A stretch of 54,166 nt of DNA from a virus (taxonomy: Duplodnaviria; Caudoviricetes). Shown in pieces: positions 1 to 54,166 of this stretch. The translations under genes were made by a program, and so were the position numbers. The notes under the pieces are model-generated. The model was not told the origin of the DNA. It worked only from the letters and a program-made list of their open reading frames with translations, and searched no databases. How positions within the stretch are numbered: the stretch's first letter is position 1; the number at the start of each line of letters is the position of its first letter. Location: the IMG/VR virus record IMGVR_UViG_3300030380_000295, positions 1-54,166 of that record; one strand, 5' to 3'.

Positions 1-100
1 TACCACCATTCTTAATAGATATAGCACCTTGAGAAATACTAACTCCATCTGAACCACCAAAGGTAGCTGTACCTGTTACTGCAGGTGAAGAAATAGTAGG
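1..100. repeat. Terminal direct repeat with 54067-54166 (circular assembly overlap or collapsed fibre repeat)
   Basis: Bases 3-100 are identical to 54069-54166; base 2 is A versus G at 54068 (GGT/GGC, synonymous). Confidence 0.95.
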
Positions 101-1513
101 AGTTGTTAATGTTTTGTTTGTTAAAGTATCTGTAGTTGTTCTACCTACTAATGTATCTGTTGTAGCAGGAAGAGTTATTGTTACATTACCACTGAACGCT
201 GAGTGTGCAGGAGCTTGTAGTCTTGCATAGTGTGCGTTAGAAGACTCACAGTAAAAATCTACATATGACTGTGTACCACCATTTTTAATCTTAATTCCAC
301 CTTGCTCAAGAACTATACCATTTGTAGAGCCACCACCGACTCCAATAGATGTAGTAATCTCTAAAGCTGCAGGTAAAGCAAAGTCTAATGTATTATCTGA
401 ATCTTCATAAGTAACTGATATATTAGATTCTGTGTTAGAGGTAACCATAGCTCCAACAGTATCAGAAATAGTTTCTGCTAATGTAACACCACCTATAGTA
501 ATTGCATCAGCTTCTAATGTACCATCTATGTCTGCATCACCACTAATATCTAATGTGGCTGCATCTAACTCACCACTGATAGTTATATTTCTACCACCAG
601 TTATGTCTTTGTTTGAATCTGTAATTATAGCTTTACTTGCTATAACTGTTCCGTTTGTTATACCATCTATAAGATTAATGTCTGCAGCACTTGCTGTAAC
701 ACCATCAAGTATATTAAGTTCTGAAGTAGTTGCAGTTACTCCATCTAACAGATTAATCTCTGCTGCTGTCGATGTAACTCCGTCAAGTATATTGAGTTCT
801 GCTGTTGTAGATGTGACACCATCGAGTAAATTTAGTTCGGCTGCTGTAGATGTAACACCATCAAGGATGTTTAGTTCAGCAGCAGTTGATGTAATTGCTG
901 TACCATTGAAGTTAATACCATCTAGGTAAGCTATACCATCAATGTATAAGTCTTTCCATTCTTGGGTAGAACTTCCTAAGTCATATGTATTATCATCATC
1001 AGGTATTATGTTTGAGTCTACGTCAGCTCCAAAGACTACATTGTCTGAAGCAGCATCACCAAGAGTAAGTGTACCACCATTAAAAGTTGTTGTTCCTGTT
1101 ACTGTTAAGTTACCACCAACAGCTACATTACCTGTTGTGGTTATTGAATCTATATATGCATCTTTGAAATATAGTGAAGATGTTCCTAAGTCTACATCAC
1201 TATCTGTTACTGGTAATACAGCTCCATCTTGAATTCTTATTTGCTCTACTGCTGCAGAAGAAACTTCTACAAAGACTCCCCATCTGTTGTTTGTACTATC
1301 TACTTCTATTTTATTTAAGAAATCTAAATCTCCAATCTTAAATATATTACCACCTTGTCCGGCTGTGCCATCGTGTCTGTGCCCTGTAGAGCTTGCACTG
1401 CTAGAACTGTAAGCAAATGCATTAACTAATTGATTGTATTCATTGTTGAATAACGCAGCAGTTATAGTATCTCCATCTGCAAACGAACTCTGTCGTGTAT
1501 ATGTTTGTGCCAT
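1..1513 (-). CDS. Tail fibre protein, N-terminal part (runs off the left end and continues in frame at 54067 down to 51329)
   Basis: Not in the ORF track because it has no stop inside the window. ATG at 1513 gives MAQTYTRQSSFADGDTITAALFNNEYNQLVNAF...GHRHDGT, a typical marine podophage fibre anchor. It reads ...QGAISIKNGG at base 2 in the same frame as the right-end ORF; the joined product is about 1416 aa. Confidence 0.85.
   Translation of the reverse strand, partial: MAQTYTRQSSFADGDTITAALFNNEYNQLVNAFAYSSSSASSTGHRHDGTAGQGGNIFKIGDLDFLNKIEVDSTNNRWGVFVEVSSAAVEQIRIQDGAVLPVTDSDVDLGTSSLYFKDAYIDSITTTGNVAVGGNLTVTGTTTFNGGTLTLGDAASDNVVFGADVDSNIIPDDDNTYDLGSSTQEWKDLYIDGIAYLDGINFNGTAITSTAAELNILDGVTSTAAELNLLDGVTSTTAELNILDGVTSTAAEINLLDGVTATTSELNILDGVTASAADINLIDGITNGTVIASKAIITDSNKDITGGRNITISGELDAATLDISGDADIDGTLEADAITIGGVTLAETISDTVGAMVTSNTESNISVTYEDSDNTLDFALPAALEITTSIGVGGGSTNGIVLEQGGIKIKNGGTQSYVDFYCESSNAHYARLQAPAHSAFSGNVTITLPATTDTLVGRTTTDTLTNKTLTTPTISSPAVTGTATFGGSDGVSISQGAISIKNGG
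660..900 (-). repeat. About six 13-aa (39-nt) tandem repeats TAAELN(I/L)LDGVTS in the tail fibre
   Basis: Minus-strand translation shows STAAELNILDGVT units; the DNA shows recurring gatgtaacaccatc-like words. Confidence 0.85.
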
Positions 1514-1516
1514 TTA

Positions 1517-3124
1517 TTATCTCCTGCCTGAAGGTACGTAATTTATATAAAGTCCATTAATGGTATATGGAGCTTTCGTATCATCACTAATTACTGTAAA
1601 ACTATTACTATGTCCACTACCTTGTAGTGCAACTCTTGTTAAAGGATTTTCTGCTCCACCAAATACGTTTGTATTAAATAAAGCTTCACCTAATATTGAT
1701 GGTGGGTCTATAATTCCTAAATCAAAAGGGTTTGGTGGTTGTGGAATATCGGTACTACCATAATCGAATCTAACTTGAACATCTGGTTCTACAACACCTT
1801 CTGCACTTGCAGAGACTTTTAAATAATGTAAAGTCTTTAATGTTCCTAAATCTCCATAGTCATAGTCTGGAGTTGCATAACGTGCTAAAATACTAGAGCC
1901 ATCAAATGTATTCCCAGTATCATGTTGATAAATGTACCCTTCAGTATCTCCATGATAATACTGTTCAACATTATTACTGTCAAACCCTGATCCAATAGCA
2001 GTAACTTCTAAACTTCTTGTTTCAGACCATTGAAATCCTTCAGGTCTTAGTGTTCCTATAATTCCTTTTTGTTGTGTCTGTTCTAGACTATCATTACAAT
2101 AAAATAATCTATATTGCGATTTATCTCTTAGTACAACGCTACTTATTATAAAGCTATTAATGCTTTCTGTCAAGTCTGTAACTAATGGTTGTATAGCCTT
2201 ACTTACAGTTCCTAATTCAACGTCACCAATTCTTGCTGTACCTGCAACTGTTCTTAGTCCATCAGGTGCTAAAAATATTAAGTCACCACCAATCTCTTGA
2301 ATACTGTAGCCACTTAAACAACCTACGTTTTTTGTAACTGGTACTATTGCAATATTACTTGCATCATTTATATTTATAAGTTTAAATATACTGTTTGTAC
2401 AAAATATAAATAACTCATTACGGAAACCTTTAATACCTTCTATTTGGTCTTCTAGTACTATTGAACCTGAACCGCTTCCACTAAAACTTGTTGGGTCTAA
2501 AGTAGAACTATAAAATACTGTATTTAAGTTATCTTCTACTCCTCCAACAATTAAATGTTTATCGTGAGTTGTAACATATTTTGCATGTTTAGTTCCAGTG
2601 ACGGTAATTTCTTCTGCAAAAAATGTTCTAGTACTTAAGTTTCCTGCCCCCTCCATTCTAAATAGATAAGGTTTATTTGCACCATCTGATATAATAACTT
2701 GACCATAATCAAATGTAGCACCATCAAACAATGTAAATTGACACTGCCCTTGTCCAGTTCTAGTAAGTGTACTACGTCCTGTAAATGCTGTATGATTGTC
2801 TCCACTTCCAGATACAGAAGCTCTTCCTATGTTTAACCAATTCTGTCCATCGTTACTAAAAAATATACCAGTACCTGCAGTAACTATAACACCATCAGCA
2901 TAAGTAAACGTACCTAGTATATTAGTTGCACCACCAGTAGGTCTTGTTGCATTAGTAGTACCAAATTTTTGATAGCCATTAATACGTCTATATCCACCCT
3001 CTGTAGATACTTCAAAGTTTCTAAGTTCTCTAGCTACACCGGGAGTTCTTAATAAGTCTATTGAGTTAGCAGACTTAACTAAACCACCATCACATGCAAC
3101 TGTATAAGGTTGCGATTGTGCCAC
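1517..3124 (-). CDS. Tail nozzle / head-closure protein (tubular protein B-like, beta-propeller)
   Basis: 535 aa, beta-rich, GCLSGYSIQEIGGDLIFLAPDGLR motif; lies after the adaptor gene. Confidence 0.7.
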   Translation of the reverse strand: MAQSQPYTVACDGGLVKSANSIDLLRTPGVARELRNFEVSTEGGYRRINGYQKFGTTNATRPTGGATNILGTFTYADGVIVTAGTGIFFSNDGQNWLNIGRASVSGSGDNHTAFTGRSTLTRTGQGQCQFTLFDGATFDYGQVIISDGANKPYLFRMEGAGNLSTRTFFAEEITVTGTKHAKYVTTHDKHLIVGGVEDNLNTVFYSSTLDPTSFSGSGSGSIVLEDQIEGIKGFRNELFIFCTNSIFKLININDASNIAIVPVTKNVGCLSGYSIQEIGGDLIFLAPDGLRTVAGTARIGDVELGTVSKAIQPLVTDLTESINSFIISSVVLRDKSQYRLFYCNDSLEQTQQKGIIGTLRPEGFQWSETRSLEVTAIGSGFDSNNVEQYYHGDTEGYIYQHDTGNTFDGSSILARYATPDYDYGDLGTLKTLHYLKVSASAEGVVEPDVQVRFDYGSTDIPQPPNPFDLGIIDPPSILGEALFNTNVFGGAENPLTRVALQGSGHSNSFTVISDDTKAPYTINGLYINYVPSGRR

Positions 3125-3891
3125 TAGAAGTATCTCCTATCATCTGTAAAGTAAGTCGGTGATGGATTAAGAAGATTAGATTTCATCTGTCTCATACCTT
3201 TTTTATAATCATCCATAGCAAAAGCTGCTTGTTGTGGGCTTTCTTTAAATTGCCATACGTAATATCTAGCTCGTGAAGTTATTACATTCGCATACTGATC
3301 TGGTAATATAATTTCATCACTAAAAGCTGATAGTGCAGTAGGTGCATTATAAGCATAAAAATGTACGTTATAAACTTTGTCGGGGATAGGACTTAATCCA
3401 AATTTACGATGATCTGGACTACGAATAACATATTTAGGCTGTCCATATTGTTGAGTATCTGCATCATCATTATTTTCTGCATCTCTTAAATATCTTGTCC
3501 AATCCTCTAAAGTAATAAATTTTAAACCCTGTGAAACGTAAGGAGCTGTTTCTCCACTTACATTAATTGTGGTAAGATAAAAATCATCCCAGTCTACTGA
3601 TGAATAGTCAGTGGTAATACTAGAACTTCCTTCTTTTAAAGTGTACCATCTTGTACCTGCTGTAGTTGCTACAGTAACATTCCCATAAAAAGGATCAGTT
3701 CCTCCACTTGCTGCAACTGCAAAAAATGGAAGTTGTGGTTCTTCATTAGCAATGTCGTTTAAAGATTTGTTAATAGAATTTTTAACAAAGTTTTGTATTC
3801 CTGTTGCAGTAGCAAACGTAGACGAAGTTAATTCAATTTCATTTAGTTCTCTAAGAACATCGTTTGTTAGTGTCAGGAATGTTGTTGCCAT
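3124..3891 (-). CDS. Head-tail adaptor (tubular protein A-like)
   Basis: 255 aa starting TFLTLTNDVLRELNE, with G.P..V...PD...GLSPIPD.VY motif; follows the capsid gene. Confidence 0.7.
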   Translation of the reverse strand: MATTFLTLTNDVLRELNEIELTSSTFATATGIQNFVKNSINKSLNDIANEEPQLPFFAVAASGGTDPFYGNVTVATTAGTRWYTLKEGSSSITTDYSSVDWDDFYLTTINVSGETAPYVSQGLKFITLEDWTRYLRDAENNDDADTQQYGQPKYVIRSPDHRKFGLSPIPDKVYNVHFYAYNAPTALSAFSDEIILPDQYANVITSRARYYVWQFKESPQQAAFAMDDYKKGMRQMKSNLLNPSPTYFTDDRRYF

Positions 3892-4067
3892 TATTTTTTA
3901 CCTTTAGCTTTTTTCTGTGCTGTTTTACTTAATTGATTAAAATGAAAAACCGGTTTACTTGTTTTTGTATGAGTTTTATTAGAGTGGACTTTACCATCAG
4001 GCATTTTATGTGTACTGCCTTTAAACTCTTTACCATCTCTAAAATAATGTTTTACACCTTTAGCCAT
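3891..4067 (-). CDS. Small basic hypothetical protein (58 aa)
   Basis: Below the track cutoff: MAKGVKHYFRDGKEFKGSTHKMPDGKVHSNKTHT...KK; its stop overlaps the next ATG. Confidence 0.7.
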   Translation of the reverse strand: MAKGVKHYFRDGKEFKGSTHKMPDGKVHSNKTHTKTSKPVFHFNQLSKTAQKKAKGKK

Positions 4068-4069
4068 GA

Positions 4070-4216
4070 TTAATTAGGATTTTTAAAATCAACTAAACCA
4101 CCATCGGTGTACATCATACGTGTTTTACCACCATCCATTTTTTTCTTTCTTGCTTTTGAAGCAGCAGCTTTACCTGCTTTATCATAAGAATATTTTTTTC
4201 CATTTACCATTGGCAT
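4070..4216 (-). CDS. Small basic hypothetical protein (48 aa)
   Basis: MPMVNGKKYSYDKAGKAAASKARKKKMDGGKTRMMYTDGGLVDFKNPN with a GGAG RBS upstream. Confidence 0.7.
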   Translation of the reverse strand: MPMVNGKKYSYDKAGKAAASKARKKKMDGGKTRMMYTDGGLVDFKNPN

Positions 4217-4242
4217 AATATTTCTCCAGTTAATATATTAGT

Positions 4243-4289
4243 TAAAAGTGTAAGGGGGAAGCGAACACCTGATTCCTTCCCCACTTACG
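4243..4289 (-). terminator. Probable intrinsic terminator after the major capsid gene
   Basis: Minus strand GTAAG-T-GGGGAAG...CTTCCCC-CTTAC stem followed by ACTTTT. Confidence 0.6.
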
Positions 4290-4295
4290 GATTGC

Positions 4296-5285
4296 TTAGT
4301 CTACTACATAGAAAGCAGATGCTAGAGCTTCTGGTCTAAGTACTTCCGCACCATAGACATGAAGACCTCTAACTATATCACCAAATGAATCTGGATCACG
4401 AATGACCTCAGTTGATGTTATAGCTTGAGCAGTAGCTGTAGACGATATGTGTCCTGCTAATACTTTACCAGTAGCGTTAGACGTACTAGCAACGTTATTA
4501 GATTTGTACATATCAAATCCACGTAGTTTACCACTAGCAACTAAACCATTTCTCAATGATCCTTGACCTGCATTGAAGTCAACAGATAGTAGTTTAGAAC
4601 CAGATTGTGAAAGCTCTTCGTAGAACGAAGGTGGTGCTAAGAACCATCTTCCTTCTTCAGGTATGCTTTGGTCATCTAGTAATCTAGCCATTCTAGCCAT
4701 AAGGTCTAGAGCATCTACACCAGTTCCGTCAGAACCTAAAAGGTCTACAGAATTAGTAGCGTGAGCTAGTGTTGCATCAGCAGTAGAGCTGTCTGAACCA
4801 ATAACGTGGTCAGGTGAACTTGACGATACACCTGCAAACATTTCAGCAATAACTCCTGCATCAAATGCATCTCTCAATGCATAAGCAGCAGATGAACTAG
4901 CTACTTCTTTAAAGTTCACGTGAGACATTGAAGTTTCAATATCATCAACGATGAATTTAAAAGCGTTAGCTACGTCAACGACCATAGTAAGTTCTTGGTC
5001 AGTCAATGCTGTTTTAGTTACGTTAGCACCTCTCTCATATTGATAGACGGTGATTTCCGGTTCTTTAATGATTCTTACAGTATCTCCGAAAGCAGATATT
5101 TCTCCTGAGTAATCAGTATTAGTGATTGCTTCTGCTACCGAAGCTTTTCTGAAAAAGTTTAAAACCTTTTTAGAATAGACTTTCGGTAAGAAAAAGGAGT
5201 TAGTCTGACCACTTACGGAATTACCAAAGTTACCATTAGTATCAGTTGATTGCTCAAATAGAGCATCAGATTGATTAAATGCCAT
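4296..5285 (-). CDS. Major capsid protein (HK97 fold, P22-coat-like)
   Basis: 329 aa with FLPKVYSKKVL, ITNTDYSGEISAFGDTVRI and RDPDSFGDIVRGLHVYGAEVLRPE motifs; strong AAGGAG RBS; follows the scaffold gene. Confidence 0.9.
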   Translation of the reverse strand: MAFNQSDALFEQSTDTNGNFGNSVSGQTNSFFLPKVYSKKVLNFFRKASVAEAITNTDYSGEISAFGDTVRIIKEPEITVYQYERGANVTKTALTDQELTMVVDVANAFKFIVDDIETSMSHVNFKEVASSSAAYALRDAFDAGVIAEMFAGVSSSSPDHVIGSDSSTADATLAHATNSVDLLGSDGTGVDALDLMARMARLLDDQSIPEEGRWFLAPPSFYEELSQSGSKLLSVDFNAGQGSLRNGLVASGKLRGFDMYKSNNVASTSNATGKVLAGHISSTATAQAITSTEVIRDPDSFGDIVRGLHVYGAEVLRPEALASAFYVVD

Positions 5286-5314
5286 AATTATTCTCCTTGA
5301 ATATTATATTTTGG

Positions 5315-6187
5315 TTATCCAATAATTCTACCTTCCTCTAGGGCTTTGTCGATTTCACTTTCGAGTCTATCGTACTCATCCATAGATAAGGCAGCAATTT
5401 CCTGTTGTGTCCAAATCTTAGGTTCAGTTACGTCTGCAGGTTTGGTAGTCTTAGTAGATACTAAATCTGCTGCATCTGTCCTTGATTTGGTAGGAGTTGA
5501 TTTTTCAGGCACGATTCCATTTTCAGCTTTAAAAAGATCGATGGCTTTACTTGCAAGAGTTGCATTGTTTGGATTATTATAAATCCAATCTTTGATCTCT
5601 TCTGGTTGATTATCTGCCCAATCATGGAATGCATCACTACTTCTAAGTTCATCAAAGTCAGGATGTTTATTCAACAAATCTTTCTCTGCTTCTCTTTTTA
5701 ATATTTCTGATTCACGATTCTGCATTGCATCTAATCTTTCTTGCAGTGTTGCAAGTTTCTCTTCACTTTGCAGATGGGCTACGGATTCAACCACTTCATA
5801 AACATCAGGATATTGAGATTTAAATTGTTCTAGTTCTTCGGGAGTTTTAGGAGCTACATACTCAGGCTGCGTTTCTGTAACCTTTTGTAATAACTCTTGT
5901 TCTCGAGTTCTAAAATTATTTAAACTATTATCATAATGTTTTTTTAAGTCATCATATCTTTTTTTGTAATCTGGACGTTTATGAGTTTGTTCTTTAGTTG
6001 GAGCAGGTTCTGCATTCACAGGTGCTGCCTCTTCTTCTGAACTTACTTGTGGACGTTCAAAAAACAATCCTTCTGCCGTATCTCCATGTTTAGGCATTAC
6101 ATTATCTGTGTGCCATGTTTTTTTCTGGTTATACGGATTTGGTGTTGCTTCTACGGATTCCTCCTGTATTTGTTCAACTTCTGTCAT
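5315..6187 (-). CDS. Capsid scaffolding protein
   Basis: 290 aa, acidic and helical, DYKKRYDDLKKHY and C-terminal EID.A..EGRI; directly upstream of the capsid gene. Confidence 0.8.
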   Translation of the reverse strand: MTEVEQIQEESVEATPNPYNQKKTWHTDNVMPKHGDTAEGLFFERPQVSSEEEAAPVNAEPAPTKEQTHKRPDYKKRYDDLKKHYDNSLNNFRTREQELLQKVTETQPEYVAPKTPEELEQFKSQYPDVYEVVESVAHLQSEEKLATLQERLDAMQNRESEILKREAEKDLLNKHPDFDELRSSDAFHDWADNQPEEIKDWIYNNPNNATLASKAIDLFKAENGIVPEKSTPTKSRTDAADLVSTKTTKPADVTEPKIWTQQEIAALSMDEYDRLESEIDKALEEGRIIG

Positions 6188-6194
6188 TTTGGTT

Positions 6195-6320
6195 CTCCTT
6201 AAGGGCTTGTGCTATTTCCAAGGTAGCCTATTCTAAAAACGTCTTTTTTATTAGGGGCTTGTCTTACAAGGTAGCTAAAGGTTATAAATTGGTAGGGGTT
6301 ACTGACGTAAGTAGCCTACC
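6195..6320 (-). promoter_or_regulatory. Three tandem RNA hairpins with a conserved CUAC/C-rich internal loop in the scaffold leader
   Basis: Units at 6201-6229, 6251-6278 and 6291-6320; the last transcribed unit abuts the AAGGAG RBS. Confidence 0.6.
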
Positions 6321-6325
6321 GGTTG

Positions 6326-7036
6326 TTAGCTTCTGACGTAAGCTCTGGTAGAAAGCATAGACTTTTTAAGTTCGTCACCCACTAAATCATCTTCCTCTTT
6401 TATCATCGCTTGACTACCTACAGTTTCTTTCGTCACTCTAATGTCTTGCGTTTGAGGTTCGGGTTGAGCTTTATAAACAGTCTCATCTTCTTCCATTACA
6501 CCGCCATCAGCCATATCTCGTCTTCCATCTGCAGCAGCTTCTGCTTGTTTCATCATAGACATTAAAGTGTCTTCTCCGATTTCTTCAGTTGCTTTTGCAG
6601 TAAAGACGAATTCCCCATCCGATAGCCTTGCGGGTATCGAATCGGACCTACCAGTTCCCGGACCTTCTACAGTACCAGAACCAGTAAATTCTGTTGCACT
6701 CTCGACTACTTGATCAAATAACTCACTGAGTCTATCATCTTTTTCGAGAGCATCTATTAAATAATTTCTATCTTCATTAGACAATGTTTCTTCTACAACA
6801 TAGTCTACATAATCTTCTTCCATTTCTTCGTCAGGAAGCATAGGTTGTTCTTGTTCCATTGGCATAGGTTGTTCTTCAACTTTAGCAGGTGCTACAGATA
6901 TTGCAAGTGCATTCATCTGATCATCTATTTCTCCACCTTCTGCTTTCTTTACTCGTAGTATAGCAAAGTCTTCACCACTAATCTTGCCATCTTTATTAGT
7001 ATCTAATTTTTTTTGTTTACCTTTTAACTTTGCCAT
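6326..7036 (-). CDS. Conserved head-module hypothetical protein
   Basis: 236 aa with EF-hand-like DTNKDGKISGEDF and the GPGTGRSDSIPARLSDGEFV motif common in phage virion proteins. Confidence 0.7.
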   Translation of the reverse strand: MAKLKGKQKKLDTNKDGKISGEDFAILRVKKAEGGEIDDQMNALAISVAPAKVEEQPMPMEQEQPMLPDEEMEEDYVDYVVEETLSNEDRNYLIDALEKDDRLSELFDQVVESATEFTGSGTVEGPGTGRSDSIPARLSDGEFVFTAKATEEIGEDTLMSMMKQAEAAADGRRDMADGGVMEEDETVYKAQPEPQTQDIRVTKETVGSQAMIKEEDDLVGDELKKSMLSTRAYVRS

Positions 7037-7266
7037 TAGTCTTCCTTTCTATTTAGTGTTACTTTTACTTCTTCTTTAAGTTTACTCAATGTTTCCACTA
7101 AAGCCCACTTCCCCCGGTTGAGGAACAATTCCTGTTCCGATGTTGCCACCACCAGACCCTGTACGGTCAAGTTCTTCTGGTGATTGAGGTGGTCCTGTAG
7201 GGCTTCCCATGCCTGCGGGTTGTTGACCAGTGGGAGGAGTTTCTTCGCCTGTTGTTTGCTGAGCAT
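7036..7266 (-). CDS. Small portal-adjacent protein overlapping the portal 3' end
   Basis: 76 aa, helical (LLPLVNN..AW..L...); AGGA RBS; its stop overlaps the next ATG. Confidence 0.6.
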   Translation of the reverse strand: MLSKQQAKKLLPLVNNPQAWEALQDHLNHQKNLTVQGLVVATSEQELFLNRGKWALVETLSKLKEEVKVTLNRKED

Positions 7267-9277
7267 TTTGCATTCCTATTATTTGGGCAGCTATTGCAGC
7301 TTCTTCCGGACTGTTTAGAATTTCTTCTGGGTCTAGGTCGAGACTGAAAGCTAGTTCACTAATTAACTTAGACATCTTAACAAATGGTGCAACTGCAGGA
7401 TTTTGTGCAGTTTGCAAGAACATTGTAAGTCTTTGTGATCTAACTTCTTTCTGCATGAGACTTGCTGTACCCATTGCTTGTATTTCTAGATCACCAACAA
7501 TATCTAAATCTTCTTCTATAAATTGCATATTCCAATGGAAGAAAGCTTCTCCTAAAGGTTTAAGCAAAAAATCGTCAATGTTTTTTATAACTGTTTTAAT
7601 ATTTAAACTTGATGCACCGAGTAGCATTGACATACCTGATGCAGTCCTAGTCATGCTCTGTACTCCTGTCTGCCCATGAGAGTAACTAGGTATTCCAGTT
7701 TGTTCGTCTGCAAGTTGTCTAAACTTGTCAAACATCATCATATTTTCTTGTGCTGTATTTGGAAACTTAATTCCATGTATAGACTGTCCCGGCATTCCTG
7801 CTTGTCTTCTAAATATCTTTCCGGGATATATATCCATAGACTGTCCACCTACTAAAGCAGACTCATCTACATCAAATACTAGTGAACCTGATAACGCTAA
7901 GTTATCAATAGCCATCCTAGCATGTCCATTCATTATTTGTTGAGAGTCTAACATGTTTTCAGGAACTCCAATACCAAAGAAACTATATGGATTCTTTTCG
8001 TAAGGGAATGCATGATAAGGTAATGTTGGAGGTGTAAACGGATTTACAACAGCTCTCAATAAATTCTGTCCACATACCCATGCATTAATCTGTACTTCAT
8101 CTAAATCATCTACTGTATCAGGTAAATTAATTCCTACTTCACGAGCATAGTCTGCATCCATAACTCCCCAGTATTCTAGTATTTCATATCTGTCTGAGTA
8201 GTCTGCTTCACTTCTATCTTCGTCTGCAGTTATTTGATCTTCAAAGTCACGAGCTTCATAATTTGGACCCATTTGTAAAACATTTCTAATAGCATCCTTA
8301 TCAAAGTAAGGCATGTGTCGAAGATTACGAACTTGACTTCTATTAAACTTATGTCTGTGAACAATGTAATCACACTCTTCCATTGTAGTAGCATTAGGGT
8401 CAGGATAAAAATCCCAACAACTTACAAACTCTACTCTGGGAACTCGTACATGTGTAGGTGTATAATTTCTACCTTCTTCTCCAGTTGTCCAACGATGTAA
8501 TGTTTTATTAAAACTAAATGGTCCTTTAAGTATTCCAGTACCAAGCATAGCTGATTCAAACAATGCATTACGTAATTCAGATACACCATTTGATTCTTCT
8601 AGTTGATCATGAATTAGTTTTTCCATATTCCTAGCAGCAATTTGTGCAGGGTTGATACTAGGTACAGGCATAGGAGAACGACCTGCTGTTAAAACTATTT
8701 CTCCATCCTGTCCTGTATAATTATCTTCTAATGAAGATAGAAAACTTTCACCACTTGTTAAAGTAGCTCCGGGTTTTAAAACATTACCATCACCTTCGAA
8801 TCCAACATCAAAAGGATTAGAAGTTACTTCTACTTGTGAAACATCTATACCACTTTCTATTTGTGGTCCTTCAATACTAACTGGTGCTTGATTTAATTCT
8901 ATGTGAGCTTCTTTGGCTATACCTTCCGGTAGCCTTGTTTCTTTTACTGATATTGGAAACTCACCTGTTCCAAACAGTACGTCAATAAGTTGACCATAAG
9001 CAGCTACAGTTTTAGTTTTGGTAACTTTAATAAAAACTCTTGACTTTTCAGATTCTCTAAACTTAACACGCTTTCCGTATAACCCTCTAAAGTTTTGATA
9101 AGATTCTAACCATCTATGTTCATCACCTTGTCTAGCTCTTTCTGCATCTGAAAAACGACTTTTAATAATACCTACGAGGTTTCTGCTTTGATCTTCCTCA
9201 AGCTGTAAGGCTTTACCATCTTCACCTTCTACATCTTCGTATAGATTATCTGCATTTAAAAATGTATTTTCTTCCAT
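7082..9277 (-). CDS. Portal protein
   Basis: About 730 aa with FIKVTKTKT.AAY, WDFYPDP, PYSFFGIGV and RTASGMSML motifs; follows terL. ATG at 9277 is preferred over the track start TTG at 9289. Confidence 0.9.
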   Translation of the reverse strand: MEENTFLNADNLYEDVEGEDGKALQLEEDQSRNLVGIIKSRFSDAERARQGDEHRWLESYQNFRGLYGKRVKFRESEKSRVFIKVTKTKTVAAYGQLIDVLFGTGEFPISVKETRLPEGIAKEAHIELNQAPVSIEGPQIESGIDVSQVEVTSNPFDVGFEGDGNVLKPGATLTSGESFLSSLEDNYTGQDGEIVLTAGRSPMPVPSINPAQIAARNMEKLIHDQLEESNGVSELRNALFESAMLGTGILKGPFSFNKTLHRWTTGEEGRNYTPTHVRVPRVEFVSCWDFYPDPNATTMEECDYIVHRHKFNRSQVRNLRHMPYFDKDAIRNVLQMGPNYEARDFEDQITADEDRSEADYSDRYEILEYWGVMDADYAREVGINLPDTVDDLDEVQINAWVCGQNLLRAVVNPFTPPTLPYHAFPYEKNPYSFFGIGVPENMLDSQQIMNGHARMAIDNLALSGSLVFDVDESALVGGQSMDIYPGKIFRRQAGMPGQSIHGIKFPNTAQENMMMFDKFRQLADEQTGIPSYSHGQTGVQSMTRTASGMSMLLGASSLNIKTVIKNIDDFLLKPLGEAFFHWNMQFIEEDLDIVGDLEIQAMGTASLMQKEVRSQRLTMFLQTAQNPAVAPFVKMSKLISELAFSLDLDPEEILNSPEEAAIAAQIIGMQNAQQTTGEETPPTGQQPAGMGSPTGPPQSPEELDRTGSGGGNIGTGIVPQPGEVGFSGNIE

Positions 9278-9278
9278 A

Positions 9279-11000
9279 TTAATATCCAAAAGTAGAATCA
9301 GAAGCTTCGAATGTACGTTGCTTTAAACGTATCATATCTGAAATAGGGTCTGACATTCTGGGTCTACTCATTATTAAATACCTTAATGCATCATAAGCGT
9401 GATCCTGTGCATGTGTATCTACATCCTCAGGATTCGTTTTAGACAAAGGTATACTTTGTAATTCTTTTACTAAGTCAGGACAAGTGTTAAATATTTGCAA
9501 GCGTGGTCTACTTTCTGGATTTGCTTGTTTTAAATATTCGTGTATTTGCACTTTACCTGCTATTCTATTTTTATCTGCCCTTCTAAGTTTATGTCCTGAT
9601 TTAATCAAGACTTCACCTATCGTAGGTCCTGTGTATCCTGTCCTAGCCCATGCTGCAGTATCTAATACTCCCGGGATTGAACGATACTCTTCTTTTTCTC
9701 TTTCGGTAATCTGTGCTCCAAGTGCTTCACCCGTAAGACCTTTTTGATAAAGTTCTCTATATATAATGAGGGTCTTATCCTGTGGGTCAACAGCAGCCCA
9801 GAGACAACAGCTTTCCGAAGCGTATCCATAGTCAATACCTTTTATTCGTTCCCAATGTAAGGGTATGTCAAAAGGTGGTATGACATGAATAGATGGATCA
9901 AACTCTACAAAAGCTGCTCCTTCATTTACTTCCCAGTTACCTTCTAATAATTGTTTTCTTTGGATTGGAGGTAGTGAAAGGAGCATGCGTTCATACTCAC
10001 CATCTTTTGCTAAGTAAGGATTATCTACTAACTTAGCCGGAATAAACTTTCTTGTTAAACCGTCAGAACCTATAAAAGATTTATTAGGTTCATCTGATTC
10101 CAAATATCTTTTCTTTACCCAGTGTGCTCCAACACCTCCCGGGTTTGCAGTACAACGTAAATAAGTTTTAATACTAGGGTCTGTTGTTCTTAAACGTGAA
10201 GCTAAATAGTTCCACCCGAACTCAGTTGGTAAATGAGTTATCTCATCAAAACCTATCCAACTGTATGCTTGACCTTGATATCTATATACGTCTGCATCTT
10301 TTTCCAAGAAACCAAATTCTATTTTAGCTCCACTTGGAAAGTTCCAAATCTTTTCTACTTCTCTAAACTTTGCACCGGGAAAAGCTTTTGGATATAATTC
10401 TCTACTCTTATCTATCAGTTCTCGTAACTCTGGCATAGACCTTCTAAGTATTAAAGCTCTATGTCCTTTTACGTGACAGTTTCTTAATGGATCAATTAAC
10501 ATGGCAAAACTTTTACCACCACCTGCAGCACCACCATAAAGTACATCCTTTTCGTCTGCTGCTAAGAAATCTGTCTGTGGTCCTTCGTTTGGCATAAAAG
10601 CAACAAACGAATTTGTTTCCTCTAGATGAGCCTGTACAGAATCTGCGAGTTGAGTAACTTCGTTTTCAGTTACTACCTTCCCCTCTTTTGATACTGTCCG
10701 TTCATCCGATGCGTTCTCAAACTTGCGGATTGTTGTTTCCTGTTGTCTGAGTGTTTGTTTTTTGGACCGTAATTTTTTTTCGAGTTTTTCAACTGTCTTC
10801 CTCTTTGAAGTTAATGATCTCTTAGCTGCCATTTTTTTCTTCTGTGCAGTAGAGTATACATATTTAGATTTAGACCCTTTAGGTCTTCCTCCCTTCTTTC
10901 GAGGTGTTCCGTCTTTCTTAAGTATAAGGTTACCTTCAGAATCTGTCAAGTATTGAGTTGAATTTATTTTTGTCTGATTCTTCTTGTCTTTGTCTGTCAT
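9279..11000 (-). CDS. terL: Terminase large subunit
   Basis: Walker A YGGAAGGGKS, Walker B WIGFDE, motif III TANPGG, nuclease GIDYG and DHAYDALRY. Confidence 0.95.
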   Translation of the reverse strand: MTDKDKKNQTKINSTQYLTDSEGNLILKKDGTPRKKGGRPKGSKSKYVYSTAQKKKMAAKRSLTSKRKTVEKLEKKLRSKKQTLRQQETTIRKFENASDERTVSKEGKVVTENEVTQLADSVQAHLEETNSFVAFMPNEGPQTDFLAADEKDVLYGGAAGGGKSFAMLIDPLRNCHVKGHRALILRRSMPELRELIDKSRELYPKAFPGAKFREVEKIWNFPSGAKIEFGFLEKDADVYRYQGQAYSWIGFDEITHLPTEFGWNYLASRLRTTDPSIKTYLRCTANPGGVGAHWVKKRYLESDEPNKSFIGSDGLTRKFIPAKLVDNPYLAKDGEYERMLLSLPPIQRKQLLEGNWEVNEGAAFVEFDPSIHVIPPFDIPLHWERIKGIDYGYASESCCLWAAVDPQDKTLIIYRELYQKGLTGEALGAQITEREKEEYRSIPGVLDTAAWARTGYTGPTIGEVLIKSGHKLRRADKNRIAGKVQIHEYLKQANPESRPRLQIFNTCPDLVKELQSIPLSKTNPEDVDTHAQDHAYDALRYLIMSRPRMSDPISDMIRLKQRTFEASDSTFGY

Positions 11001-11235
11001 ACTTCTTATCTATATGTTTTTTTAGTCCCATTCTTGAAAGTTTACGATTCGTACTGGCTTCTAGCCAATCTACTGCAACCGCTAAACTAATCTCATCGTT
11101 TCGTACCATTTGTGATACAACATTTAAAGCATGTATCTGTTCATCAATAGGTTTTAAATAACCATCTACTTCTGCATCAACTTCATAACCAAAAGGTATT
11201 GTTGATGTTTTTCTTTTTATATATCCTTCTTTCAT
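10936..11235 (-). CDS. Hypothetical DNA-binding protein
   Basis: 99 aa, TIPFGY...W.L...RKLS..GL pattern resembling the DNA-binding domain of serine recombinases; no catalytic domain. Confidence 0.55.
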   Translation of the reverse strand: MKEGYIKRKTSTIPFGYEVDAEVDGYLKPIDEQIHALNVVSQMVRNDEISLAVAVDWLEASTNRKLSRMGLKKHIDKKYDRQRQEESDKNKFNSILDRF

Positions 11236-11648
11236 CTTTGATTATGTGTTCTATGTGCTATTTTACTTTCCCAATCTTCAATAGCTTTAGCTATACTTTC
11301 TTCTGCTAATACACTACAATGTAATTTAATTGGAGGTAAGTCTAGTGCTGCTGCTATGTCTTTATCTTTTATTTGCTTTGCTTCTTCAACTGTCTTACCT
11401 TTGAGCATCTCGACAAACATAGTACTAGATGCTATTGCAGAACCACAACCATATGTTTTAAACTTAACGTCTTCTATTGTGTCTCCATCAAGTTTAAGCT
11501 GTAGTCTCATTACATCTCCACATGCAGGTGCACCAGTCATACCTGTAGCAACATTAGGGTCTGTAGGATCAAACCTACCTACTGCATGTTTCTCAGGTTC
11601 ATTGAGGACACTTTCAAATCTTTCTATTACTTGTTGTGAATAAGCCAT
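11232..11648 (-). CDS. iscU: Fe-S cluster assembly scaffold IscU (auxiliary metabolic gene)
   Basis: All three Cys ligands present (GAPACGD, KTYGCGSAIASS, KLHCS) plus the LPPIK HscA-binding motif. Confidence 0.93.
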   Translation of the reverse strand: MAYSQQVIERFESVLNEPEKHAVGRFDPTDPNVATGMTGAPACGDVMRLQLKLDGDTIEDVKFKTYGCGSAIASSTMFVEMLKGKTVEEAKQIKDKDIAAALDLPPIKLHCSVLAEESIAKAIEDWESKIAHRTHNQR

Positions 11649-11794
11649 TACTTTTTAAATATTCGATCCCAATTATCATCAAACTGTTGTTGAGATACTG
11701 AAGTCTTTCTAGGTCTAGAGCCTTTACCTACACGTCCACCATTCTTCTTATTTGTCATAAGAACTGGCTTTTCATTACTTCCTAACTGTGGCAT
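11648..11794 (-). CDS. Small hypothetical protein (48 aa)
   Basis: MPQLGSNEKP...GKGSRPR...FDDNWDRIFKK; its stop overlaps the iscU ATG. Confidence 0.65.
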   Translation of the reverse strand: MPQLGSNEKPVLMTNKKNGGRVGKGSRPRKTSVSQQQFDDNWDRIFKK

Positions 11795-11795
11795 C

Positions 11796-12083
11796 TTACC
11801 ATTTAACCTTGTCAGCCCAATACGCTGCTGACATCTTACCTTTTGCTATGTTCTTACCATGACGTGCTTTAAAAGACTTACGCTTTGCTTTCATCTTAGC
11901 AGACTCACCTGCTTTAGGCTTACCTGCAGTCTTTGCACCTTTCTGTCCAAACCTTATGGTTTTAATCTTTGAACCCTCTTTAGCCACAACTATATGTGAC
12001 TTCTTTGGATGATTCGGAGTACGTTTAGGCTTGTTGTAGCCAGAGACTCCTGCTCGTTTTAATCTACTATCTTTCTCTGCCAT
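11796..12083 (-). CDS. Lys-rich hypothetical protein
   Basis: 95 aa; GYNKPKRTPNHPKKSH...IRFGQ.G...RKSFKARH...SAAYWADKVKW, a family common in marine phages. Confidence 0.75.
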   Translation of the reverse strand: MAEKDSRLKRAGVSGYNKPKRTPNHPKKSHIVVAKEGSKIKTIRFGQKGAKTAGKPKAGESAKMKAKRKSFKARHGKNIAKGKMSAAYWADKVKW

Positions 12084-12325
12084 TATCTTTTCTTTCCTTT
12101 ATGTAGTCCATGTTTAGCATGTTGCTTACCTTTCTTTGTAGCTGCTCGTTTCTTTTTATTAGCTGCTGCTAGTTTCTTTCTTCCTGCTGCAGTTGATTTA
12201 AGTTTCTTTATTGTAGCTGCAGGTGCATAAACCTCACCAGTCTCTGAAGACTTCTTACCACTAGCAGTTCTCCACTTCTGTTTAGTCCACTTCTTTAAAG
12301 ACTTCTGAGACTTTTTAAGTGCCAT
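12083..12325 (-). CDS. Lys-rich hypothetical protein
   Basis: 80 aa; SQKSLKKWTKQKWRT.SGK.S..TGE.Y.P. Confidence 0.75.
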   Translation of the reverse strand: MALKKSQKSLKKWTKQKWRTASGKKSSETGEVYAPAATIKKLKSTAAGRKKLAAANKKKRAATKKGKQHAKHGLHKGKKR

Positions 12326-12510
12326 TACTTATAGCCTCCACCTGCTTTTTTATATTGACTTGCTAACAGTTGAGCTTTCCTAGCACTCCATTGTCCGGGT
12401 TTACCACCTTTACTTCCTGCTTTGATCTTATTAAATAGTCTTTTACGCATAGTAGGCTTAGTGTAGTTCCCTGCTTTATTTACTGTTGATTTCTTTTTCT
12501 TGGCTGCCAT
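12325..12510 (-). CDS. Lys-rich hypothetical protein
   Basis: 61 aa; NYTKPTMRKRLF..IKAGSKGGKPGQWSARKAQ.LA..YK..GGGYK. Confidence 0.75.
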   Translation of the reverse strand: MAAKKKKSTVNKAGNYTKPTMRKRLFNKIKAGSKGGKPGQWSARKAQLLASQYKKAGGGYK

Positions 12511-13007
12511 TATTCTTCCTCTTCATCATTAATTTTTCCCACATGAGGTTGTTGGAATCCAACTTCTGTTTCATCGTAGGTGTCTTCTTCTTCATAGGTT
12601 ATGTCCTCTGCTTCTGCATCTATAGGAGCTTTGTCTGGTAATATAAAGATACCACTAGATGCTTGCATATTAATATCTAACTTCTCAGACTTTGAAACTC
12701 CTACACGATCTAATAAAGATTGTGCAGCTACCAGTTTGTTACTAGCCTGAGGTATTGGTTTATCTGAATCCATAATCTCTAATAGCTTAAAAGCTGCTTT
12801 AGGGGCATTGTGAGCTAACACATCTTTAGTTAGTTCTAATACTTCGTTCTTCAAAGCTTTTAAAACTTGGTAGTGTCCACCAGAATAACCTGCTAATTCT
12901 GCTGCTACTTTAGCATTACCTTCTGTTTCTATAAGATTATCTAAGAATAACTGTTGTTTTTCTGTAAGCTGTCTAGCTTGTTGAGTTGTTGGTATAATAC
13001 TGCTCAT
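12510..13007 (-). CDS. terS: Probable terminase small subunit
   Basis: N-terminal HTH LTEKQQLFLD.L....GN...AAELAGYS and AAQSLLDRVG; first gene of the late arm. Confidence 0.7.
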   Translation of the reverse strand: MSSIIPTTQQARQLTEKQQLFLDNLIETEGNAKVAAELAGYSGGHYQVLKALKNEVLELTKDVLAHNAPKAAFKLLEIMDSDKPIPQASNKLVAAQSLLDRVGVSKSEKLDINMQASSGIFILPDKAPIDAEAEDITYEEEDTYDETEVGFQQPHVGKINDEEEE

Positions 13008-13014
13008 GTAAACT

Positions 13015-13042
13015 AGTATAGGTTCTCCTGAAAAAAAGTCAA
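13015..13042 (-). promoter_or_regulatory. Sigma70-type promoter for the late arm
   Basis: TTGACT-16 bp-TATACT on the minus strand; predicted start site falls at or next to the terS ATG (13007). Confidence 0.65.
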
Positions 13043-13049
13043 GAAGGAC

Positions 13050-13078
13050 TTGACAAAAAGCTCTCTGGACTGTAGAAT
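13050..13078 (+). promoter_or_regulatory. Sigma70-type promoter, divergent from the terS promoter
   Basis: TTGACA (13050-55)-17 bp-TAGAAT (13073-78). Confidence 0.75.
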
Positions 13079-13155
13079 GAGGCTTGTCCGGTAGGCAGGT
13101 TAGTACCTATAGGATACACCCTCTACTAATAGTCTATTAAGCCCGACCTAACTGG

Positions 13156-13186
13156 TTGACATCCTAAACCCGATAAAATGTATAAC
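13156..13186 (+). promoter_or_regulatory. Possible second promoter whose start site would coincide with the 5' edge of the giant inverted repeat
   Basis: TTGACA at 13156 and TATAAC at 13181; the 19 bp spacer is atypical. Confidence 0.35.
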
Positions 13187-13942
13187 CACACCATAGATAT
13201 ATACGGAGGGTGGTATGGTCTCCTGCGTCCCCCTCGAGAACCTGACGTATAAGTAGGTGATAAGACCTAATAGACATTCCTTAAACAAACTAGCAAGACT
13301 AAATAAACTTCAAGACTATTGAGTCCTACCTGATGTACTTCAGTAAGCATTACATAGTCTTAAAAGATCAGAAGCTTTCAAAGTTTATGTAGTCTTAGCA
13401 AGCCTCACATTGCTTATCAAGCTTGCCGGACTACTAAGTGTAGGCTTCATCTCCAAAAACTATCTAGTTTACAAAGATTATAAAGTTTGTAAGCATTAAT
13501 AATATTATGTTTAAACTAATAACTTCATAAACTTCAAAGGGTTAGATAGTTTTTGTAGTATTTCATAAACCATTCCGTATCCATATCACAAGTATCCTTA
13601 GTTCGATATAGTCTATTAGTATAAGAGCAATCTAGACATTCATTCGATTGGTCTAATCAGTTGCGTTTATCCCCCTGTCTTTTACTAGCAGAAGCTTTGA
13701 GCAGCTTGCTATCCTTGAAAGACTAATCCCATACTCCTGCCCTGAAACTGTGTGTTTCTAAGACCTTGTAACGTCATAACTATCATATATATTCTTCCTG
13801 TATATTTATTTACATTACATGAACGCTTGTACATCACAAGAGTCAAGACCCTGTAACAGCTAAAGCTTAACAGGCTCTAAACACTGCTCTTGTAATCTAA
13901 AAGCTTTTCATGTTTAATGTATTTATTTACAGGGAGAATATT

Positions 13943-14125
13943 ATGATACTAATAACCTTTCAAGATCAAGAAACTCATCAGTTTCAAAACAGTTTTATGG
14001 CAAAGTCTTTCATTGGATATCAATCCACTCAAAACATCTTTGTTGTAAAAGTCAGATGTGATAAGGCATCTGATTATACTGCAATCGAAGATTATCTTAG
14101 ATTGCTTAATACTAATATCCAATAA
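13943..14125 (+). CDS. Early hypothetical protein (right arm of the inverted repeat)
   Basis: GGGAG RBS before ATG 13943 (track start 13910); about 60 aa. Confidence 0.6.
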   Translation: MILITFQDQETHQFQNSFMAKSFIGYQSTQNIFVVKVRCDKASDYTAIEDYLRLLNTNIQ

Positions 14126-14142
14126 AACTAAGGAGTTATAAT

Positions 14143-14418
14143 ATGGATACTACATTTGATATGAAAAAAGTGAAGCCTGAAACACTTAAAGGTCAGGCAA
14201 CCTATAACCAATGTGAGGGCCTTGCTAAGAAGTTCTCATATGGTTTGAAAGGCAAAGAGTGGGGAGAATCTTACTCTAGAATTAGAGCTTGCTTACTGAA
14301 TGAAAGATCAGAAGGCACACTTTCCTTTCAAAAAGCTTCTGATCTTTATAAAAAGAAGAAGCTTCCTAAAGTATATACAGATAAAATATCTAATTATCTT
14401 GATATACATTCCGGCTAG
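14143..14418 (+). CDS. Early hypothetical protein (right arm of the inverted repeat)
   Basis: 91 aa with AAGGAG RBS; followed by a terminator. Confidence 0.75.
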   Translation: MDTTFDMKKVKPETLKGQATYNQCEGLAKKFSYGLKGKEWGESYSRIRACLLNERSEGTLSFQKASDLYKKKKLPKVYTDKISNYLDIHSG

Positions 14419-14430
14419 TTTGTAGCTCTA

Positions 14431-14466
14431 AAAGGGAGTAGGTCTTATCACCTGCTCCTTTTTTTA
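14431..14466 (+). terminator. Intrinsic terminator 1
   Basis: GGGAGTAGGT-CTTATC-ACCTGCTCCT stem plus T-run. Confidence 0.75.
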
Positions 14467-14482
14467 TTCTCGGGGACTAAGT

Positions 14483-14510
14483 AGGCTTGGCAGTAGCCAA
14501 GTCTTTTTAT
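14483..14510 (+). terminator. Intrinsic terminator 2
   Basis: AGGCTTGGC-AGTA-GCCAAGTCT followed by TTTT. Confidence 0.7.
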
Positions 14511-14573
14511 TTGCAGGAGACCATATCCATATTAAATATTTATTTTAGGTACTTCGTATATCTTAGTATTCAG

Positions 14574-14745
14574 TAGGGGCAACAGGTGGAGGGCATACTG
14601 TAGATAAACTGTATATATCCTGTATATAACATGTATATATCCTGTATATATCCTGTGGATAACTTAATATTATATTAATTAGGGGGCAAGAGGTGGAGGG
14701 AGTTTAATATATAGTTTAATTATATATTTAAAATAAATGATATAA
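14574..14745. other. Origin-like element: six DnaA-box-like 9-mers at 11-bp period, flanked by a G-rich direct repeat and AT-rich tracts
   Basis: TGTAGATAA 14599, TGTATATAT 14610, TGTATATAA 14621, TGTATATAT 14632, TGTATATAT 14643, TGTGGATAA 14654; AGGGG(G)CAA(C/G)AGGTGGAGGG at 14575-93 and 14681-700. Confidence 0.65.
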
Positions 14746-14750
14746 TAGAC

Positions 14751-14780
14751 TTGACAAGATCATGCCGGTTGGGATAAACT
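14751..14780 (+). promoter_or_regulatory. Early sigma70-type promoter
   Basis: TTGACA-18 bp-TAAACT; shares the 21-mer GATATAATAGACTTGACAAGA with the promoter at 15340. Confidence 0.7.
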
Positions 14781-14842
14781 TTAAAGCGTTCGGTGCAACC
14801 ACCGGACATTTGTTTAAATATAATAACCTGAGGAGGTTTAAC

Positions 14843-15040
14843 ATGGCAGTAGATATAAATTTACACCGAGTAACTGATGTGATTGTTCAAAAACATACTC
14901 ATGATAGAGCTGATGGAGAAAGTTGGTTTGTTACTAAAGATATAATAGTAATAGATGATAGTGGTAATGAAATTCTTAAATTAAGTTTGTTTGGTGAGAA
15001 CTTTGATCAATTAAAATTTAAAAAGCCTGAGGAGGTATAA
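14843..15040 (+). CDS. Early hypothetical protein
   Basis: GAGGAGGT RBS places the start at ATG 14843 (MAVDINLHRV), not the track start 14762, which lies inside the promoter. Confidence 0.75.
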   Translation: MAVDINLHRVTDVIVQKHTHDRADGESWFVTKDIIVIDDSGNEILKLSLFGENFDQLKFKKPEEV

Positions 15041-15135
15041 TGGAAAAGATTATTCAAGACTGGGAGCTAGTTAAACAGCTCATCAAAGATATTGAAGATA
15101 CTAGTGATGATGAACTTAACTTCGAGGAGGACTAA
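15040..15135 (+). CDS. Small acidic early peptide (31 aa)
   Basis: GAGGAGGT RBS; MEKIIQDWELVKQLIKDIEDTSDDELNFEED; TAATG coupling on both sides. Confidence 0.65.
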   Translation: MEKIIQDWELVKQLIKDIEDTSDDELNFEED

Positions 15136-15320
15136 TGACATTTAGAACTCAAGATTTAGCTTTCGATCACTATCGTAATAAAGGTTTTAGATATGATAAC
15201 TCCATGAGTATCCGAGAGGATAAATGGTACATGTTTAGAAAAGGCAACCGCTATATAGTTATAACTCCCAAGTATGATAATATACTGGGAACTAGTTGGA
15301 TAGCGAGAAGCTTTTATTAG
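15135..15320 (+). CDS. Early hypothetical protein
   Basis: 61 aa with GAGGAGG RBS. Confidence 0.7.
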   Translation: MTFRTQDLAFDHYRNKGFRYDNSMSIREDKWYMFRKGNRYIVITPKYDNILGTSWIARSFY

Positions 15321-15339
15321 TATAATAGATATAATAGAC

Positions 15340-15369
15340 TTGACAAGAATGGGCGAGTCGGGTTATACT
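15340..15369 (+). promoter_or_regulatory. Early sigma70-type promoter
   Basis: TTGACA-18 bp-TATACT. Confidence 0.75.
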
Positions 15370-15443
15370 TTTAGGGCTTCGGCAATGGAGGTATCTCTTA
15401 GATACTTTTTTAATAATAATAATACCTGAGGAGGTAACAAGAT

Positions 15444-15845
15444 ATGAGTAAAACTACTTATACTGTAAAAGGGAGTGCGACTTCCACATCAATCGCAAAT
15501 GCACCATTATCAATCCAAAAGATTTGGAATAGAGGAACTGAGTTAGGAGTAAATATCCTAAGAGTCAGAGCTGTTCAAGATCGTAATGAGATATCTACTG
15601 GTGCTACATTCGATGGCTATCACAAAGATAAAGTTTCTATTTATAGTCAGAAAGACAATCCTGCTAGAGAGCTTTGGTTCAGAAGGTTTGTTAAGTTGAA
15701 TGAAGCTAATAAGAGTATGCAAGTTCTTGAAGTTGCAGATAACTTAGATGTTCAAGATACATTTGAAGTTATGGACTCTTACAATACATTTGCGAATGGT
15801 AATGTATTTACTAGGTTCTTCAGAAAAGCCTTTAGCTTAGTCTAA
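15444..15845 (+). CDS. Early hypothetical protein
   Basis: 133 aa with GAGGAGGT RBS. Confidence 0.75.
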   Translation: MSKTTYTVKGSATSTSIANAPLSIQKIWNRGTELGVNILRVRAVQDRNEISTGATFDGYHKDKVSIYSQKDNPARELWFRRFVKLNEANKSMQVLEVADNLDVQDTFEVMDSYNTFANGNVFTRFFRKAFSLV

Positions 15846-15852
15846 AGCAATC

Positions 15853-15966
15853 GTGTAGCTAAGTGGGAGTGAGCCTTTTAAAATCCAGTACCATTAGAGT
15901 ATAGGTTAGGCTGAAAGTAAATAAGAACTAAACCACCATGCACTACTTAGCTACACACTTTTTTAT
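15853..15966 (+). ncRNA. Candidate structured intergenic RNA or processing site
   Basis: GTGTAGCTAAGT (15853-64) is perfectly complementary to ACTTAGCTACAC (15945-56), enclosing 80 nt; a T-run follows. Confidence 0.45.
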
Positions 15967-15980
15967 TTAAGGAGATAGAT

Positions 15981-16706
15981 ATGCCAAGTTACAAATTACT
16001 ATCACAGGGTAGTATGAAGATTGACAAGAGCAACAAGATACAAGATAAATACTTCAGTAGAATATTATATCTTGCACCACACAACTTAGCTGATGGCAAG
16101 CGTACTGTATGTCCATATGCTACAGTTGCTAAATGCCATGAACCATGTTTAAATACAGCAGGTATGGGTAAGTTTTCCAATGTACAACAATCTAGAATAC
16201 GTAAGACTTTGCTGTTCTTGGATGAGTATGATACCTTTATGGAGTATCTTATACAGGACATCAACAAGTTTATTGGAGAGTGTTACAAGCTTAACAAGAT
16301 ACCATGTGTCAGGCTAAATGGTACTTCGGATATACAATGGGAACATCAGTTGGTTGATGGTAGGAATGTGTTTGAGATATTCCCTGATGTATTGTTTTAT
16401 GATTACACCAAGATACCTACACGAAAAGTTTCACATATCAAAAACTATCATCTGACTTGGAGTTATTCAGAAGCTAACGACAAGTATGCTAAGTTATTTG
16501 ATGATGTACAATGCAACAAAGCTGTTGTATTTAGAAAAGAATTACCTGAGACTTTCAGAGGTCTCAAAGTAATAGATGGTGACAAACACGATATGAGATT
16601 CCTTGACGAGTCTAATGTAGTAGTCGGACTGACTGCTAAAGGACCTGCTAAGAAAGATTATTCAGGGTTTGTTGTTGATAATTTAATAGAAGCGAGGGCA
16701 ATATAG
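15981..16706 (+). CDS. GP88-family protein (Cys-rich, radical-SAM-like phage protein)
   Basis: CPYATVAKCHEPCL, VRLNGTSDI.W, FYDYTK, NYHLTWS and DGDKHDMRFLD motifs. Confidence 0.7.
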   Translation: MPSYKLLSQGSMKIDKSNKIQDKYFSRILYLAPHNLADGKRTVCPYATVAKCHEPCLNTAGMGKFSNVQQSRIRKTLLFLDEYDTFMEYLIQDINKFIGECYKLNKIPCVRLNGTSDIQWEHQLVDGRNVFEIFPDVLFYDYTKIPTRKVSHIKNYHLTWSYSEANDKYAKLFDDVQCNKAVVFRKELPETFRGLKVIDGDKHDMRFLDESNVVVGLTAKGPAKKDYSGFVVDNLIEARAI

Positions 16707-16927
16707 TGGCAGATATAACAGCAAGACAGCATAATTTTATTTCGAATACTCATAGATATATCGAAGAAGTTATTGACGATTCAGAGACAATAGAAGAACT
16801 TAGATCAGATATTTTCCATATGAAAGAAAGAGTAAATACAGATTATAATTATACAATGGACTTTATTGATGAATTAAAAAACGAAATTAGTGACCTAAAA
16901 CAAATGGTGGAGGACTTACAAAAATGA
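16706..16927 (+). CDS. Hypothetical protein
   Basis: 73 aa, GTG start coupled to the upstream stop; coiled-coil-like. Confidence 0.6.
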   Translation: MADITARQHNFISNTHRYIEEVIDDSETIEELRSDIFHMKERVNTDYNYTMDFIDELKNEISDLKQMVEDLQK

Positions 16928-17184
16928 GTAATGAATTCAGAGAACAAGTATTAGAATATGTAAGTGATACAGTAGGTGAGATGTGGCAGTTAGATACACG
17001 ACCTGACTTAGAGCAAGACTGTGTTGATTTTATAGTAGACGAGTATGTTGATGAAGGGTTTTCAAAAGATGATTTGTATATAAACTTTTTAATTATAAAG
17101 TTTTTATCTAATCATTGCAGAGATGCAGTATCATCACAAGATTTAGATTATATGGCACAACAACAACGAGGTAATGAAATATGA
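16924..17184 (+). CDS. Hypothetical protein
   Basis: 86 aa, GGAGG RBS, ATGA overlap. Confidence 0.7.
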   Translation: MSNEFREQVLEYVSDTVGEMWQLDTRPDLEQDCVDFIVDEYVDEGFSKDDLYINFLIIKFLSNHCRDAVSSQDLDYMAQQQRGNEI

Positions 17185-17519
17185 AAGCAATATTAATAAA
17201 CGTAAAAGACCAATCAATAACTGAAGTGGAACATGATAATACTCTAGATAATATCTATGAGTTATTAGACTGTAGAACTTTTGATGTAGTTAGGATTGAT
17301 GAAGTAGATAGTATCTATATTGATGATGAAGGTTTGTATGTAGAAGACCAGTTATTCTTTGAGTTTGGTGGTGATGCACAATCTGTTAGATTGGCAGGTA
17401 ATGGATTAATCCTTGGCGTAGATGATCAAGGTTATTCTACTAGCCCTAAGATAACTCTTGAAGAAGTTCAAGGTAAAGTAGGTTTCTTACCTAATGGATA
17501 TACTACATACAAATGGTAG
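17181..17519 (+). CDS. DUF3846-like hypothetical protein
   Basis: IYIDDEGL and LAGNGLILG.D..G motifs. Confidence 0.65.
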   Translation: MKAILINVKDQSITEVEHDNTLDNIYELLDCRTFDVVRIDEVDSIYIDDEGLYVEDQLFFEFGGDAQSVRLAGNGLILGVDDQGYSTSPKITLEEVQGKVGFLPNGYTTYKW

Positions 17520-17752
17520 ACGTTGAAGTTTATGAGTATGATTACAATGGTACTATGGTTCAATGGTATTGGAGTGATCAGAAAAAGAAAAAATGGAAGA
17601 CTTGGAAACCTAAGGTTGAGGATGTACTATTAGTAGACTTGACAGACGAAAAGCAAAATGGTATAATTGCCTTAGAAATTTTTGAGGGGATAATGGATAG
17701 AGAACATCCTAAAAAAGTTAAAGCAAAAGGAATATATAAAGTAAGGAGATGA
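17513..17752 (+). CDS. Hypothetical protein
   Basis: 79 aa ORF within the operon. Confidence 0.6.
   Translation: MVDVEVYEYDYNGTMVQWYWSDQKKKKWKTWKPKVEDVLLVDLTDEKQNGIIALEIFEGIMDREHPKKVKAKGIYKVRR
17639..17667 (+). promoter_or_regulatory. Perfect-consensus sigma70 promoter inside a coding region
   Basis: TTGACA-17 bp-TATAAT with TGn extension, preceded by TAGTAGAC. Confidence 0.75.
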
Positions 17753-18031
17753 ATGGAAAGTTATTTAGTAGAGGTTATAGATGAAGATAATGAATCTAGT
17801 GTTGTTATGAACTTTGCAGAAAGCATACAAGAACTAATAGATAATATAGTTTGTATGGACCAATTTATATTTATTACAAATATTAAAAGAGTATCTGATA
17901 ATAAAGAGATTAAATTAACCAAAGATGTTATAGACTTAGAAGACTTAAGAATGTATAGATTACTAATTGATGATGAAGTATCACTAAGACAAATACTAAC
18001 AAGCAACGAGGATAATAATACTATACAATGA
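17753..18031 (+). CDS. Hypothetical protein
   Basis: 92 aa with AAGGAG RBS. Confidence 0.7.
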   Translation: MESYLVEVIDEDNESSVVMNFAESIQELIDNIVCMDQFIFITNIKRVSDNKEIKLTKDVIDLEDLRMYRLLIDDEVSLRQILTSNEDNNTIQ

Positions 18032-18177
18032 GAATAGGTAAACAACAAATAGAACATACTTCTAAGACTGGTTCTAGAGGTAAAAAGACTTCGATTGGTA
18101 GAGGAAATGTAGGTTACTCTACTATGTCGAAACGTAAACGACAAACCTACAAAGCTTATAGAGGGCAAGGAAAATGA
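18028..18177 (+). CDS. Small basic protein ending YRGQGK (49 aa)
   Basis: MRIGKQQ...KKTSIGRG...KRKR..YKAYRGQGK; ATGA overlaps on both sides. Confidence 0.7.
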   Translation: MRIGKQQIEHTSKTGSRGKKTSIGRGNVGYSTMSKRKRQTYKAYRGQGK

Positions 18178-18296
18178 AAACAAAAGACCTAGAAAAATTA
18201 TTTAAAGATAGACTAGCTCAAGATGGAATCAATAAAGCATGGATGGATGAGAAGTTAGTGTTTGTTGGTTTTGAAGATGATGAAGAGGAAGAGTAA
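18174..18296 (+). CDS. Small hypothetical protein (40 aa)
   Basis: MKTKDLEKLFKDRLAQDGINKAWMDEKLVFVGFEDDEEEE fills the gap exactly. Confidence 0.55.
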   Translation: MKTKDLEKLFKDRLAQDGINKAWMDEKLVFVGFEDDEEEE

Positions 18297-18791
18297 TTGA
18301 ATATATTTTATTTTAACAAGTGTCCCATCAAAGCAGCAGAAGATCAACCTGATAAGATGCTAGTCAAGATGCCATTAGAAACAGCACAGATGTTATGCAC
18401 AGCTCATAGAGAGCTTGATGGTGACGAGTATGCTGATGCTAATGGTTTATACAAACGAGCATATTGGAATCACCCATGTACTATTTGGGCTAGAGAAGCT
18501 AGTGGTAACTATGAATGGTTATATCAACACTTCATTGCTTTATCTTTTGAATACACTTATAGGTATGGTAAGCAACATGCAAGCTATGTTAAGTTACACA
18601 AAGCATTAGCTAAATGCCCTGACAATATAACACAAGGTAGAATAACTAAGCTTGCACAAGCTATGCCTGATGAATATAAACATCCTGACCCTATCGTTGC
18701 ATACAGGACCTACGTAGTAAATGAAAAGCACTATGCTAAATGGGAGAAGGGCAGAGACAAACCTAAATGGTGGTCGCATGACAGAGTATGA
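18297..18791 (+). CDS. Pyrimidine-dimer DNA glycosylase-like protein
   Basis: MNIFY, VKMPLETAQML, NHPCTIWAR, NYEWL, EY..RYGK.H and QAMPDEYK motifs. Confidence 0.65.
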   Translation: MNIFYFNKCPIKAAEDQPDKMLVKMPLETAQMLCTAHRELDGDEYADANGLYKRAYWNHPCTIWAREASGNYEWLYQHFIALSFEYTYRYGKQHASYVKLHKALAKCPDNITQGRITKLAQAMPDEYKHPDPIVAYRTYVVNEKHYAKWEKGRDKPKWWSHDRV

Positions 18792-18951
18792 TGCACATAA
18801 AATATTCCAAGAACAACAAGAACGTAACAGAGTAACAGCACTTCATGCTAATGATGGAGTGATTGAACTACGGTACGCAGATGGAACAAGAGAAATTTAC
18901 AGAAAACGTAAATGGTTAACTGGTTTTAAATTAATAAGGAGAAGACAATGA
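18778..18951 (+). CDS. Hypothetical protein
   Basis: Likely start at ATG 18778 (MTEYDAHK) after GGTGG. Confidence 0.55.
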   Translation: MTEYDAHKIFQEQQERNRVTALHANDGVIELRYADGTREIYRKRKWLTGFKLIRRRQ

Positions 18952-19565
18952 AAATTGTAACAACACTAATAGCACTATTAACATTGGTAGTTGGAACTAA
19001 TATCTTTCTAAACGTACAAGAGCAAGACAGGTTAGAAACTGCTTTAGTATTATTAGATTCAAGAATTAATTCTAACAAAACAACTATTGAAAATATTGAA
19101 GATTATATAGTAGATGTAGGAATGGACTTTGAAACTATGAACTTTATCATGATGGATAATATAAAAGATGTAGCTACTGCTTTAGAAAAACATAAGCATG
19201 AACCTGTATATATCGAAGTTCCATCAGTTAAAATAAAAGAACAGCCCAAGCCTGTTAAAGAAGAAATACTAGAAAGAACCTATGATCCTGAAACTAAGTT
19301 ACATATTCCTAGTCTACCTGTTCCGGTAGTTGTTTGTCCTAAAGCAAACAATAAACTAGGTAAGTTTATTAAAGACGTGTCACTACGAAGAGATTACAAG
19401 TTTATTATAAACTATGATATACTAAATAATAAAATAGATAACGTGAGGTTTGATAAAAAAATACCTAGTAAATTAAAATCAGCTATGATAAACTACATAA
19501 ATTCTTTTACGATCAATGGTGATGTAACAAATTGTAAACTATCAATTAAAGTATTGGAGAACTAA
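18948..19565 (+). CDS. Membrane-anchored protein with a possible TonB C-terminal-like domain
   Basis: N-terminal TM helix, coiled coil, Pro/Lys/Glu-rich linker and a ~70 aa C-terminal domain bracketed by two Cys. Confidence 0.5.
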   Translation: MKIVTTLIALLTLVVGTNIFLNVQEQDRLETALVLLDSRINSNKTTIENIEDYIVDVGMDFETMNFIMMDNIKDVATALEKHKHEPVYIEVPSVKIKEQPKPVKEEILERTYDPETKLHIPSLPVPVVVCPKANNKLGKFIKDVSLRRDYKFIINYDILNNKIDNVRFDKKIPSKLKSAMINYINSFTINGDVTNCKLSIKVLEN

Positions 19566-19772
19566 ATGCAAGAATTCTATAGACTAACAAACTCTGAGTA
19601 CAAAGAATGGAATAACTTTTGTACGGAGAACTATAAAAATATATATGAAAATAAAGATGGACATGTAGTACACTACATACCTACATCAGATACCTTTCAT
19701 TTATATATAGATTCAAATGAACAATCAGGTATGCAAAACTTTTTAGAAAAAATGCTTGCATATGATTTATAG
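19566..19772 (+). CDS. Hypothetical protein
   Basis: 68 aa with GGAG RBS. Confidence 0.65.
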   Translation: MQEFYRLTNSEYKEWNNFCTENYKNIYENKDGHVVHYIPTSDTFHLYIDSNEQSGMQNFLEKMLAYDL

Positions 19773-19784
19773 CTGTGGTATAAT
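19756..19784 (+). promoter_or_regulatory. Sigma70 promoter of the replication operon
   Basis: TTGCAT-17 bp-TATAAT with TGn extension. Confidence 0.75.
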
Positions 19785-19789
19785 GCACT

Positions 19790-19952
19790 CACTCAAAGAC
19801 ATGACCTTGATATTAAAGGCTTTCCTTGAGTCACCGAGTAGCATTAGCCCTCTATCTCCATCCTCCTCAAGGAGCTACTTGGTTCAGTTATCTGAGGTGA
19901 TGGGGCAACTGGCTCATAGCCCCAACTCGAAAGAGTTAGCTATGGTTTTTAT
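19790..19952 (+). ncRNA. Structured, pseudoknotted 5' leader of ssb (candidate cis-regulatory RNA)
   Basis: Stems 19833-42/19874-83, pseudoknot 19856-62/19899-905, and a GAAA-capped hairpin CATAGC..AACTC-GAAA-GAGTT..GCTATG plus T-run. Confidence 0.55.
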
Positions 19953-19982
19953 AATACTGTTAAATAATAAAGGAGAAAAGAT

Positions 19983-20396
19983 ATGGCAGTAGTTAATGGA
20001 ACTGCGTATTGGGCAAGTATTAAAACACCTAATACCAAATTTGAACCTGTATACACAGTCAACCTAGTAGTTGATGAAGATACAGCAAATGATTTTGCGT
20101 CAAGAGGACACAAGATAAAACAGATGGATGAAGGTCCATCACTTGTTATCAAACGAAAAGTTAATGGACCAAATGGAATGGTTCGTACAGCACCTAGATT
20201 ATTAGATGCTGAAAAGAATGAAGTTAATTATTCAGTTGGTAATGGTTCTAAAGTAAGAGTACAATTCAATGAGTACGAAGGCGAGAATAAGTATGGTCCT
20301 TATACAGGGTTAGACTTACAAGCTGTTCAAGTACTTGACCTTGTTGAGTACCGAGCTGAGGATGGTGCAGAATTGTTAGACGGAGAAGAATTCTAA
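19983..20396 (+). CDS. ssb: Single-stranded DNA-binding protein (T7 gp2.5-like)
   Basis: G.AYWA, VGNGSKVRV, L.AVQVLDLVEY motifs and an acidic tail ending in Phe (DGEEF). Confidence 0.8.
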   Translation: MAVVNGTAYWASIKTPNTKFEPVYTVNLVVDEDTANDFASRGHKIKQMDEGPSLVIKRKVNGPNGMVRTAPRLLDAEKNEVNYSVGNGSKVRVQFNEYEGENKYGPYTGLDLQAVQVLDLVEYRAEDGAELLDGEEF

Positions 20397-20674
20397 TGGT
20401 AGATACTCCACAATTACAAGGTGCACCAATTACAATTAATCAAGACGATGGTTCAGCCAAAGTCTATGATTCAGGATTGTTATCACTTGAAGCACAACAG
20501 GCTGTAGATATGATTGCCTTTATCGCAAGATTAAGACAAGTATTAGATGCATCTGGACAGGTATTCAGTAATGTAGTAACCAATAACTTAACAGAAGAAG
20601 CTATGGTCGAAGAACTAACTTCCGAAGAAGAGGTTGTTGAAGAGGACAGTGCTGATGAAGAAGACACTAAATAA
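20396..20674 (+). CDS. Acidic hypothetical protein
   Basis: 92 aa with an Asp/Glu-rich tail. Confidence 0.7.
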   Translation: MVDTPQLQGAPITINQDDGSAKVYDSGLLSLEAQQAVDMIAFIARLRQVLDASGQVFSNVVTNNLTEEAMVEELTSEEEVVEEDSADEEDTK

Positions 20675-20689
20675 TAGTGTCGACAACTC

Positions 20690-20724
20690 GAGGGCAGATC
20701 GTAATGGTTTGCCCTCATTCTTTT
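20690..20724 (+). terminator. Hairpin (terminator or processing site) between the ssb unit and the primase gene
   Basis: GAGGGCAGA...TTTGCCCTC stem followed by ATTCTTTT. Confidence 0.55.
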
Positions 20725-20737
20725 ATGAGGAGGATAA

Positions 20738-22390
20738 ATGGAAGAAAGTAATTGGGACAGACACAAACTACCATGTTCTAAATGTGGTGGAAGTGATCCT
20801 GTATCTACAAACAAAGATGGTTCAGGTTATTGCTTTAGCTGTAACCACCATTACAAAAACTATCAACAAGAAGTAGATGGTAATATCATAGACATGGTTT
20901 CTCACAAAGAACCAAGTACATTTTTAAACTCATACACAGGAGTCTTTGGTGATCTGACAGATCGTAAGATCAGTGAAGCTGTTGCCAAGAAGTACGGTGT
21001 ACGTGTTGTGTATGATAGTCAAGGTAACGTAGCTAAACATATCTATCCATACTACAATAGCAATGAAGTTGTTTCAACTAAGACCAGAACTGTAAGCACA
21101 AAAGGTTTTGTAGTTGACGGTGGCTATGAAGGTACAGGTTTGTTTGGTGAGCAACTCTTTGGTAAAGGTGGTAAGTATCTTACTATTACCGAAGGTGAGT
21201 GTGATGCTATGGCTGTGTATGAAATCTTTGATAAGAAGTGGGCATCAGTATCTGTTAAACGTGGTGCTCAAGGTTCAGTCCGAGATATTAGAGACAGCAT
21301 AGAGTTTGTTGAATCATTTGATAATGTTGTTCTCTGCTTTGATAATGACAAGTACGGTAGAGAAGCAGCACGTAAGATTGCACGTATTATAAAACCGGGC
21401 AAGGCTAAGATAGTTACACTACCTGAGGGATTTAAAGATGCGAATGCTATGCTTGAACAAGGACAGTATGCACAGTTTACTAAAGCATGGTGGGATGCTA
21501 AGACATACACACCATCTGGTATCATGGAACTGTCTAGTGCAAAAGATAAATGGTTGCACCGAGAGCAGAAAGAAAGCATTGCGTATCCTTGGGAAGGACT
21601 CAACAAGAAACTATATGGTATGCGTAAAGGAGAGTTAGTTACGTTGACTGGTGGTACAGGACTTGGTAAGTCAAGCATCACTCGTGAGCTTACTCACTAC
21701 CTGATAAAGAATACCGAAGACAATGTAGGTATCATAGCATTAGAAGAGAACTGGTTGAGAACTGCTGATGGTATAGTATCTATCGAAGCTAATGATCGTT
21801 TGTATTTAGAAGAGAAAAGAAAGAACTATACTGACGAGCAACTGCAAGAGTTGTTTGATAAAGTTATACAGAAAGATAAAGTATTTATACATGCTCATCT
21901 AGGAGCTACAGATATAGACGAAATCTTTTCTAAACTAAGATACATGATTGTTGGTTGTGAATGTGATTGGGTAATCGTGGATCATTTACACATGTTAGTT
22001 AATCAGCTTACGGAGTCAGACGAACGTAGAGGTATTGATTCTTTAATGAATAGATTACGTTCACTAGTTGAAGAGACTGGTGTAGGTATGTTCTTAGTAT
22101 CTCATTTACGTAGAGCATCAGGTGATCGTGGACATGAGCAGGGTATCGAAGTATCTCTATCTCATCTCAAGGGATCTCAAGGTATCTCACAACTATCAGA
22201 CTGTGTGATTGCATTAGAACGTAATCAACAAGCAGAAGATGAAACCGAATCTAATACAACTAAAGTTCGTGTACTTAAATCTAGGTACACAGGTGATACG
22301 GGATTAGCTTGCAGCTTGCTTTATGATGTACAGACTGGTAGAATGAATGAGGTTACTGACGAAGTAACTCTTAATGATTTACCTTTTTAG
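20738..22390 (+). CDS. DNA primase-helicase (T7 gp4-like)
   Basis: Zn finger CSKC..YCFSC, TOPRIM ITEGECDA and FDND, Walker A GGTGLGKS, IVDHL, VSHLRR, LKSRYTG. Confidence 0.95.
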   Translation: MEESNWDRHKLPCSKCGGSDPVSTNKDGSGYCFSCNHHYKNYQQEVDGNIIDMVSHKEPSTFLNSYTGVFGDLTDRKISEAVAKKYGVRVVYDSQGNVAKHIYPYYNSNEVVSTKTRTVSTKGFVVDGGYEGTGLFGEQLFGKGGKYLTITEGECDAMAVYEIFDKKWASVSVKRGAQGSVRDIRDSIEFVESFDNVVLCFDNDKYGREAARKIARIIKPGKAKIVTLPEGFKDANAMLEQGQYAQFTKAWWDAKTYTPSGIMELSSAKDKWLHREQKESIAYPWEGLNKKLYGMRKGELVTLTGGTGLGKSSITRELTHYLIKNTEDNVGIIALEENWLRTADGIVSIEANDRLYLEEKRKNYTDEQLQELFDKVIQKDKVFIHAHLGATDIDEIFSKLRYMIVGCECDWVIVDHLHMLVNQLTESDERRGIDSLMNRLRSLVEETGVGMFLVSHLRRASGDRGHEQGIEVSLSHLKGSQGISQLSDCVIALERNQQAEDETESNTTKVRVLKSRYTGDTGLACSLLYDVQTGRMNEVTDEVTLNDLPF

Positions 22391-22398
22391 GAGATAGT

Positions 22399-24132
22399 AT
22401 GAAAGAAATTGTATTTGATATAGAAGCTAACGGTTTAAAGCCTGATAAGATTTGGTGTATTGTAGCCAAGCCTTTAGGTGAGGCTGTAGTTTCATTTGGT
22501 CCGGATAAGATCAAAGAAGGTATAGATTATTTAAAATCTGCTGACTCACTAATTGGTCATAACATTTTAGGCTTTGACTTACCTGTTATCAAAAAGTTAT
22601 ATGGAGTAGATTTTACCAAACATAAAATTAAAGATACGTTAGTTATGTCTCGCTTGTTTAATCCAGTACGTGAGAATGGACATAGTTTAAAAACGTGGGG
22701 ATACATTATAGGTTTTCCTAAAGATGAACAGCCCGAAGATTGGGATTGTTTTTCTAAAGACATGCTTACGTATTGTCAAAAGGATGTAGTTTTAAATGAG
22801 AAAGTTTACTTACGTTTACTAAAAGAAGGTGAGAACTTTGATGAAGAGTCAGTCAATTTAGAGCATGGAGTTGCTACCGTTCTAAAAGATCAAGAAGATA
22901 TTGGATTTGAATTTAATCAAGAATATGCAATGATGCTTGTTGCTCAACTCAAAGAACGTATGTTTCAAGTTGAGAAAGAAGTACAACAGGTCTTTAAACC
23001 TAAGATGGTTGATATAAAACAAGTCGTACCCAAACGAAAGAAAGATGGTACATTATCTAAATCAGGATTAACAGTTGAAGAATATGACAGACTGATAGCA
23101 TCTGGAGATTACTTACCTTTTATGAGACAGAAGTTACAACCTTTTAACTTAGGTTCTCGTAAACAGATAGGGGAATATCTCACAGACTTTGGATGGAAAC
23201 CTAATAGGTTTACTCCTACAGGTCAGCCTATCGTAGATGAATCTTCGTTAGCTAAAGTTAAAAAGATTCCGGAAGCTCGTTTAATAGCAGAGTTTCTTTT
23301 GCTACAAAAACGTATAGCTCAAATTGATTCATGGATATTATCGGTTCAAGAAGACAACAGAGTACATGGGTTTGTAATACCTAATGGTACAATAACTGGT
23401 CGTATGTCGCATCGTGCTCCTAATGTTGCACAAGTTCCCAGTGTAGTTAGTGAGTATGGAAAAGAATGTAGATCATGTTGGACTGTACGTGAAGGTTACA
23501 AATTAGTAGGTATAGATGCAAGTGGTTTAGAATTAAGAATGCTTGCACATTATATGGATGATAAGGAATACACAAATGAGGTTACAGAAGGAGACATACA
23601 CACAGCTAATCAAAAAGCTGCAGGACTTAAATCAAGAGATCAGGCAAAGACATTCATCTATGCATTTATATACGGAGCAGGAGATGCAAAAATTGGGTCA
23701 GTGGTTGGAGGAGGTAAAAAGCTTGGAGCAGAACTTAAGCAACGCTTCCTCGATAATAACCCATCACTTAAAGTTCTTAGAGAAAGAGTATCTAGAGCAG
23801 CTAAACGAGGATACCTCAAAGGATTAGATGGTCGTAAGATATTTATTCGTAATGAGCATGCAGCACTAAACAGTTTACTACAAGGTGGTGGTGCAATTGT
23901 TATGAAACGAGCTTTACTTATGTTAAATAATTTGATACAGTTACAGTCTTTAGATGCTAGATTTGTTGCGAACATCCATGATGAATGGCAGATGGAAGTA
24001 CGAGAAGATATCACCGACTTTGTAGGTGAGTTAGCTGTACGTTGTATAGAAGATGCAGGTAAGTATTACAATTTACGTTGTCCACTTACTGGTGAATATA
24101 AAATAGGAGATAACTGGAGTGAAACCCATTAA
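22399..24132 (+). CDS. Family A DNA polymerase (T7 gp5-like)
   Basis: Exo I FDIEANG, exo II GHNILGFD, motif A DASGLELR, motif B RDQAKTFIYAFIYG, motif C IHDE. Confidence 0.95.
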   Translation: MKEIVFDIEANGLKPDKIWCIVAKPLGEAVVSFGPDKIKEGIDYLKSADSLIGHNILGFDLPVIKKLYGVDFTKHKIKDTLVMSRLFNPVRENGHSLKTWGYIIGFPKDEQPEDWDCFSKDMLTYCQKDVVLNEKVYLRLLKEGENFDEESVNLEHGVATVLKDQEDIGFEFNQEYAMMLVAQLKERMFQVEKEVQQVFKPKMVDIKQVVPKRKKDGTLSKSGLTVEEYDRLIASGDYLPFMRQKLQPFNLGSRKQIGEYLTDFGWKPNRFTPTGQPIVDESSLAKVKKIPEARLIAEFLLLQKRIAQIDSWILSVQEDNRVHGFVIPNGTITGRMSHRAPNVAQVPSVVSEYGKECRSCWTVREGYKLVGIDASGLELRMLAHYMDDKEYTNEVTEGDIHTANQKAAGLKSRDQAKTFIYAFIYGAGDAKIGSVVGGGKKLGAELKQRFLDNNPSLKVLRERVSRAAKRGYLKGLDGRKIFIRNEHAALNSLLQGGGAIVMKRALLMLNNLIQLQSLDARFVANIHDEWQMEVREDITDFVGELAVRCIEDAGKYYNLRCPLTGEYKIGDNWSETH

Positions 24133-24433
24133 AGATTCAAGTAGAAAAGGAGACTTTGCAGAGTATTACGCAGTCACATGGTTGTGGGATAATGGCTATG
24201 AAGTCTTTCAAAACTCAGGATGTACTGGTCCTGTTGATATGATTGCGTTAGATAAAAAAGGTAAAACAGTTTTGATTGATGTGAAAACATTACAGCCTGA
24301 CTACAGAAATAAAACAGGCAACAGAGTTATGTTTAAAACAGGAAGAACAAAACTTCAAGAAAAATTAGACGTACAGTTTTTACTTTTTAATCCTGATACA
24401 AGAGAACTTAAATTTGCAGAGCATAAAAAATGA
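24119..24433 (+). CDS. PD-(D/E)XK endonuclease (Holliday-junction-resolvase-like)
   Basis: G..AE...V.WL...GYEVF and GPVDM...LIDVKT. Confidence 0.75.
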   Translation: MKPIKDSSRKGDFAEYYAVTWLWDNGYEVFQNSGCTGPVDMIALDKKGKTVLIDVKTLQPDYRNKTGNRVMFKTGRTKLQEKLDVQFLLFNPDTRELKFAEHKK

Positions 24434-25296
24434 AAAAGAAATTAGTTAATATCGTACCTGATATATATAAAGCTATTGCTCCCTTAACAAAAGGAGAAGG
24501 CTTAGATATTTCAGAAGAAATGATTGATTCATTTGGTGAAGATATGAAAGCAGCTATGCGAGATTGGGTTAAGAAACAACCTAAGACTAAAGATTCTTTG
24601 CGTATGTCTAACATAGGTAAGCCTGCTAGACAGCTTTGGTATAACAAGCATTCTAAAATCAAAGCTAAAGATTTACAGGCTACGTTAATGATTAAGTTTT
24701 TATATGGACATATTCTAGAAGCTCTTGTAGTCTTTCTTGTTAAGTTATCTGGACATAAGATTACCGATCAACAGAAAGAAGTAAACGTAAATGGTATTAA
24801 AGGACACATGGATTGTAAAATAGATGGAGAGGTAGTAGATATTAAATCTACATCAGGTTTTGCTTTTAATAAATTTAAGAATGGAACTCTACCTGAGAAT
24901 GATAGCTTCGGATACATGGCACAGCTTGCCGGATACGAAGAGGCAGAAGGTACAGATCAAGGAGGTTTTCTAGCCATCAATAAAGAAACAGGAGAACTTT
25001 GGTTCTTTCGACCGGATGAGCTTGACAAACCTGATATAAAGTCTAAAATTAAAAGGTTAAAGGCAACTCTAAAAAAGCCTGAACCTCCTGAGTTATGTTA
25101 TCAACCGATAGCAGATGGTGCTCAGGGCAACTTCAAACTTCCGAGAGAATGTACATGGTGTCCTCATAAAATAGAATGCCACTCGGAGTCTAATCACGGA
25201 CAAGGACTTCGTATTTTTGATTATGCGAGAGGTCCTGTTTTTTTCACAGATATAGTCACTGAACCTAGAGTTCGGGAGATAACCCATGAATGGTAA
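24430..25296 (+). CDS. PD-(D/E)XK exonuclease (Cas4/RecB-like)
   Basis: LRMSNIGKP.RQLWY, GHMD, VVDIKS, Y.AQL.GY and C-terminal CTWCPHK..C. Confidence 0.8.
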   Translation: MKKKLVNIVPDIYKAIAPLTKGEGLDISEEMIDSFGEDMKAAMRDWVKKQPKTKDSLRMSNIGKPARQLWYNKHSKIKAKDLQATLMIKFLYGHILEALVVFLVKLSGHKITDQQKEVNVNGIKGHMDCKIDGEVVDIKSTSGFAFNKFKNGTLPENDSFGYMAQLAGYEEAEGTDQGGFLAINKETGELWFFRPDELDKPDIKSKIKRLKATLKKPEPPELCYQPIADGAQGNFKLPRECTWCPHKIECHSESNHGQGLRIFDYARGPVFFTDIVTEPRVREITHEW

Positions 25297-25537
25297 AAAA
25301 AGTAAATTAATACGTAGACAAGCAGAAAAACTTCAGGTACAATGGATCAATAGTTTGTTGACAGAGGATGCAGATAAAGTAACTCCACAAACTTTAGATC
25401 AAGCATTACCTGATCAAGAATATTATTATAAAGGATACACAATTCATCATTCGTTTATGAATCATAAGTGGGTTGAAAAGAAATTAAAAAAGAATTTTGA
25501 TTTAACACTAGATGAGTTATTAACTAGTCATGCCTGA
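25286..25537 (+). CDS. Hypothetical protein
   Basis: 83 aa with GGGAG RBS. Confidence 0.7.
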   Translation: MNGKKSKLIRRQAEKLQVQWINSLLTEDADKVTPQTLDQALPDQEYYYKGYTIHHSFMNHKWVEKKLKKNFDLTLDELLTSHA

Positions 25538-25715
25538 AGTTCATCTAGATGATTTAAAATTAGAGGACTTACTATTTATAGTAGGTGGTTCAATCTTTCA
25601 AGGGAGTACTGCTGACGATATAGAGTTAGAAGTATTATTAAAACTTGAAGAGCTACTTAATAGTAAACTTGATGAAAGATTAAATGGCATCCCTGAAGAT
25701 GCTGTCATACACTAA
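25530..25715 (+). CDS. Hypothetical protein
   Basis: 61 aa ORF within the operon. Confidence 0.6.
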   Translation: MPEVHLDDLKLEDLLFIVGGSIFQGSTADDIELEVLLKLEELLNSKLDERLNGIPEDAVIH

Positions 25716-25724
25716 GGAGATAGG

Positions 25725-25997
25725 ATGGAATATAAATTTGATGAGAACATAAACTTGAAAACAGTACATCAGTATATCGATAGTACCTACACTCAACACT
25801 ATGCTCATTCTAAATATCAGGCAACCGATATGATTATAGATGCAGGACATGGTGAGGGTTTTTGTATAGGAAATATTATGAAATATTCTATGCGATATGG
25901 GAAGAAGAATGGTAAGTCAAATAAAGATTTACTTAAGATTATACACTACGCATTGATAGCTTTGTACTTAAATCAGGATGAAAACAAAAATGATTAA
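25725..25997 (+). CDS. DUF3310-like protein (T7 gp1.7 nucleotide-kinase-related)
   Basis: HY, GFCIGNIMKY..RYGKK.G....DLLK..HY motifs. Confidence 0.7.
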   Translation: MEYKFDENINLKTVHQYIDSTYTQHYAHSKYQATDMIIDAGHGEGFCIGNIMKYSMRYGKKNGKSNKDLLKIIHYALIALYLNQDENKND

Positions 25998-27867
25998 AGA
26001 ATATTTAGGAATACAAATAGATTACAGTAAAGATAAAAAACTAGATAAGTTTAGTATTGATACTTTGTCCGATAGATACTATTGGGAAAATGAGAAGAGT
26101 CCACAAGAAGCTTTTGCAAGAGCTGCAGTTTTTGGAGCTACATACAAAGGACAAATAAATTTTAGTTTAGCACAGAGGTTATATAATTATGCATCCGATC
26201 ATTGGTTTATGTTTAGCACTCCTATACTTAGTAACGGGGGAACAACTCGTGGCTTACCTATTAGCTGCTTTCTCAATTACGTACCTGATTCGAGGGTTGG
26301 TCTTTCTGATCACTATGATGAAAACATATGGCTCGCAAGTTCAGGTGGAGGTATCGGTGGATATTGGGGAGATGTTAGGAGTGATGGTGTGTCAACTGGC
26401 AACGGTTCTCGTTCTACTGGATCAATCCCGTTTATGCATGTTGTAGACTCTCAGATGTTAGCCTTCAATCAAGGCACTACAAGACGAGGAAGTTATGCTG
26501 CATACTCTGACATATCTCATCCGGAGATTGAAGAATTTATTAACATGCGTAAGTCTTCTGGTGGAGATATTAATAGAAAGAATCTTAACTTACACAACGC
26601 AGTCAACATAACTAATGAGTTCTTAGAAGCTGTTAAGACTGACGATGAATGGAGATTGATAGACCCTAAGACTAATGAACCTACTAAAGTTATTAGTGCT
26701 AGAGAATTATGGATGCGTTTACTTGAGACTAGAGCAGAGACTGGTGAGCCTTATTTAATTAATATAGATACATGTAATGAAGCATTACCGGCAAAACAAA
26801 AAGAGTTAGGTTTAAAAATTAATCAAAGTAACTTATGCTCTGAGATTACTTTAGCAACAAACGATGAACGTACTGCTGTTTGTTGTTTGTCTAGTGTTAA
26901 TTTAGAATATTATGATACATGGAAAGATGATGAAAAGTTTATAAAAGATTTAGTAACAATGCTTGACAATGTTCTTGAGCATTTTATTGGAGAGATAGTA
27001 CACACAGAAAAATTAGGTGGTTACACTGCAAATTATAAGAGGTTTAAAAGTTATGTTAAAGAAGGTAAAAAAGGTTTGGTTAAAGCTGCGTACTCAGCAT
27101 ACAGAGAACGATCAATTGGATTGGGTGCAATGGGATTCCACTCATACCTCCAAAGTAAAGGGCTATCTTTTAATGGTCTTCAACAGACTGGGATTAACAA
27201 CACCATATTTTCTACTATTAAATCCAAGGCTTCGGAAGCTACTACTCTACTTGCTGAAATGCGTGGTGAAGCTCCTGATGTACATGGTAGCAATAAGCGT
27301 AACGCTCATCTTTTGGCTATTGCTCCTAATGCCAGTAGTAGCATTATATGTGGTGGTACTTCCCCTAGTATTGAACCATATCGTGCTAACGTATATACGC
27401 ACAAAACTTTATCAGGTAACTACAAAGTTAAAAATAAATTTCTAGAAAAACTTCTTAAACAGAAAGGACTTCTTGCAGATGAAAGAGAAAAGGTATGGAA
27501 AGATATTTCAAATGAAAGAGGTTCTATACAAAATATTAAAATATTTAATAAAGAAGAAAAAGAAATATTTAAAACAGCAGATGAAATAAATCAATTACAT
27601 TTAGTAGAACACGCAAAGATTAGACAAGAATATATTTGTCAAAGTCAAAGTGTTAATCTTTTCTTTGTGCCACCGAAGGCTACAGAATCTCAAAAAGTAC
27701 ATGATGAATTTTTACAATACTTAAATGATGTTCATTGGTATGCTATGCATAATTTAAAATCATTGTACTATTTAAGATCAGATGCTGCTAAGTCTGCAGA
27801 AAATGTAAACGTAAGAATACCTAGAATTAATTTAGAAGACACAGAATGTATAAGCTGTGAAGGATAA
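25978..27867 (+). CDS. nrdA: Class I ribonucleotide reductase alpha subunit
   Basis: STPILSN, LPISCFL, QSNLCSEI, VCCLSS, IAPNASSS, KSLYY and C-terminal CISCEG; no ATP cone. Confidence 0.95.
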   Translation: MKTKMIKEYLGIQIDYSKDKKLDKFSIDTLSDRYYWENEKSPQEAFARAAVFGATYKGQINFSLAQRLYNYASDHWFMFSTPILSNGGTTRGLPISCFLNYVPDSRVGLSDHYDENIWLASSGGGIGGYWGDVRSDGVSTGNGSRSTGSIPFMHVVDSQMLAFNQGTTRRGSYAAYSDISHPEIEEFINMRKSSGGDINRKNLNLHNAVNITNEFLEAVKTDDEWRLIDPKTNEPTKVISARELWMRLLETRAETGEPYLINIDTCNEALPAKQKELGLKINQSNLCSEITLATNDERTAVCCLSSVNLEYYDTWKDDEKFIKDLVTMLDNVLEHFIGEIVHTEKLGGYTANYKRFKSYVKEGKKGLVKAAYSAYRERSIGLGAMGFHSYLQSKGLSFNGLQQTGINNTIFSTIKSKASEATTLLAEMRGEAPDVHGSNKRNAHLLAIAPNASSSIICGGTSPSIEPYRANVYTHKTLSGNYKVKNKFLEKLLKQKGLLADEREKVWKDISNERGSIQNIKIFNKEEKEIFKTADEINQLHLVEHAKIRQEYICQSQSVNLFFVPPKATESQKVHDEFLQYLNDVHWYAMHNLKSLYYLRSDAAKSAENVNVRIPRINLEDTECISCEG

Positions 27868-27870
27868 GAT

Positions 27871-28092
27871 ATGACAGAAGAAAAATTTGACAGAATGTAT
27901 GAGAGTAGATTTGATGCTCTCCAAAAGAAATATGAAGCTGAGATAGCTATAGCTAGAACAGAATTAGATACTTACTTTCAATTAAGTGTGGGAGTAGCAG
28001 AGCATCCCCACGTTATTGAATCAATGGATGTACTTTTTGATCAGTTAGCTAACGCTCAAGAAAAATTAGACTTACTAATTAAGGAGTTTTAA
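27871..28092 (+). CDS. Hypothetical protein
   Basis: 73 aa helical hairpin with a VGVAEHP motif. Confidence 0.7.
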   Translation: MTEEKFDRMYESRFDALQKKYEAEIAIARTELDTYFQLSVGVAEHPHVIESMDVLFDQLANAQEKLDLLIKEF

Positions 28093-28250
28093 TGGAAGAT
28101 TCATTTAGTCAGTTTTGTAGGAGGATGTGGTTAGACCATTGTGATGATAATAAAACACCACATTCTGTAACATACACAGAAGCAGAATATAAAAAAGAAT
28201 TTAACAAATGGCTACTGAAAAAGTATGCCGAAGAACAGGAAAAAACATGA
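28092..28250 (+). CDS. Small hypothetical protein (52 aa)
   Basis: AAGGAG RBS; MEDSFSQFCRRMWLDHCDDN...; ATGA overlap with nrdB. Confidence 0.65.
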   Translation: MEDSFSQFCRRMWLDHCDDNKTPHSVTYTEAEYKKEFNKWLLKKYAEEQEKT

Positions 28251-29233
28251 GCTTATTAGGAACACAAAATTATTTTAAACCATTCGAGCATCCTTGGATG
28301 TTTGACTATTGGGATTTACAGCAACAGATGCATTGGATACCTAATGATGTACCTCTCAACACTGATGTAAAGGATTGGAACAATCATCTTACAGATGAAG
28401 AACGTAATTTAGTTAAACAAATATTTAGATTATTTACACAGTCAGATGTAGATGTAGGTGCAGCTTATATTCATAAGTATATGAAATTGTTCAGAAAACC
28501 AGAGGCACAATTAATGATGTCAGCATTTGCTAACATGGAAGGAATACATCAGGTTGCTTACAGTCAGCTACTAGAAACAATTGGTATGTCAGATAAAGAG
28601 TACAAAGCTTTTGCTGAATACGAAGAGATGGCTAACAAACATGAATATCTTTTAGACTTTAAACCTACAAGAAACAATAAACCAGAAATTGCAAAAGCGT
28701 TAGCAGTATACTCTGCATTCACCGAAGGACTACAGTTGTTTAGTAGCTTTGCAATCTTGTTAAACTTTCCTAGATATGGTAAGATGAAAGGTATGGGTCA
28801 GATTGTTACATACTCTATACGTGACGAGTCTCTACATGTTGAAGCTATGACTAAATTATTTAGAGAGTTTATAAAAGAAAATCCTGAGTTGTGGACTGAC
28901 GATCTGAAGAAAGAACTATATGATATCTGTAGAAAAATGGTAGAGCTAGAAGATAAATTTTTAGATTTAGTATTTGAGATGGGTAATCTTGAAGGACTTA
29001 CTAAAGATGAAATGTATGCATACAACAGATACATAGCTGATAGAAGATTATTACAGTTGGGATTAAAACCAAACTTTAAACAAAAAGACAATCCTTTGGA
29101 GTGGATTGACGAAGTAATAGGTGTTGAACATCAAAACTTTTTTGAAGGTAAAGCAACATCCTATATGAAAGCAGGGCTAAGAGGAAATCATGGAAGTTTA
29201 ACTTTTACGGAATTGCAAAATGAAAAAGAATGA
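28247..29233 (+). CDS. nrdB: Class Ia ribonucleotide reductase beta subunit
   Basis: FTQSD, EGIHQVAY (radical Tyr), EGLQLFSSF, DESLH, NFFE; start probably 28247 (MSLL). Confidence 0.95.
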   Translation: MSLLGTQNYFKPFEHPWMFDYWDLQQQMHWIPNDVPLNTDVKDWNNHLTDEERNLVKQIFRLFTQSDVDVGAAYIHKYMKLFRKPEAQLMMSAFANMEGIHQVAYSQLLETIGMSDKEYKAFAEYEEMANKHEYLLDFKPTRNNKPEIAKALAVYSAFTEGLQLFSSFAILLNFPRYGKMKGMGQIVTYSIRDESLHVEAMTKLFREFIKENPELWTDDLKKELYDICRKMVELEDKFLDLVFEMGNLEGLTKDEMYAYNRYIADRRLLQLGLKPNFKQKDNPLEWIDEVIGVEHQNFFEGKATSYMKAGLRGNHGSLTFTELQNEKE

Positions 29234-29438
29234 AGCCACATTAATTAGTTATAAATTAGTAATGGATCAAAAAGGAAAAGTGTATAGTGAACGTAGCATT
29301 AGTGATATAGATCAACTCGAAGAAAGATTTAATCCTATTTTATTTAATACTTTAAAGACTACACTGCGAAGAGCATCCTCTGAACTAGATACTATTCATA
29401 ATAAAATTGAAGCAGATTTAAATTGTAGAATTCAATAA
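29220..29438 (+). CDS. Hypothetical protein (last gene of the + arm)
   Basis: 72 aa; overlaps the cyclase stop convergently by 21 nt. Confidence 0.6.
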   Translation: MKKNEATLISYKLVMDQKGKVYSERSISDIDQLEERFNPILFNTLKTTLRRASSELDTIHNKIEADLNCRIQ

Positions 29439-31199
29439 CGTATAAATTTTTAGTGGCTCTGTTTTACCTTTTACAGGTATTGGTTTTAAAACTTTAAAAA
29501 CATTTGAGCACTTAGATGTGGTTACATGAGTAATCAATAGATCATGTCCTGCTTCTTTACATGCTGACTCTGTTCTAGCTGCAGTATTAACAGCATCACC
29601 TATAGCTGTATAATCGAAACGTGATTCACTACCCATGTTTCCTATTACAGCTTCACCACTATTAATACCAATCCCAATAGCTATGGGATCAATGTTTTGG
29701 TTTTTTAATTCTTCATTCAAAGTTATCATTCCTTCTTGAATATCCAACGCACAGTCTACTGCTTTCTGTTCGTGTCCTTCCAAGTCTAATGGTGCTCCGA
29801 AGATAGCCATCATTGCATCACCAATATATTTATCTACCATACCACCATGTTTCTGAACAGCCTGTTGTTGTACAGTCAATGCTTTGTTCATAACATATGT
29901 TACATCTTGAGGATCAAGCTTCTCTGACATAGCTGTAAATCCTCTTACGTCTGTAAATAAAAAGGTACAGTACCTCTTTTCTCCACCCAACTTTAAAAGC
30001 TCCGGATTGTTTTGTAATCTCTTTATTTGAGCCGGGTCTAAATAGTGTTCAAACTGTTTTTTAATTTGCTGACGAAGTTTAAATTGTGTCCTATAATTTA
30101 GATAAAAAGCTACACTTGCAGTTATAAACTGTGAGATCAAAGACCACGACACATCTATCAAGATTCCACGCTGAATTAAGTAGTATCCAGAAAACGCTGT
30201 TAGAGCACCGATAAATCCTGCTAATACCAGTCCAAGGGTAATACCAAATACGTTTAATACAAGCCAAATACAGGCGATTGAGAGGGTAAATATGAGTACT
30301 TCTGCAGCTAGACTGTAATCAGGTATGTAAGGGCTATTCTGGACCAAGATTGACTCGGCTAATGCAGCTTGAATTTTGTGTGGTTCTAGTAATCCAACCG
30401 GTGTACTTAGCTGTGGCATAACACCGTTAGCTGTCACTCCAACAATCACAAACTTATCTTGGACAGACATATCTTTTAATGTTGTAGAAGGGGTATCAAC
30501 CCAACTAATCCACTTACGACCAAGAGAGTCTACAGGTACAGCAGGAATTCCTTTTACTCTAACTTCTTCTATACCATTTTGATTTGTTTTAATTACATAT
30601 GTATCAGCACCTGCTAAAACTTTTAAGACTTGTGTACCAAAAGAAGCTACCCAACCATCCGGAGTTCGCATTAACAAAGGTAGTCTTCTAACCAATCCAT
30701 CTACATCTATTGGAGCAGATGCAATCCCTTGAGTTGCTTTAGATTTTAACAAGTCTATATTCTCTACGACACCTGATAATTCATAACCACCTATATCATC
30801 TCCTAATATAACTGTTCCTTCTGTTCTAGGAAACTTACCATTGTTATATTCAAACATAGATAATATACTTGGATGCAATCCTAATACATTTGCTAACTCT
30901 TCATCACCTCCAAATCTATCAGGCTCACTAAATGATATAACATATCCAACACCTATAGCTCCACGATTCAATAACTCCATATGTATTTCAGCTAACCTTT
31001 GACGAGGTAAAGGATAACCACCTTCTCTTTGTATATCCTCCTCAGTTATGTCAAGGGTTGTAAAGTATCCTGAAGCTGACTGCTCTGGAATTAATGCATC
31101 AAAAGTTTTTAACTTCAATACTTCTAGAGGTAGCATATTAAACACAAGAGGAATACCAAGAAGCACTGTGAGTCCTAACCATTGTAATGTTTTTATCAT
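29418..31199 (-). CDS. CHASE2-domain membrane class III adenylate cyclase
   Basis: N-terminal TM, CHASE2 (IDVDGLVRRLPL, DKFVIVG, H.IQA), three TMs, then FTDVRGFT, DKYIGDAMM, YTAIGDAVNTAARTE and VKGK. The Lys/Thr specificity pair indicates ATP. Confidence 0.92.
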   Translation of the reverse strand: MIKTLQWLGLTVLLGIPLVFNMLPLEVLKLKTFDALIPEQSASGYFTTLDITEEDIQREGGYPLPRQRLAEIHMELLNRGAIGVGYVISFSEPDRFGGDEELANVLGLHPSILSMFEYNNGKFPRTEGTVILGDDIGGYELSGVVENIDLLKSKATQGIASAPIDVDGLVRRLPLLMRTPDGWVASFGTQVLKVLAGADTYVIKTNQNGIEEVRVKGIPAVPVDSLGRKWISWVDTPSTTLKDMSVQDKFVIVGVTANGVMPQLSTPVGLLEPHKIQAALAESILVQNSPYIPDYSLAAEVLIFTLSIACIWLVLNVFGITLGLVLAGFIGALTAFSGYYLIQRGILIDVSWSLISQFITASVAFYLNYRTQFKLRQQIKKQFEHYLDPAQIKRLQNNPELLKLGGEKRYCTFLFTDVRGFTAMSEKLDPQDVTYVMNKALTVQQQAVQKHGGMVDKYIGDAMMAIFGAPLDLEGHEQKAVDCALDIQEGMITLNEELKNQNIDPIAIGIGINSGEAVIGNMGSESRFDYTAIGDAVNTAARTESACKEAGHDLLITHVTTSKCSNVFKVLKPIPVKGKTEPLKIYTLLNSTI

Positions 31200-32278
31200 G
31201 AGCCTTGCCTTATCTTTATTGTTGATGAACCACCACCATTTACTTTGATGGTATGAGATACTCCGTCTTGTATTAAAATAAGAGTAAAACTTTCGTCACT
31301 ACCTGTATCTAATCTAAAAGAACTTTCTATATTTCTACGAAGACTTATTGTTTGTCCTTGTACTATAGTTGTAATTTGTGTATCAGCATCCTGTCCTATC
31401 TGTGTACCTACTAATGTAAATCCAGATACATCTTTTAGTTTATCTTCCTCTTCGTCTACTTGCAATACATCTAATACATCTAATAAGTCTTCGAGAAAGT
31501 TTACATCTAAATAATTTATATCTAATTCTGTAAACTCTAACTCTGCTTCTGCATCTAAAAAGTCTTCATTTAAATAGTCTATATCTAAATCATTAAAATC
31601 TAAAAATCCAGATGAGGAAGATACTGAAACTTCTTGAGCAAACTGTGGGTCTTCTTTTGGAGGTGTTACAATAAGCATGTTATCTATCAAGTCTAATGTA
31701 AGATCAAGGATTACTGGCTTACTTGGCGAGTTCTCAAAGACTGATACGCTTGTTGCTTGGAAAGGTTTGTTAAGTACAACAGTGCCTGTAGCTGTAGATA
31801 CAAGTATCTCACCACTAGATAAACCTTCTTCATCTGGTAAAAGTATTATTAAAGACCTGCCAAGTTCGTCTACAGTACAAGTAAAGTCTGTACCACGAAT
31901 TGCTATGTTTGCTGTTGGTGTTGAGAGATTAATGTTTTCTTTATTAATCTTACCAAGACTACTAGTGACAAATCGTATTGTGCCACTAGCAAATTGTAGA
32001 GCCATCTTAGATTTAGATGGGTCTGGATCGTAGATGTACTCATCAATAATTAACTGAGAATGTTCAGTCAATCGTACACGACTATCATCTAGAAATGTAA
32101 TGCCTAACCTTCCATTAGACGTTTGTACATTATCGTAACTGTCTATATCAAAAGCTAGGGTAGCAGCGTAAGCATCATCTCTTACAACTCTACCCGAACC
32201 TTCTAATTCTGTAATGCTTCCTATATCAGCAAGAAGTGGACAAGCCACCATCAGACTGAACCACACAGACTGTTCCAT
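31196..32278 (-). CDS. Secreted FecR-domain protein with an acidic low-complexity region
   Basis: Signal peptide from ATG 32278; D.VQT..GR..ITFLD.S.VRL.E.S.L.IDEY and TPTANIAIRGTDF. Confidence 0.85.
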   Translation of the reverse strand: MEQSVWFSLMVACPLLADIGSITELEGSGRVVRDDAYAATLAFDIDSYDNVQTSNGRLGITFLDDSRVRLTEHSQLIIDEYIYDPDPSKSKMALQFASGTIRFVTSSLGKINKENINLSTPTANIAIRGTDFTCTVDELGRSLIILLPDEEGLSSGEILVSTATGTVVLNKPFQATSVSVFENSPSKPVILDLTLDLIDNMLIVTPPKEDPQFAQEVSVSSSSGFLDFNDLDIDYLNEDFLDAEAELEFTELDINYLDVNFLEDLLDVLDVLQVDEEEDKLKDVSGFTLVGTQIGQDADTQITTIVQGQTISLRRNIESSFRLDTGSDESFTLILIQDGVSHTIKVNGGGSSTIKIRQGS

Positions 32279-32936
32279 TACTGCCTGTCGAATCGATTCT
32301 AAGCCAATCATTATCTAATGTACTCTGTTGATCTACGTTAAATGTTCTGGAACTACCTGTTTGATCTAAGTAAAAGTATCCTCCGGCATAACCATCACCA
32401 TCGAAAGTTACGCTGTTAGAGTTACCATCTATATCTACATAGCTTGTACCTGAGTCATAATCAATATCAAAGTCTAGTGTGTTACTATCACCTTGTATAA
32501 TCCAATCAAGATCAGTTGTACTTGCCATAGCTACAGTTGCAAGGTCTAAAGTAAATGTATTACTTGTACCTGTTACATCTACATTTAAGTTTGAACTATC
32601 AGCTCCATATGTGTTTGTTGGATCAACCTGTATATTAAACGTGTTACTGTCTCCATCAAACTCAAAGAAGCCTGTTAATGTATCAGCCAGAATATCTCCA
32701 AGAAATTTATTTGAGTCACCTATTTGATTTATGTCTAGTGTCATACTAGAACCATCTAAATCTAAAGGAGTCATTGTTCCTGCAACTGCATCAGTACCAC
32801 CAATGATGTTACCTGAACCTAACTGCTCTAAATCTATGTTAGCTGTAGCTCCTGACTGATCAACGTATATTTCGTTATCAGCCCCGAATGTCAATGCACT
32901 CACCACAATCAATAGGCTTAATGCTATCTTCTTCAT
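32226..32936 (-). CDS. Secreted curlin-like (CsgA/CsgB-like) repeat protein
   Basis: Signal peptide; repeated Q/D-x-G-x-x-N units (EQLGSGN, NQIGDSN, FDGDSN, IQGDSN, IDGNSN); terminal Cys pair. Confidence 0.7.
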   Translation of the reverse strand: MKKIALSLLIVVSALTFGADNEIYVDQSGATANIDLEQLGSGNIIGGTDAVAGTMTPLDLDGSSMTLDINQIGDSNKFLGDILADTLTGFFEFDGDSNTFNIQVDPTNTYGADSSNLNVDVTGTSNTFTLDLATVAMASTTDLDWIIQGDSNTLDFDIDYDSGTSYVDIDGNSNSVTFDGDGYAGGYFYLDQTGSSRTFNVDQQSTLDNDWLRIDSTGSNGTVCVVQSDGGLSTSC

Positions 32937-33729
32937 ATTCCCAATATCCTCTATCTATTCCTGTTTCTATTATATTTAAAACACCTGTCTCTACTGCTCT
33001 TTGCAAAGCTATAGATACAGATTCGTTTTCTGTAAACCCTCCTTCAACTTCGACAAGTTCAGTTCCAAGTTCTATGAACCGAAATATATCTTGTGACAAA
33101 CCTACAGATAAAATACTTTTAGAGACTAATACCTCTATGAGTACTTCACCTGTGCTTACAGAAACCAATCGTAGGGAGATACTGACTGTATCTTCTCGGT
33201 ACTGTTTACTCGTACCTATGCCTAAATATCTAGCACCTAATCCACCACTACTCAGATTTGTATCGTAACTAATAACTCCACCTTGTACTAACAAACCTGC
33301 AAAGAGTAATGGTTTTAATTTATTATCCTCTTTGAATTCTTTTCTTGTTGTTCTTATGAGCTGTCTTTCTTTTGTAAGATCATCTAATCCTACTCGTTCT
33401 ACAACTTTAAAGAACTTCCCATCTGCAGCATGCTTAAAAGCCCTGATTAAAAAAGCTTCAGGTGCTTGGGTAATTGCTGTACTAAAAAGAGCAAACTCAC
33501 TGTTACTTTTACGTTGCCCTGTCAAGTCTTTGAAGCTGTTAGGGTATACTGCAATTGTCGGCTTATTTAAAGCTGCCGGTAAATCTTTTAATTCTTTTGA
33601 CTGTAAATCTAATACAGATGATTCTTGTATAACTATGTTAGGTATACCACCTGTAGTTAATAATGAATCATACTTGATAGCACAACTAGAAAGTAAAAGA
33701 CCCAATAGGCAAAGTGATAATTGTTTCAT
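32878..33729 (-). CDS. csgG: Curli secretion pore lipoprotein CsgG
   Basis: Lipobox LLSSC; F.DLTGQRK, FSTAITQ, F.VVER.GLD.L.KERQLIR, GG.GARYLGIG....YR.D.V...LRLVSV.TGEVL. Confidence 0.92.
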   Translation of the reverse strand: MKQLSLCLLGLLLSSCAIKYDSLLTTGGIPNIVIQESSVLDLQSKELKDLPAALNKPTIAVYPNSFKDLTGQRKSNSEFALFSTAITQAPEAFLIRAFKHAADGKFFKVVERVGLDDLTKERQLIRTTRKEFKEDNKLKPLLFAGLLVQGGVISYDTNLSSGGLGARYLGIGTSKQYREDTVSISLRLVSVSTGEVLIEVLVSKSILSVGLSQDIFRFIELGTELVEVEGGFTENESVSIALQRAVETGVLNIIETGIDRGYWEYEEDSIKPIDCGECIDIRG

Positions 33730-34201
33730 TCCCTTCTGCATCCGTTATTTTTAGTGTGATATATTCTCCATCTGCTTCATACTCAATTGTATTACCTTCT
33801 AGTTCTACTTGACCAGACTCAGAGGGATTCTCTCCAAATAAATTTTCTACTAACTGCCTAGATAATTGTGCATATATTCTAGACTCTAAGTTTCTAATAA
33901 ATCTGGCAAGTGTTGTGTTCTTTGCTTCTCGTGCAAGCTCATCTTGATAAGCCTCTACCTCTGCTTTAATGGCTTCTTTCCTATTGAACTCTTGATTTTC
34001 TATTGTAAGGTAATGAGAGCTTGTGTTGTCACCCGAAAAGCTAGGGTTCTTAAACTTATGTACTAACTGATCTGCAGCTAGTGTGTTAATAAGAAACATT
34101 GACAAGATCATAAATGTTAATGCAACTATCTGTAACACCGACATGATAGCTACTTGTTTCATTGGGTGTATGTCTTCAATCTTAATCTTTTCTTTGATCA
34201 T
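33686..34201 (-). CDS. csgF: Curli assembly protein CsgF
   Basis: Hydrophobic leader then LVHKFKNPSFSG (compare CsgF F.FRNPNFGG), F..NLESRIYAQLS.QL, and G..T.I.LP end. Confidence 0.85.
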   Translation of the reverse strand: MIKEKIKIEDIHPMKQVAIMSVLQIVALTFMILSMFLINTLAADQLVHKFKNPSFSGDNTSSHYLTIENQEFNRKEAIKAEVEAYQDELAREAKNTTLARFIRNLESRIYAQLSRQLVENLFGENPSESGQVELEGNTIEYEADGEYITLKITDAEGNETIITLPIGSFTF

Positions 34202-34532
34202 CTCTATCAGCTTTTGCGATCTTGTTACTATCTATAAGTTGTGGTACTCCTAGTATAGTTTTGATAAGTGTATCTTGACGAATGATCTCATTGTCTAAAC
34301 TACGTACTCTGTCTATTAAGGCTACTAAGATACCATGCTGTGAATCTAACTTAGTACCTAGTCTTAGTTCCATTTGTTCTATTTGGTCAGCAACTTTATC
34401 ATCGAGTACATCAAGTTTAGTTTCCATACCATCAATAATACGATTAATAAGTTTCCAAATGAAGAAACCTAATCCTAATGCAGCAGCTATTGGAAAACCT
34501 ACTTCATTAATAAACTGAATTGCTTGGTCCAT
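34182..34532 (-). CDS. Small membrane protein (holin-like, single TM plus coiled coil)
   Basis: INEVGFPIAAALGLGFFIWK N-terminus. Confidence 0.6.
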   Translation of the reverse strand: MDQAIQFINEVGFPIAAALGLGFFIWKLINRIIDGMETKLDVLDDKVADQIEQMELRLGTKLDSQHGILVALIDRVRSLDNEIIRQDTLIKTILGVPQLIDSNKIAKADRDDQRKD

Positions 34533-34672
34533 ATTTTGAGATGCAACTTCCCTGTGAAGCTAACAATAGCGTTCTTTAAAAATCCTTCTTAAGTTTTAGT
34601 AGTGGTTAGAAAAAGTAATAGTATCCCGCAACTATTAAATATGCCCAACCAACAATACATACAACGCAGACA

Positions 34673-34861
34673 CTATTGGTCACTGCTTTCAGTTGATTTA
34701 CACTCCGTTTTATTAAATTCATTCCATCTTAGGAATTTCTTGGTTTCTAAATCCCAAAACAATCCTTTATAACAATTATCTTGAGAGCCTTCTTCTTCGT
34801 TGTCGTGCCCGAACCAATTCCACCGTCCGTCCTCGATAACGTCTTTTAATTTCTGTTTCAT
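34673..34861 (-). CDS. Hypothetical protein
   Basis: 62 aa, Trp-rich, coupled to the upstream stop. Confidence 0.55.
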   Translation of the reverse strand: MKQKLKDVIEDGRWNWFGHDNEEEGSQDNCYKGLFWDLETKKFLRWNEFNKTECKSTESSDQ

Positions 34862-35331
34862 TAATCTTGTTTATTAGAAGCTCCAAAGTAAAAGCTTATT
34901 ACTGCAGAGGCTAGTCCTCCTAAGTAACCTAGTACTAAGTTTATTAATGCTTCTGAATTCTGTTCTGGTGGCTGTAAAGTTACTAAAAATATGTAGCCTA
35001 AGAAACCACCTACTGTTGCTATACCCATAATACGTGCTGTCCAGTCTTTACTAAACTTACCTCTAGCATCTTGTATGTCTGCTGTCTCAAGCTTAAAGAC
35101 ATCTACTTCAAGCTCTTTCATCTGGAGTTCAAACTCTTGTTCAGCTTTTTTAAGTTCAAGCATTTGCTCTGGTGTAGCTTCTTGTATAGCCTTCTCAATA
35201 GCTTTTGGTGTATTAGGTACTCCAAGTACATCTGCTATCATATTAGCTGCCATGCCTCCCATAGGACCGCCTAGTGCAGTGCCTATTGTAGGTGCTACTG
35301 CTCCTACTAAACTCTTTAACATATCTTTCAT
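34861..35331 (-). CDS. Putative holin (3-TM type)
   Basis: VAPTIGTALGGPMGGMA N-terminus, D.QDAR, two C-terminal TMs ending VISFYFGAS. Confidence 0.65.
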   Translation of the reverse strand: MKDMLKSLVGAVAPTIGTALGGPMGGMAANMIADVLGVPNTPKAIEKAIQEATPEQMLELKKAEQEFELQMKELEVDVFKLETADIQDARGKFSKDWTARIMGIATVGGFLGYIFLVTLQPPEQNSEALINLVLGYLGGLASAVISFYFGASNKQD

Positions 35332-35477
35332 TCTTCGTCCTTATATATTACTTCCATCATATCTTCAAACATTAATCTATAATCTTCTAAAGACATAAAG
35401 GGCATATCTTGTTTTACTTGATGTAGGCAGTACTTCCTGTAACAACCTTCTAATTGATCTTCTAAATACAGTATCAT
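35328..35477 (-). CDS. Small hypothetical protein (49 aa)
   Basis: MILYLEDQLEGCYRKYC...MPFMSLEDYRLMFE; coupled to both neighbours. Confidence 0.6.
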   Translation of the reverse strand: MILYLEDQLEGCYRKYCLHQVKQDMPFMSLEDYRLMFEDMMEVIYKDEE

Positions 35478-38400
35478 TATATCGTCCTATTCTTTTTTGT
35501 CAATTTTTTGGTAACTTTAAACTGAGCATTGTCAAATAATATGTAGTCGTCATTAGCATGAATACTATCATATCCTAAATCAGTTAAGGTGTTTCGTAAC
35601 TGGGTACTTTGTTTTATATCTAATAAAGGTTTAGTAACTTCTGGAGGATGTTTTGTGAAGTCTTGTATTAATTTTTGAGTGTCAGTATAATCATTTAATA
35701 AATTTTTAACCAGTTGTTTTGCATTTTGTTTATCTAACCTAGACCCGTTAATTAACTTGTCTTGCATTTCTTTGTTGTCTTGTAACAACTTAGTAAACTC
35801 TGAACCTGTTAGTTGATCTTCAGAGATTTGACCAAGCTCAAGAGGATTCACAATACTAAGTTTACCTATATATTTTATTTTCTTACCGCCTGATTTTCTA
35901 GGTTTAGTTGTAGCTCTTGGTCCTATGTTAGCTGCGTATTGTAACTCTTCGTCTAAGACGTTTACTAAGTCTGAGTCTACATATCTTACTACATCTTCTT
36001 TAACTGCTTCGGTAAAGAAGCTTGCTTCAATTTTTTTATACAATGGAGTTTTTAGATCAGACTCAAATATAGGCTCAGCTTTTCTAACTTCTTTAGTTAA
36101 ATGTCTAATTACATCGTCTTTATGTGAATCTTCTGTGAGAGTTCTAACTTGTGTAGCTTTTGTAGTATCAGCAATTTTATTTGCAAGTCCTCCTAAAGCA
36201 AAACCTCTACGATCTTCCACGTCTGTAGCTAAGACTCCTCCTAGTTCTGCGTATGTAAAAGGCATACCTCTTACTTTCTTTTCATCTGGTTCTTCGGAGG
36301 CATTAGGTACATCAACTATACCACCTTTTGCAAAACTGTAATCTCTAGTAGACTGTGCAAATCTACCTTTTTGTTTTCTTTCAGTTCCTGTAGGAAACAT
36401 ACTACCCCAAACAGCTTTGTCAGTTCCTCTACCAGATTTCTTCATAGAGTCTCGGATGTCTTTAGGTAACGCACTATAAAAAGGTACGTTAGTATATAAA
36501 GTTTCAATCAATCCTTTTCTGTACAAGACTGAATCAAAGACATCACTAACAATTGGACCTGTTGGAGTTTTTAAAAGTGCTCCGGCTTGACCACTACCAT
36601 AGGTTGCATTTTGATTAAAACGATACGCATAATCAGCAGGACCTAATCCTCCCCATCTTTGAACAGCTTCTAATACAATCGTACCATCATCTTCTTCTAA
36701 ACTTCTACCTCCACTCCTAACTGCGTTCATAAAGACTGCAATGCTTGTCATAGCTAAAGCTGTACCGGCAATCCTAGCAGAAGTTTGTCGTTTGTTTTCT
36801 ATGAGTCCTTCATTAATCCATCTCTTAAGAATGGTGTTGTTAAATACTGTTGGGTATCCTGCAAACTGAGCTAATATTTGTCCGGCAGGATGTGAGAACC
36901 ATAAAGGTCTGTTAGCTTCTGCAGTTGATGGGTTTAAAATAATTTCTCTTGTAAATCTATTAGCTCCTTTTTGGTAGTGATTTTTGTAAAAAGCAATTTG
37001 TTTGTTTTGTTCGAACTTACCTAAAGAAGAAGCTGTTCCTTGTCCTCTACCCTCATCAAACACTCCATCTTTATCTAAAGACCTTGCGTACCATTCTCTT
37101 GCAAATCTATCGTGAACACCAAGTCCATCTAAATGTTTTTTAATATATTCTTTCTTCGACTTACTTAGTGTCTTAACACCAGTTGCATCTAAATGTAAAT
37201 CTCTAGCGTGTTCTCTAATGATTCTTTTACCAGTTGTAAAAGCTGCTAACTGAACTGAGCCAGTCCATGAAGATAAGAAGTTTGCTTTGAAAAAAGCATT
37301 CTGCATTTTTTTAGCAAGTCCTCCTTCTAAAGCTTCACCAGTTAAACTTTCAATTCTATCCATGACAGCTTGTTCCATAGCTAGTCCGACTTTGTAAGCT
37401 TCTGTCCAATACTCGTCTTGCATATCTGCAAAACCTTTTACTTCTTTACCTCTCACTCGTCTTGCAAAAAACTTAATTTTGTCTATATCTTTTTTAACTC
37501 CTTTAACAATAGACTTTCCTACTTCTTTACTAGCTGCAAACTTACCACCTACTGAATCTATACGAGTTAAAAGTATTAGTGGTTCTGTTAAACTTGATAA
37601 TGTAGCTAACGGAAGGTGAGCCATTTGTTGTGATAGCTTAATAAAATCTAACGCTCCGACACCATATTTATTTTTAATTCTTATTTGATCAGTGTCTAAC
37701 CCAGTAACTCGTTCATGCATTAAACGTAGTCTACGAATTGTTTCGTCTATTTCATCTTCATTAATTTTTTCTTTACGTAATTCATTTCTAATAGGTATTA
37801 AAAATTTTTTTTCAAATGCAGCTTTGGTCTTGCCAAAGAACTGCGTTCTAGTAATGGCACGAGATGCATCAGTTACATAAGCCTCTAATACTTTTTCTAC
37901 ATCATTTTCTAAGTATGGAGCTAAAATATTATCATCTATTTTTGAAAATACTCTGTGTTGTAAAAACTGATGTCCTCCTCCGGCATTGTCTTTTGTTCCA
38001 AACTGAAAAGGTGTATGTCTTTTTTCAAGCATGTTGTTTACAATCTGCGTAGCTTTTAACTCTCTAGCTGCTAGTTTTTGTGTATCAGTTAGTTCTTCAA
38101 ATAAGCTAGTCTTACCTTCGCTAACTTCTTTAACAAAGTCTCTTTCAAATACTTCTTGATCTATCCATCTTGCATCTGCTCGTAACACTTTTTCTTCTTT
38201 ACCTGTAGCTCTCACTGCTTGAATGTAAGAATCCTCGGAGTACATATTTTGTGGGAGAGAATGTTCTGAGTCTTTAATAATATCTATTAATCCATCTTTG
38301 TCTGCTTTAATTTTAGAATGAGAAAAATGTCTTGGAAAGAAATGATCGACAAATTGATCTCTAGTTAATAAGCCTGTTGAAACACCTTCTTCAAATATTT

Positions 38401-39787
38401 CATTTAAAGTTTGTCTAATCTGAATAGCTGATTGTAACACTGCAGGTCCTACATAATCAGCTTTACCAGAGTCTACAAGATTATTAAACTCTTTATTTTT
38501 AAGCCTAAGTAAATAACCTAAATCATCATTTTGTTTTTTATTAAGTGTATTGTTAAAAGCTGTGCGTAGTCCTACTTCTCTATTCAGTGGATTAATTGCT
38601 TCTCTTATTTTAAATAAATACCCATGAGTTCGTTCACTCAATGCTAGTCCATAAGATTCACGTTCTAAACCTTTCGCACCTTCTTTAAATGTACGTGCCC
38701 AATCATATCTAAAGTTTCCTAGTAATCTCTGTAAAGTTTTAGAGTTTTGTGCCATACCAACAAATTGTGTAGTGTATTTACCAAATGTGTTGGCTAATAA
38801 CTGATCTCTCTTTCTTAATCTTTTTTCTTTATCAGATTTGACAACTAATTCATCGGTAGCTTTATCAACTCCAAATGCTTCTTCTTCTATTTTACGATCT
38901 ACCTTTTCAGCTTGTTTGATGATAGCATCTTCATCGGAATATTTACTAATCTTTTCACTAAGTCTTGGAGACATACTTGAGAAAGCTCCAAGTGATCCTC
39001 CAAACACACCACCCAAACCTAATCCAAAAGCACTCGATAAGGCGGTTTGCCCTATATCTATTTGATCTCGTAAATCTAATTCAACGTCTGCTTTTTGTAA
39101 GAAGTAATCATGAGCACCTGCCCACACTGAACCTTCCGCAGCTCCTACAATTGCCGGACGTTTTGCAGCTTGTAAACTATCTGACGTAACTTTTTTCAAA
39201 CCCTGCTTAGCAACTTGTTTTGCTGACAAAGCTGCAGCACTAGACATTCCCGCAGTCGGCACAAAAAATGCAGCAGATAACCAGTTTAAAGGATCAGCAA
39301 TAACATCAACAGCCATATCACCTGCTAACTGTAAATACTGTCGTGTGCTTCCTATTTCAGCATTATCAAAAACATTTCTTAAATATCTGTAGTCTGCTTT
39401 TGCTTCTTCGGACCACCCTTTTATTTGTCCTGATCGTACAAAAGCAGAAGATAATGAAAAATCTGTGTCTCTAAGATACTCAAATATATCTTCATCAGTG
39501 CCAATGCTTTCCATAAATCGTTCAGCACGAGTCTGAAACTCTTCATTTTTTTCAAGTTCATCAAGTGTGTAAGACCTACCAAGTGTAAGAGCTTCTGGAT
39601 TTTTTTGGATTTTATTTCTATAGTCAAGCATAATAGCATCAGAATAAGAAGACTCTTGAGGTCTTTCTGGTTGCTGTTGCATATTAGCGTAAGCACTAAA
39701 ACTAGAATTAGTTGTAGTTTGAGGTTGTGTGGTTGCTAGTGGTTTGTCACGTACAACACTTAAATATTCGTCAAAGATGTCAGCCAT
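35477..39787 (-). CDS. Large internal virion (ejection) protein
   Basis: 1436 aa, helical, in the position typical of podovirus core proteins; C-terminal NPL...GYDSI...YILFD..QFK tail. Confidence 0.7.
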   Translation of the reverse strand: MADIFDEYLSVVRDKPLATTQPQTTTNSSFSAYANMQQQPERPQESSYSDAIMLDYRNKIQKNPEALTLGRSYTLDELEKNEEFQTRAERFMESIGTDEDIFEYLRDTDFSLSSAFVRSGQIKGWSEEAKADYRYLRNVFDNAEIGSTRQYLQLAGDMAVDVIADPLNWLSAAFFVPTAGMSSAAALSAKQVAKQGLKKVTSDSLQAAKRPAIVGAAEGSVWAGAHDYFLQKADVELDLRDQIDIGQTALSSAFGLGLGGVFGGSLGAFSSMSPRLSEKISKYSDEDAIIKQAEKVDRKIEEEAFGVDKATDELVVKSDKEKRLRKRDQLLANTFGKYTTQFVGMAQNSKTLQRLLGNFRYDWARTFKEGAKGLERESYGLALSERTHGYLFKIREAINPLNREVGLRTAFNNTLNKKQNDDLGYLLRLKNKEFNNLVDSGKADYVGPAVLQSAIQIRQTLNEIFEEGVSTGLLTRDQFVDHFFPRHFSHSKIKADKDGLIDIIKDSEHSLPQNMYSEDSYIQAVRATGKEEKVLRADARWIDQEVFERDFVKEVSEGKTSLFEELTDTQKLAARELKATQIVNNMLEKRHTPFQFGTKDNAGGGHQFLQHRVFSKIDDNILAPYLENDVEKVLEAYVTDASRAITRTQFFGKTKAAFEKKFLIPIRNELRKEKINEDEIDETIRRLRLMHERVTGLDTDQIRIKNKYGVGALDFIKLSQQMAHLPLATLSSLTEPLILLTRIDSVGGKFAASKEVGKSIVKGVKKDIDKIKFFARRVRGKEVKGFADMQDEYWTEAYKVGLAMEQAVMDRIESLTGEALEGGLAKKMQNAFFKANFLSSWTGSVQLAAFTTGKRIIREHARDLHLDATGVKTLSKSKKEYIKKHLDGLGVHDRFAREWYARSLDKDGVFDEGRGQGTASSLGKFEQNKQIAFYKNHYQKGANRFTREIILNPSTAEANRPLWFSHPAGQILAQFAGYPTVFNNTILKRWINEGLIENKRQTSARIAGTALAMTSIAVFMNAVRSGGRSLEEDDGTIVLEAVQRWGGLGPADYAYRFNQNATYGSGQAGALLKTPTGPIVSDVFDSVLYRKGLIETLYTNVPFYSALPKDIRDSMKKSGRGTDKAVWGSMFPTGTERKQKGRFAQSTRDYSFAKGGIVDVPNASEEPDEKKVRGMPFTYAELGGVLATDVEDRRGFALGGLANKIADTTKATQVRTLTEDSHKDDVIRHLTKEVRKAEPIFESDLKTPLYKKIEASFFTEAVKEDVVRYVDSDLVNVLDEELQYAANIGPRATTKPRKSGGKKIKYIGKLSIVNPLELGQISEDQLTGSEFTKLLQDNKEMQDKLINGSRLDKQNAKQLVKNLLNDYTDTQKLIQDFTKHPPEVTKPLLDIKQSTQLRNTLTDLGYDSIHANDDYILFDNAQFKVTKKLTKKNRTI

Positions 39788-42364
39788 TTAATTTAAAAAA
39801 TAAGGTTTAAATATTTTTCTTGCACGTTCTACGGTAGCTTTATCTGTCCTATCTGTATGATGTTTTTCAAGATATAAATCTAAAGCTGCTTCGTATTGTT
39901 CTTGAGGAGTTGTAGCATTTAATAATCTTTTAAACAACACATCCGAACCATCAGCTTCAAACAAGTTTGCCAGTATTAATTCTTGTTGAACTTCCGGTGA
40001 TAACTGTCTAGCTATAGAATCTTTACTTTGAAATTCTCGTTTTGCAATTTTTTGTAATTCTGACTTAATTGTTTCTTCGGGTGTTTGTTTCGCTTCTAGT
40101 CTACTTCTTTCTTCTGCAATTAATTTATTAATTCTATCATCATTATCTTTGATTGCTTGAGTTTGTGGTAAAGTTGGTAGATTGTTTTGTTTTCTAATAT
40201 TATTTGCTCTATTAACTGCAGTAACTAAAGAGTCTTTAAGAAACTGTCCTGCTCCTACAGCAGTAGAATTAGCAGTTGGATTTATTGCATCGTAGTTAAA
40301 ATCGCTTTCTACCTCAATAATTGCTTGGAGTAATTGATTTGTAACAAGGTTAGCTTTTTCCATAGGTTGATTTAATCTACCCGAACTAAAACTCCATTCA
40401 ATAACAGGAGTAACAGACTCTATGTTTATACTAGGGTCTAGTTCAACTAGATTTTTTTTTTGATCCTCTACTTGAGGATTAGTAAGCTGTTCTTCTAACT
40501 CTTGTCTTTCTTCTTTTAAGTCGTCAAGTTTTTCTAATTGAGCATCGTATCTGTCTTGAGGTAAGTTTTGTTCTAATTGTGGAAGTCTATCTTCAAGACT
40601 TTGAATTTGAATATCAAGCCTGTCCATTTGAGATCGTAACTCTCTACCCTGTATTGGGTCTTGTAATCTTCCTAAATCAAATTCACTGAATCTTCTAATT
40701 TGTGATTCCATGTTTGCGATATCTCTAGGCGAAGCAGGTCTTGTTTGTCTTTTACCAGTAAAGTCTACAGTTGTTACTACTTTGTTTTCAATATCTTGTT
40801 TCAACTGTTCAATTCTAACAGTATTCATACGTGTAGCTTGTATTTGATTTGGACCTAGTAATGCTTCGTTAGCTACAAGTTCACGAACTTCTTCTTTAGA
40901 AATTGATAAAGGAACTTGGTCGTACAAAGAGTTAATTAACTCACTTTTTGTATTTGGGTCTAAAGGTGTTTTTACAATTCGATTGACTTCATCAACAACA
41001 GCTTTTATTTGTTCTTCATCTGTAGCTTTACTAAACTCTTCTGTTACTTTATAACCTTTAGAACTAATTTCAATTTTAGGTCTTAAAAGTTTATCAAACG
41101 GTCTAGTGTCAATGGTAAACTCTTCTCCAACAAAAGGTGATATTTTACCAACACCACTTCGATCTGTAACTAATTGTTGAATAGTATATGAATTACTAAA
41201 TAATCTTAGAGTAATATCATCATTTAGATTACGTTCCATTTGTCTATACTCATCACTAGCCGGATCAAGTTTTAAAATATCTTTTAAAAATTCTTCTTTA
41301 AATCCTCTTTCATCTCGCAGTTTTAAATATAAACCAGTAGAGTTATTTAAAAATTGTTCTTTAAAAAATCCATTATCAGGGTCGTTTAAGTAAGCATTAA
41401 ACTCTCCCATCCTTACTCCACCTGCAATTTTTTCTCGGTGTTTCATATAGCTAGGAAGGTCTTTTTCTGCAAAGGGTCTGAGTGTTTGATCTCTTTTTAA
41501 TAATACATCACCCTTACGTAGACGAGCTTCTAAGTCTTGTAAAGAATTTATCATTGAAGTTTGTGTTGCTTCATCTCCTTTATCATCCCATCTCATTGAT
41601 GTGTTTCTAAAGTTTGTGTAGGACTCTTGAAATGCTTTGTCTAAGCCTAAATTTGTTACAGTCTTCTGTAATCCTTGTAATGAGTTTACTTCAGATAATT
41701 TTTTATCCCAGACACTACCTTCTCTTTTTCTACCAACAGTTAGTAGTGATCTTAAATTATTAATGTCAAAAATACTCCCACCCATATTACGTTGTAATTC
41801 TTTTGACTTTTTAGTTAGCTGAATATTAAGATCAGCTTCTGAACCTAAACCTAGTTGTTTACTACTAACACCAAAATCTTTTATTCCTGAACTCCAGTCT
41901 TTTTGATTAGCTAATAAATTTTTTATTTGATCTGCTTTATATAATTCGTAATGTCTTATTTTATCTCCGGCACTTAAAACTTTATCTCCACCTTCTGATT
42001 TTAATTGTCGTTCATAAATAGGAGAATAAATTTTATCAAAATCGTTTTGGAATGTTTCATTTCCATATGCTGAATCAAAATCAGTAATCTTATGTTGTTC
42101 AAATGGGTCATATAGTTGAGCAGCAGTTTGTATTTTTTTATGATAAAGTTTAGAATTAATCATATTTAACTCATTGTTATCTTTCATTTCTGTCATTCTA
42201 CGTTTTAACGCACTATTGACTAAACTTTGTCCGGCAACAAGCGTTCCTAAAACCATAAGTTTTTTCTGATCTTTTCTTCTTCGTTTGTCAGCTTTTTCTT
42301 GACGTGATCTTTGTTGACTTAGTAAAGATTCACCAATACTTTCTATGCTTTCTCTTTCTGCCAT
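39788..42364 (-). CDS. Internal virion protein with a C-terminal lytic transglycosylase-like domain
   Basis: LLQAIIEVESDFNYDAINP...TAVGAGQFL matches SLT motifs I and II. Confidence 0.7.
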   Translation of the reverse strand: MAERESIESIGESLLSQQRSRQEKADKRRRKDQKKLMVLGTLVAGQSLVNSALKRRMTEMKDNNELNMINSKLYHKKIQTAAQLYDPFEQHKITDFDSAYGNETFQNDFDKIYSPIYERQLKSEGGDKVLSAGDKIRHYELYKADQIKNLLANQKDWSSGIKDFGVSSKQLGLGSEADLNIQLTKKSKELQRNMGGSIFDINNLRSLLTVGRKREGSVWDKKLSEVNSLQGLQKTVTNLGLDKAFQESYTNFRNTSMRWDDKGDEATQTSMINSLQDLEARLRKGDVLLKRDQTLRPFAEKDLPSYMKHREKIAGGVRMGEFNAYLNDPDNGFFKEQFLNNSTGLYLKLRDERGFKEEFLKDILKLDPASDEYRQMERNLNDDITLRLFSNSYTIQQLVTDRSGVGKISPFVGEEFTIDTRPFDKLLRPKIEISSKGYKVTEEFSKATDEEQIKAVVDEVNRIVKTPLDPNTKSELINSLYDQVPLSISKEEVRELVANEALLGPNQIQATRMNTVRIEQLKQDIENKVVTTVDFTGKRQTRPASPRDIANMESQIRRFSEFDLGRLQDPIQGRELRSQMDRLDIQIQSLEDRLPQLEQNLPQDRYDAQLEKLDDLKEERQELEEQLTNPQVEDQKKNLVELDPSINIESVTPVIEWSFSSGRLNQPMEKANLVTNQLLQAIIEVESDFNYDAINPTANSTAVGAGQFLKDSLVTAVNRANNIRKQNNLPTLPQTQAIKDNDDRINKLIAEERSRLEAKQTPEETIKSELQKIAKREFQSKDSIARQLSPEVQQELILANLFEADGSDVLFKRLLNATTPQEQYEAALDLYLEKHHTDRTDKATVERARKIFKPYFLN

Positions 42365-42366
42365 TA

Positions 42367-42978
42367 TTATTTCCTTTCTAATAAACTTTCAGTTGGTTGT
42401 CTTTCAGGTTTTGCAAGTAAACTTTGTTTAATACCTTCAAAGTCTACATCTTCTAATCGTTGTTTTATTTCTTGTGGTATTTCTGTTCGAGCTAAATCAT
42501 CTTGTAATTTTTCTAACGCTTTAGGATTCCTTAAAACAGCTTCTTTGTTTTTCAACAGCTCCTCTGTTGCTGTATTGTCTTCTGGTGTTATATCTTCTGG
42601 ATCATCACCATCATCAGTATTAATAACTGGATCAACACCTACGTTTTCACATAAAGCTAATAACATATACATTACAGGCTCAGCAAGCAACATCATCATG
42701 TCAGGATTAAATTGTCCTTTACTGTATCCTATAAACAAAAGCATTTCTGTAACTTTAGCAACACTCATCCCATCATCTAATAAATTTATAATAGGTTCTA
42801 AGTTTTCTTGTTTAAGAATTTCAAGAAACACAGCTTCTCTAGCTTCTTTAATATTTGTATAAACAGGAGGTTGTTCCCAAGGTTGTCTAGCATCAGGACT
42901 GTTTGTTAAGGACTGTCCGGGGATTGGTCCTTGAAAAGGATTATATTCGTTTAATGCTTGTTGATTTAATTCTGCCAT
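42367..42978 (-). CDS. Virion-associated hypothetical protein
   Basis: 203 aa; PIPGQSLT..P....PWEQPP motif. Confidence 0.7.
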   Translation of the reverse strand: MAELNQQALNEYNPFQGPIPGQSLTNSPDARQPWEQPPVYTNIKEAREAVFLEILKQENLEPIINLLDDGMSVAKVTEMLLFIGYSKGQFNPDMMMLLAEPVMYMLLALCENVGVDPVINTDDGDDPEDITPEDNTATEELLKNKEAVLRNPKALEKLQDDLARTEIPQEIKQRLEDVDFEGIKQSLLAKPERQPTESLLERK

Positions 42979-42979
42979 C

Positions 42980-43993
42980 TTATGATGCTCCTCTTATGCC
43001 CATAGACTCGTATAACCATTGATCATACCCGTACCCATATCCCGGAGTTGCACTTGGATCAAAACCTTGTCCAAAGCCATAATGATTATTCCAAGTATTT
43101 TGAGCATTTGACATATTGTTAATATATGATTGATTGTAATCATAACTCCATGTAGGAGCTGTCATGTTATAGATTCCTCCTTGATCAGTCGTAGGACCTA
43201 ACAGATCAGATGCATAGATGTTAGTTCCTCCTGTAGTTCCAAGTTCTTCCTGACCAGAGCCAATAACTCCATATTGACCAAGAGTTGATGCTGTACCTAA
43301 TGCTGTACTTCCAACACTAGCTGCATCACCAACTGTACCTACTATTGGAATTTCGGTGTCTCCAATCTTTTTCATTGTGTCTTTAACTTTACCTGCAACT
43401 CCCGGACTAGTTTCAGGTTTAGGAGTATCTGTTGCATCAGGTGTAGTAGTAGTAACTTCATCAATCTTAGGAGGTGTATAACCTAAAATATTACCTTTTC
43501 CTTCCTGAATATTTGCAATTCTCTCTACACCTTCGTTTGAATAATCAAATTTAAATACACTATTTACATCTCGATTATTCCAACTGTTTGTAAATTCTTC
43601 TCCAAATCTACTAAACCAACTACCGCCTGCTTCAGAAGTACTTGCACTAGTTAAAGCATCAAAGCCTGCTCCTAATCCATTCGTAATTGTACTAAAGATT
43701 TTTTTAGGTGCAGAAGCTACATAATTAATTGCATTGCCTACAAACTTAACAGCAGTTCCGACAGCAGTTCCAAAAGCACCAGATGCTCCTGCTGCAATAT
43801 TAGCTCCAAATCCTGCCATTAACTGTCCAATTCCCGGCATCACCATCATCATAGCAATACTACCAAGTGGACCTAGCTTTCCAAATACTTTAGCAAAAGG
43901 TTTTAAAACTGATTTAAAAGCTTTACCAATCTTTCTACCAATCTTTTTAATTCCTCTTCCAATTTGCTTTATTTTTTTTCTTAAAAATCCCAT
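42980..43993 (-). CDS. Putative DNA pilot / ejection protein
   Basis: Basic amphipathic N-terminus followed by a Gly/Ala-rich hydrophobic segment. Confidence 0.6.
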   Translation of the reverse strand: MGFLRKKIKQIGRGIKKIGRKIGKAFKSVLKPFAKVFGKLGPLGSIAMMMVMPGIGQLMAGFGANIAAGASGAFGTAVGTAVKFVGNAINYVASAPKKIFSTITNGLGAGFDALTSASTSEAGGSWFSRFGEEFTNSWNNRDVNSVFKFDYSNEGVERIANIQEGKGNILGYTPPKIDEVTTTTPDATDTPKPETSPGVAGKVKDTMKKIGDTEIPIVGTVGDAASVGSTALGTASTLGQYGVIGSGQEELGTTGGTNIYASDLLGPTTDQGGIYNMTAPTWSYDYNQSYINNMSNAQNTWNNHYGFGQGFDPSATPGYGYGYDQWLYESMGIRGAS

Positions 43994-44002
43994 ACTAATA
44001 TC

Positions 44003-46414
44003 CTATGTTAAAAATCCATCTAATAGTTGCTTACCTGCATTCATATACTTTGTCCAGTCACCACCTTCGTAGTTTCCACTTTCATTACCAAGCATTGCTA
44101 TATACATTGCAGACTTTCGTTGCTCGTAATTATCAGCAGACCTAAATGCATAATCAGCTTGATCTCTTAACTCTTGCCACATAAAAGCTTGAGCTTGCTG
44201 AGATAAACCAAATGCATTCTGAGCGTTCTGTTGATTAACAGCATTAACTGCTGCAGTGTTTGCAGTATTAAGTTGTCTTCTCCATTTAACGTCAGCTTGT
44301 AATACAGCTTGAGTATTCTGAGCATTCCACTGATTCCTTGCAAAATCTTGTTGTGAATTAAATTGATCTATCTGTGCTTTCATTTGTGCATCAGCCTGTG
44401 CAATACCAATTTCATTCTGAACTCTTCTAGCTTCTGCTGAGTTTTGTTGAGCAGTATTAAACTGTTCCATCGCATTTGCTTGAGAAGCGTTGAACTGTTG
44501 ATTTTGTTGATACAAGTTAGCCATAAACTGATTAGTTTGATTCTGACTTGTTGAATTAAATTGTTCTGCTGCATTTGTTGCTGCTTGATTGCTTAATAAT
44601 CTTTGTTGTTCTTGTTGAGCTTTTAATACTTCTGTCTGTTGTCTATTACTTAAGTTAGCCATGTCCATGCTTAAAAAAGCTTGAGCATTCTGTGCTGATA
44701 GTTTTGTGTTACTATCGAGCGTTGCTAAATCTAACTGAGCTAGGGAAGCTGCTTCTTGTATTACAGCTTGTTGCTGATTACTTGCATTTGTTAATGCAAC
44801 TGTTTGTAAAAATTTACTATTACTTAACTGAGTTTGTTGATCAGCACTAAACTGTGCCATATTCATATTAAAGACGTTTGAAGCATTTGTCAAGGCTGTT
44901 TGCTGTCTCATTTGAGCATTTTGTATTTCAGCCTGTGCTTCTATACCTTTTTGTTGAGATACAGATTGTTGTATAGCCTGTGCATTAGACTGAGCTAAAG
45001 GCATGGCTGACTGTATAATTGCATTAAATAATGCATCTCTTCCAACAGTCGATGTATCTAAACCTCTTGATGCCATCATTTGATTAACAGCCGATACAGC
45101 AGGTCTAGCCCATGTAGGAATTTCTCCACTGTCTAATCCTTTAAGAAGATTATCCATCTGAGTACTAACTAAAGCATCTTCAGGAAGACCTTCAATCATT
45201 CCTCGTTCTTCTTCCGTAAAGTCCATTAACCTAGCTTCTAAGTCTTCTGGATCATTACCTATAGCTTCTATTTGATCTTCGGTAAGTCCTGCATTTCGTA
45301 ATTGTTTTTTAGCTCTTAATACTTTTGGTAAATCTAAACCTTGGACAGCTTGTTCAGGTGCTATAGCTCCATCAGATAAAACACCAACAACTCTGTCTGC
45401 TAAAGCTTGATTAGCTGCTTCATCTTCTACAGTAACTCCAGTAGCTGCTTTAGTTAAAGCTTGAGACTGCATGCCTGCAATAGCTTCTTTACTAAGGTTA
45501 CCTGTTTGTGCGTTTATAACAGGAGCTTCTTTTATTTGATCAGCCGAGTATGTACTTGCTTTAATTCTTCTAGCATCTCCTGCTCCTTTAACTGTACCGG
45601 TAACTACAGTTTCTGAAGGTATTTCTTCATCTTCTCCAAAGATTGTAGTCGTTCCTACTTTAGTAGGCTCTGCCATTGATACAACTTCACTAGCAGGTCC
45701 TTCCTCTATCATCTGAGGTTGAGCTATTTGAGGCATGTCTAACGTACCTGCTTTAGCAGCTTCTAAATCTGTTGCTGATCTTTCATATCTTTGTTGTCTT
45801 GCTAACTCTTGTTCAGGTGTTAAGTATTGTTGGAAACCCACATCTGGAACAATCCATCCTCTTTCGGTATAAATTTGTGTTTGTCCATCAACGACTTGTG
45901 TGTCTCCTACTTGTGGTCCTGCATCTGTAGGAGTTGGAGTAGGAGTAGGTGTAGGACTTGGACTAGGGCTTGGACTAGGTGAAGGTGAATAGTCAAAATA
46001 CTCTTCTTCGTCTGGACGAGGATTGTAACCTGTAAAAATTTCTCTTTCTCTATCAATATCAGAAAAATCATCTAGAGTCTTTGTCGTATTTGTTGTCGTA
46101 GTCATATCTTCAGTTGTTTGATTGTTTTCTGTAGTAGTAGTAGCTGTAGGTGCAGGACTAGGTGCAGGACTAGGTGCAGGACTAGGTGCAGGACTAGGTG
46201 CAGGACTAGGTGCAGGACTAGGTGCAGGTGTTGGTGCAGGAGTTGGAGCAGGAGTTGCAGTCTTTTTTTCTTCTTTACTAAATGGTCCAAAACCTGTATC
46301 CATAAACTCTCGTTCAAAGACTCTATTGCCTTCACGATATCCTACACGACCACCTAAACGATAGTCTTGTCTTTTAGGAGTATAACGCTTTCTATGTTTA
46401 GTTTTATTCTTCAT
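44003..46414 (-). CDS. Gln/Asn-rich internal virion protein with Pro-rich repeats
   Basis: 803 aa; N..A.N...QFN repeats; PAPS and SP/TP tracts. Confidence 0.7.
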   Translation of the reverse strand: MKNKTKHRKRYTPKRQDYRLGGRVGYREGNRVFEREFMDTGFGPFSKEEKKTATPAPTPAPTPAPSPAPSPAPSPAPSPAPSPAPSPAPTATTTTENNQTTEDMTTTTNTTKTLDDFSDIDREREIFTGYNPRPDEEEYFDYSPSPSPSPSPSPTPTPTPTPTDAGPQVGDTQVVDGQTQIYTERGWIVPDVGFQQYLTPEQELARQQRYERSATDLEAAKAGTLDMPQIAQPQMIEEGPASEVVSMAEPTKVGTTTIFGEDEEIPSETVVTGTVKGAGDARRIKASTYSADQIKEAPVINAQTGNLSKEAIAGMQSQALTKAATGVTVEDEAANQALADRVVGVLSDGAIAPEQAVQGLDLPKVLRAKKQLRNAGLTEDQIEAIGNDPEDLEARLMDFTEEERGMIEGLPEDALVSTQMDNLLKGLDSGEIPTWARPAVSAVNQMMASRGLDTSTVGRDALFNAIIQSAMPLAQSNAQAIQQSVSQQKGIEAQAEIQNAQMRQQTALTNASNVFNMNMAQFSADQQTQLSNSKFLQTVALTNASNQQQAVIQEAASLAQLDLATLDSNTKLSAQNAQAFLSMDMANLSNRQQTEVLKAQQEQQRLLSNQAATNAAEQFNSTSQNQTNQFMANLYQQNQQFNASQANAMEQFNTAQQNSAEARRVQNEIGIAQADAQMKAQIDQFNSQQDFARNQWNAQNTQAVLQADVKWRRQLNTANTAAVNAVNQQNAQNAFGLSQQAQAFMWQELRDQADYAFRSADNYEQRKSAMYIAMLGNESGNYEGGDWTKYMNAGKQLLDGFLT
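46147..46228. repeat. Perfect 12-bp tandem repeat (TAGGTGCAGGAC, about 6.8 copies) encoding (PAPS)n
   Basis: Directly visible; degenerate copies continue to about 46258. Confidence 0.95.
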
Positions 46415-46656
46415 TATTTAGCCTCGAAAAGCTTGTCAAGTTTCTCTTCTATTTTGTCTAACGTATCAAACACACGAGCCATATCATCTTTAACTTCTTG
46501 TTTAGTTACGTATTCTTTTGCCATTTCTTCTCTTGTTTTATTTAAAAGTATGTCGAGTCTTTTAATCTCTGATGTGTTTTCACGAATGCTGTAAAGGATG
46601 GGAGCTACAACTAATGTTAGAAATATATTCCATAACAACCATCCAGTAAGTTCCAT
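46414..46656 (-). CDS. Small membrane protein (TM plus coiled coil)
   Basis: 80 aa; W N..LT...AP, LLNKTREE.AKEYVTK, LDKIEEKLD. Confidence 0.7.
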   Translation of the reverse strand: MELTGWLLWNIFLTLVVAPILYSIRENTSEIKRLDILLNKTREEMAKEYVTKQEVKDDMARVFDTLDKIEEKLDKLFEAK

Positions 46657-46657
46657 T

Positions 46658-46975
46658 TTAGTTTGCTGCTATATAAGCTTTACCAGTTGTTACTGCACCA
46701 GTGTAAGATGATTTATCATCACTAGCACCTTTAACATCTGGAGTATCATCATTTGAATCAACAGGTTCGTAAGCTAGTATAGTTTCTAAGTGGTCAACAT
46801 TACGTTGTACCATTTCATTTATCTCGGCTTGTGACCAGTCACCTGCTACAGCGTTTCCGTCTGCGTCAGTTTTACCACCTGCATAAGGTGATTTATTACC
46901 ATTAGTATTAATGTCAGTAATAGCTGTTACGCTATCTGTTGCTGCTGTTAAACATTCTGCTACTGTTTGAGCCAT
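46658..46975 (-). CDS. Tail-fibre-associated hypothetical protein
   Basis: 105 aa, VQRNVDHLE motif; directly follows the repeat fibre gene. Confidence 0.65.
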   Translation of the reverse strand: MAQTVAECLTAATDSVTAITDINTNGNKSPYAGGKTDADGNAVAGDWSQAEINEMVQRNVDHLETILAYEPVDSNDDTPDVKGASDDKSSYTGAVTTGKAYIAAN

Positions 46976-46976
46976 A

Positions 46977-49265
46977 CTATTCTCCGTTTAATTTACTTTC
47001 TAATTCTTCGACTTTTGCCGAAAGTTCTTGTACTGCTTTAGTTAAAATTGGTATGAGTGCCGCCTCTGCAACTCTTTGTTGTCCTGTACTATCATCATCA
47101 TCCCACATACTAAATCCATTTTTAATATCACTATGTTTATCAATAGCTGCTTTAACTTCTTGTGCTATAAAACCATGTTGACTTTTTTCGCTTTTGTATA
47201 CCTCTGTAGAACCTTCTTCGTAACCTTTAAACTCTGTAGGTAAATCACCTTTATTTCTGTAATTAAAAGTTACAGGTCTTAAATCGTTTATAAAGTTTAT
47301 TCCTACTGTAGAATCTACAATATCTTTTTTAACTCTTTCATCCGAAACAGTAGCCCACGTTGCTACACCATGCTGTGCTCTTATGTCAGAAGTGTTATTG
47401 CCTAGAGTTGTGTAGCCGGGTGCACAATCAATGTTATATCCTAGTCCGTGTGCTTGATTACCTCCCGCAGTTGTAGAATCAGTATAAGCACCAATAAGTA
47501 TATTACCACTACCTGTTGTGAGATTATCTCCATAAGTTCCTGTACTATAACCAAGAAGAGTATTACCATTTCCAGTAGTTATTTCATTACCTGATAGACC
47601 ACCTACACATGTATTTGTATCACCTGTCGTGCAATCTTGTAAAGCTAAATGTCCATATGCTGTGTTATTAGAAGCTGTTGTGTTAGCTGATAAAGCACCA
47701 TAGCCCATTGCTGTGCAAGAGTTTCCTGTAGTATTAGCATCTAAGGCTAACCCACCTACAGCAGTATTATCACCACCTGTAGTGTTTGCCGACATAGCAT
47801 TGTAGCCAATTGCTGTATTGTAAGTTGCAGTTGTATTAGCATCTAAGGCATAAGCACCTACAGCAGTACATTGTGCTCCTGTAGTGTTTCCTAATAATGC
47901 TACATAACCTACAGCAACATTATTTGCTGCGGTTGTACTAGCACCAAGAGCCGACCTACCAAGAGCTGTGTTGTAATTACCAGTAGTATTAGCATCAAGT
48001 GAATTTGCACCATAAGCTACATTTTGTGTTCCTGTAGTATTAGCTACCATGGAATTTAAACCCATTGCGGTATTAGTGCTTCCAGTTGTAGTTACTTTAA
48101 GAGCCTGATGTCCTACTGCTGTATTGTTACTAACAGTAGAATCAGCTAATGCAAATGCCCCTACTGCAACATTTTGTGCTCCTGTTTGATTGTCTGTTAA
48201 AGCAGCATATCCTAAAGCAACATTATCATCCGCAGAAGTGTTTGCGTCTAAAGAATATGTTCCTACTGCTACATTTTGAGTTCCTGTAGTATTTGCTCCC
48301 AAAGCACTTGTTCCAACTGCTGTATTATTACTTGCAGTAGTGTTTGAATCTAAAGCCTCTTTACCAACTGCTGTATTGTTTGCTCCTGTCGTATTATTCT
48401 GTAAAGTTGCATATCCAACTCCAGTATTACTTGCTCCTGTAGTATTTACTTGTAAAGCTACTCTACCAACTGCTGTGTTAAAAGATGCGGTTGTGTTTGC
48501 ACTTAATGATGATGTACCTAAAGAAGTGTTATATGAACCAGTTGTATTAGCATCAAGAGCGTTTGAACCTATTGCTGTGTTTTGTGTTCCTGTAGTGTTT
48601 GCATATAAAGCTTGATAACCAACTGCTGTGTTGTAAGAAGCTGTGGTATTAGCACCTAAAGCATGAACACCTAATCCAACATTCTGTGCTCCAGTAGTAT
48701 TAGAATCTAAGGATAAACCTCCAACTGCTGTATTATCAGCACCTGTAGTGTTTGCTCCGAGTGCTGAGTAACCTATTCCTGTGCCATAACTTGCAGTAGT
48801 GTTTGCATCTAAAGCCGCATAGCCCGTAGCAGTATTTCCTGTTCCTGTAGTGTTTGCTGCTAAAGCACTTCTGCCAACTGCTACGTTGTAATTTGCTGTA
48901 GTGTTTGCTACTAAAGAATTAAATCCGAATGCTGTATTGTTCTCTCCTGTCGTATTTACTAATAAAGAGTTTAATCCTACAGCAGTATTATTTGATGCAG
49001 TAGTATTATCTCTTAAAGCATTCATTCCTACAGCAACATTCTGAGTGCCTGTGGTGTTTGCATATAAAGTTTGATAACCCACTGCAACATTATTATCACC
49101 AGTAGTCAAAGCTCCAAAAACCCTTACACCAACACCTGTATTATAATTAGCAGCATCTATAGTACCAGTCGCATCATTACCAATCATAATTGATGAAGTA
49201 CCAAAAGCTTTTGATGTCAGTGCTGCTGAATTTAATACTTCACTCGTTACTTTAGTTATTGCCAT
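46977..49265 (-). CDS. Tail fibre/spike with 14-aa repeats and an intramolecular chaperone (peptidase S74) domain
   Basis: More than 30 NTT(G/A)..NTAVG..AL repeats; SDERVKK, LRPVTF, GFIAQEV and a terminal coiled coil. Confidence 0.85.
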   Translation of the reverse strand: MAITKVTSEVLNSAALTSKAFGTSSIMIGNDATGTIDAANYNTGVGVRVFGALTTGDNNVAVGYQTLYANTTGTQNVAVGMNALRDNTTASNNTAVGLNSLLVNTTGENNTAFGFNSLVANTTANYNVAVGRSALAANTTGTGNTATGYAALDANTTASYGTGIGYSALGANTTGADNTAVGGLSLDSNTTGAQNVGLGVHALGANTTASYNTAVGYQALYANTTGTQNTAIGSNALDANTTGSYNTSLGTSSLSANTTASFNTAVGRVALQVNTTGASNTGVGYATLQNNTTGANNTAVGKEALDSNTTASNNTAVGTSALGANTTGTQNVAVGTYSLDANTSADDNVALGYAALTDNQTGAQNVAVGAFALADSTVSNNTAVGHQALKVTTTGSTNTAMGLNSMVANTTGTQNVAYGANSLDANTTGNYNTALGRSALGASTTAANNVAVGYVALLGNTTGAQCTAVGAYALDANTTATYNTAIGYNAMSANTTGGDNTAVGGLALDANTTGNSCTAMGYGALSANTTASNNTAYGHLALQDCTTGDTNTCVGGLSGNEITTGNGNTLLGYSTGTYGDNLTTGSGNILIGAYTDSTTAGGNQAHGLGYNIDCAPGYTTLGNNTSDIRAQHGVATWATVSDERVKKDIVDSTVGINFINDLRPVTFNYRNKGDLPTEFKGYEEGSTEVYKSEKSQHGFIAQEVKAAIDKHSDIKNGFSMWDDDDSTGQQRVAEAALIPILTKAVQELSAKVEELESKLNGE

Positions 49266-49289
49266 GTCTTTATCTCTCTATAAAAATTT

Positions 49290-49634
49290 TTAACCGATTG
49301 TTTTTTGTACGCTTGTTGGTGTTATCTTCTCAGCTATCTCTGCATCCAAACCTGCTTTCAAAGCTGTAACAGTATCAGCAGTCAAAGCAGCCTCTACCCA
49401 ACCTTGTACTTTAGCAGCATCAAGACTTCCAAAGGCTACGAAGCTAGAGATACTATCTGTATCTAAACCTTGGCTTCCGTAGCTTGTAGCTGTCCAGTTG
49501 TTACCATCTGAGTCTTTGTTAGTGCCATCAGTTGCTGTTAGTCTCCAATGTACGTTATAAACGACATCACTATTGCTGTCTTTAGTTGGGTATGTATCGA
49601 CAGTACTTACATCCCATGCATATGAAATTGCCAT
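49290..49634 (-). CDS. Tail fibre accessory/chaperone-like protein
   Basis: 114 aa; W.V, DVVYNVHWR and V.GWV motifs typical of fibre-adjacent genes. Confidence 0.6.
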   Translation of the reverse strand: MAISYAWDVSTVDTYPTKDSNSDVVYNVHWRLTATDGTNKDSDGNNWTATSYGSQGLDTDSISSFVAFGSLDAAKVQGWVEAALTADTVTALKAGLDAEIAEKITPTSVQKTIG

Positions 49635-49650
49635 TTTTTATTCTCCTAGT

Positions 49651-49941
49651 TTATAATGTAGCTGCTTCATTAGCAGTCTTTTTCGCAGCTTTGACAGAAT
49701 CTGTCCATACTACATTTGCTATTGCTTGTACTTCAGCAGATTCACCAGATACATCTGTGTCTGTATGTGTCCACGAACTTCCATCATGTGATGATGTAAC
49801 ACATGAAACTACGTGTCTACTAAAAGACCTAGTTAGCTCTACTCCATCTTCTTTGATAACTGTAGCTGTACGAACTTGTATATCTTTACCTGTTCCTACT
49901 ATTTCTATTTTATCTTCTTCTGTTGTTTTTGTTATTGCCAT
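49651..49941 (-). CDS. Tail fibre accessory protein
   Basis: IQVRTATVIKEDGVELTRSFSRHV and EVQAIA..VWT..VK.A motifs. Confidence 0.65.
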   Translation of the reverse strand: MAITKTTEEDKIEIVGTGKDIQVRTATVIKEDGVELTRSFSRHVVSCVTSSHDGSSWTHTDTDVSGESAEVQAIANVVWTDSVKAAKKTANEAATL

Positions 49942-49952
49942 TTTTAATACTC

Positions 49953-51140
49953 CTAATTACTTTGATAAACTGCGTTAAATATAACCCTTACACCTGACAC
50001 ATTTGCATAAGAAAGATTAGATAGTTTATTGGTTGCTCTAAAATATACAGATGATTCTAAATTTAGTGACATATCAGTGTATGAACTATTTGTGTGAAAG
50101 CTTATTGTACCACCACCATAATTGGTTACATTACTAGCAAAAGGCAAACTCATATAGAAAGTTGAACCACTTGATGATGACGCAATAGTTACATCAGCAC
50201 TAACAAAGACCAATCTTCCTATTTTGGTGTAAGAAGCATATTGAATAGTTAAACCAACTCCACTTGTAGGTGTCCAAGTACCTTCTTCATAATCGTCAAG
50301 TGCGTTAGCTGCTGCTGTGTCTCCGTTGAAGGTAAGACCACCACCTGCGAGCATACGAAATTCTTCTGTTCCTCCATCTGCAAATATTAAATCTCCTGTA
50401 TTATAATTTGGGTGTATAGACCATTCATTTGAATTAGCTGTATTTGTTAAGGTTACTTTTGCTGCTGTATTGTTTGCACCTGATAAATGAAAACCACTAC
50501 TAGGACTCGCAGTTCCTATGCCTACGTTTCCACCTTGAGGGTTTATTGCAAAAGAACGATTTACAGAGTAATCAGTAGGTTTTTTACATTGTAAATAGCC
50601 TGCGTAGTCATTAGCTGATGCATTAATGATACCCATAAGTATCTCATTGCCTGTCCACGTTCTATCATAATATCCAAGTCGTAAAAAGCCTTGAGGTGTA
50701 GTTCCCGAAGTTCCGGGAAGTGCCATAACACTAGCAGTTCCAGAGACATCTAAATCTAATGTGGGAGCAGATGTTCCTATACCTACGTTTCCAGAGGAAT
50801 CGATACGCATGGCTTCAGCATTATTACCTGTGGATAATGTTAAAGCTTTATTAGCAGGTTCATACTCAATAGCACATTCAACATCATCATCTACATCACC
50901 AAACAATATTCCAGAGTTTTGGTCTGCATCTGTTTTAAATTGCATGAACACTCTATCACCTGTTCTCTGCAGTCTGAGCATTGAATCAGAGTTAAATGAA
51001 TCTCCTGAATCTGTACCTACAAGTAGATTACCGCTTCCAATTGAAACATTCTCAGAACTATCAATAGTTATAGCAGTCGCATTAGACCCGTCAACAATCC
51101 CCGGAGTGCTTGAAAGTTCTACTGGTATTTTAGTTGTCAT
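49953..51140 (-). CDS. Secondary tail fibre / receptor-binding protein
   Basis: MRIDSSGNVGIGT modules and ANALDDYEEGTWTP....YTKIGRLV C-terminal head. Confidence 0.8.
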   Translation of the reverse strand: MTTKIPVELSSTPGIVDGSNATAITIDSSENVSIGSGNLLVGTDSGDSFNSDSMLRLQRTGDRVFMQFKTDADQNSGILFGDVDDDVECAIEYEPANKALTLSTGNNAEAMRIDSSGNVGIGTSAPTLDLDVSGTASVMALPGTSGTTPQGFLRLGYYDRTWTGNEILMGIINASANDYAGYLQCKKPTDYSVNRSFAINPQGGNVGIGTASPSSGFHLSGANNTAAKVTLTNTANSNEWSIHPNYNTGDLIFADGGTEEFRMLAGGGLTFNGDTAAANALDDYEEGTWTPTSGVGLTIQYASYTKIGRLVFVSADVTIASSSSGSTFYMSLPFASNVTNYGGGTISFHTNSSYTDMSLNLESSVYFRATNKLSNLSYANVSGVRVIFNAVYQSN

Positions 51141-51144
51141 ATCT

Positions 51145-51334
51145 TTATCCCTCTAGAGTTTCTATTCTAGCTTTTAATTCTTCTATTATTGTTTGTTGTT
51201 CTTTCATACCTGCTACTAAGTGAGTTACAAGTTTGCTGTAATCCATTTGATAATACTCTTCTTCTGAACCTGATACTGCATTTGGTACTACATCTAATAC
51301 TTCTTGTGCTATCAAACCTTCATCAGCTTTACCA
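51145..51334 (-). pseudogene. Out-of-frame C-terminal remnant of the S74 chaperone domain of the main tail fibre
   Basis: GKADEGLIAQEV...MDYSKLVTHLV..MKEQQ..IEELKARI is the S74 C-terminus; the SD.RLK start of the domain is missing. Confidence 0.7.
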
Positions 51335-54166
51335 AGCAGTTGCACTACTTGAAGTTGAAATGCTTCCTACTTCACCATTACCATTAAAAAATAATTTATG
51401 TTTTCTTGTGCTTGTTGAGACTACACCAGAATACATTTGATAGTCTTGAATAGATGAACCTTGTACCGATGCACTTGGAGTAGCAGTACAAGCTATATGA
51501 ACACTACCATAAGTATCAATATTTAATCTACTTGTGCTACCACCTGAACCTAATGACAATGTATCAGTGCCATGGTCGTAACCTACAGAACCACGATAGG
51601 CTGCTGAACCAGAAGTACCATCCGCAAACATTAGATAAGACTTGTGAGAGCCGTGTGAAGAAGCAATCGTTATACCGCCTTCATCATCTGAACCTACAAC
51701 TAAGTTATCTGAATAGTAACCTGTAGGGTCTGTATTGTTTATGCCTACTTTTCCATTAACATCAATACGCATTCTTTCTGTGGTGTTAGTTCTAAATGCC
51801 ATGTGATTATCAGCATGGTCATAGCTAATTCTACCTATGTCGTTATCAGAAGCATCGCCAAAATCAATAAAACTAGCAGCTCCGTCTGCAACATTAAATC
51901 TTAATCCGTCTTCATCGGCATGAGAGATATTAACTTTCATGTTTGGACTCGTAGTTCCTATACCTACGTTCCCTGAAGAATCAATACGCATTCTTTCTGC
52001 ACCAGAATTAGTATGAAAACTCATGTAATTAGATGCGTGACTGTAGACTAAACCACCTTCGTATTGTTGAGTTGTGGTTGTTCCGTCTGCAAAGTTAATA
52101 GAGCCTTGAGCACTTGAGCCTGAATAAACAGTTAAACCTGCGGAATTACTGCCTGAACCAACTACTAAATGCGGTGCATTAACTCTTTGGTCAAAAGAAG
52201 AAGGACTAGAAGTTCCTATGCCTACTCCTGTACCATTTATAACAAGTTGATTAGAGTTATTTATACCAAATAAATGACTGCTTCCTGTTGGTACATTATA
52301 AAACCAAGTACCTGCTGTACCGTCACCACCAATCCATCTATCTCCTGCTGAACCTGTATTGCCACTTGTACCCTCTACAGCTAAATATCCTGTTGCTTCT
52401 ACAATGCCTGTAACATCTAAACCTGTAGAATCTATAACAACTCTTTCAGTACCACCGGTATCAAAACGTATCTTATCTTCGTCAGTGCTTTCTTCTACCT
52501 GTATCTTTGTATCACTATCTGAATCTTTTAGTTCAATAGTAGCTACAGTAGTATTAGTAAATGTTGTACATTCTACTTTAGTTCCTGTTGGAGGAGCTTC
52601 ACTAAATGTTAGTGTGCTACCAGAAACTGCATATGTATCTTTGTGTTGGAATACACCATCAATAGTTACAAAGGTTGCATTCTCATTAGAAGGTGAAACA
52701 CTTAAAGCTAGTGTAGTATCTGAACCATCACCAGTCATAGTATCGACTGTTGGTGCAGTTCCTACAACTCCCACTTCCATAATGTAAGCAACTACTTTAT
52801 TACCATTAGCAGGGGCTGTACCAAATGTTAATGTTGTGCCGGATAAAGTGTAAGAGTCTTGTCTTTGGAATACACCTTCATTAAATATAATTAATCTGTC
52901 TTCATTGTTTGCAGAAATAGTTTTAGATAGTGTAAATGCAGTTGTGCTACCATCACCTGTAAACTCATCTCTTACAAATGATGATGAGCTTCCACCACTA
53001 CCACCTGAACCTGCAATAGCTCCCCACTCACTTGTATAGCCTTCAAACTGTGATGTACTTGTATTGTATCTAAATAGACCTTCTGCAGCAGTTGGTCGTT
53101 GTGCTGTTGTACCTTTAGGTATTAATATAGCATCTGTATTAGACCCCGCATCTATAGAAACTGTTGGTGTAGTTTGATTAATACCAATTCTATTTGTACT
53201 TACGTCTGCAAATAATACTCCGCTATCTACGTTTAAGTCTCCAGAGAAAGTACCTGTTGTAGCGGACACAGCACCTGAAAATGTTCCTGTAGTTGCTGTA
53301 ATACCTGCAGTTACTAAATTAGCAGCAGCGTATCCAGTTGCTCCAGTATTTACTGTAGTACCGGGAACTGTCTGTGTATCTGTAAATAATCTAAATGTAT
53401 TGTCAGTAGAAGCATCAAAGAATAAACCTGCAAATTTAGTTGTACTTGATTCTACATACTTACCGTAGAAACCAAAGTCACTAGAGTTGCCTGTGTTCTC
53501 GTCTAATAGACCTGTGAAGTTAGAGTCACTAACTACTGAACCTGTTTGTGTTGTTGTTCCTGTAACTGATAAATTACCTGCTACTGTCAAGTTATTTGCT
53601 ATTGTAATATCATTAGCTAACTTATCACCTGTAACTTGGTCATCTGCAATGTGTACTGTATCAATAGCTCCATCTGCAATCTGAGCAGAATCAATAGCAT
53701 CGTCTGCCATCATAGAGTTTACTATGACATCGTTACCTATAACTAAGTCAATAGTACCATCACCATCTTCATATGTAGCTGCAATACCAGTTTCAGTATT
53801 ACTTGAGAACATAGCACCGACAGTATCTTGTACAACTTCGGTTAAATCAATATTTGCTGAACCATCAAAGGATACACCATGTATAGTTCTAGGAGTTGTT
53901 AAAGTAGCTGCTGAACCTGTAATATTACTTGATGTTAAAGCAATAGTACCTGTAGTTGAAGGAAGTGTAGCAACAATGTCACCACTAAATGCACTATGAG
54001 CAGGAGCTTGTAATCTTGCTTTGTGAGCATTACTAGATTCACAATAGAAGTCTACATAAGATTGTGTGCCACCATTCTTAATAGATATAGCACCTTGAGA
54101 AATACTAACTCCATCTGAACCACCAAAGGTAGCTGTACCTGTTACTGCAGGTGAAGAAATAGTAGG
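51329..54166 (-). CDS. Main tail fibre, C-terminal part (continuation of 1513..1)
   Basis: The frame is open from 54166 through the track ORF 51329..53812; GDGSTT.F.L Ig-like repeats and ERMRID.SG.VGIGT modules. Confidence 0.85.
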   Translation of the reverse strand, partial: PTISSPAVTGTATFGGSDGVSISQGAISIKNGGTQSYVDFYCESSNAHKARLQAPAHSAFSGDIVATLPSTTGTIALTSSNITGSAATLTTPRTIHGVSFDGSANIDLTEVVQDTVGAMFSSNTETGIAATYEDGDGTIDLVIGNDVIVNSMMADDAIDSAQIADGAIDTVHIADDQVTGDKLANDITIANNLTVAGNLSVTGTTTQTGSVVSDSNFTGLLDENTGNSSDFGFYGKYVESSTTKFAGLFFDASTDNTFRLFTDTQTVPGTTVNTGATGYAAANLVTAGITATTGTFSGAVSATTGTFSGDLNVDSGVLFADVSTNRIGINQTTPTVSIDAGSNTDAILIPKGTTAQRPTAAEGLFRYNTSTSQFEGYTSEWGAIAGSGGSGGSSSSFVRDEFTGDGSTTAFTLSKTISANNEDRLIIFNEGVFQRQDSYTLSGTTLTFGTAPANGNKVVAYIMEVGVVGTAPTVDTMTGDGSDTTLALSVSPSNENATFVTIDGVFQHKDTYAVSGSTLTFSEAPPTGTKVECTTFTNTTVATIELKDSDSDTKIQVEESTDEDKIRFDTGGTERVVIDSTGLDVTGIVEATGYLAVEGTSGNTGSAGDRWIGGDGTAGTWFYNVPTGSSHLFGINNSNQLVINGTGVGIGTSSPSSFDQRVNAPHLVVGSGSNSAGLTVYSGSSAQGSINFADGTTTTQQYEGGLVYSHASNYMSFHTNSGAERMRIDSSGNVGIGTTSPNMKVNISHADEDGLRFNVADGAASFIDFGDASDNDIGRISYDHADNHMAFRTNTTERMRIDVNGKVGINNTDPTGYYSDNLVVGSDDEGGITIASSHGSHKSYLMFADGTSGSAAYRGSVGYDHGTDTLSLGSGGSTSRLNIDTYGSVHIACTATPSASVQGSSIQDYQMYSGVVSTSTRKHKLFFNGNGEVGSISTSSSATAW
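54067..54166. repeat. Second copy of the terminal 100-bp repeat
   Basis: 99 of 100 bases identical to 1-100. Confidence 0.95.

Follow-up and report, generated by a model that had tools for sequence, protein, structure and literature searches.

A conserved quasi-palindrome mirrors the first two early genes of an uncultured marine phage

In IS10, transposase synthesis is subject to fold-back inhibition: a read-through transcript from an outside promoter includes, farther upstream, a sequence complementary to the ribosome-binding site, and the two pair. Early mRNA of phage T7 contains imperfect hairpins that are cut by RNase III. The stems in both systems are tens of base pairs long, whereas the element described here, known from its sequence and from predicted folding, would form a stem of ~600 bp spanning two whole genes.

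Several DNA-level systems are also relevant. The injection-stop (iss) region of phage T5 is described as non-coding, with inverted repeats, palindromes, and DnaA boxes, located by the first-expressed genes and conserved among relatives (bioRxiv 10.1101/866236). The T5 repeats are 131 bp long, separated by ~3 kb, and are not mirrors of coding sequence; our region contains only one consensus DnaA box. Human Y and X palindromes and plastid inverted repeats are reported to have arms that evolve in concert within a genome (PMC3723533, PMC8981503). They resemble the fold-back in that the arms of one genome are more alike than orthologous arms elsewhere, but their arms are >99% identical and both carry working genes. 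The fold-back instead combines 71–86% identity, one coding arm, one frameshifted non-coding arm, a spacer of about zero, and a length of 1.3 kb.

Quasipalindrome template switching is reported to copy one imperfect arm into the other, producing multi-nucleotide changes and arm growth (PMC7202029, PMC8604942, PMC13100816). Such a process is consistent with the mirrored indels and short patches of the fold-back, as well as with its occurrence in short (155-nt) and long (650-nt) forms, although the cases described in those sources are repeats of tens of bases, whereas the arm here is 650 nt long and mirrors two genes. The literature searches made for this analysis found no long-term upkeep of a 650-nt arm mirroring two genes, no phage element of this kind, and no paper joining HMO-2011 with an inverted repeat.

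The window—the whole 54,166-nt stretch of DNA analyzed—is the genome of an uncultured marine relative of HTVC103P-type pelagiphages, relatives of which reportedly rank with the most abundant groups of marine viruses (bioRxiv 10.1101/2019.12.14.876532). HTVC103P likewise has TerS beside a ~800-nt non-coding gap followed by small early genes, and its TerL is 64.5% identical; it differs in lacking the fold-back (score 54 vs. 42.8 ± 5.5 in shuffles). The text of the preprint describing HTVC103P is silent on repeats, palindromes, and intergenic features.

Extent and content of the fold-back

Positions 13214–13866 are an imperfect reverse complement of positions 13867–14525. Global alignment of 13190–13866 with the reverse complement of 13867–14570 scored 146, compared with 7.43 ± 3.25 in 100 shuffles (maximum 18) and 12 for the direct-orientation control; it comprised 452 matches, 163 mismatches, and 151 gap columns, or about 73–74% identity over aligned bases. 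The center of symmetry lies at ~13866/13867 with a spacer of nearly zero, the whole element measures 1.3 kb, and the inner ~270 bp are the best-kept portion of the mirror. Self-comparison of the entire 54 kb returned it as the sole inverted repeat at E ≤ 1e-3 (13252–14456, E = 5e-84). The original prediction of a degenerate reverse-complement mirror is borne out by these scores, with its outer limits, 13195 and 14563, corrected to 13214 and 14525. All three helices that it quoted are present: the 13-mer TATGGTCTCCTGC at 13214–13226 with its complement at 14513–14525 (no further exact copies in the window), 13252–13269 with 14439–14456 (17 of 18 positions complementary), and 13393–13412 with 14210–14231.

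The right arm (13867–14525, plus strand) holds a promoter region, ORF1 (13943–14125, plus strand, 60 aa), ORF2 (14143–14418, plus strand, 91 aa, a predicted five-helix protein), two intrinsic-terminator-like hairpins identified by scan (14430–14504, plus strand, at 14430–14463 and 14483–14504), and the minus-strand copy of the 13-mer (14513–14525), which is kept only in clade A. The first of the hairpins is mirrored at 13252–13269. Both had been placed downstream of the element and in fact sit inside this arm. Neither ORF has a Pfam or PHROG family above threshold; ORF2 has no PDB sequence match, and its model (pLDDT 82.9) matched no solved fold (best Foldseek E-value 1.9). These searches offer no basis for the suggestion that the two are toxic host-takeover genes.

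The left arm (13214–13866) is a non-coding mirror, in reverse complement, of the terminators, ORF2, ORF1, the ribosome-binding sites, and the promoter region. Its minus strand yields only a 25-aa stub (MIVMTLQGL..., 13709–13786), a frameshifted mirror of the ORF1 N terminus that is not conserved as an ORF in relatives. We rejected the left arm as a gene: nine genomes contain no mirrored ORF of at least 35 aa, apart from a 41-aa read here that includes the stub. None of the 13 aligned sequences, which represent about seven lineages, has a coding left arm, in line with the proposal that the mirror is not kept as protein. Some 85 nt of it have been lost in this window and are retained by the closest relatives.

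Two further features mark the left side. A side hairpin (13451–13558, ~108 nt, basal stem of 13–16 bp) contains the invariant CTAGTTTACAAA; it occurs in the left arm only, with no counterpart in the right arm and no second copy in the genome. At the outer edge, the highly conserved leader motif GGAGGGTGGTATGGTCTCCTGC (13205–13226, plus strand; invariant columns G7–C27) joins an SD-like sequence to the ATG/GTG of a mini-ORF (MVSC...), and its final 13 nt form the outermost helix. Separately, TAGTCT/AGACTA occurs 7 times in the ~790-nt leader and 43 times genome-wide, its number varying among relatives.

Searches against known elements gave no DNA-similarity match to other copies among 50,697 phage records, two chance-level Rfam matches far under the gathering score (E = 0.36 and 0.62), and no tRNA genes by ARAGORN. 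A foldback transposon or MITE was rejected: the element is single-copy in the window, the flanks of the 13-mers differ, and there is no target-site duplication. The 13-mers as transposon ends were rejected on the same absence of copies and target duplication and on the missing right copy in clade B. Hairpin telomeres (telRL) and inverted terminal repeats were set aside given arms ~74% identical and a genome encoding terminase, a T7-like primase-helicase, and a family A polymerase.

Concerted change of the two arms

We surveyed 63 related TerS loci with at least 1,200 nt upstream, some of them duplicates. A long fold-back was present in 18, all with close TerS, and a partial one in 9; 36 had none. 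All 12 ORF2-bearing loci carry it. In two loci with close TerS (L027 and L035), the mirror is limited to the inner ~155 nt. The genes it mirrors are not slowly evolving: ORF2 identity between clades is 38–46%, compared with 76–88% for TerS, which diverges far more slowly than either ORF. Several related contigs end 19–60 nt from the TerS start, a conserved/variable boundary of the kind that would break assemblies.

Each left arm follows the right arm of its own genome. Left–right alignment scores were 100–147 within genomes and 9–48 across genomes in deep pairs, with own-arm identity of 71–86% over aligned bases and many indels. At sites where the right arms of two genomes differ, left arms tracked their own right arm rather than the swapped control by 64 to 4 (this window and L034), 60 to 4, 52 to 3, and 22 to 1, and a tree grouped left and right arms by clade with support 99. 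Across 13 sequences and 331 pairs, 81.7% of cells were paired, vs. 74.3% in shuffles (0 of 500) and 36–41% in slid alignments; 125 pairs had changed on both sides, vs. 75.1 ± 5.0 in shuffles (0 of 500) and 49–60 when slid. Recent branches held eight same-lineage double changes where 0.61 were expected (0 of 20,000 permutations). Decay of a neutral duplication had been named as the outcome that would overturn the original prediction; because relatives share the geometry and change on both arms, the prediction passes that test.

Compensatory change had also been anticipated, and here the outcome is divided: both-side changes are abundant, whereas the wobble bias and G:U intermediates of a structured RNA under base-pair selection were not found. 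The pattern resembles templated copying of DNA. Three coding insertions specific to a lineage (18, 6, and 6 nt) recur in mirror form in the left arm of the same genome, and 6 of 9 pairs showed clustering of tracked sites (P ≤ 0.02), some mirrored-gap columns in that analysis being end effects of arm cutting. The left arm changes about as fast as synonymous sites do (mismatch 0.08–0.18 vs. 0.09–0.16 at 4-fold sites, in small samples), so base-pair selection on it is weak or absent.

The side hairpin has a history of its own. It is found in 12 of 12 lineages, including two that have only the short inverted repeat, and a left-arm-only structure shared this widely points to a single origin of the duplication; independent duplication in each lineage was rejected, as all left arms have this arm-specific hairpin in the same place. 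Compensatory changes occur in its stem, where 9 of 24 pairs have changed on both sides; columns 28–42 show no one-sided changes, and their single-site double changes lack G:U intermediates. Folding z-scores are −3.3 on the plus and −4.8 on the minus strand. Single-site double changes in general led us to consider mismatch-repair-type correction of a DNA hairpin.

The element thus behaves as an inverted repeat under concerted evolution: inverted orientation, own-arm likeness, and mirrored indels and patches were all observed, while the near identity (above 99%) of sex-chromosome palindromes was not, the arms being 71–86% identical. These comparisons show a conserved quasi-palindrome, not a plain decayed duplicate. 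Its left arm drifts about neutrally yet is repeatedly re-copied from, or together with, the coding arm, so that in each genome it is a closer match to the right arm beside it than to that of any other genome.

Promoter-like sites and predicted folding

Between TerS and the leader lies a 17-nt palindrome, GTCAAG-N5-CTTGAC (13038–13054), conserved in 12 of 12 aligned lineages. It holds back-to-back −35 boxes, one for P1 on the plus strand and one for a TerS-side promoter-like site on the minus strand (13042–13015); on the minus strand (13054–13038), the scan also calls a terminator-like hairpin followed by a T7 tract. P1 is a sigma-70-type promoter-like site (TTGACA-17-TAGAAT, 13050–13078, plus strand, score 11/12) that points into the left arm; each of its hexamer regions is conserved in all 12 lineages aligned. 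P2, a putative promoter identified by eye (TTGACA-19-TATAAC, 13156–13186, plus strand), lies in a conserved region and has TTGACA or TTTACA as its −35 in relatives; its 19-nt spacer accounts for its absence from the promoter scan. The P1–P2 spacer showed no structured-RNA signal (z = −0.55). P3, a putative proximal promoter for ORF1 (TTGTAA-17-TTTAAT, 13890–13918, plus strand), sits just right of the center; it too was identified by eye and is absent from the scan, and in clade B its −35 is TTGACA or TTGACG. These sites agree with the expectation of promoters just upstream. By scan, plus-strand terminator-like sites occur only at 14430, 14483, and 14788, none of them between P1 and ORF1.

The plus-strand transcript of 13195–14510 has a predicted folding energy of −446 kcal/mol; shuffles gave −286 ± 10, and 11 stretches from elsewhere in the genome ranged from −230 to −349. 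As originally proposed, the prediction is of a single long rod, one that would bury both ribosome-binding sites. The ribosome-binding sites and start codons of ORF1 (13943) and ORF2 (14143) lie, as had also been noted, in well-matched stretches, in 9–10 of 10 lineages compared. As a candidate for IS10-like fold-back inhibition, the arrangement has predicted pairing with the ribosome-binding site and start codon, a promoter-like site upstream, and no terminator-like site in between.

Strand-specific signals do not single out this RNA. Minus-strand RNA is predicted to be more stable than plus-strand RNA in eight of eight lineages, by 9–55 kcal/mol, a modeled advantage that does not favor a plus-strand RNA. 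Wobble-type mismatches numbered 76 on the plus and 114 on the minus strand in six lineages, with no plus-strand G:U excess; isolated mismatches were transversions in 31 of 43 cases, again with no G:U excess. About half of baseline orthologous differences are transitions, and the transition deficit is compatible with saturation. Wobble pairs gave no usable signal for assigning a strand, all mismatches leaning slightly to the minus strand.

Our preferred reading, to which we give a probability of roughly 40%, is that the quasi-palindrome is kept alike by templated arm-to-arm DNA copying and serves early read-through transcripts as a cis-antisense leader. An old inverted duplication placed a mirror of the first early transcription unit between P1/P2 and that unit, and gene conversion or replication template-switching between the arms would have maintained it. 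The genome encodes a gp2.5-like SSB/annealing protein and a Cas4-domain exonuclease, and these plausibly drive the copying. Host RNA polymerase starting at P1 or P2 would meet no terminator ahead of ORF1, and its transcripts would therefore contain both arms. Such a transcript could zip from the center into a ~600-bp interrupted duplex that buries the ribosome-binding site and start codon of each ORF and is a likely RNase III substrate, whereas P3 transcripts, which would lack the left arm, should be translatable. The left arm, then, probably acts as a cis-antisense leader on read-through transcripts, in what would amount to fold-back inhibition on a large scale, self-updating and governing how much of the first two early proteins is made, or when. 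The arms persist across lineages in which ORF2 is only 38–46% identical.

Competing explanations and significance

Possible, though less than probable, is a functionless quasi-palindrome that perpetuates itself: one duplication occurred, re-copying outpaces decay, and nothing selects for the result. The near-synonymous rate of the left arm suits this account, as do the recent ~85-nt deletion in this window, the lack of wobble enrichment, and co-variation that is tract-like with mirrored indels. Recent polarized changes in the left arm break a match 30 times and restore one only twice; template switching is reported to homogenize and expand inverted-repeat arms (PMC8604942, PMC13100816); and L027, L035, and cultured HTVC103P live without the long form. 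Yet ~650 nt of useless DNA would then have been retained in a compact phage genome, across lineages with 38–46% ORF2 identity, and no lineage has lost the entire arm. Strong conserved promoter signals aim into the arm, and the conserved side hairpin carries compensatory stem changes. The leader also stays at ~700 nt where it is not a mirror; in distant relatives it is then filled by other palindromes of 60–300 nt.

We consider it unlikely that the fold-back, or more broadly the palindrome-rich leader, is instead a DNA-level element serving replication initiation, DNA entry (a T5-like injection pause), or packaging near TerS. Its position is suggestive: it lies directly between TerS and an array outside the fold-back (14576–14700, plus strand) of five 11-bp units, flanked by an 18-nt direct repeat, that is a candidate origin or protein-binding array, and cumulative GC skew switches where it lies. 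The downstream array of DnaA boxes had been predicted, and an array is there, but it contains only one consensus DnaA box (TGTGGATAA), the rest being variants, and no paired boxes were seen in it. Double changes without G:U intermediates in the side hairpin would suit DNA pairing or copying, and distant relatives have a palindrome series at the same place. The T5 injection-stop region is likewise described as non-coding, rich in repeats, palindromes, and DnaA boxes, and next to pre-early genes (bioRxiv 10.1101/866236), although its repeats exclude the genes themselves. Moreover, arms 74–86% identical with many indels would be poor cruciform formers.

That the left arm is a silent donor cassette, a reservoir of patches diversifying ORF1 and ORF2 as in antigenic variation, is highly improbable: ORF2 is indeed far more divergent between clades than TerS, and arm-to-arm copying does occur, but among recent polarized right-arm changes none moved toward a pre-existing left-arm state and nine broke a match, and the left arm is rich in frameshifts. 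Assembly chimerism, already thought unlikely in the original prediction, and chance similarity have negligible probability, given the same geometry in 18 loci on many separate metagenome contigs with diverged sequences and an arm score ~40 SD above shuffles.

A broader form of the cis-antisense leader reading is doubtful. Arm copying would rewrite the complement whenever the genes change, so that the early read-through transcript would fold into a long duplex with any ORF1 and ORF2 alleles in a lineage. The resulting self-updating leader would gate expression or, as dsRNA or ssDNA, provide a signal or decoy when infection begins. If true, a maintained quasi-palindrome would here act as a heritable cis-silencer that corrects itself, a regulatory principle for which our searches returned no description in phages.

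For annotation, the locus is a warning, as the "empty" 0.9 kb beside TerS is not empty. It offers a clean natural example, in a virus, of a coding and a non-coding arm evolving in concert, and if mechanism alone accounts for its upkeep, it reveals how much phage genomes are shaped by template-switching or annealing-type recombination. Very little has been learned about early-infection control in the relatives of HTVC103P-type pelagiphages. The fold-back is a candidate for a new form of early-gene control that can be put to direct test. Its gene-sized non-coding mirror has kept its complementarity to two early genes that evolve fast, even across deep divergence.

An inverted duplication beside the packaging genes

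The window is a complete virus record (54,166 bp; CheckV completeness 100%; end repeats absent) whose nearest cultured phages are the Pelagibacter phages HTVC103P, HTVC104P, and HTVC115P (TerL identity 64.5%). Packaging and structural genes occupy the minus strand up to TerS (12510–13007), among them portal (7082–9289) and TerL (9279–11000). The plus strand from 13943 carries small early genes and then a T7-like replication set: a gp2.5-like SSB/annealing protein, primase-helicase, family A polymerase, Cas4-domain exonuclease, and ribonucleotide reductase. TerL and TerS are separated by a NifU/IscU-like gene for Fe-S assembly (PHROG 8429, E 5.5e-28) and by three small proteins very rich in lysine (11232–11648, 11796–12510). 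A 762-aa minus-strand ORF (46977–49265) contains many diverged internal direct repeats, with self-matches of ~60% identity extending as far as 1.4 kb. The record ends (1–1513 and 51329–54166) interrupt minus-strand ORFs of 504 aa (3′ end open) and 945 aa (5′ end open), which could be a single ~1450-aa gene spanning a circular junction, although their frames are offset by one base.

The fold-back lies in the 0.93-kb gap separating the divergent TerS and early genes and extends over the first two early genes, ORF1 (13943–14125, plus strand, 60 aa) and ORF2 (14143–14418, plus strand, 91 aa). It is delimited by a perfect 13-mer at 13214–13226, with its complement at 14513–14525, and is centered near 13866. 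When the left region is aligned to the right region's reverse complement, 452 positions match, 163 mismatch, and 151 columns are gaps; the score of 146, compared with 7.4 ± 3.3 for shuffled sequence and 12 in direct orientation, establishes the degenerate mirror of the original prediction as real, and every helix cited there is present in the window. No other inverted repeat in this genome reaches E ≤ 1e-3. The inner 270 bp are best preserved, and the middle aligns poorly because the window lacks ~85 nt of left arm—the mirror of mid-ORF2—that L063, L016, L018, L015, and L023 retain (columns 224–310 of the cross-lineage leader alignment; window 13390/13393).

The right arm contains a promoter-like region, both ORFs, and two terminator-like hairpins, all mirrored in the left arm. 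The left arm's minus strand preserves the RBS and ATG, followed by a 25-aa stub resembling the ORF1 N-terminus and then frameshifts, as originally described. Neither ORF has a recognizable family or fold, so their designation as toxic host-takeover genes is unsupported.

Distribution and co-evolution of the arms

The fold-back occurs in each of the 12 viral contigs that encode an ORF2 relative. Across 63 TerS loci (some duplicates among them) with 1200 nt or more of upstream sequence, the long form was found in 18, all with TerS at least 76% identical to that of the window, a partial form in 9, and none in 36. The proposed geometry thus recurs in relatives and is therefore no assembly artifact. 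HTVC103P has no fold-back, and in L027 and L035, which have close TerS, the mirror is limited to the inner ~155 nt (promoter, RBS, and ORF1 start). In distant relatives the equivalent ~0.7–1.1-kb gap is occupied by separate 60–300-nt palindromes. Several such imperfect palindromes also occur in the leaders of L035 (348–464, 522–688, 775–1074) and L039 (295–906; both numbered from the TerS start), which lack the long fold-back.

Carriers form clade A (the window, L063, L018, L016, L015, L023, and L028/L032) and clade B (L020, L029/L030, L034, and L037/L038), which differ by ~40% in the fold-back region and have ORF2 proteins only 38–46% identical. Every left arm, and L027 and L035, carries a ~108-nt side hairpin at the same place, absent from right arms, which indicates a single origin of the left arms. 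Its 12-mer is invariant and 9 of its 24 predicted pairs have changed on both sides; one-sided intermediates were sought in the basal stem, and none was found. The fold-back arose once, long ago, by inverted duplication of the first early transcription unit.

Left arms score 100–147 against their own right arm and only 9–48 against a deep relative's, the left-arm alignments being uncertain at that divergence; right arms score 132–299 between genomes. At sites that distinguish two right arms, each left arm mostly carries its own genome's state (64 vs. 4, 60 vs. 4, 52 vs. 3, and 62 vs. 5 sites; 22 vs. 1 within clade A). In a tree, left and right arms cluster by clade (support 99) and separate from each other within each clade, as expected for mosaic, partial copying. 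Over 331 pairs in 13 sequences, 81.7% of cells were paired (74.3% shuffled, 0/500; 36–41% with the partner slid), a percentage inflated by deriving the structure from the same sequences. The double-change contrast is free of that inflation: 125 pairs had changed on both sides (75.1 ± 5.0 shuffled, 0/500; 49–60 slid), the change on both arms that the original prediction looked for in relatives. Recent clade A branches hold 8 same-lineage double changes against 0.61 expected (0/20000 permutations), one of which (13721/14007) mirrors a window-specific Ser/Cys replacement in ORF1.

Lineage-specific insertions in the coding arm recur, mirrored, in the left arm of that genome: L034 has 18 nt at the start of ORF1, L029 has 6 nt within ORF1, and L037 has 6 nt within ORF2. 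Tracked sites are clustered, 6 of 9 pairs having fewer runs than their permutations (P ≤ 0.02); together these features require templated copying between arms. Weighing on the other side, the 8 recent double changes lie just 0–9 matched bases from long-standing mismatches, so those patches were very short or the changes were selected compensations. We infer gene conversion or template-switching; the latter is reported to homogenize and expand inverted-repeat arms (PMC8604942, PMC13100816). The gp2.5-like ssDNA-binding/annealing protein and Cas4-domain exonuclease, encoded at 19983–20396 and 24430–25296, are a possible recombination pair that could drive this copying. The element is non-coding on one side, conserved in a clade, and kept like its own coding partner through arm-to-arm copying.

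Constraint on the left arm and alternative roles

Several observations suggest that the left arm is not under strong selection. It differs at 0.08–0.18 of sites between close relatives, compared with 0.09–0.16 at four-fold sites of ORF1 and ORF2 (43–50 sites each); recent left-arm changes broke 30 matches and restored 2; and the window has lost the ~85-nt piece. A functionless, self-perpetuating palindrome is a reading we consider doubtful, with these observations in its favor.

Downstream of the fold-back, five tandem 11-bp units (14576–14700; CCTGTATATAT-like) end in the array's only consensus DnaA box, TGTGGATAA; an 18-nt direct repeat, GGGGCAA(C/G)AGGTGGAGGG, borders them on both sides. 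Clade A members share this array, a candidate origin or set of iterons located at the GC-skew switch. A DNA-level role beside it, or in DNA entry by analogy with the proposal for a comparable region of T5 (bioRxiv 10.1101/866236), seems unlikely. A silent donor cassette is very improbable, with zero supporting events among recent-branch changes.

Two small early operons follow, each preceded by a repeated TTGACA promoter-leader unit (14728–14793 and 15317–15382; 74% identical over 66 nt) and each unit followed by a short hairpin (e.g., 14788–14807).

Leader signals and a possible cis-acting RNA

Promoter-like site P1 (TTGACA-17-TAGAAT, 13050–13078, plus strand) is conserved in 12 of 12 aligned lineages, as are the putative P2 (13156–13186, spacer of 19 nt) and a leader motif of 22 nt ending in the 13-mer; P2 and the ORF1-proximal P3 (13890–13918) were identified by eye. 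Two −35 boxes stand back to back in a palindrome at 13038–13054, which is also scored as a terminator on the minus strand, ahead of TerS. Directly 3′ of putative P2, the leader (13205–13245) has a conserved SD-like GGAGG and ATG/GTG opening a mini-ORF that begins MVSC (8–16 codons by lineage), which may encode a leader peptide or act only at the nucleotide level. TAGTCT or its complement AGACTA occurs 7 times in the ~790-nt leader (13080–13870) and 43 times genome-wide, the count differing among relatives. Promoter-like sites upstream and the DnaA-box array downstream agree with the original prediction; the two terminator-like hairpins, which it placed downstream, lie inside the right arm.

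Our scan found no plus-strand terminator-like site between P1, P2, or the leader motif and ORF1. Folding prediction for a 13195–14510 transcript gives one rod holding both ribosome-binding sites (−446 kcal/mol; shuffles −286 ± 10; other genome parts −230 to −349). Further observations speak against strong selection on the left arm: in 8 of 8 lineages the minus-strand RNA has a higher predicted stability than the plus-strand RNA (−498.8 kcal/mol in the window); mismatches show no plus-strand wobble enrichment (76 plus vs. 114 minus, six lineages), and 31 of 43 isolated mismatches are transversions, against roughly half transitions among orthologous differences. The element invites comparison with fold-back inhibition in IS10 and with the RNase III sites of T7. 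Our leading reading, at a probability of about 0.4, is that read-through transcripts from P1 and P2 would fold back on themselves, blocking or processing the ORF1/ORF2 message, while transcripts starting at the proximal promoter would escape.

What the first reader, a model, noticed from the sequence alone, without database searches (positions are those of the whole stretch)
29418..34201. Five-gene trans-envelope module: CsgF, CsgG, curlin-like protein, FecR protein and CHASE2 adenylate cyclase
Seen: five intact, overlapping genes that together span outer membrane (CsgG/CsgF), periplasm or surface (curlin-like, FecR) and inner membrane/cytoplasm (cyclase with complete catalytic residues). Known: CsgG/CsgF form the curli secretion pore, csgG/csgF have been noted in some marine myophages, and FecR-domain proteins are often linked to CHASE2 cyclases in bacteria. 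A full set including the cyclase in a ~54-kb podophage late operon is unusual to my knowledge. Inference: less an amyloid factory than a surface-sensing relay that sets cAMP in the infected cell (CRP reprogramming, lysis timing or superinfection sensing); alternatively it promotes aggregation of infected cells.
Basis: partly seen in the sequence, partly recalled or inferred. Interest (0 to 1): 0.85.

Follow-up and report, generated by a model that had tools for sequence, protein, structure and literature searches.

The report
Phage curli-like secretion module with cyclase
A marine podophage carries a curli-type outer-membrane secretion cassette joined to a FecR-domain protein and a membrane adenylate cyclase; the genes are real, but this cassette has already been described in other SAR11 phages and its function is still untested.

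Summary
Five tightly packed minus-strand genes encode CsgF, CsgG, a curlin-like repeat protein, a FecR-domain protein and a CHASE2/class III adenylate cyclase. The claim that this is unusual is not supported. The same cassette, FecR and cyclase included, was described in HTVC023P-type podophages and pelagimyophages (Wittmers 2022, PMC9599517). It is annotated in HTVC008M and Melnitz.

What I add:
- The window is a complete HTVC103P-type genome, a backbone for which I found no printed report of this cassette.
- A sixth gene, a 116-aa membrane protein, always travels with the cassette. It shows no histidine-kinase features.
- The cyclase is accessory: 46 of 58 decidable related loci have it and 12 lack it. 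FecR is present in 63 of 63.
- The curlin-like protein models as a beta-solenoid whose best PDB match is a CsgA.
- cNMP-binding domains were found in only 3 of 61 genomes of the likely host family.

Best reading: a curli-type secretion and display system with an optional periplasmic sensor-cyclase arm. The sensing-relay idea is weakened, not excluded.

The parts
35476..35503 (-). Sigma-70-type promoter-like site (TTGACA, 16 nt, TATAAT; 12 of 12). It sits at the 3' end of the 1436-aa virion gene, about 145 nt upstream of the first cassette ORF.
   Evidence: It is the only perfect match in the 54-kb window (expected 0.01). A 12/12 site is kept upstream of the up156 homologue in 11 of 53 related loci. 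A site of >=10/12 occurs in 31 of 53, against 16 of 240 random 250-nt windows. It is a consensus match only; function is not shown.
34861..35331 (-). 156-aa membrane protein ('up156'). It has a Gly-rich N-terminus and two C-terminal hydrophobic segments. It sits next to the cassette in both podophage backbones.
   Evidence: phrog_1544, unknown function, E 3.6e-27. Hydropathy segments 99-117 and 129-147. It lies before CsgF in window-type loci and after the cyclase in L035, L042 and L043. No homologue in the myophage loci. Whether it belongs to the cassette is uncertain.
34673..34861 (-). 62-aa ORF ('up62') of no known family.
   Evidence: tblastn finds it only in the closest related loci, the L004-L019 group. 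No Pfam hit at E<=10.
34182..34532 (-). 116-aa protein with one TM segment and a coiled coil ('up116'). It is a sixth conserved member of the cassette and probably the 'HK' of Wittmers et al.
   Evidence: Present in 69 of 69 related loci that have room for it. Homologous ORFs lie directly upstream of csgF in HTVC008M (E 1e-9) and Melnitz (two copies, E 4e-13 and 2e-10). One TM segment at 7-25. Conserved LIDRVRxLDN motif and no invariant His. No kinase domain.
33686..34201 (-). CsgF homologue with a signal peptide.
   Evidence: Pfam PF10614, E 1.5e-20. phrog_35372, E 1.2e-42. 41-43% identical to the CsgF genes of HTVC008M and Melnitz. Present in 74 of 74 loci.
32878..33741 (-). CsgG-family outer-membrane lipoprotein (pore). 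Lipobox-like LLSSC at residues 16-20.
   Evidence: Pfam PF03783, E 5.7e-50. E 1.4e-45 to E. coli CsgG structures (3x2r, 6l7a), aligned over residues 48-272. NCBIfam CsgG 165.8 bits against HfaB 25.1 bits; both are below the equivalog cut-offs.
32226..32936 (-). Curlin-like secreted beta-solenoid protein. It has about eight repeats of a (Q/D)xGxSNxFxhxh-type unit and is the only curlin-type gene in this window.
   Evidence: Signal-peptide-like N-terminus. Model pLDDT 82.9, all-beta. Best of 48,161 PDB representatives is 8c50_A, Pontibacter CsgA: Z 18.8, rmsd 8.5 A, 214 residues, 22% identity; the next hit has Z 15.2. The family profile hits bona fide curlins beside csgFG. Pfam Curlin_rpt scores only 10.7 bits.
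31196..32311 (-). Periplasmic or secreted FecR-domain protein. The FecR domain spans about 30-180. An acidic, low-confidence linker spans about 181-303. A small beta domain spans about 303-357. The true start is probably M12.
   Evidence: Pfam PF04773, E 3.2e-11, residues 62-150. phrog_37870, E 1e-72. Present in 63 of 63 loci. 36-38% identical to the myophage genes. Model is poor, pLDDT 51.3. The Atlas holds the protein from residue 12.
29418..31199 (-). Membrane CHASE2 sensor fused to a class III adenylate cyclase. Layout: TM1, periplasmic CHASE2 (about 25-300), a hydrophobic block, then the cytoplasmic cyclase (about 400-590).
   Evidence: Pfam CHASE2 3.4e-28 and Guanylate_cyc 7.7e-22. Best PDB relatives are Cya2 (2w01) and CyaB (3r5g). 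Catalytic residues conserved. Present in 46 of 58 decidable loci.

Best explanation
This is a member of the already described pelagiphage type VIII (curli-like) secretion cassette, here on an HTVC103P-type podophage backbone.

Proposed working (inferred unless marked shown):
- The cassette is transcribed on the minus strand, possibly from its own strong sigma-70-like promoter.
- CsgF, CsgG, the curlin-like protein and the FecR-domain protein carry N-terminal export signals (shown by sequence) and cross the inner membrane by the host Sec system.
- CsgG, a lipoprotein, forms the outer-membrane channel and CsgF caps it.
- The single curlin-like beta-solenoid subunit is secreted through the channel. 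It is displayed or polymerised on the infected cell. This gives a host that has no such system a new surface: aggregation, or a barrier against other phages.
- The FecR-domain protein and the 116-aa membrane protein are obligatory accessory parts of unknown role. The FecR protein may take the periplasmic adaptor place that CsgE holds in E. coli, since CsgE is absent.
- The CHASE2 adenylate cyclase is an optional add-on. It probably reads a periplasmic state, perhaps through the FecR domain as in bacterial FecR-CHASE2 gene pairs, and makes cAMP.

The confidence given is for this working model. That the block is the known viral cassette I hold at about 0.9.
For: Family assignments.

Same gene order in two cultured myophages, annotated as curli components plus cyclase.

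Published description of the cassette, its spread across 65 GOV2.0 stations and metatranscriptome hits: PMC9599517, passages read.

Co-conservation in the 80 best of 411 viral CsgG loci: up116 69 of 69, CsgF 74 of 74, curlin 71 of 71, FecR 63 of 63, cyclase 46 of 58.

The curlin-like protein:
- Confident beta-solenoid model whose top PDB match is a CsgA.
- Its profile finds true curlins beside csgFG in 7 of 22 bacterial loci.

No CsgE in the window.

Cyclase catalytic residues are conserved in 35-36 of 36 family members.

FecR-domain ORFs lie next to 6 of the 20 closest alphaproteobacterial CHASE2 cyclases.

CsgG was found in only 3 of 61 genomes of the likely host family. At least two of those hits sit in cassette-like contigs.

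Contigs of an RNA library are identical to the window over CsgG/curlin, CsgF/up116 and up62/up156. This is a weak sign of transcription, because DNA carry-over is not excluded.
Against: - No experiment shows fibres.
- Buchholz et al. saw no clumping of Melnitz-infected cells in cytograms or TEM, and argued for a pore or lysis role (PMC9004378, passages read).
- The curlin-like protein fails Pfam's Curlin_rpt cut-off (10.7 against 20.7 bits). It has no significant sequence match to solved CsgA or CsgB (best E 0.24). Foldseek gave nothing at E<=0.001. The CsgA match has a high rmsd of 8.5 A.
- Only one curlin-type gene is present. The second gene of the myophages, the one that passes Pfam (33.1 and 21.8 bits), is absent here.
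- The constriction loop of CsgG differs from that of E. coli.
- The roles of the FecR protein and of up116 are guesses.
- The host is inferred only from cultured relatives at 52-65% protein identity.
Confidence: 0.55

Rival explanations
1. Sensing relay. The outer-membrane pore, the surface protein and the FecR protein mainly feed a signal to the CHASE2 cyclase. The cyclase sets cAMP in the infected cell to control gene expression, lysis timing or superinfection responses.
For: - The cyclase is intact with conserved catalytic residues.
- It is kept in 46 of 58 loci, directly after FecR, with gaps of 0-132 bp.
- FecR-CHASE2 adjacency occurs in 6 of 20 alphaproteobacterial loci.
- In 3 of those 6 the FecR domain heads a giant RTX/cadherin/VWA surface-type protein. 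That fits a link between a surface protein and a periplasmic sensor.
Against: - 12 of 58 related loci lack the cyclase but keep everything else. The cassette therefore works without cAMP output.
- cNMP-binding domains were found in 3 of 61 and class III cyclases in 2 of 61 genomes of the likely host family. None was found in the phage.
Confidence: 0.15
2. Lysis-timing pore (Buchholz et al. 2022). CsgG/CsgF serve as a gated outer-membrane pore or pinholin-like device that helps time or complete lysis. The curlin-like protein is not a fibre.
For: - The cassette is preceded by two small membrane proteins, up156 and up116. up116 has a weak holin-family hit (phrog_4898, E 0.002). The nearest named Atlas cluster is Holin_BhlA at 0.87, which is a lead only.
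- No clumping was seen for Melnitz (PMC9004378).
- No CsgE gate is present.
Against: - A pore role does not explain the strict co-conservation of a secreted CsgA-like solenoid and of CsgF.
- The holin hits are below any reliable level.
- I identified no endolysin beside the cassette in the ORFs I scanned. That scan did not cover every ORF.
Confidence: 0.12
3. Import channel. The ungated CsgG pore lets cofactors, siderophores or other solutes into the periplasm of the infected cell. The FecR domain hints at iron.
For: No CsgE. The idea was raised by Zaragoza-Solas 2020 and Wittmers 2022.
Against: - The FecR-domain protein lacks what defines the iron-signalling anti-sigma factor. Pfam found only the FecR domain and the phage has no sigma-70 region 2.
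- An import role does not explain the curlin-like protein or CsgF.
Confidence: 0.05
4. Assembly chimera, or host DNA wrongly joined to a phage contig.
For: None found.
Against: - The same cassette lies between the same backbone genes in many independent contigs. For example, L004 matches at 84-98% identity for every gene from the 1436-aa gene to nrdA.
- Near-identical DNA is held by 20 run rows from 9 studies.
- GC content is flat across the block.
Confidence: 0.01

Closest known systems
Pelagiphage T8SS (curli) cassette of HTVC023P-type podophages and pelagimyophages (Wittmers et al. 2022, PMC9599517; HTVC008M, Melnitz)
   Same: Same parts in the same order: small 'HK' protein, CsgF, CsgG, curlin-like, FecR, cyclase. 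No CsgE, CsgC or CsgD. Identities to the myophage genes are CsgG 40-47%, CsgF 41-43%, FecR 36-38% and cyclase 33%. Identities to an HTVC023P-type contig (L042) are CsgG 74%, up116 81% and cyclase 61%.
   Different: The backbone is HTVC103P-type. 21 window ORFs match HTVC103P and 3 match HTVC023P. HTVC103P, 104P and 115P themselves lack the cassette. There is no second curlin gene between FecR and the cyclase, in the window or in any of the 46 related loci that have the cyclase. I could not see the paper's figures or data sets, so I cannot say whether its GOV2.0 contig survey already includes this backbone.
Escherichia coli curli system (csgBAC-csgDEFG)
   Same: CsgG pore lipoprotein (E 1.4e-45 to the solved E. 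coli protein). CsgF. A secreted repeat protein with a CsgA-like solenoid model.
   Different: No CsgE. No separate nucleator and major subunit. The constriction loop is altered. Extra FecR, up116 and cyclase genes. CsgC and CsgD were not searched for by family here.
Alphaproteobacterial FecR-domain protein / CHASE2 adenylate cyclase gene pairs
   Same: Full-length CHASE2-cyclase homologues occur in 138 of 401 alphaproteobacterial genomes at E<=1e-60. Of the 20 best loci, 6 have a FecR-domain neighbour.
   Different: None of those 20 loci has CsgG, CsgF or curlin. None of 22 bacterial csgFG loci has FecR or the cyclase within 10 kb. The bacterial FecR partners are often giant RTX/cadherin-type proteins. 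The joining of the two sub-modules is seen only in phages in my samples.
FecR anti-sigma factor of the ferric citrate system
   Same: Shares the Pfam FecR domain.
   Different: Only the FecR domain was found (residues 62-150 of 371). The N-terminus is a signal-like segment, not a cytoplasmic anti-sigma domain. There is no ECF sigma gene in the phage. The 'iron regulator' label is therefore not justified.
Caulobacter holdfast anchor HfaA/HfaB (a recalled comparison)
   Same: CsgG-family lipoprotein plus a curlin-like secreted protein in an alphaproteobacterium.
   Different: The window's CsgG scores 165.8 bits on the NCBIfam CsgG model and 25.1 bits on HfaB. A CsgF is present.

Membership tests
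Type VIII secretion / curli system | CsgG-family outer-membrane lipoprotein pore | tested here: met
   Pfam PF03783, 170 bits against a cut-off of 20.8. E 1.4e-45 to solved E. coli CsgG. An LLSSC lipobox-like motif is seen in the sequence.
Type VIII secretion / curli system | CsgF accessory protein next to CsgG | tested here: met
   Pfam PF10614, 74.1 bits against a cut-off of 25.8. phmmer found no solved CsgF at E<=1.
Type VIII secretion / curli system | Secreted curlin-repeat subunit (CsgA/CsgB type) | tested here: inconclusive
   Pfam Curlin_rpt scores 10.7 bits, below the cut-off of 20.7. NCBIfam CsgA and CsgB score 17.8 bits against cut-offs of 160-165. On the other side, the best structural match is CsgA 8c50_A at Z 18.8, and the family profile hits true curlins beside csgFG.
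Type VIII secretion / curli system | CsgE periplasmic adaptor (gammaproteobacterial type) | tested here: not met
   PF10627 has no match in the window at E<=1. By the literature this fits the alphaproteobacterial operon type.
Type VIII secretion / curli system | Extracellular amyloid fibre is made | not testable with these tools
   Needs expression and Congo red, ThT or EM assays.
Class III adenylate cyclase | Cyclase homology domain with two metal-binding Asp, a substrate-specifying Lys plus Thr/Ser/Asp, and transition-state Asn and Arg | tested here: met
   Pfam PF00211, 78.2 bits. Aligned to 2w01, 3r5g and 6fht. D417, D461, K457, T531, N538 and R542 are conserved in 35-36 of 36. The assignment of residue roles is recalled. 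The product, cAMP or another cNMP, was not assayed. The domain also hits Pycsar PycC profiles.
CHASE2 sensor proteins | Periplasmic CHASE2 domain between an N-terminal TM segment and a C-terminal TM block | tested here: met
   Pfam PF05226, 99.3 bits, residues 18-303. Hydrophobic segments at 2-20 and 308-326.
FecR anti-sigma factor | Cytoplasmic anti-sigma domain, one TM segment, periplasmic FecR domain, and a partner ECF sigma factor | tested here: not met
   Only PF04773 was found, at residues 62-150. No Sigma70_r2 in the window.
Histidine kinase (the label given to the gene before csgF by Wittmers et al.) | HisKA/H-box and HATPase_c domains | tested here: not met
   The 116-aa protein has no kinase family among Pfam hits at E<=10. 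No HATPase_c anywhere in the window at E<=1. No invariant His in 40 aligned homologues. That up116 is the paper's 'HK' is my inference from its position.
HTVC103P-type pelagiphage | Shared core genes and gene order with HTVC103P, 104P and 115P | tested here: met
   TerL 64.5%, PolA 51-52%, portal 58% and capsid 50% identity. 21 window ORFs match HTVC103P and 3 match HTVC023P. The ORF list is mechanical and includes some opposite-strand shadows.

The most novel reading that the evidence does not exclude
The FecR-domain protein and the CHASE2 cyclase form a phage-brought envelope sensor. It reports the state of the curli-like pore or surface layer, or contact with other cells or phages. It does so as cAMP, inside a host lineage that mostly has neither cyclases nor cNMP receptors of its own. 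cAMP would then be a private phage signal acting on an unconventional target, for example to time lysis or block superinfection. Joining a bacterial surface-protein/CHASE2 pair to a T8SS would be a phage invention.
Probability: 0.12. Interest if true: 0.8.

Novelty: new member of a known kind. Interest (0 to 1): 0.35.

Why it matters
SAR11 and its phages are among the most abundant biological entities in the sea. A phage cassette that gives a streamlined, non-aggregating host an outer-membrane secretion system could change particle formation, phage encounter rates and superinfection.

The cassette itself is in print. This window adds four things:
- It shows the cassette on a further podophage backbone, at about 74% CsgG identity to the HTVC023P-type copy. 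That supports repeated exchange of the whole cassette between unrelated phages.
- It sharpens the parts list. The 'histidine kinase' and 'iron regulator' labels are not supported, and a 116-aa membrane protein is a constant member.
- It shows that the cyclase is optional.
- It shows that the likely host family mostly lacks canonical cAMP machinery, which makes the cyclase's target an open and testable question.

Tried and rejected
- blastn of the block against 50,697 phage records found nothing. Only protein-level searches found relatives.
- Complex prediction of the CHASE2 periplasmic domain (residues 22-300) with the mature FecR protein (28-371), each with its own alignment, gave score 0.00 against a mark of 0.32. 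The verdict was 'no answer'. It says nothing for or against binding.
- The FecR-protein structure prediction was poor (pLDDT 51.3). I did not search folds with it.
- Foldseek of the curlin-like model against the PDB gave nothing at E<=0.001. A profile of 49 homologues against PDB sequences gave a best E of 0.24, to unrelated proteins.
- Atlas look-ups gave only viral hypothetical clusters for up116. For the C-terminal half of the FecR protein all scores were below 0.8.
- RNA-library contigs gave next to no cover over the cyclase gene (29409-31211) in X13 and X20. As contigs, this is not evidence of silence. One RNA contig shows a 2-base gap at 33242; I did not follow it up.
- PADLOC matched the cyclase domain to Pycsar PycC profiles (best E 2.8e-29). 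I read this as shared class III ancestry and not as a defence or counter-defence role. The full CHASE2-cyclase architecture is common in Alphaproteobacteria (138 of 401) and no effector is present.
- I considered Hfa holdfast-anchor membership and set it aside.
- Literature searches for the cassette on this backbone found nothing: 'HTVC103P' with 'curli' gave 0 papers and 'HMO-2011' with 'curli' gave 0 papers. A search from 2022 on for pelagiphage, CsgG, adenylate cyclase and type VIII secretion listed only the two known papers as relevant. Subscription journals, among them what I recall as the original HTVC103P description, are not in the library.
- Supplements and figures of PMC9599517 were not seen. 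They may list genomes like this one.
- The genome-contig scan used narrow peptide patterns and returned only 23 loci. '0 of 22 with FecR or cyclase' is therefore a small sample.
- The 80 viral loci are the best CsgG matches of 411. They include repeated recoveries of the same phage types, so the k-of-n counts are not counts of independent lineages.

Full report
WHAT IS THERE. Pfam names four of them well above its cut-offs. They are CsgF (33686-34201), CsgG (32878-33741), a FecR-domain protein (31196-32311) and a CHASE2 plus class III cyclase protein (29418-31199). PHROGs holds phage families for the same four. The 236-aa protein (32226-32936) has no family hit at E<=0.01. Taken as longest ORFs the genes overlap by 56, 59, 86 and 4 nt. 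GC content is flat across the block.

THE GENOME. The window is a whole IMG/VR virus record, which CheckV rates 100% complete. Its large terminase is 64.5% identical to those of Pelagibacter podophages HTVC103P, 104P and 115P. Its DNA polymerase is 51-52% identical. Twenty-one of its mechanically listed ORFs match HTVC103P and three match HTVC023P. The list includes some opposite-strand shadows. The layout also follows HTVC103P: early genes on the plus strand, then a long minus-strand structural block. The three cultured relatives have neither CsgG nor the cyclase. The likely host is therefore a SAR11-type bacterium. This is inferred from relatives only.

IT IS ALREADY IN PRINT. Protein searches of the phage collection found the cyclase and CsgG only in Pelagibacter myophage HTVC008M and Methylophilales myophage Melnitz, apart from short or partial hits. 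In both, the annotated order is CsgF, CsgG, curlin-associated protein, FecR-domain or hypothetical protein, a second curlin-repeat protein, and adenylate/guanylate cyclase.
- Zaragoza-Solas et al. 2020 first noted the cluster in pelagimyophages (PMC7029224, passages read).
- Buchholz et al. 2022 discussed it for Melnitz. They saw no clumping and proposed a lysis-timing pore (PMC9004378, passages read).
- Wittmers et al. 2022 found CsgF, CsgG, CsgA/B, FecR, a 'histidine kinase' and an adenylate cyclase in nine HTVC023P-type podophage genomes. They re-identified the same parts in the myophages. They reported hits at all 65 GOV2.0 stations and in metatranscriptomes. They argued for an alphaproteobacterial origin with a later transfer between virus families (PMC9599517: abstract, sections 6 and 8 and passages).

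WHAT THE RELATED LOCI SHOW. A scan of IMG/VR with a CsgG alignment found 411 viral stretches that encode a relative. The 80 best (69-98% identity) were fetched. Counting only loci with enough sequence to decide:
- the 116-aa ORF upstream of csgF is present in 69 of 69;
- CsgF in 74 of 74;
- the curlin-like gene in 71 of 71;
- the FecR gene in 63 of 63;
- the cyclase follows FecR directly (gap 0-132 bp) in 46 of 58.
The other 12 of 58 lack the cyclase. In six of those, nrdB starts about 225 bp after FecR. None of the 46 has a second curlin gene between FecR and the cyclase.
Forty-four of the 80 loci carry the window's nrdA or nrdB next to the cassette. One locus, L042, is flanked instead by five HTVC023P-like genes and no HTVC103P-like ones. 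L035 and L043 share L042's gene order but too little flank was fetched to type them. Even so, L042's cassette is 74% (CsgG), 81% (up116) and 61% (cyclase) identical to the window's. The cassette thus sits on two unrelated podophage backbones at high similarity, and on myophages at 33-47%. These loci are the best matches of a larger set and include repeated recoveries of the same phage types. The counts are not counts of independent lineages.

THE PARTS.
- CsgG aligns to solved E. coli CsgG over residues 48-272 (E 1.4e-45). The conserved FSTA core of the constriction loop is kept, but the residues before it differ and one is added. It starts with a lipobox-like LLSSC. It is nearer to CsgG than to HfaB.
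- The curlin-like protein has a signal-like N-terminus and about eight repeats of a (Q/D)xGxSN-type unit. With 49 homologues it folds with confidence (pLDDT 82.9, pTM 0.82) into an all-beta repeat structure. Foldseek found nothing significant. Alignment to 48,161 PDB representatives put the Pontibacter korlensis curli subunit CsgA (8c50_A) first: Z 18.8, 214 residues, 22% identity, but rmsd 8.5 A. Generic beta-helices followed at Z 15 and below, with 4-12% identity.
- An HMM of the viral curlin-like family hit a neighbour of csgF/csgG in 7 of 22 bacterial loci. I tested five of those neighbours and all five pass Pfam Curlin_rpt at 30-188 bits. I therefore accept it as a divergent curlin, although it fails Pfam's cut-off itself (10.7 bits).
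- The FecR protein has only the FecR domain. There is no anti-sigma part, and the phage has no ECF sigma. Behind the domain lie a long acidic segment and a small beta domain, modelled poorly.
- The 116-aa protein has one TM segment, a coiled coil with a conserved LIDRVRxLDN motif and no invariant histidine. Homologues sit directly upstream of csgF in both myophages, twice in Melnitz. By position it must be the 'HK, sometimes two' of Wittmers et al. I found no kinase domain in it or anywhere in the window.
- The cyclase aligns to Cya2 and CyaB. It keeps both metal-binding Asp, the Lys and Thr/Ser pair typical of adenylate cyclases, and the Asn and Arg, in 35-36 of 36 family members. The exceptions are in Melnitz. 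The residue roles are recalled from the class III literature.

BACTERIAL COUNTERPARTS. In 22 bacterial csgFG loci (10 kb flanks where the contig allowed), none had a FecR-family or cyclase-family ORF. A 23rd locus is a contig binned into a Pelagibacter MAG. It carries the phage-type cassette, including two up116 copies and, at its end, the cyclase. Conversely, full-length CHASE2-cyclase homologues occur in 138 of 401 sampled alphaproteobacterial genomes. Around the 20 best, six have a FecR-domain ORF within 6 kb and none has CsgG, CsgF or curlin. Three of the six FecR partners are 979-1421-aa proteins with RTX repeats and cadherin, Ig, VWA or Calx domains. One is a 1947-aa Ig/cadherin protein, and two are small. 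In my samples the phage cassette therefore looks like two bacterial sub-modules joined: a curli core, and a FecR/CHASE2-cyclase pair. This agrees with the paper's statement that FecR and the cyclase are not part of bacterial curli operons.

THE HOST SIDE. I searched 61 genomes of the family that holds the Pelagibacter MAG. A cNMP-binding domain was found in 3, a class III cyclase in 2 and CsgG in 3. Two of the CsgG hits are cassette-like. One is the MAG contig above. The other is G415 contig 1, where CsgG and a cyclase lie about 3 kb apart. The phage has no cNMP-binding domain. Many of these genomes are incomplete, so this is 'not found in those searched'. It still makes CRP reprogramming an unlikely purpose and leaves the cyclase's target open.

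EXPRESSION AND REALITY OF THE BLOCK. A perfect sigma-70 consensus (TTGACA, 16 nt, TATAAT) lies at 35476-35503, just upstream of the first cassette ORF. It is the only one in the window (expected 0.01). It is kept as 12/12 in 11 of 53 related loci. A site of >=10/12 occurs in 31 of 53, against 16 of 240 random windows. Near-identical DNA is held by 20 run rows from 9 studies. Contigs from one metatranscriptome library are identical to the window over CsgG/curlin, CsgF/up116 and up62/up156, and also over nrdA, nrdB and structural genes. This fits transcription but does not prove it.

VERDICT.
- Most likely working: a curli-type secretion and display system whose constant parts are up116, CsgF, CsgG, one curlin-like subunit and the FecR-domain protein. 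The CHASE2 adenylate cyclase is an optional sensor arm.
- Nothing about function has been tested experimentally, here or in the papers I read.

Noticed in passing
window 35476-35503 (-): The only perfect sigma-70 consensus promoter in the 54-kb genome. It overlaps the end of the 1436-aa virion gene, directly upstream of the cassette, and is conserved in the closest relatives.
   Followed up: partly
window 11232-11648 (-): NifU/IscU-like Fe-S cluster scaffold gene (Pfam NifU_N, E 1.4e-38) between the terminase and the early region. It is an auxiliary metabolic gene.
   Followed up: no
window 25978-29233 (+): Ribonucleotide reductase-like ORFs (629 aa and 341 aa, named from the sequence and from my recall of the family; no family scan was run). 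They converge on the cyclase gene. In cyclase-less relatives nrdB begins about 225 bp after FecR, so gain or loss of the cyclase is a clean single-gene event.
   Followed up: partly
L086 and L109 (one contig of G003); G415 contig 1, about 7.7-11.9 kb (L144, L141): Cassette-bearing, phage-like contigs are binned inside genomes of the Pelagibacter family. They may be infecting phage or prophage DNA. They account for at least 2 of the 3 CsgG hits in that family.
   Followed up: partly
L120, L123, L125, L133 (alphaproteobacterial loci): The FecR-domain neighbours of CHASE2 adenylate cyclases are giant RTX/cadherin/VWA/Ig surface-type proteins of 979-1947 aa. This suggests a bacterial pairing of an adhesin N-terminus with a CHASE2 sensor, which I did not find discussed in the papers read.
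   Followed up: partly
L054, L082, L086, L002: The up116-family gene is duplicated in tandem in some cassettes. This matches the 'sometimes two' of Wittmers et al.
   Followed up: partly
window 33242: One contig of an RNA library lacks 2 bases here, inside csgG. The DNA runs do not show this. It could be an assembly error or a variant.
   Followed up: no
window 18297-18791 (+) and 15981-16706 (+): A pyrimidine-dimer DNA glycosylase-like gene (Pfam E 5.7e-6) and a GP88-family gene (E 2.4e-43) in the early region. The latter is one of the three ORFs shared with HTVC023P.
   Followed up: no
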